A DNA stretch of 35,456 bases from Octopus bimaculoides (lineage: Eukaryota): NCBI RefSeq assembly GCF_001194135.2, contig NC_069000.1, positions 24,272,006 to 24,307,461 on the forward strand, given 5' to 3'. Below, in pieces: positions 1-35,456 of the stretch; the stretch's first letter is position 1; each line of letters begins with the position of its first letter. Below the pieces are notes generated by a model, which did no database searches, was not told where the DNA came from, and saw only the letters and a list, made by a program, of their open reading frames with translations. The position numbers and the translations under genes were made by a program.

Positions 1-159
1 GAGAGAGAGAGAGAGAGAGAGAGCAGGAGAAAGTTTTCGGAAAAATTTCGAAAGTTCCGGAAAGATTATGAGAAAATACGTAGGGGAAAAACTTGGGAAA
101 TTAAAAAAAAATATTTTCGAGGCTATATTTTCGAATGGGCTTATGGGGTGAATAACCAG

Positions 160-1150
160 TGTCTAAGAATGAATTTTCTTTCGCGTATGCACGGTTTTAG
201 CATTAAGGTGCAATCCTGGTCTTCGCAAGTTGCTTAGAAATATACTCTTTTTTGCATCACTTAGTAACATCTATTATGCCTCTGTTTTTTTTAAAGCGGT
301 AATTCGGCCGATGTCACACGCTGTGCCGTTCTCTTTCAACGGACAATCATTTCTTGCGAGCTTTGTGATATTCCGTTTTTCGATGTTTCTGAATGAGTGT
401 GTGTGGTTGTGAAATGTTCACGTGAAGGGTCCCGTGGGTAATCCGATATGTCAGTTTAGGTTGGTGTCTGACTCACATTAGTAGATTTAACCATTGCATC
501 ATAAATGATGATCCCAGGGTTACATGATCCATACAGCTAGTATACCGTAGTGTTCTTGCATGTGCACGATACCTCAGTAGTTGGACTCGATTTATGTGAT
601 AGTGTCTGTTAGGGGGTGTAGTGGGTGCTGTTGTAAATAATCTTAACCGTATGCTTATTGAACAATTTCCAGTATTTTTGTCTATTGAGTTTTTGGCTAT
701 CTTGCCTATGTTAAGCCTATCGTTGAGTGAGAAAGGGGGAGCAAATCAAATGACCTTCCTACTTGTTGTTATCTTAGTGACTTTCTGGCTGGCGTTGTAA
801 ATGGCCCTCGGACTCATTGGCTTCAAGGCTGTCGTTGTAGTAAGGAGCCTCCCTATCAAAGATCTCTTCACTGGATGACAAGTAAGAGCTTCTTGAACAC
901 TATTTGGTGCTGACAGGATTTCACGCTAATGATTGAGGGTTTCTCATTGGGTTTCCCAAAGGGTTAAAAAGAATCAGTACGGTAGTCTAGGGTGACAACC
1001 AGGAAACTCACTACTCTGAGGGTACTATCTAGAGTAATTTTCTGGTCGAAGGATCGGAATGTCTACATTATTTTTCTTTAACCTTTATAACATGTGCCCA
1101 TTTACGTGACTGGATATCGTTAGGGTATCATTCCTATACAGGCCAAAGAA
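160..1150 (-). mobile_element. Decayed Penelope-like retroelement (RT C-terminal half plus GIY-YIG endonuclease)
   Basis: Manual minus-strand translation with stops and frameshifts gives GLYRND (RT YxDD region, ~1127-1144), KITLDSTLRVVSFLVVTLD, SSEEIFDREAPYYNDSL, RKVI*FAPPFSLNDRLNIGK, CTCKN...GSC...IIY and HIGLPTGPF...HNHTHSFRN, in the order expected for a PLE ORF. Confidence 0.85.
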
Positions 1151-1188
1151 TAGTTGAATGAGATCACGAGTTTCTACACGTCAACGAG

Positions 1189-1189
<1 letters not shown>

Positions 1190-1268
<79 letters not shown>

Positions 1269-1290
1269 GAGAGAGAGACAGACAGAGAGA
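1190..1290. repeat. (GA)n microsatellite; another at 1-21
   Basis: Directly visible. Confidence 0.97.
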
Positions 1291-1496
1291 GAGGGGGAGT
1301 GGGGAGAAGGAGTATGAGATACGGTCCTGAAACTAGCTGTTGCTACTTAAGTCTCAGAAATTTAATTTGTTTTTTGAATCGATACACATACATGCATGCT
1401 TGCATACATACAGACAGACATACATACAGACACACATACAGACAGACAGACAGACATAACGCATCGAGTTGTGTGTGTATGAGTGTATGTGTGTGT

Positions 1497-1539
1497 GTGT
1501 TACTGACGAGGTATGTATTATTACCTAAAATTATAACAT
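1497..1539 (+). ncRNA. Minimal type I hammerhead-like motif with G12>U (probably inactive)
   Basis: Stem I GTGTTA/TAACAT; core CTGACGA 1503-1509; stem II GGTA/TACC; TAAA in place of GAAA; palindromic AATT stem III; UUA triplet. Confidence 0.6.
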
Positions 1540-2073
1540 TCACATCACACTCCCCTCCATTTCTTTCGCATTCTTTTTCTGCGTTCCTCCTTCTCTGAAT
1601 GAAACCAGCTGTGCATGAGTGGATCAGTCGCTTACTGAAGAAGGTGCAGTCTCTCCATTCTTCTCTGTTCTCTTACACAATAAATTAGTGACATATGACG
1701 GAATCAATTGCATGCAAAGGAGGTGACTCACACTGTCCAATATTGGATTTGTTATATAGAGTTAGCTAAAGGCTCGTGTGAACGCTTATGCGTGGCACGT
1801 CAGTGATCGAGTCAGTTACATACATGTGGATCAGTTTCTTCCCCCACAGGACATGATTGTGCAGTTACAATTAACATTTAATTTGAAATTAAACTGGAAC
1901 CCACAGGTTTTATTTTTGAGACCTTAATATGATGCTAGTGTAATGCTCTCTTCTGTCAATTTCGAGACTAAATGATCAACTGGACCATCTACTCATTGAA
2001 TTAATAAGCAAACATTCCATTGAAACGTGTAGCCTTTAACGATTTAGTCGATAATTAATTTAATTTAATTCAT

Positions 2074-2140
2074 TTTATCGACCTCGAAAATATGAAAGGA
2101 AAACTTGACCTCAACAGTATTTGGACACTGAATGTAAAGT
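2074..2140 (-). mobile_element. SINE family B, decayed internal fragment
   Basis: TTTATCGACCTCGAAAATATGAAAGGAAAACTTGACCTC resembles the copies at 33478-33658 and 34405-34608. Confidence 0.6.
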
Positions 2141-3149
2141 GTTGCAACTAAATGCTGTATGATATTTTGTCTAATGTGACAACATATAAGTAGATATCTA
2201 GCTGAAAATGTGTTGGTAGGATGTAAGTGGTTCGTAGGCATGTAAGTGTGTATACATGCATGCGTGCCTCTCAATATTATATCTCATCGGTTACCTGCAT
2301 CCTTGATGATAAGTAAAGTAAAATAAAGATAAATTAAAACAACGGGAATGTAGAGAATTATTTGAAATGTATTTTCAAAAGGAAATTTACACGAGTGTTA
2401 TGCAGTTTCGGAGTACCTGATTCATGGATTTCTTACTCTACCTTTGGATTATGTTACCTTTTAATTCATTCGGAGAACATCGTTTCTGCACCTTTGAATA
2501 TATATATATATATATATANNNNNNNNNNNNNNNNNNNNNNNNNNNNNNNNNNNNNNNNNNNNNNNNNNNNNNNNNNNNNNNNNNNNNNNNNNNNNNNNNN
2601 NNNNNNNNNNNNNNNNNNNNNNNNNNNNNNNNNNNNNNNNNNNNNNNNNNNNNNNNNNNNNNNNNNNNNNNNNNNNNNNNNNNNNNNNNNNNNNNNNNNN
2701 NNNNNNNNNNNNNNNNNNNNNNNNNNNNNNNNNNNNNNNNNNNNNNNNNNNNNNNNNNNNNNNNNNNNNNNNNNNNNNNNNNNNNNNNNNNNNNNNNNNN
2801 NNNNNNNNNNNNNNNNNNNNNNNNNNNNNNNNNNNNNNNNNNNNNNNNNNNNNNNNNNNNNNNNNNNNNNNNNNNNNNNNNNNNNNNNNNNNNNNNNNNN
2901 NNNNNNNNNNNNNNNNNNNNNNNNNNNNNNNNNNNNNNNNNNNNNNNNNNNNNNNNNNNNNNNNNNNNNNNNNNNNNNNNNNNNNNNNNNNNNNNNNNNN
3001 NNNNNNNNNNNNNNNNNNNNNNNNNNNNNNNNNNNNNNNNNNNNNNNNNNNNNNNNNNNNATATATATAATCAGGAAAACCACCTACATGATATCCCTAA
3101 AAAGATCAAATGCCATTATGAAGGAAGACATCTCTGTTTCTAAGATATC

Positions 3150-3445
3150 CTTGAATGTTTTAGCATTGACCAGTCCTTTTTATACTCTAACAGTAATCAG
3201 CCATCATATTCACACCACACCCCTCTTGATATCTTTCCTCTATTACCTTCATATCTTGGTGGAATCTTTCACCCTATTCATCATTGATGTCTCCTGAGTT
3301 CTGTGGAAATTGATCCAGGTGACTGAACAAAAAATGTATCCTGATGCTCACTTTGTATTCCAGCGAATGAAATGACCAAAGTATTTTTTTCATAAAATTC
3401 CTTGTGATTGGCTGCTTTGTTGTTATCAAGAAATTTTTTTAAATA
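3150..3445 (-). mobile_element. Decayed DDE transposase C-terminus, Chapaev3-like
   Basis: Minus translation SIRIHFLFSHLDQFPQNSGDINDE*GERFHQDMKVIEERYQ...NMMADYC*SIKR matches a widespread transposase tail motif (HFLxSHLDxFP...DExGERFHQD...MADYCW). The superfamily assignment is from memory. Confidence 0.65.
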
Positions 3446-4221
3446 TGTATATAATTTTCAGGCTCTCTTATGTTTAAGATTCTGGATCAATAGAATAGAA
3501 CGGTTCTAGGCCTCCTTCCACATTATCTCTATCGTCGACAAAATACATTCACTTTCCTGGTGGAAATCTTTACTATAATTAAAGTATCTATGTACAAAAT
3601 CAGCTATATTCACAACTTTATTATACTTTAGGCAAGAGAAGGTTGATAATAAAGCATTTCTCACACTTTGGCCCACTGCTCCAAAGTCAGACTAGGGTAT
3701 AAAATCAATGAAAACTAAATTTTGTGTGAAAAATCAAAGTAGAGTATAAACAAAAATTCTGACGTGATTGGTGAAAACGAAAAGCATATCTGGATTCAGC
3801 TCGAAAAAGTGCTTCAGAAACACTTGTCTCTTCAACAGAAACATTTTTGCCTTCAAGTTGTGTAGATCTGTGTAGTGATTGCTATTAAATAGTATTATTG
3901 TGAATACACAGAGAAGAATTAACGTAAATACTATAGTTACGACGAACAATAAAAAGCGAAATTATGACGGGTGTTATAAAGTAGAATCATGGTGTTATAG
4001 AATAAAGTATTAACAAGTGCAAATCCTATTGAGCAAAATTAAAGTGAATGTTATAAGTTAAAATTATTGTTAGTGATACAAAATATATTTCTCGATATTA
4101 TTACACTTGAGAAGAGCACAGAGTTCATCTATTCTCAGTGATTAATGTATGTGAATTTAAAGGTTTGATATCTGTGTACGAGAGCATTATTTTAATTTGA
4201 AGAGGTCTTAGGCCAGCAGTG

Positions 4222-4288
4222 TTTGGGGTCTGAAGATACGCCATAAGGCTAAACCCCTTATGAGCGAGAAACCCAGGGTAACCCCAGA
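4222..4288 (+). ncRNA. Type I hammerhead ribozyme with intact catalytic core
   Basis: Stem I TTTGGGGT(4222-4229)/ACCCCAGA(4281-4288), 8 bp. Core CTGAAGA 4230-4236. Stem II CGC-CATAAGG/CCTTATG-A-GCG. GAAA 4268-4271. Stem III ACCC-A-GGGT. GUA cleavage triplet ends at 4280. Confidence 0.8.
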
Positions 4289-5009
4289 AACCGGCGTCTC
4301 CCATTATAATATATATATTTATATATATATATATNNNNNNNNNNNNNNNNNNNNNNNNNNNNNNNNNNNNNNNNNNNNNNNNNNNNNNNNNNNNNNNNNN
4401 NNNNNNNNNNNNNNNNNNNNNNNNNNNNNNNNNNNNNNNNNNNNNNNNNNNNNNNNNNNNNNNNNNNNNNNNNNNNNNNNNNNNNNNNNNNNNNNNNNNN
4501 NNNNNNNNNNNNNNNNNNNNNNNNNNNNNNNNNNNNNNNNNNNNNNNNNNNNNNNNNNNNNNNNNNNNNNNNNNNNNNNNNNNNNNNNNNNNNNNNNNNN
4601 NNNNNNNNNNNNNNNNNNNNNNNNNNNNNNNNNNNNNNNNNNNNNNNNNNNNNNNNNNNNNNNNNNNNNNNNNNNNNNNNNNNNNNNNNNNNNNNNNNNN
4701 NNNNNNNNNNNNNNNNNNNNNNNNNNNNNNNNNNNNNNNNNNNNNNNNNNNNNNNNNNNNNNNNNNNNNNNNNNNNNNNNNNNNNNNNNNNNNNNNNNNN
4801 NNNNNNNNNNNNNNNNNNNNNNNNNNNNNNNNNNNNNNNNNNNNNNNNNNNNNNNNNNNNNNNNNNNNNNNNNNNNNNNNNNNNNNNNNNNNNNNNNNNN
4901 NNNNNNNNNNNNNNNNNNNNNNNNNNNNNNNNNNNNNNNNNNNNNNNNNNNNNNNNNNNNNNNNNNNNNNNNNNNNNNNNNNNNNNNNNNNNNNNNNNNN
5001 NNNNNNNNN

Positions 5010-5042
<33 letters not shown>

Positions 5043-5059
5043 TCTATGTATGTGTGTAT

Positions 5060-5262
5060 GTGTGTTTATGTACTGACCGTATCTTTGTGTTTTCCCCCAC
5101 TATCGCTTGACAACCAGTGTTGGCTTGTTTACGTTACGGTAGCGTAGTAATACAAACCGATAGAATAAGTACGAGCCTTAAAAAATATGTACTCTGACCG
5201 ATTCATTCGACTAAAACATTTGAAGACAATGTTTCAACGGACTGCAATCAAATGACTAAAAG
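5060..5262 (+). mobile_element. SINE family A, 3' module
   Basis: CGCTTGACAACC...ACCGATAGAATAAGTAC...CGACTAAA...AATGACTAAA matches 6350-6545 and the reverse complement of 28915-29120. Confidence 0.8.
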
Positions 5263-5449
5263 ACAAAAGATAATATATATATTTATATATATATATACAC
5301 ACACATTACACAAACATAGACACACGTACGTGCTTGTGTGTCTGTATGCATACATATATACGTACAAACACTACACATACACGCACATGCATACCACACA
5401 CGAATACACACACACACACACACGTATATATAAGAAACGTTGCACTTAC

Positions 5450-5694
5450 GAAAATTTTGCTGTGACGACTAAGGCGTACGGTTACATTATAAATTTGTAT
5501 ATCTAATGAGCGTGGCCAGGAAACAAATTTATTTGTACCGCGTTTTTCATTCTGTATTTCAATTCGGAAATCGCATCCATCTTTAAAGTTCCGTGATTCA
5601 GAAAGAATGTGTTTGCAATCACTCATCAGATGAATGGTTTGACCATCAAATGTGTGGAAATGAGGATCACCGGACACTGTACATTTGCACAGAT
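5450..5694 (-). CDS. Exon encoding the N-terminal half of a von Willebrand factor type D (VWD) domain; secreted EGF-VWD protein (zonadhesin/FCGBP/mucin-like)
   Basis: Acceptor ttccatag| at 5694 (phase 1) and donor |gtaagt at 5449 (phase 0); 245 nt. Translates (D)LCKCTVSGDPHFHTFDGQTIHLMSDCKHILSESRNFKDGCDFRIEIQNEKRGTNKFVSWPRSLDIQIYNVTVRLSRHSKIF, with the VWD signature CxxxGDPHxxTFDG. Confidence 0.93.
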
Positions 5695-6093
5695 CTATGG
5701 AATTCAAACAGAATATGTATATATGTATATCTACAGGGTGTTTGGGCTAAATTTGTCAGTTTGAATAAAAGGAAAAGAGAACACAATATACTGTTGTTTG
5801 TAGAGAGGGTCATTATGCCTATAGCAATTAAAATAATCACACGTACTTTTTATTTTACCACCTTTTTATTTTACCAAATAACAATCCAATGGTTAGTTTA
5901 ATGTGTTGATTGAACAAACAATCTGTTGCTACTTTTCTCTGTCAGAGTACTTTCGTTGCTATTTGCGACCTCATCAATGCTCACTCTTTAAGCTCTGCTT
6001 TGAGTCTGTAATGAGAACTAATCTTATGTCTTAAACATTTGGCAGTCATCGTGATTTGAAAATTCATCTACAAAATTCAAATGTTTTACTTAC

Positions 6094-6251
6094 AGGCGTG
6101 GTTGTGTGGTGAGACGTTTGTTTCCCAACCACATGGTTCCTGGTTCAGTCCCATTGCGTGGCACCTTGGGCAAGTGACTTCTACTATAGCCTCGGGCCGA
6201 CCAAAGCCTTGTGAGTGGATTTGGTAGACGAAAACAATGAAACCTGTCATA

Positions 6252-6313
<62 letters not shown>

Positions 6314-6545
6314 GCGCGTGTGTGTGTATATGCGCGTGCGTGTGTGTGTCTATGTCTGTGTTTGTCTCCCACCACCGCTTAACAACCTGTGTTAGTGTTT
6401 ACGTTCCCTTCATTTAGCAAAAGAGACCGATAGAATAAGTGCCAGGCTTAAAAATTAAATACTGGGGCGATTCGGTCGACTAAAATCTTCAAGGCGGTGC
6501 CCCAGCATGGCCGCTGTCTAATGACTGAAACAAGTAAAAGATAAA
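6094..6545 (+). mobile_element. SINE family A, complete copy (tRNA-like head, CORE-like segment, internal (TA)n/(TG)n, 3' module)
   Basis: Head with GGTTCAGTCCC B-box-like motif and CACCTTGGGCAAGT (similar to the MIR/CORE motif). Homologous to 25674, 28915 and 29906. Confidence 0.85.
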
Positions 6546-8436
6546 AAATACTTATTTATCTGTTATTGTTTGTTAGTTTTTGTGATGTCAATTGTTATTC
6601 AATCAATCCGAGTCGCGCACATACAACACTCGCACACAAGCAATCATAAATATATTATAAATGTAGGGTTATGTTTGCAATTTTTTTTAAAATGAGGGCA
6701 TAATATAAATCATATAAGGGAAAATGTCGAGGAGACGCCAAAAACTACTGTATTTGCGTATCAGAAATGTCATGAATATTTTTTCAGAGGAAAACGAGTA
6801 GTTGATACTCATTATGTTATTCGCCCTGCAGCATTGGATGCTGAAGCAGCTAACCTACAATGATAATAAAAAAAAACTGGGACTTTGCAAAGCATTTCCA
6901 CAGAGTTGATCACGGAACAATACGCTACAAAATTCGCGACTTCTCTAAAATTGAAAAGTAGGAGGGAGAACATTGAAGAGCAATGTCCCCCTGAAATTCA
7001 GACAGTTGCAGTATCATGAGGGAGCAGGCAAAGCATTTGGAACAGCCGTATTTATCGAAATAATTAGCGTAGAACTAGAATAAAACCCATGGCGTTTCAT
7101 AACATAGTCACAGCCGGATGGCTGAAATCACTATAAGATATATACGATATATATACGATATATACAATATATATTGTGTATATATATGTAAGGGACGACC
7201 GTGCGAACTCAAAAAGGAGAAATGGTGACGAATGGAAAAACAGAGGACTCCTTTTATTTAAACGTGTCACACGGTCGAACATACAATATATATATCGATT
7301 GATGATATACATGATATGTTATGCGACGATAACATAGATGACCAGTAATGAAAGACCACAACCGTATTAGATGAATAACAGAGATATTTATTGTAGTGTT
7401 AAAGATGTATGTCTGTGTGAGAGTGTGAATGCGACATATAAGAACATAATCAAAGACAGGCCGTCATACAAAGAAAAGTGTGTATGTGAGTGATACATGT
7501 ATGTGTATGTGTATTATTACAGCAGATAGAAAGAGAGTCAGTAAATGACACGTGAGCAATTATACCANNNNNNNNNNNNNNNNNNNNNNNNNNNNNNNNN
7601 NNNNNNNNNNNNNNNNNNNNNNNNNNNNNNNNNNNNNNNNNNNNNNNNNNNNNNNNNNNNNNNNNNNNNNNNNNNNNNNNNNNNNNNNNNNNNNNNNNNN
7701 NNNNNNNNNNNNNNNNNNNNNNNNNNNNNNNNNNNNNNNNNNNNNNNNNNNNNNNNNNNNNNNNNNNNNNNNNNNNNNNNNNNNNNNNNNNNNNNNNNNN
7801 NNNNNNNNNNNNNNNNNNNNNNNNNNNNNNNNNNNNNNNNNNNNNNNNNNNNNNNNNNNNNNNNNNNNNNNNNNNNNNNNNNNNNNNNNNNNNNNNNNNN
7901 NNNNNNNNNNNNNNNNNNNNNNNNNNNNNNNNNNNNNNNNNNNNNNNNNNNNNNNNNNNNNNNNNNNNNNNNNNNNNNNNNNNNNNNNNNNNNNNNNNNN
8001 NNNNNNNNNNNNNNNNNNNNNNNNNNNNNNNNNNNNNNNNNNNNNNNNNNNNNNNNNNNNNNNNNNNNNNNNNNNNNNNNNNNNNNNNNNNNNNNNNNNN
8101 NNNNNNNNNNNNNNNNNNNNNNNNNNNNNNNNNNNNNNNNNNNNNNNNNNNNNNNNNNNNNNNNNNNNNNNNNNNNNNNNNNNNNNNNNNNNNNNNNNNN
8201 NNNNNNNNNNNNNNNNNNNNNNNNNNNNNNNNNNNNNNNNNNNNNNNNNNNNNNNNNNNNNNNNNNNNNNNNNNNNNNNNNNNNNNNNNNNNNNNNNNNN
8301 NNNNNNNNNNNNNNNNNNNNNNNNNNNNNNNNNNNNNNNNNNNNNNNNNNNNNNNNNNNNNNNNNNNNNNNNNNNNNNNNNNNNNNNNNNNNNNNNNNNN
8401 NNNNNNNNNNNNNNNNNNNNNNNNNNNNNNNNNNNA

Positions 8437-9150
8437 ATCCGTTGTAGTTCAGGTTTCTGCCGCTAGAAACCACTTGATGCGACCTTCAGGCATCAGTCTG
8501 CCGACCGGCGTCATTGGCTGTGGTCGTACTGCCATGTGGTGAATCTTTGTTTTACAGTGCTTCCTCCCTGTTCGTCGATTTTTGCGATGGTTGAAACGAA
8601 GGAACAGCATGCTTTCGTGAAATTCTGTTTTCTGCTGGGGAAAACGGCAGCCAAAACAGTTGTCATGCTTCAAACAGCTTACAAGGACACTGCCATGAGC
8701 AAAACACAAGTTTATGAGTGGTTACCGCGCTTTAGGAATGGTCACTTGTCGCTTGAAGACCAATTTCATTCAGGACGACCATTCACTTCCCGAACGAATG
8801 AAAACGTCGTGAAAATTCATGAATTGACCTTGTAGGACCCTCACCAAAAAATTGACAAACTCGTTGATATGACTGGTGTGTCCTGGAGCTTCTGTCAACG
8901 AATTTTGAGCGAGGAATTGCGAATGAAAACGAGTTGCAGCAGAATTTGTGCCTCACTTGCTCATGGAAGATCAAAAGCAGTCACAACTGAATGTGTCTCG
9001 TAAACTGAAAGAACGGTTGGCATTTGATCCGGACCTGTTTTCAAAAGTTATCACTAGTGACGAAAGCTGGTGCTACGGAATTTGCAGATGTGGAAGAAGT
9101 CAATAAAAAAATAAAACGACGGAGGCGTTAAAAGGCATCACTTAAAAGGC
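8437..9150 (+). mobile_element. Internally deleted mariner transposon relic
   Basis: ORF 8536-8835 EQHAFVKFCFLLGKTAAKTVVML...SKTQVYEW...LED...SGRP (mariner HTH). Then RVAAEFVPHLL and VITSDESW (first catalytic D), jumping directly to the C-terminal FADVEEV...TTEALKGIT. Confidence 0.88.
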
Positions 9151-9221
9151 AGTAGTTCGTGCAAGTAAAATATATAAATAAGTAAATAAACAAATGTTTG
9201 TAGGAGAGGTAAAGGCCGTAA

Positions 9222-9337
9222 AAATCTGTGAGGTGACGAGTAGATCCCTTCGTCTCCAGTATACTATATTTCATGGACTCCAGACGGATGAAAGGCAAAG
9301 TTGATTACGGTGTAACGTGAACTCGTAATGTAAAGAG
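9222..9337 (-). mobile_element. SINE family B, decayed fragment
   Basis: GGATGAAAGGCAAAGTTGA...GAACTCGTAATGTAAAGA matches family B. Confidence 0.6.
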
Positions 9338-9359
9338 TTGCATATGTGAGTGTGTGAGT

Positions 9360-9360
<1 letters not shown>

Positions 9361-9427
<67 letters not shown>
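9361..9427. repeat. (AC)n microsatellite; others at 15825-15882, 16290-16345, 20500-20598
   Basis: Directly visible. Confidence 0.97.
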
Positions 9428-9429
<2 letters not shown>

Positions 9430-9884
9430 AACTACATTTTGAAGTACATGAAGTCAATATATAACATTCCCAAGCACAATATGATAAACCAAAAAGAAAA
9501 AAACTTTACGATTTTTATGTGTGGAGATACCCAATCAGTGAAAATATGAATCAATACGCACTTAGATGCTCACCAACAAATACACTATCTCATAAATATT
9601 TTCGAATACAGAAGAGGTTATGCACACGAGTAACAGGACTTGTGAAAAAACATCTCGCTTGGCTTTTATTTGTATTTATTTTAAAACAGTCGTAAGTGCA
9701 AAAGCAAGAACACACACAGAGCTACAAAGTCAAAAACACATACACAAACGTGTGTGTGTGTGTGCTTTTGTGGATAGTATTTGCTGTGTAAAGTCTGAGG
9801 AGATTTTCTTCATCCACGTGACAGTAAGTGTTAATCGATTCAATGATGTGGATGAATGTCATCAACATACCGATATATATACAT

Positions 9885-10268
9885 CATGGCACCCAGTCAG
9901 TTACGACGACGAGGGTTCCAGTTGATCAGATCAACGGAATAGCCTGCTGATGAAATTAACGTGCAAGTGGCTGAGTAATCCACAGACACGTCTACCCTTA
10001 ACGTAGTTCTCGGGGAGATTCAGCGAGACACAGAGTGTGACAAGGCTGGCCTTTTGAAGTACAGGTACAACAGAAACAGGAAGAAAGATTGAGAGGAAGT
10101 TGTGGTGAAAGAGTACAGCAGGGTTCGCTATCAGCCCCTGCCGGAGCCTCGTGGAGCTTTAGGTGTTTTCGCTCAATAAACACTCACAACGCCCGGTCTG
10201 GGAATCGAAATTGCGATCGCACAACCGCAAGTCTGCTGCCCTAACTACTGGGCCATTGCGCCTCCACT
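9885..10268 (-). mobile_element. tRNA-headed SINE, family C
   Basis: Minus strand begins GTGGAGGCGCAATGGCCCAGTAGTTAGGGCAGC (A-box-like) and has TTTCGATTCCC (B-box-like), followed by a ~300-nt body. Family identity is recalled, not shown by a second copy here. Confidence 0.75.
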
Positions 10269-10381
10269 TATATCTACATACATACATACATACATACATA
10301 CATACGTACATCCATCCATCCATCCATACATACATACATACAAACATACATATGTGTGTGTATGTAGTATATACCATAATA

Positions 10382-10426
<45 letters not shown>

Positions 10427-10546
10427 CACACATATATGTATATATGTATATATGTATATGGATGCGAGTGTGAAAGTTTGTACCCCTTCTCTCTCTCCCT
10501 TTCTTTCTCTATTTTGAATAGAGAAAACCCATCATTGCAACTTCCC

Positions 10547-10547
<1 letters not shown>

Positions 10548-10622
<75 letters not shown>

Positions 10623-10640
10623 GTCTGTCTGTCTGTCTGT
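10548..10640. repeat. (TATC)n/(TGTC)n microsatellite; another (TATC)n at ~15896-15942
   Basis: Directly visible. Confidence 0.97.
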
Positions 10641-10903
10641 AGATATAAATATATTTAAAATGATACGTATATGTATACATATACCTGGATACACTTCAGT
10701 CAATTGCAACTCCCTACTTGAATGAGTCATAATACTACAAAACTTGACTTAAAAGTAACTTAACATCCTATCAGGTGATGCTATTAAGTTAGACATATCC
10801 TGGGCCAATCTTTGACCGCAACATATCTAAATTATCTAAGTTATATATTTGTGTGTTTGTGTGGTTGTGAATGAGTACACACACACAAATATATGAATAT
10901 ATA

Positions 10904-11101
10904 CGAGGGGTGCTGAAAAGTTCCTGGCATTTGGTTAAAGAAAATACAGGAGGATGAGTTATGATTTTATCCAACATATTCTCCTCTCAGATTCACACAC
11001 TTATTGCAGCGGTCCTTCAGTTTTCCTAACCCCTGTAAAAAATCTAGGCAGGTTGGGCTTTCGCGATACCCTTAAAGCCAGGAACTTTTCAGCACCCCTC
11101 A
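10904..11101. mobile_element. 198-bp mariner-type MITE
   Basis: 25-bp TIR CGAGGGGTGCTGAAAAGTTCCTGGC / GCCAGGAACTTTTCAGCACCCCTCA (one terminal mismatch), with TA on both sides (10902-10903, 11102-11103). Confidence 0.92.
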
Positions 11102-11614
11102 TAAACATATATATTTGTATACATGTGCACATATTTATGTATGTGTATATATATACTAGCAGAGACACCCGGAGTTGCTCGGGATTAAAATGGCATAGTT
11201 TGTATATAATATATTACAGTTATATTGAAACAGGTGATATGGGAAAATGCAGCACTGACAACAAAACATTTGTGGAGTAAATGATGGGCTAATTCGACTA
11301 AGCAACATGCTATGCGTCCGTTTGGAGTATTTCAGGCTGTCAGTGGATATATACTCTATTGCAGCAGTCGGTGCTGTGTCTAACACGACCAATCATTTGA
11401 AATGTTGACACCTCCTTCGGGTTTGTTGTCCTACATCACTCATAAAGTAAATTTGGAGGAACTGTGGTTGTTCATTTGTGGGTAACTGGGAACCAATGAA
11501 GTGATAAACTTGCTCTTGAACTTTGGCGTCGTCGTAAATTCATGTTTATCTATCTTCTTAGATACACCAAACGATGTCATTTGCTGAGTTGTATTGTCTG
11601 ATATTGTTCAGACA

Positions 11615-23848: not shown

Positions 23849-23925
23849 GTTCCTGTTAGAATAGCGTTATATTAGAACGCTGTTAGAATAGCATTCCTGT
23901 TAGAATAGAGTTCCTGTTAGAATAG
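23849..23925. repeat. Short minisatellite with core TGTTAGAATAG x4
   Basis: Copies at 23854, 23881, 23898 and 23915. Confidence 0.85.
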
Positions 23926-24902
23926 TGTTGTCGTCGTTAAGACCCAGGTCACAACTAATCGACTGACCTATGATCAGAAACATTACAGTCTTTCAAGACT
24001 ACATTATTTTTGCATCTCCTTTCTATTTTTAGGACAATCAGTGAATTGAGGGAGAGTCGCCATCTCGTAAAAGCACCGGGGAAGATAGCTTGCGGTATTG
24101 CTTTCGGCGTTTTACATTCTGAGCTTAAATCCTATCAAGATCGGTCTATTTGAGTAACAAGATTTTACAAGATTCATCCTAAATTTACTCATAGTATCTC
24201 ATCACTAAGTTGGCGTCAGTGGGAGCTACTATAGTGACCATTGCCATTCCTGTTATTTATCGGTACGCGGTTTGCTGATTTATCTAATATGAAGTAAATA
24301 TGTTGCTGTATGCGCCCAAGCCCAACAGTGATAAAGTAATTTTTCAGTGTTTTCTTGAAATTAACAGTGATAAGCCAATATCAGTATTTGATCACATTGA
24401 TACCATAGTCATAAAGGATATTAGTGTACCCTCCTCCCACATAATATTTGCTTTATGCACAACACGGCGTGAAGCGTAAATCAAAAGAACTGGGAAAATT
24501 AAAATATTACGAAGCCTCATTGTTCGTGAGCTAAAAATGTAAACACACATCTCTATATAGGTTCATTAATCGAACTTTTGTATGAAACTAGTGGGCTGTC
24601 CACATTTCTGTTACGATCTCTTTTCTTTAGAATCATTCTTTCACATATACATAATTATATGTTTTTATGTATGTATGCTCGTATATATATATATATNNNN
24701 NNNNNNNNNNNNNNNNNNNNNNNNNNNNNNNNNNNNNNNNNNNNNNNNNNNNNNNNNNNNNNNNNNNNNNNNNNNNNNNNNNNNNNNNNNNNNNNNNNNN
24801 NNNNNNNNNNNNNNNNNNNNNNNNNNNNNNNNNNNNNNNNNNNNNNNNNNNNNNNNNNNNNNNNNNNNNNNNNNNNNNNNNNNTGTGTGTGTGTGTGTGT
24901 GT

Positions 24903-25640
24903 ATACAGGGGGTCCCAAAAGTCACTGAGGAGTTTTAATTTTTAAAAACTCCCAAATTTTTACAAATAGTTGTATGAAAGTTTAATTCAATATAGAAGAG
25001 ATAATGGAGATTAATTTGCATTAGTCCTTTTTCAGCGTACCTCTGCATTACGTATGAAAAATGACATCTTTTCAATGGCATTCATTTTCAGCTTCATACA
25101 TCCGTGCCATTTCCAAAGTATGTTCCATGACAGCTGTAGGGGTTTCCGTGATATTCTCCTTCAATTGCTCCAGGGTTTCTGGTTTGTTGTCATAAACCTT
25201 CTCTTTGAGGTAACCCCACAAGTCAGGGCTGGTCAAGTCTGGGGAACATGATGGACAGTTGACATCGCAGTAGCGACAGATGATTTTTCTCTCCAAAATA
25301 TTGCCTCGGCAACTGTATTGTCTCTCTTGCTGGAACCACATATCAGGCTTTCCTCTTGCTGGAAACACATATCGAGTACTTTTTGCGCCCGGCCTTTCAA
25401 ATAGGCCCGATATGTGTTTCCAGCAAGATGAGACCTCACCAGTCACAGTGGCAACATTCCCATCATCGTCCTCAAAGAATTAAAGCCCGATTATCTCATC
25501 CACCATAATTGCACACCATACAGTACACTTTATGATGTACAATTCTCTTTGGTGCTCTTTGGGTTTGAATAATTGACCCCTGATTTTGATAGAATAATTT
25601 CACCACTTGAGTGCGTTGTGCGGTGTTATATTTTTCCATA
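24903..25640 (-). mobile_element. Decayed maT/DD37D-type mariner transposase C-terminus with terminal repeat
   Basis: KCTVWCAI...IIG...FFEDDDGN...TVTGE; DMWFQQ; CPSCSPDLTSPDLWGYLKEKVYDNKPETLEQLKENI. TA-CAGGGGGTCCCAAAAGTCAC terminus at 24903. Confidence 0.85.
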
Positions 25641-25673
25641 ATTAATTTCCAGAACCTAATCCATAAAATCCAT

Positions 25674-25830
25674 GAGTGGCTGTGTGGTAAGTAGCTTACT
25701 TACCAACGACATGGTTCCGGGTTCATTCCCACTGCGTGGCACCTTTGGCAAGTGTCTTCTACTATAGTCTCGGGCCGACCAATGCCTTGTGAGTGGATTT
25801 GGTAGACGGAAATTCAAGGAAGTCTGTCGT
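25674..25830 (+). mobile_element. SINE family A, 5' module running into (TA)n and a gap
   Basis: GTGGCTGTGTGGTAAG...GGTTCATTCCC...CACCTTTGGCAAGTGTCTTCTACTATAG; homologous to 6094. Confidence 0.88.
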
Positions 25831-26463
25831 ATATATATATATATNNNNNNNNNNNNNNNNNNNNNNNNNNNNNNNNNNNNNNNNNNNNNNNNNNNNNNNN
25901 NNNNNNNNNNNNNNNNNNNNNNNNNNNNNNNNNNNNNNNNNNNNNNNNNNNNNNNNNNNNNNNNNNNNNNNNNNNNNNNNNNNNNNNNNNNNNNNNNNNN
26001 NNNNNNNNNNNNNNNNNNNNNNNNNNNNNNNNNNNNNNNNNNNNNNNNNNNNNNNNNNNNNNNNNNNNNNNNNNNNNNNNNNNNNNNNNNNNNNNNNNNN
26101 NNNNNNNNNNNNNNNNNNNNNNNNNNNNNNNNNNNNNNNNNNNNNNNNNNNNNNNNNNNNNNNNNNNNNNNNNNNNNNNNNNNNNNNNNNNNNNNNNNNN
26201 NNNNNNNNNNNNNNNNNNNNNNNNNNNNNNNNNNNNNNNNNNNNNNNNNNNNNNNNNNNNNNNNNNNNNNNNNNNNNNNNNNNNNNNNNNNNNNNNNNNN
26301 NNNNNNNNNNNNNNNNNNNNNNNNNNNNNNNNNNNNNNNNNNNNNNNNNNNNNNNNNNNNNNNNNNNNNNNNNNNNNNNNNNNNNNNNNNNNNNNNNNNN
26401 NNNNNNNNTATATATATATATATATATATATACATAAATGCGTATTCATATATACATATATAT

Positions 26464-26503
<40 letters not shown>

Positions 26504-26999
26504 GAAGAAAACCAAGAGGTACAATATGAATATGTTTATTTCACCAGTTGGGACCCATAAGATTGCAATCGTTTCACAGCCATCATGGAACAATAATTTA
26601 TTTTAGAGTATAATAACTTATTTTACATGTCTGCACTATTGTATATGCTATAAATTACATTGTATTATTGTACATTTTACAAGGTAGTACAGATATAGAA
26701 TGGCTAACCCATCATATCCATAGAATATTATGGTTACATCCATTCTTCACCTCCAATATACACATAAAAATTCATCTTCGAAATATTAATGTACAGAAGA
26801 CAATAATCAATTAAATAATTTTTAAAGAAGGCAAAAGAGATTTTGTAAGATATTAAAAAGGAGACAGTGAGTAGTGGTGGTGGAAATGAAGATTGCATAT
26901 AGTATAATAGAGGGAGAATCAGATAGTTTAACGTTAATAACCGCGAAGTATTAATAAAAGACAAAAGCAAATTTACTAGGTTCGAAGTCGAACGCAACA

Positions 27000-27420
27000 C
27001 CACATACGATAAAGTGGAAAACAGTTGAAAAAAACCTACCATATGATAACGGATCAAAGAAATGTAAGCTATGCGTAGCTGAAAGGACTCAGATCTAAGA
27101 TCTCTAACTCACTGCTGAACTCTAGATCCGAAATTTTGAGTAGATGTAAGCAAACGCGTAAGTTCCTACTGAAGAATTGTGAAGTACCTTCCCCACCGGA
27201 TTAAATCTGTATCATTAACTCTAAGCCACTATCTTTTCAGCCTTATAATTTATGATCTAAAGGAAATAACTCTTATTCCCCTTTTGTTTCTTTCTGGTTA
27301 TTTTTCCGTTTTCCAGTTTTTCACCATTCCACTTTTATCACTTTTTCTCTCGTCCCATTTTTAGTTCGTTATGCCATATGGGTAGTGTCTGATGATTGTG
27401 TTGGGACACCAGACGTATTA
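27000..27420 (+). mobile_element. Penelope-like element C-terminus and 3' UTR with degenerate hammerhead
   Basis: HTIKWKTVEKNLPYDNGSKKCKLCVAERTQI*...LLNSRSEILSRCKQTRKFLL. CTGATGA at 27389-27395 is followed by a TGTGT/ACACCA hairpin and a truncated GA(AA)CGT. Confidence 0.82.
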
Positions 27421-27487
27421 TAAAACAATATTCGGCATGTTCTCAGCACGTGAAATTAATAGTAGTACATAAAAACATACATTGTGT

Positions 27488-27744
27488 TCATTATTTACAT
27501 TATTTACAATTGACGGATATTCGTCCTCATCTTGCTTGTGGTTAACACGTTTCGGCTGATATACCCTCCAGCCTTCATCAGGTGTCCTGGGGAAATTTCG
27601 AACCTGGGTTCTCATTCCTAAGTCTTCTTCTTCTTCTTCTTCTTCTTCTTCTTCTTCTTCTTCTTCTTCTTCAGGTCAACACCTCGAATCGAATTCGGAA
27701 TCTTGGGGTTAGTAACCCACGCTCTTAACCACTACGACATATGC
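27488..27744 (-). mobile_element. tRNA-headed, hammerhead-containing SINE (left arm, internal (GAA)n)
   Basis: Minus strand: GCATATGTCGTAGTGGTTAAGAGC...AATTCGATTC, (GAA)n, then GACAC-CTGATGA-A-GGCTG/CAGCC-GAAA-CGTGTT (HHR 27544-27587). Confidence 0.85.
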
Positions 27745-27748
27745 CCAA

Positions 27749-27821
27749 GCATATGGCGTAGTGGTTAAGAGCGAGGGCTACTAACCCCAGCATTCCGAGT
27801 TCGATTCCACGCAGTGACCTG

Positions 27822-27870
<49 letters not shown>

Positions 27871-27926
27871 TAATAGTAATAATAATAATAATAATAATAA
27901 TGATAATAATGATGATAATAATAATG

Positions 27927-27966
<40 letters not shown>

Positions 27967-28153
27967 TAACATCGGAAAAAATACCTTATGAATGAGAACC
28001 CAGGCTCGAAATTTCCCTAGAACACCTGATTAAGGCTGGAGGGTATATCAGCCGAAACGTTGTGTTAACAACAAACAAGATGAGGACAAATATCCATCAT
28101 ATGTAAATAATGTAAAAAATGTACATAATTCCTCATCTCTTAAATATAGAACT
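27749..28153 (+). mobile_element. tRNA-headed, hammerhead-containing SINE (right arm, internal (AAT)n)
   Basis: A box TGGCGTAGTGG 27754-27764, B box GTTCGATTCC 27799-27808, (AAT)n, then AACAC-CTGATTA-A-GGCTG/CAGCC-GAAA-CGT-T-GTGTT (28021-28066). Confidence 0.87.
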
Positions 28154-28199
28154 ATATATTGTGTTTATTATATATGTCTGTATATATATATATAAATAA

Positions 28200-28253
<54 letters not shown>

Positions 28254-28436
28254 GTCTATCTATCTTTCTATCTGTATATGTATGTATATATATATATATG
28301 TTTATGTGTGTGTGAGAGAGAGAGGGGGAGGGAGAAAGGAAACAGAGGGAGAGAGTCCGAGAGAGGAGATAAAGAAAAATATCTAAGCCAGGAAGTATAT
28401 CAACATACTCAGTAATCAGTATATTTTATTAGTTAC

Positions 28437-28508
28437 CTCTATATTGTCTGATGTTATCAAGTTTCTTATGAAAAGTGTTGAAGAGATTATGTCTGTCACT
28501 GCCGGTTC
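28437..28508 (-). other. Candidate 72-nt upstream exon (5' UTR or coding) of the minus-strand gene
   Basis: ctccgttatgttctacag| acceptor and GAG|gtaact donor. No ATG; open in phases 0 and 1. No homology support. Confidence 0.25.
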
Positions 28509-28914
28509 CTGTAGAACATAACGGAGAAAAAAATCAATTTTATTTAGGAAGCATCATGTGATTCATAAGAGAGTAAACGTAAGATGCTGCTACATTCATC
28601 ACTCATTTTTTCATACGACCTTATTCATGGCATCCGATAATGCTAGCGGAGGAAGGATGTAGATATCGCCGACTGGATACCTACAGTCCTTGCAATAAGG
28701 AGGACTCTAAAGGTAATCTGTGCAAAATCAGGGGAGTTTCTACAAATCGAAACTGGAGGAAGGCGCTTCATCTCAGTTCGCCAACGAGTCAGTAATGGCG
28801 TCTTTACTCGGTAGCTTGGATTGCTAGAAATAACAGCTAAGTCTCTTTAATATTACACCGATCGTCATAAAAAGGGAGGGACAGGTTGGGTAATGTAGTT
28901 TTAAAGTACCTTTT

Positions 28915-29298
28915 ACCTTTGACTTGTTTCAGTCATTTGACTGCAGCCATGCTAGGGCCACTGCATTGAAGGGTTTAGTCGAAAACAATCGCCCCAAGGA
29001 CTTATTTTTAAAGCCTAGTACTTATTCTATCGGTCTCTTTTAGCGAACCACTAATTTACGGGAACGTAAATACACCAACACCGGTTGTCAAGCGGTAGTG
29101 GGAGAGAAACACAGAAACAAAGACATACACACATAGATATATACGACGGGCTTCTTTCAGTTTCTGTCTATCAAATCCACTCACAAAGCTTTGGTCGGCC
29201 TGAGGCTATAGTAGAAGACACTTGCTCAAGGTGCCACGCAGAAAGATTGAACCCGGAACGATGTGGTTGGGATGCAAGCTTCTTACTACACAGCTACG
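28915..29298 (-). mobile_element. SINE family A, complete copy with very short internal microsatellite
   Basis: Reverse complement aligns along the length of 6094-6545. Confidence 0.88.
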
Positions 29299-29457
29299 TA
29301 TGTGTAAGCAAAAATACAGGATGGTGTGGCTGGAATGTTTTTATTCATATATCTGCTCGGTCAAGGTTGACCTAGGGCTAAACAACAGCCGTTTCACTGG
29401 CTGAGTTGTTGAGATTTTATCATAACTCTTCAACATGACTGTTCATATTTGTTTCAA

Positions 29458-29790
29458 ATTTGAACTCAGAACGCAATGACAGACGAAATGCCGCTAGGCA
29501 TTTTACCCGGTGTGCTAACGATTCTGCCAGCTCATTTGACTTAAGGTGCCTGTTCATATTAATATTTTCTTTCAAACAGAGGTTCAAAGACAGAAATTTG
29601 GTGATGGTGACAGTGGTGGTTGGATGTTTAGATGATTATATCGACCCCATTATTTAATTGGCATTTCATTTTACCGATCTCGGAAAGATGAAAGTCAAAG
29701 TCAACTTTCGAGTGATCTGAAATCAGAATTCAAAGAGATGTAACAAAATAGCATAAAGCATTTGTACGCCGCTCTACCAATTCTGCAATT
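29458..29790 (-). mobile_element. Two SINE family B fragments (29458-29545 and ~29635-29790)
   Basis: TTTGAACTCAGAACG...GTGCTAACGATTCTGCCAGCTC, and a more decayed second copy. Confidence 0.75.
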
Positions 29791-29798
29791 CTGCAAAT

Positions 29799-29894
<96 letters not shown>

Positions 29895-29905
29895 TAGTAA
29901 TAATT

Positions 29906-30068
29906 GGCGCAGACGTGGATGTGTAGTAAGAAGCTTGCTTCTCAACCACATGGTTCCGGGTTCAGTAACACTGTGTAGCACCTTGGGCAAGTGCCTTCTA
30001 CTATAACATCGGGCCAACCAAAGCCTTGTGAGTGAATTTGATAGAAGGAAACTGAAAGAAGCCCGTCG
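29906..30068 (+). mobile_element. SINE family A, 5' module
   Basis: Homologous to 6094 and 25674; ends GAAAGAAGCCCGTCG followed by (TA)n. Confidence 0.88.
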
Positions 30069-30510
30069 TATATATATATCTATATCTATATCTATATATA
30101 TATCTACATTATATATATATATATNNNNNNNNNNNNNNNNNNNNNNNNNNNNNNNNNNNNNNNNNNNNNNNNNNNNNNNNNNNNNNNNNNNNNNNNNNNN
30201 NNNNNNNNNNNNNNNNNNNNNNNNNNNNNNNNNNNNNNNNNNNNNNNNNNNNNNNNNNNNNNNNNNNNNNNNNNNNNNNNNNNNNNNNNNNNNNNNNNNN
30301 NNNNNNNNNNNNNNNNNNNNNNNNNNNNNNNNNNNNNNNNNNNNNNNNNNNNNNNNNNNNNNNNNNNNNNNNNNNNNNNNNNNNNNNNNNNNNNNNNNNN
30401 NNNNNNNNNNNNNNNNNNNNNNNNNNNNNNNNNNNNNNNNNNNNNNNNNNNNNNNNNNNNNNNNNNNNNNNNNNNNNNNNNNNNNNNNNNNNNNNNNNNN
30501 TAAATTTGCT

Positions 30511-30562
30511 TTAACCCTAACCCTAACCCTAACCCTACGGTTAGGGTTAGGGTTAGGGTTAA
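30511..30562. repeat. 52-bp palindrome of TTAGGG telomeric repeats
   Basis: TTAACCCTAACCCTAACCCTAACCCT|ACGGTTAGGGTTAGGGTTAGGGTTAA; 26-bp arms, no spacer, one mismatch. Confidence 0.95.
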
Positions 30563-31244
30563 TTGTTTCAGAATCGTTTGTTTATGTAGTCGGCACTTAA
30601 TGTATATCGGCTGAATGGACGTCAGTGATTGGTTGAAATTACAGAAATACGACAACTTTAACATGGAATAACTTATGGATTTCTTTTTTTTTAAAGAAGA
30701 CTAAGAGAAACAGATGTTTTATATGACACATTCTACCAGTGTTCCAAGTTTCAAAGTGTTTCGTTAATGAAAAATGTGGCCCCCGTTTTAAAAAAAGATC
30801 CGAAAAACGTCCATCTTTCCTTTCATCACCTGACCATCTTTCTTTTTCTGCACGGACGTTTTTTTCTCTCACTCTTCTATCTTTACTCTTTTCAAAGAAA
30901 AATATTTATCCCAGCGTTCATTATTTTCCTCTCGTTCTGGTCTAACGACCCTCCATGTTTATTTTCGTTCGGCTTCCTAGTATGTCTCCACTGTCTTGCT
31001 TTTGTTCCCAACTTTGACCCTCCATAAATCCTAAATTTTTGTTTTAGAATTTATGGGAGCAACTATCTTTGAAGACTCATATTGTTGTTGAATGAGGAGT
31101 AGATAGACAACCGACAACTGATGAAGGGCCGTTTCTCTGTGCTTATTTGTCCTGTTTTCCGTTTTTCTCTCGTTGTTTTCGTATTTAACTCGTTTGTCTA
31201 CGTATTTCTTGTTGTTTACACAGTTGGTGACGTCCTGTATCCAT

Positions 31245-32235
31245 ATATGCATTCTCCGAGCCTTCCGGCGATTCCACTTCGCACATCTTCCCTAACCAAA
31301 CGAGCCCACAGTCTACGAGACCTCTTGGTCCACAGCTTCTTCCCTAACCCAAACTCCCAACTCGGCTCGTTTCCCTGCTCCCACTCACGGTGCCGCACTT
31401 GCCCATACCTCTCCAACACCACCCTCCTCACCGGCACCCGATCATCGACCCGATCATATCACCGACNNNNNNNNNNNNNNNNNNNNNNNNNNNNNNNNNN
31501 NNNNNNNNNNNNNNNNNNNNNNNNNNNNNNNNNNNNNNNNNNNNNNNNNNNNNNNNNNNNNNNNNNNNNNNNNNNNNNNNNNNNNNNNNNNNNNNNNNNN
31601 NNNNNNNNNNNNNNNNNNNNNNNNNNNNNNNNNNNNNNNNNNNNNNNNNNNNNNNNNNNNNNNNNNNNNNNNNNNNNNNNNNNNNNNNNNNNNNNNNNNN
31701 NNNNNNNNNNNNNNNNNNNNNNNNNNNNNNNNNNNNNNNNNNNNNNNNNNNNNNNNNNNNNNNNNNNNNNNNNNNNNNNNNNNNNCCTACCCTCAGCCTA
31801 ACCCACACCCCACCCTTTCTTTCCCCACTCTCGCCTCCCCCACATCCCAATACCACCACACCATACACCACCACATCACACACCACCACACCACACACCA
31901 CCATACCACACAACACCACATCACATCACACCACGACGCACACACTAGCACTGACCACTTCCCAGCTCCATACCATCATCCACACACCTGCACATGCACA
32001 CACGCATACGTCAAAGTCACCAGCCCTCTTCCGCATGCACATACATACACACGCACACGCACCTTCGTTTTGGGATCACTACTACTTTATTATCTCTCCC
32101 TGTTTCTTTCTGTGTTTCTTTGTGTGGAAGAGCGTAAGTTCGAAACGCACTTCCCGAGCGTTAAACTAATACATCTGTTTGTTGTCTACACCACCTGTCT
32201 TCGTCTTTTGTTTCTTTGTGAATTCTCCCAACCTG
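31245..32235 (+). mobile_element. Penelope-like element 3' part, interrupted by a gap, with a degenerate HHR-like end
   Basis: KRAHSLRDLLVHS...GSFPCSHSRCRTCPYL is the Cys-rich linker before GIY-YIG. After the gap, a C-rich UTR and GTGGAA-GAGC-GTAA-GTTC-GAAACG at ~32124-32147. Confidence 0.78.
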
Positions 32236-32260
<25 letters not shown>

Positions 32261-32266
<6 letters not shown>

Positions 32267-32513
32267 ATTTGGGGTTGGTCATATTGCCAGTTTAGCCAAT
32301 AAAAACACACGCACTGTATATTTGGTGTTAATTTGCTTCAGCTTTATATTACATTACATTACATTAATCCTATTTCGGCCAGAGTTCTTTCATCACACTT
32401 CTGTGACCTCATCAGTGGTCCTTTGCTTTCTTCTTTCTTATGTGTGTACCACCTTGCTAACTATCAGCCATTTATTGGTTAAACTGGCAATATGACCATC
32501 CCCAAATACAACA
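32261..32513 (-). mobile_element. 253-bp element with 43-bp inverted termini enclosing a hammerhead-like core
   Basis: 32261-32303 versus 32471-32513 are reverse complements at 41/43. Minus strand CTGATGA (32415-32409), GGTCA...TGGCC, GAAA (32376-32373). Confidence 0.65.
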
Positions 32514-32577
32514 ACATCTGTTTCAACACACGATTTCGCATAAAAGATCTTGCAAAACAAATATGTATATATATACA

Positions 32578-32631
32578 CATATAAATATATTGTTATTATT
32601 ATTTAATTGAACGCCACGCATCCATTCCAAG

Positions 32632-32707
<76 letters not shown>

Positions 32708-32790
32708 AATATATATATATATATATATATACATATAAATATATTGTTATTATTATTTAATTGAATGCCACGCATCAATTCCAAGTATAT
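32578..32790. repeat. Tandem duplication, period 154 bp, of a ~59-bp unique core plus microsatellite
   Basis: 32578-32636 versus 32732-32790, two substitutions. Confidence 0.9.
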
Positions 32791-32793
32791 ATG

Positions 32794-32842
<49 letters not shown>

Positions 32843-32904
32843 GTGTGTGTATGTATGTATGTATGTATGTATGTATGTATGTATGTATGTGTGTGTGTGT
32901 GTCT

Positions 32905-33022
32905 TTTTGTCTGTGTTTGCTTCCCCCGTCAACGCTTGACATCCGGTGTTGATGTGTTTAAGTCCCCGTAACTTAACGGTTCAGCAAAAATGACCGATAG
33001 AATAAGTACTAGGCTTAAAAAC
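32905..33022 (+). mobile_element. SINE family A, 3' module; further tail fragment at 34071-34150
   Basis: CGCTTGACATCCGGTGTT...CCCCGTAACTTAACGG...ACCGATAGAATAAGTACTAGGC. Confidence 0.82.
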
Positions 33023-33477
33023 AGTAAAATGTCCTCTTCACGGTAGCTTTCTAAATAAACAGAAATACCTAATAAAATCAACATGTATCATCTCACTGTT
33101 TCTTTTGCCTTTTCATTGATTGTATGTTTTCATTTTTTAGAAATCTGTTATATTAATATATTTATCTGCATGTGTTTACTTTATGCGTATTTCAGTATTA
33201 TGTATACCTGTCATGTATATATATATATGTGTTTACTTCATTATATATAAATGCATGTGTGTGTATGATTGTGTATGTGTCTCCAAAACATCAAAGTTGA
33301 GTAATGCTTTCATGTTTAGATTTGTAAACTACGATAAGAATAACACTGGTCAACAAATAATTTGTCCCAAGAAAAAGGATACCTGTGTCTTATATAGTTT
33401 TGCATGCAGAATTAACAAATAATGTCAAATTATCTGTACTAAGTTCACGTATTCCATTCACCTTCATATTGTTTTCT

Positions 33478-33658
33478 ACACAAGGCCCGAAATTTTTGGA
33501 GAGGGAGCCAGTCGATCAGATCGACCCTAGTACGCATCTGATACTTAATTTATCAACCCCGAAAGGATGAAAGGCAAAGTCGACCTCGGCGGAATTTGAA
33601 CTCAGAACCTAACGGCAGATGAAATACCTCCAAGCATTTCGCCCAGCTTGCCGCCTTC
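33478..33658 (-). mobile_element. SINE family B copy
   Basis: Reverse complement homologous to 12951-13140. Confidence 0.87.
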
Positions 33659-34404
33659 TTTCACCTTCCTAATGCCAAGAAACTGTATAAACGTCACAAA
33701 CAACTTTTGCTATATATGAATAATATGTAAAATATTAAGACAATTGACGAAAAATATCTATAACAAAATTCTAATTGATAAATACAAATTTTTATTAACA
33801 CAAAACACTGTGTGAAGAATCAACACATGCGTGTGAAACACAACACAACGTGCGGTTGTCATGGTAACAAGCTGCTAATGTCCCGCTGTCTGTTGATTGG
33901 CTAAAATTATCCAAATTTCCCAACTTTAATTCTAAATAACATCAGATTCTTTAATTTACGAGATAAAATAATTGGTTGACCGTAATCAAATTTCAGAGTT
34001 GCATTGATACACCAAAACTGAAAGCAATCTGAGCAAAATTAAAAGGGGGCTCATTTTGCGAATGAGAAAGACTAGATCCCGATTTGTTCGACTAGAACCC
34101 TTCGAGGCGATGGCCCAGCATGGCCACAGTCAAATGATTGAAACAAGTAAAACAATAGAAGAATAGAAGAATAAAATAAAAATAAAATTTAGTTTTCTTC
34201 TTCAGGGAAATAGAGCATTTTAAATATACTTACCGAGAGGAAGCATGAATCGCTCTGAAAAGACAAAACATAATTTTAATTATAATACTCATTAAATGTT
34301 TAACTGGGCTTTTTATCCGGATAAAGGAGAGTTAACTGTAAAGTACTTCTATTCGAAATAACATTCATATAAGAAACTAACAAACCTAATATATTGGTTT
34401 CAAA

Positions 34405-34608
34405 TTTTGGCACAAGGCCAGCAGTTTCGGGGAAGGGGGTAAGTCGATTAAATCGATCCCAGTGCTCAACTAGTACTTAATTCATTGATCCTAAAAGGAT
34501 GAAAAGTAAAGTCGACCTAGGCTAAATTTGAACTCAGAATGTAAAGACGGACGAAATGCCGCTAAGCACTTAGCCCAATGTGCCAACGATTCTGTTAGTT
34601 GGCTGTCT
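34405..34608 (-). mobile_element. SINE family B copy
   Basis: Reverse complement homologous to 12951-13140. Confidence 0.87.
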
Positions 34609-34794
34609 CAGCAGCATAAACCTGATATATTGATAGTATTTTTCTTCTTTTTTTTTTACGTCTTAGCTCTCTTATATTTCTTTTTACTGCCAAAACATTC
34701 ATAGTATAACAGGCCACGCAATAAAGAAAGCGTAACGATAAACAAATTTACTTAATGCATTCTTAGCAGCTACACATAGCCAATATTTGAGTGT

Positions 34795-34931
34795 AGGCGT
34801 GGTTGCTTAGGTAACTGGTTTGCATGGTATTAACGAGAGTTCAGGTTCGATTCCTACGACGCATCTCATTGAATAAGAACCTTTTTCTATAGCCTCAGTT
34901 CAAATAAAATTCTTGGATGACGAAGCCCGTC
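34795..34931 (+). mobile_element. Decayed tRNA-headed SINE, family A-like
   Basis: GGCGTGGTTGC...GGTTCGATTCC (B box)...CTATAGCCTC...GAAGCCCGTCG. Confidence 0.6.
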
Positions 34932-35320
34932 GGACTAGTTTATTCGCTCTTTCATTTTAATCAAAGTCTTATGACCCGAAATAAATCCTGAATCCATTCA
35001 AGCCCAATGCGTCTGCTTGACGACAATGGTCACCAATTATCAAAGAATTCATTACCAGCAAGGAATCTACAAATGAGCCGCTCAGACACTGACACACTTT
35101 ATAGTGTCTTATTTTAATTTATTGTATGCTTTACCCTTCTTTATTCTTTGTATTGTACTTTTTTTTTCTCAATTACTTCCTGTTTGTATCCCCAGTCTAG
35201 CAACTTAATCTATTCCTTGCCATTCCATATCCCTCCACAGTGTGTTTTAGATACGACTACCATCAACATACTCTAGTTAAGCTTAAGAGCGAAGCGTCGT
35301 CTGTGTAAGGAGAAACCAAG

Positions 35321-35434
35321 TTATATCACCTGAAGAAGAGATGCTTCTGCACCGCGAGGTGCATTGAAATTCAAAGTATAGTTTCCCACCCACGAGAAAA
35401 CAGTAAAGGATATGTCGAAACGACTGTTGATATT
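35321..35434 (+). ncRNA. Hammerhead-like motif with expanded stem II, at a probable PLE 3' end
   Basis: TATCAC-CTGAAGA(35330-35336)-A-GAGATG...ATATGTC-GAAA(35417-35420)-CGAC...TTGATA. The insert contains TGCACC-GCGA-GGTGCA. Confidence 0.5.
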
Positions 35435-35456
35435 AATAAGATTTCCAGTATATTCT

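What the first reader, a model, noticed from the sequence alone, without database searches (positions are those of the whole stretch)
27488..28153. Head-to-head pair of Pol III SINEs carrying hammerheads with complementary defects: a possible split, trans-complementing ribozyme
Seen: two copies of one element (tRNA-like head with A/B boxes, microsatellite, type I HHR, AT-rich tail) are joined 5'-to-5' across a 4-nt spacer (CATATGC-ccaa-GCATATG), forming a ~635-bp imperfect palindrome with divergent promoters. The left HHR has an intact core (CUGAUGA, extra A, 5-bp stem II, GAAA) but a 3-nt deletion removes its cleavage site and stem I 3' strand. The right HHR has a perfect stem I (AACAC/GUGUU) and a GUU site but G8>U. 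Both keep the ACGU palindrome. Established: minimal PLE-type HHRs cleave as dimers through such a palindrome, an extra A between A9 and G10.1 is tolerated, and schistosome Sm-alpha is a precedent for a tRNA-SINE with an HHR. Inference: (i) a SINE family that may be mobilised by Penelope-like machinery, sitting just after a PLE 3' end; (ii) the left transcript could act as enzyme strand on the right transcript (GACAC pairs with GUGUU); (iii) the precise 5'-5' fusion may reflect the inverted-end integration typical of PLEs. The complementarity of the defects may be coincidental decay.
Basis: partly seen in the sequence, partly recalled or inferred. Interest (0 to 1): 0.86.

Follow-up and report, generated by a model that had tools for sequence, protein, structure and literature searches.

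The report
Decayed inverted pair of hammerhead retroposons
Two old, mutated copies of a short mobile element that carries a hammerhead ribozyme motif sit head-to-head in an invertebrate genome; the layout looks like a footprint of Penelope-type retrotransposition, and nothing supports a working two-part ribozyme.

Summary
The sequence observation holds. Window 27481-28129 is a 649-bp imperfect palindrome made of two copies of one about 265-380-nt unit: L on the minus strand (27481-27746) and R on the plus strand (27747-28129). Each copy has Pol III A and B boxes, a microsatellite, a minimal type I hammerhead (HHR) and an AT-rich tail. The defects are as described: L lacks 3 nt at the cleavage site, and R has G8>U. 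The HHR motifs are far above chance (0 of 300 shuffles).

The HHR has the published hallmarks of Penelope-like-element (PLE) minimal hammerheads. A head-to-head repeat with a palindromic junction and 3' ends outward is a published PLE insertion signature. However, only these two copies could be found anywhere, so a "SINE family" is not established. No PLE coding remnant lies upstream.

The split, trans-complementing ribozyme idea is not supported:
- The enzyme arm (L) has the weaker promoter boxes.
- The required L+R dimer is predicted about 3 kcal/mol less stable than the separate folds.
- One lesion per copy gives "complementary" defects about 24% of the time by chance.

Verdict: an ordinary decayed transposon pair and a new member of a known kind. 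It is of modest interest as a possible Pol III-driven passenger of PLE machinery.

The parts
27481..27746 (-). Left copy (L) of the retroposon, 266 nt: head, (AAG)n, body with HHR, AT-rich tail. Its 3' end is at 27481.
   Evidence: Inverted repeats and alignment. A TTTTT run lies 6 nt past its 3' end, at 27471-27475.
27747..28129 (+). Right copy (R), 383 nt: head, (AAT)n plus an extra CATCGGAAAAAATAC, body with HHR, AT-rich tail. Its 3' end is at 28129.
   Evidence: The first T4 run downstream is at 28424.
27738..27755 (.). Head-to-head junction CATATGC-CCAA-GCATATG. The predicted tRNA-type +1 positions, 27746 (L) and 27747 (R), abut.
   Evidence: The +1 positions are counted from the A boxes (inference).
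27754..27764 (+). R A box TGGCGTAGTGG (0 mismatches to TRGCNNAGTGG)
27798..27808 (+). R B box AGTTCGATTCC (1 mismatch to GGTTCGANNCC)
27729..27739 (-). L A box TGTCGTAGTGG (1 mismatch, G10>T)
27685..27695 (-). L B box AATTCGATTCG (3 mismatches, including the G53 position)
27623..27672 (-). L internal microsatellite, (AAG)~16 in element sense
   Evidence: TRF, alignment
27823..27969 (+). R internal microsatellite, (AAT)~49 with GAT and AGT variants
   Evidence: TRF, alignment
27542..27587 (-). L minimal type I hammerhead. The core is intact (CUGAUGA, extra A, GGCUG/CAGCC, GAAA, ACGU). Relative to R it lacks 3 nt, so G follows ACGU and there is no helix I 3' strand.
28020..28068 (+). R minimal type I hammerhead. 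Helix I is AACAC/GUGUU, the site is GU-U, and predicted cleavage is after 28061. G8>U is at 28031.

Best explanation
The locus is a pair of old, individually inactivated copies of one short non-autonomous retroposon, joined 5' end to 5' end with their 3' ends pointing outward.

The unit consists of:
- an internal Pol III type-2 promoter (A and B boxes at tRNA spacing in a degenerate tRNA-like head);
- an A-rich linker that has grown into a different microsatellite in each copy;
- an about 145-nt 3' body with a Penelope-type minimal hammerhead and an AT-rich tail ending in (TGTAAATAA)2-like repeats.

How an active copy would work (inferred). Pol III transcribes from the head through the body. 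The 3' body, with its hammerhead fold, is the part borrowed from a Penelope-like element, and the PLE reverse transcriptase/endonuclease uses it in trans.

How the palindrome arose (inferred). The PLE integration route often leaves an inverted copy at the 5' end with a small palindrome at the junction. Here both cDNAs reached the RNA 5' end.

What happened since (sequence differences shown, interpretation inferred). The copies diverged by 4-17% depending on the segment. R lost G8. L lost 3 nt at the cleavage site and part of its promoter boxes. The 'complementary' defects are coincidental decay. The locus has no ribozyme function today. If transcribed end to end, it would simply fold into a long hairpin.
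For: - Collinear inverted copies with sharp common ends.
- A/B boxes at 44-nt spacing, against 0.005 expected per shuffled window.
- HHR descriptor hits in both arms, and none in 300 shuffles.
- The same core/helix II pattern (CUGAUGA-A-GGCUG...CAGCC-GAAAC-palindrome) recurs in repeat families on metagenome contigs. Most are not bacterial by content: L001 carries a mariner-like ORF and L012 an RT-like ORF by my reading. L010 is GC-rich and looks bacterial.
- Head-to-head inverted repeats with palindromes at the junction, AT-rich or microsatellite targets, and trans-mobilisation through pLTR sequences alone are described for PLEs (PMC3846280, PMC8557442).
- The junction lies exactly where the +1 of a tRNA-type Pol III unit would be in both arms. 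Full-length cDNAs predict this. A random DNA break does not.
- A second hammerhead-bearing element in the same window (18306-18774) also has an inverted partial copy with 3' ends outward, at 97% arm identity.
- Against any present function: L's boxes are damaged. The trans dimer is disfavoured by about 3 kcal/mol. The chance of complementary lesions is about 0.24.
Against: - Only two copies exist in everything I could search. With two copies, the 'element ends' are defined only by where the arms stop matching.
- No target-site duplication flanks the pair.
- No PLE RT or GIY-YIG remnant was found in the 1 kb upstream that I scanned. No autonomous PLE was available for comparing 3' ends.
- The tail similarity to the other HHR element is marginal (R arm above shuffles, L arm not).
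- The head is not a recognisable tRNA.
- The other minimal-HHR carriers retrieved have no A/B boxes upstream, so the head-plus-HHR combination is not general.
- The HHR-containing segment differs less between the arms than the head and tail do (5/81 versus 22/136, post-hoc p = 0.03). This could mean different source copies or some constraint rather than pure neutral decay.
- The tail repeats would also fit a LINE partner.
Confidence: 0.6

Rival explanations
1. DNA-level fold-back (inverted) duplication. A break next to one copy, or next to an arbitrary stretch holding a Pol III head, an A-rich tract and an HHR fragment, was repaired by self-priming at a tiny inverted repeat (GC-TTGG-GC on the minus strand). 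This copied about 270-380 bp in reverse. No second retrotransposition was involved.
For: - Only two copies are known, and their common ends follow by definition from a duplication.
- There is a short non-palindromic 4-nt centre flanked by GC/GC microhomology.
- No TSD is present.
- The 4-17% divergence and the separate microsatellite growth fit an old duplication.
Against: - The axis falls within 0-2 nt of the predicted +1 of the Pol III head. A random break would do this in roughly 1 in 1000 cases (inference).
- A second template switch is needed to end the copy after a few hundred bp.
- The PLE-type HHR and a second inverted HHR element in the same window make the retrotransposition route the simpler one.
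Confidence: 0.2
2. Two independent insertions. A second copy of the same SINE landed exactly at the 5' boundary of an older one, for instance because the endonuclease likes the CATATG/AT-rich sequence there.
For: - The microsatellites differ, (AAG)n versus (AAT)n, and R has an extra 15 nt.
- Divergence is uneven along the unit, as expected if the copies came from different source elements.
- PLEs tend to insert into or next to earlier copies (PMC6765202).
Against: - Hitting the exact 5' end by chance is very unlikely.
- Neither copy has its own TSD.
- Microsatellites turn over fast, so their difference is weak evidence.
Confidence: 0.1
3. Split, trans-complementing hammerhead. Divergent Pol III transcripts from the two arms pair through ACGU/ACGU and GACAC/GUGUU. 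The intact core of L then cleaves R after 28061.
For: - The pairing scheme is formally correct for a double-hammerhead, in which each active site takes its enzyme part from one copy and its substrate part from the other (Forster et al. 1988, as cited in PMC4209133).
- The L core is intact, and the R site and helix I are intact.
- The HHR segment is the least diverged part of the unit (96%).
Against: - L's A box has a mismatch and its B box has three, including G53, so the 'enzyme' transcript is the less likely to be made.
- The constrained trans-HHR dimer has -23.6 kcal/mol, against -26.9 for the two separate folds.
- Minimal PLE HHRs are barely active in vitro, even as cis dimers (PMC4209133, PMC6765202).
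- With one lesion per copy, complementarity arises by chance in about 24% of cases.
- No second locus or species shows the arrangement.
- Cleavage would only cut 68 nt off a dead SINE transcript.
Confidence: 0.02
4. Hairpin-RNA source. A read-through transcript across the palindrome folds into about 70-bp and 145-bp double-stranded stems. These are diced into small RNAs that silence the element family. This is compatible with the best explanation as a by-product.
For: The 649-nt plus-strand RNA folds at -301 kcal/mol, against -122 +/- 7 for shuffles (z = -24.8). Generic miRNA-precursor models match the central hairpin, but below their gathering scores. PLE inverted structures are sources of small RNAs in rotifers (PMC3846280).
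Against: Any inverted repeat folds this way. There are no expression data. The Rfam matches are far below the family thresholds (51.7 versus 88 bits).
Confidence: 0.1
5. Assembly artefact. The palindrome was created by a chimeric read or a mis-join in a gap-rich draft assembly.
For: The window has 11 runs of N. PLE-type inverted structures are known to trouble short-read assemblies (PMC8557442).
Against: - The arms are only 83-96% identical and carry different microsatellites, unlike fold-back read artefacts, which give identical arms.
- The junction lies inside a 3.7-kb gap-free stretch (26409-30124).
- The longest exact inverted word is 17 nt, too short to mislead usual k-mer sizes (inference).
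Confidence: 0.04

Closest known systems
Minimal type I hammerheads of Penelope-like elements (Cervera & de la Pena 2014, PMC4209133; Lunse et al. 2017, as cited in PMC6765202)
   Same: CUGANGA core, an extra nucleotide between A9 and G10.1, a G10.1-C11.1 pair, a 5-6-bp helix II, GAAA, no loop 3, a palindromic ACGU that can form helix III only in a dimer, and type I topology. Thousands of such motifs lie dispersed in non-coding DNA of invertebrates (PMC7761336).
   Different: Here the motif sits behind a Pol III A/B-box head rather than in a pLTR next to an RT/EN ORF. No autonomous PLE was available for comparison. Both copies carry an inactivating change.
Sm-alpha / Sj-alpha SINE-like retroposons of schistosomes (Ferbeyre 1998 and Laha 2000, as summarised in PMC6765202)
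   Same: A short non-coding retroposon with a Pol III promoter and a hammerhead in the same transcript. Cleavage in cis or in trans was shown in vitro for Sm-alpha.
   Different: Sm-alpha carries a canonical HHR with loop-loop contacts and is often tandemly repeated. Here the HHR is the helix-III-less PLE type, there is an internal microsatellite, and the copies are inverted rather than tandem. I had no Sm-alpha sequence to align, so homology is untested.
PLE insertion architecture: inverted 5' copy, palindrome at the inverted junction, AT-rich or microsatellite targets (Arkhipova et al. 2013, PMC3846280; Craig et al. 2021, PMC8557442)
   Same: Head-to-head repeat with 3' ends outward, a small palindrome (CATATG...CATATG) at the junction, AT-rich and (TA)n-rich surroundings, and absent or variable TSD.
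   Different: In PLEs the inverted copy is usually 5'-truncated and sits beside a longer direct copy. Here both copies appear full length. The arms are 4-17% diverged, so a one-step origin cannot be read directly from the sequence.
Metazoan non-LTR retrozymes (Cervera & de la Pena 2020, as reviewed in PMC7761336; Li et al. 2026 preprint, 10.64898/2026.07.22.740005)
   Same: Short non-autonomous HHR-bearing repeats proposed to be mobilised by PLE machinery.
   Different: Retrozymes are tandem arrays that yield circular RNAs between two HHR sites and have no Pol III head. This locus has one HHR per copy, in opposite strands, so no unit-length RNA can be cut out.

Membership tests
Hammerhead ribozyme, PLE-type minimal type I | Conserved core C3-U4-G5-A6-N7-G8-A9 | tested here: inconclusive
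   L has CUGAUGA (27575-27581, minus strand). R has CUGAUUA with G8>U at 28031. Met in one copy, broken in the other.
Hammerhead ribozyme, PLE-type minimal type I | Helix II closed by G10.1-C11.1, followed by G12-A13-A14 | tested here: met
   GGCUG(G)...(U)CAGCC then GAAA, identical in both copies.
Hammerhead ribozyme, PLE-type minimal type I | Extra nucleotide between A9 and G10.1, and palindromic 15.2-16.2 without loop 3 (PMC4209133) | tested here: met
   An extra A and ACGU in both copies.
Hammerhead ribozyme, PLE-type minimal type I | Cleavable site (U16.1, H17 not G) followed by a helix I partner | tested here: inconclusive
   R has GU-U followed by GUGUU, which pairs with AACAC (5 bp). 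L has G at position 17 and 0 bp of helix I.
Hammerhead ribozyme, PLE-type minimal type I | Match to a curated hammerhead covariance model | tested here: not met
   No Rfam hammerhead hit at gathering score or at E<=10. The Rfam models include a helix III that this variant lacks.
Hammerhead ribozyme, PLE-type minimal type I | Self-cleavage activity (as a dimer) | not testable with these tools
   Needs in vitro transcription. Folding energies only: the trans dimer is 3.3 kcal/mol less stable than the separate monomers.
tRNA-derived SINE | Internal Pol III A and B boxes at tRNA spacing | tested here: met
   R has 0/1 mismatches and L has 1/3 mismatches. The spacing is 44 nt. Shuffled windows give 0.005 hits.
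tRNA-derived SINE | Head recognisable as a tRNA (cloverleaf or tRNA model) | tested here: not met
   ARAGORN finds none at default settings and only aberrant folds at 80% threshold or below. No Rfam tRNA match. Fold energies are not better than shuffles.
tRNA-derived SINE | Many dispersed copies with the same ends, each with its own TSD | tested here: not met
   There is no third copy in the 35-kb window and none in the viral, metagenome or prokaryote genome collections or the protein index. No TSD was found. The source genome itself could not be searched, so this is weak negative evidence.
tRNA-derived SINE | 3' tail shared with an autonomous partner | tested here: inconclusive
   The only candidate in the window is the 3' flank of the HHR element at 18130-18190. 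The R arm scores 21 against a shuffle maximum of 19. The L arm is not above shuffles.
PLE-mobilised non-autonomous element | Inverted head-to-head copy with a palindrome at the junction and 3' ends outward | tested here: met
   The feature is defined in PMC3846280 and PMC8557442.
PLE-mobilised non-autonomous element | Sequence similarity of the 3' region to the pLTR of an autonomous PLE of the same genome | not testable with these tools
   No RT/GIY-YIG PLE was found in the parts of the window I scanned, and the source genome was not available.
Split / trans-acting ribozyme pair | Both strands expressed, with the enzyme-arm promoter intact | tested here: not met
   L's A box carries G10>T, and its B box has 3 mismatches including G53>A. 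Expression itself is not testable.
Split / trans-acting ribozyme pair | Stable intermolecular enzyme-substrate complex | tested here: not met
   The constrained L+R hammerhead dimer has -23.6 kcal/mol, against -14.0 + -12.9 for the monomers.

The most novel reading that the evidence does not exclude
The unit represents a Pol III-transcribed SINE family that parasitises Penelope-like retrotransposition through a borrowed hammerhead-bearing 3' module. Its full-length 5'-5' dimers would be compact natural records of the still unresolved PLE integration step (self-priming, or priming from both target ends). I found no report of a tRNA-box SINE partnered with PLEs. The stronger claim, that the two arms form a working split ribozyme, I put at about 0.02.
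Probability: 0.3. Interest if true: 0.55.

Novelty: new member of a known kind. Interest (0 to 1): 0.3.

Why it matters
How PLEs integrate is still unknown, including why they leave inverted copies and what their hammerheads do (PMC8557442, PMC7761336). A short Pol III-driven passenger carrying only the hammerhead-bearing 3' module would mark out the minimal cis-acting sequence that PLE machinery needs. If such a family also shows an excess of full-length head-to-head dimers, it would give a simple genomic read-out of the two-ended or self-priming step. This locus is no more than a decayed example that points to such a family. It does not show a new ribozyme mechanism.

Tried and rejected
- Rfam at gathering score over the whole window gave nothing, and E<=10 searches on 27200-28300 and 27665-27830 found no hammerhead or tRNA. 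The only matches were generic hairpin/miRNA-type hits below threshold.
- ARAGORN finds no tRNA at default settings. Relaxed runs give aberrant folds.
- Searches for further copies all failed: BLAST of head and body against the window, and pattern scans of viral contigs, metagenome contigs and prokaryote genome contigs.
- The metagenome scan returned 12 other minimal-HHR carriers. None belongs to this element, none has A/B boxes upstream, and none lies next to a clear PLE ORF.
- I tried to fish out other copies through their accidental ORFs in the protein index, and to identify the organism through the ORF of the neighbouring abundant SINE. Neither search found candidates, and the exact look-up found nothing.
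- The upstream 'PLE 3' end' gave nothing. The pseudo-ORF ending ...KKCKLCVAERTQI has no Pfam match and no homologue. A six-frame Pfam scan of 26500-27480 found nothing relevant, and that region is not repeated in the window.
- I first took the window for penaeid shrimp because of its microsatellite load. I dropped that after seeing a second SINE family that I recall from octopus genomes. Neither assignment is verified.
- The Lunse et al. 2017 paper was not held, so its results are cited only through reviews.

Full report
**Context.** The window is a gap-rich eukaryotic draft scaffold with 11 runs of N, about 35% G+C and very many microsatellites. It holds several short interspersed elements, a mariner-like transposase remnant and one von Willebrand type D exon. 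It is therefore an invertebrate animal genome. A neighbouring SINE family looks, from my memory only, like the abundant octopus SINE. I could not verify the organism.

**The observation**
- The repeat finder reports three collinear inverted-repeat blocks between 27481 and 28129 with 4 nt between the innermost arms.
- Aligning the reverse complement of the left half with the right half shows a single unit: a 75-nt head, a microsatellite, a 35-nt pre-HHR segment, a 46-49-nt hammerhead and a 61-nt AT-rich tail.
- The corrected limits are L = 27481-27746 (minus strand) and R = 27747-28129 (plus strand).
- Identity by segment is head 83%, pre-HHR 91%, HHR 96% plus one 3-nt indel, and tail 85%.
- The microsatellites differ, (AAG)~16 against (AAT)~49, and R has 15 extra bases.
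- No other copy lies in the window.

**Promoter boxes.** R has a perfect A box and a one-mismatch B box. L has one mismatch in the A box and three in the B box, including the G53 position. Both have the 44-nt A-to-B spacing of tRNA genes. Shuffled windows give 0.005 comparable pairs. The head is nevertheless not recognisable as a tRNA by ARAGORN, by Rfam or by folding. 'Pol III A/B-box head' is established; 'tRNA-like' is only loosely so.

**Hammerheads**
- A descriptor was run on both strands: core CUGAN[G/U]A, 0-2 extra bases, helix II of at least 4 bp closed by G-C, GAAA, a palindrome, then helix I.
- It finds R (28020-28068), L (27542-27587, minus strand), a third motif at 18346-18438 (minus strand) and one weak hit at 32362-32423.
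- No hit passing the length filters I counted occurs in 300 dinucleotide shuffles, against two (strict) or three (loose) observed.
- R reads GAACAC-CUGAUUA-A-GGCUG...CAGCC-GAAA-CGU-U|GUGUU. Helix I and the GUU site are perfect, but G8 is U (28031).
- L has the intact core, but GAAACGU is followed by G with no helix I partner, which corresponds to a 3-nt loss relative to R.
- Both keep ACGU, which has no loop and can only make helix III between two molecules.
- These traits match those listed for PLE hammerheads (PMC4209133): an extra base after A9, G10.1-C11.1, a long helix II and palindromic 15.2-16.2.
- Rfam's hammerhead models do not match, as expected for helix-III-less variants.
- A scan of metagenome contigs with the core and helix II pattern returned 12 loci. 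L001-L009, L011 and L012 are AT-rich repeat families with the same layout (for example GAAAC-AUGU). L010 is GC-rich and looks like a bacterial chance match.
- None of the 12 loci belongs to this element, and none carries A/B boxes upstream.

**Is it next to a PLE?** No evidence supports this. The pseudo-ORF that ends at 27107 (...KKCKLCVAERTQI) has no Pfam match and no homologue. A six-frame Pfam scan of 26500-27480 finds no RT or GIY-YIG domain. The CUGAUGA at 27389 lacks GAAA and a helix I.

**Origin of the palindrome.** PLE insertions often carry an inverted copy at their 5' end. They show palindromes at the inverted junction and favour AT-rich or microsatellite targets. Their pLTR sequences alone suffice for mobilisation in trans (PMC3846280, PMC8557442). 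This locus has the same geometry: 3' ends outward, CATATG...CATATG at the junction, and a (TA)n-rich right flank.
- Two full-length cDNAs would place the axis at the predicted +1 of both heads. A random DNA break would do so only rarely (inference).
- A second HHR-bearing element in the window (18306-18774) also has a 68-nt inverted copy of its 3' end, 97% identical, with 3' ends outward.
- I therefore favour a PLE-style integration.
- A DNA-level fold-back duplication remains possible. It could use the GC-TTGG-GC microhomology. There are only two copies, so the shared outer ends prove nothing, and there is no TSD.
- An assembly artefact is unlikely. The arms differ by 4-17% and in their microsatellites, and the junction lies inside a 3.7-kb gap-free stretch.

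**The split-ribozyme idea.** In a double hammerhead, each active site takes its enzyme part from one molecule and its substrate part from the other. L-enzyme on R-substrate is therefore formally intact: GACAC pairs with GUGUU (one G-U pair) and ACGU with ACGU. Four points argue against it.
1. L, the supposed enzyme, has the more damaged promoter boxes.
2. The constrained L+R hammerhead dimer is predicted at -23.6 kcal/mol, against -26.9 for the two separate folds. The unconstrained dimer prefers a different pairing.
3. Minimal PLE hammerheads cleave very poorly in vitro, even as cis dimers (PMC4209133, PMC6765202).
4. With one inactivating lesion per copy, spread over 26 enzyme, 4 shared and 6 substrate positions, 'complementary' defects arise in about 24% of pairs.

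The HHR-containing part is somewhat less diverged than the head and tail (5/81 versus 22/136 substitutions, post-hoc p = 0.03). For the HHR alone the values are p = 0.08, or 0.2 if the indel is counted. This is weak. It fits copies from different source elements, or the CpG-rich head decaying faster, as well as any constraint.

**What the locus can still do.** A transcript reading through the whole palindrome would fold into a long hairpin (-301 kcal/mol, z = -24.8). This is a generic property that could feed small-RNA pathways. L has a TTTTT run 6 nt past its end, while R has no T4 run for about 295 nt.

**Comparison and novelty.** The architecture of Pol III boxes plus a hammerhead has the schistosome Sm-alpha elements as precedent (PMC6765202). 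The ribozyme type and the inverted geometry are those of PLEs. Dispersed minimal HHRs are known in the thousands (PMC7761336). Retrozymes are proposed PLE passengers (10.64898/2026.07.22.740005). I found no report of an A/B-box SINE partnered with PLEs. However, two decayed copies do not establish one. I rate it a new member of a known kind, with interest 0.3.

Noticed in passing
window 18306-18774 (minus strand); HHR at 18346-18438: A third hammerhead motif: CUGAUGA, a long helix II (GAAGA...UCUUC with about 55 nt between), GAAAC, the palindrome ACAUAUGU, C17 and a 5-bp helix I. Its 3'-terminal 68 nt recur as an inverted copy 333 nt upstream (97% identical, 3' ends outward), flanked by TA-rich DNA. 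It looks like a PLE-type non-autonomous insertion with an inverted truncated copy. It has no A/B boxes, and its 139-aa ORF has no Pfam match.
   Followed up: partly
window 25670-25840 (+) and 29133-29303 (-); related 3' pieces at 5156-5301, 6420-6553, 32987-33021, 34080-34152: A second, unrelated A/B-box SINE family. Two copies in opposite orientation bracket the palindrome (alignment score 114 over about 170 nt), and each ends in CGTCGTATATAT/(TA)n. From memory it resembles the abundant octopus SINE, which would make the window cephalopod. This is unverified.
   Followed up: partly
window 10201-10255 (minus strand): Another A/B-box pair (TGGCCCAGTAG ... ATTTCGATTCC, spacing 44) inside GGCGCAATGGCCCAGTAGTTAGGGCAGC..., probably a third tRNA-derived SINE family.
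   Followed up: no
window 5309-5707 (minus strand): A 133-aa open frame matches the von Willebrand factor type D domain (Pfam PF00094, E = 4e-11). It is probably an exon of a host gene.
   Followed up: no
window 25072-25446 (minus strand): A 124-aa ORF whose motifs (WFQQ..., SPDL..DLWGYLK) look to me like the C-terminus of a mariner/Tc1-type transposase. It has no Pfam match, and I take it for a decayed DNA transposon.
   Followed up: partly
window 26900-27110 (+): A broken reading frame ending ...NGSKKCKLCVAERTQI*, with a CxxC motif, just upstream of the palindrome. It has no Pfam match and no homologue, and its origin is unknown.
   Followed up: partly
window 27590-27612 (L) and 27995-28017 (R): The segment just before each hammerhead contains a second B-box-like word (GGTTCGAAAT in L, GGCTCGAAAT in R) and the perfect 8-nt palindrome GAAATTTC. 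It is conserved between the arms (91%), and its meaning is unknown.
   Followed up: no
loci L001-L009, L011, L012 (metagenome contigs): These are repeat families on contigs that mostly do not look bacterial. By my reading, L001 has a mariner-like ORF, L012 an RT-like ORF and L008 a polymerase-like ORF. They carry minimal hammerheads with the same CUGAUGA-A-GGCUG...CAGCC-GAAAC core, followed by the palindromes ACAUGU or ACGU. This suggests the helix II sequence is widely shared among such HHRs.
   Followed up: partly
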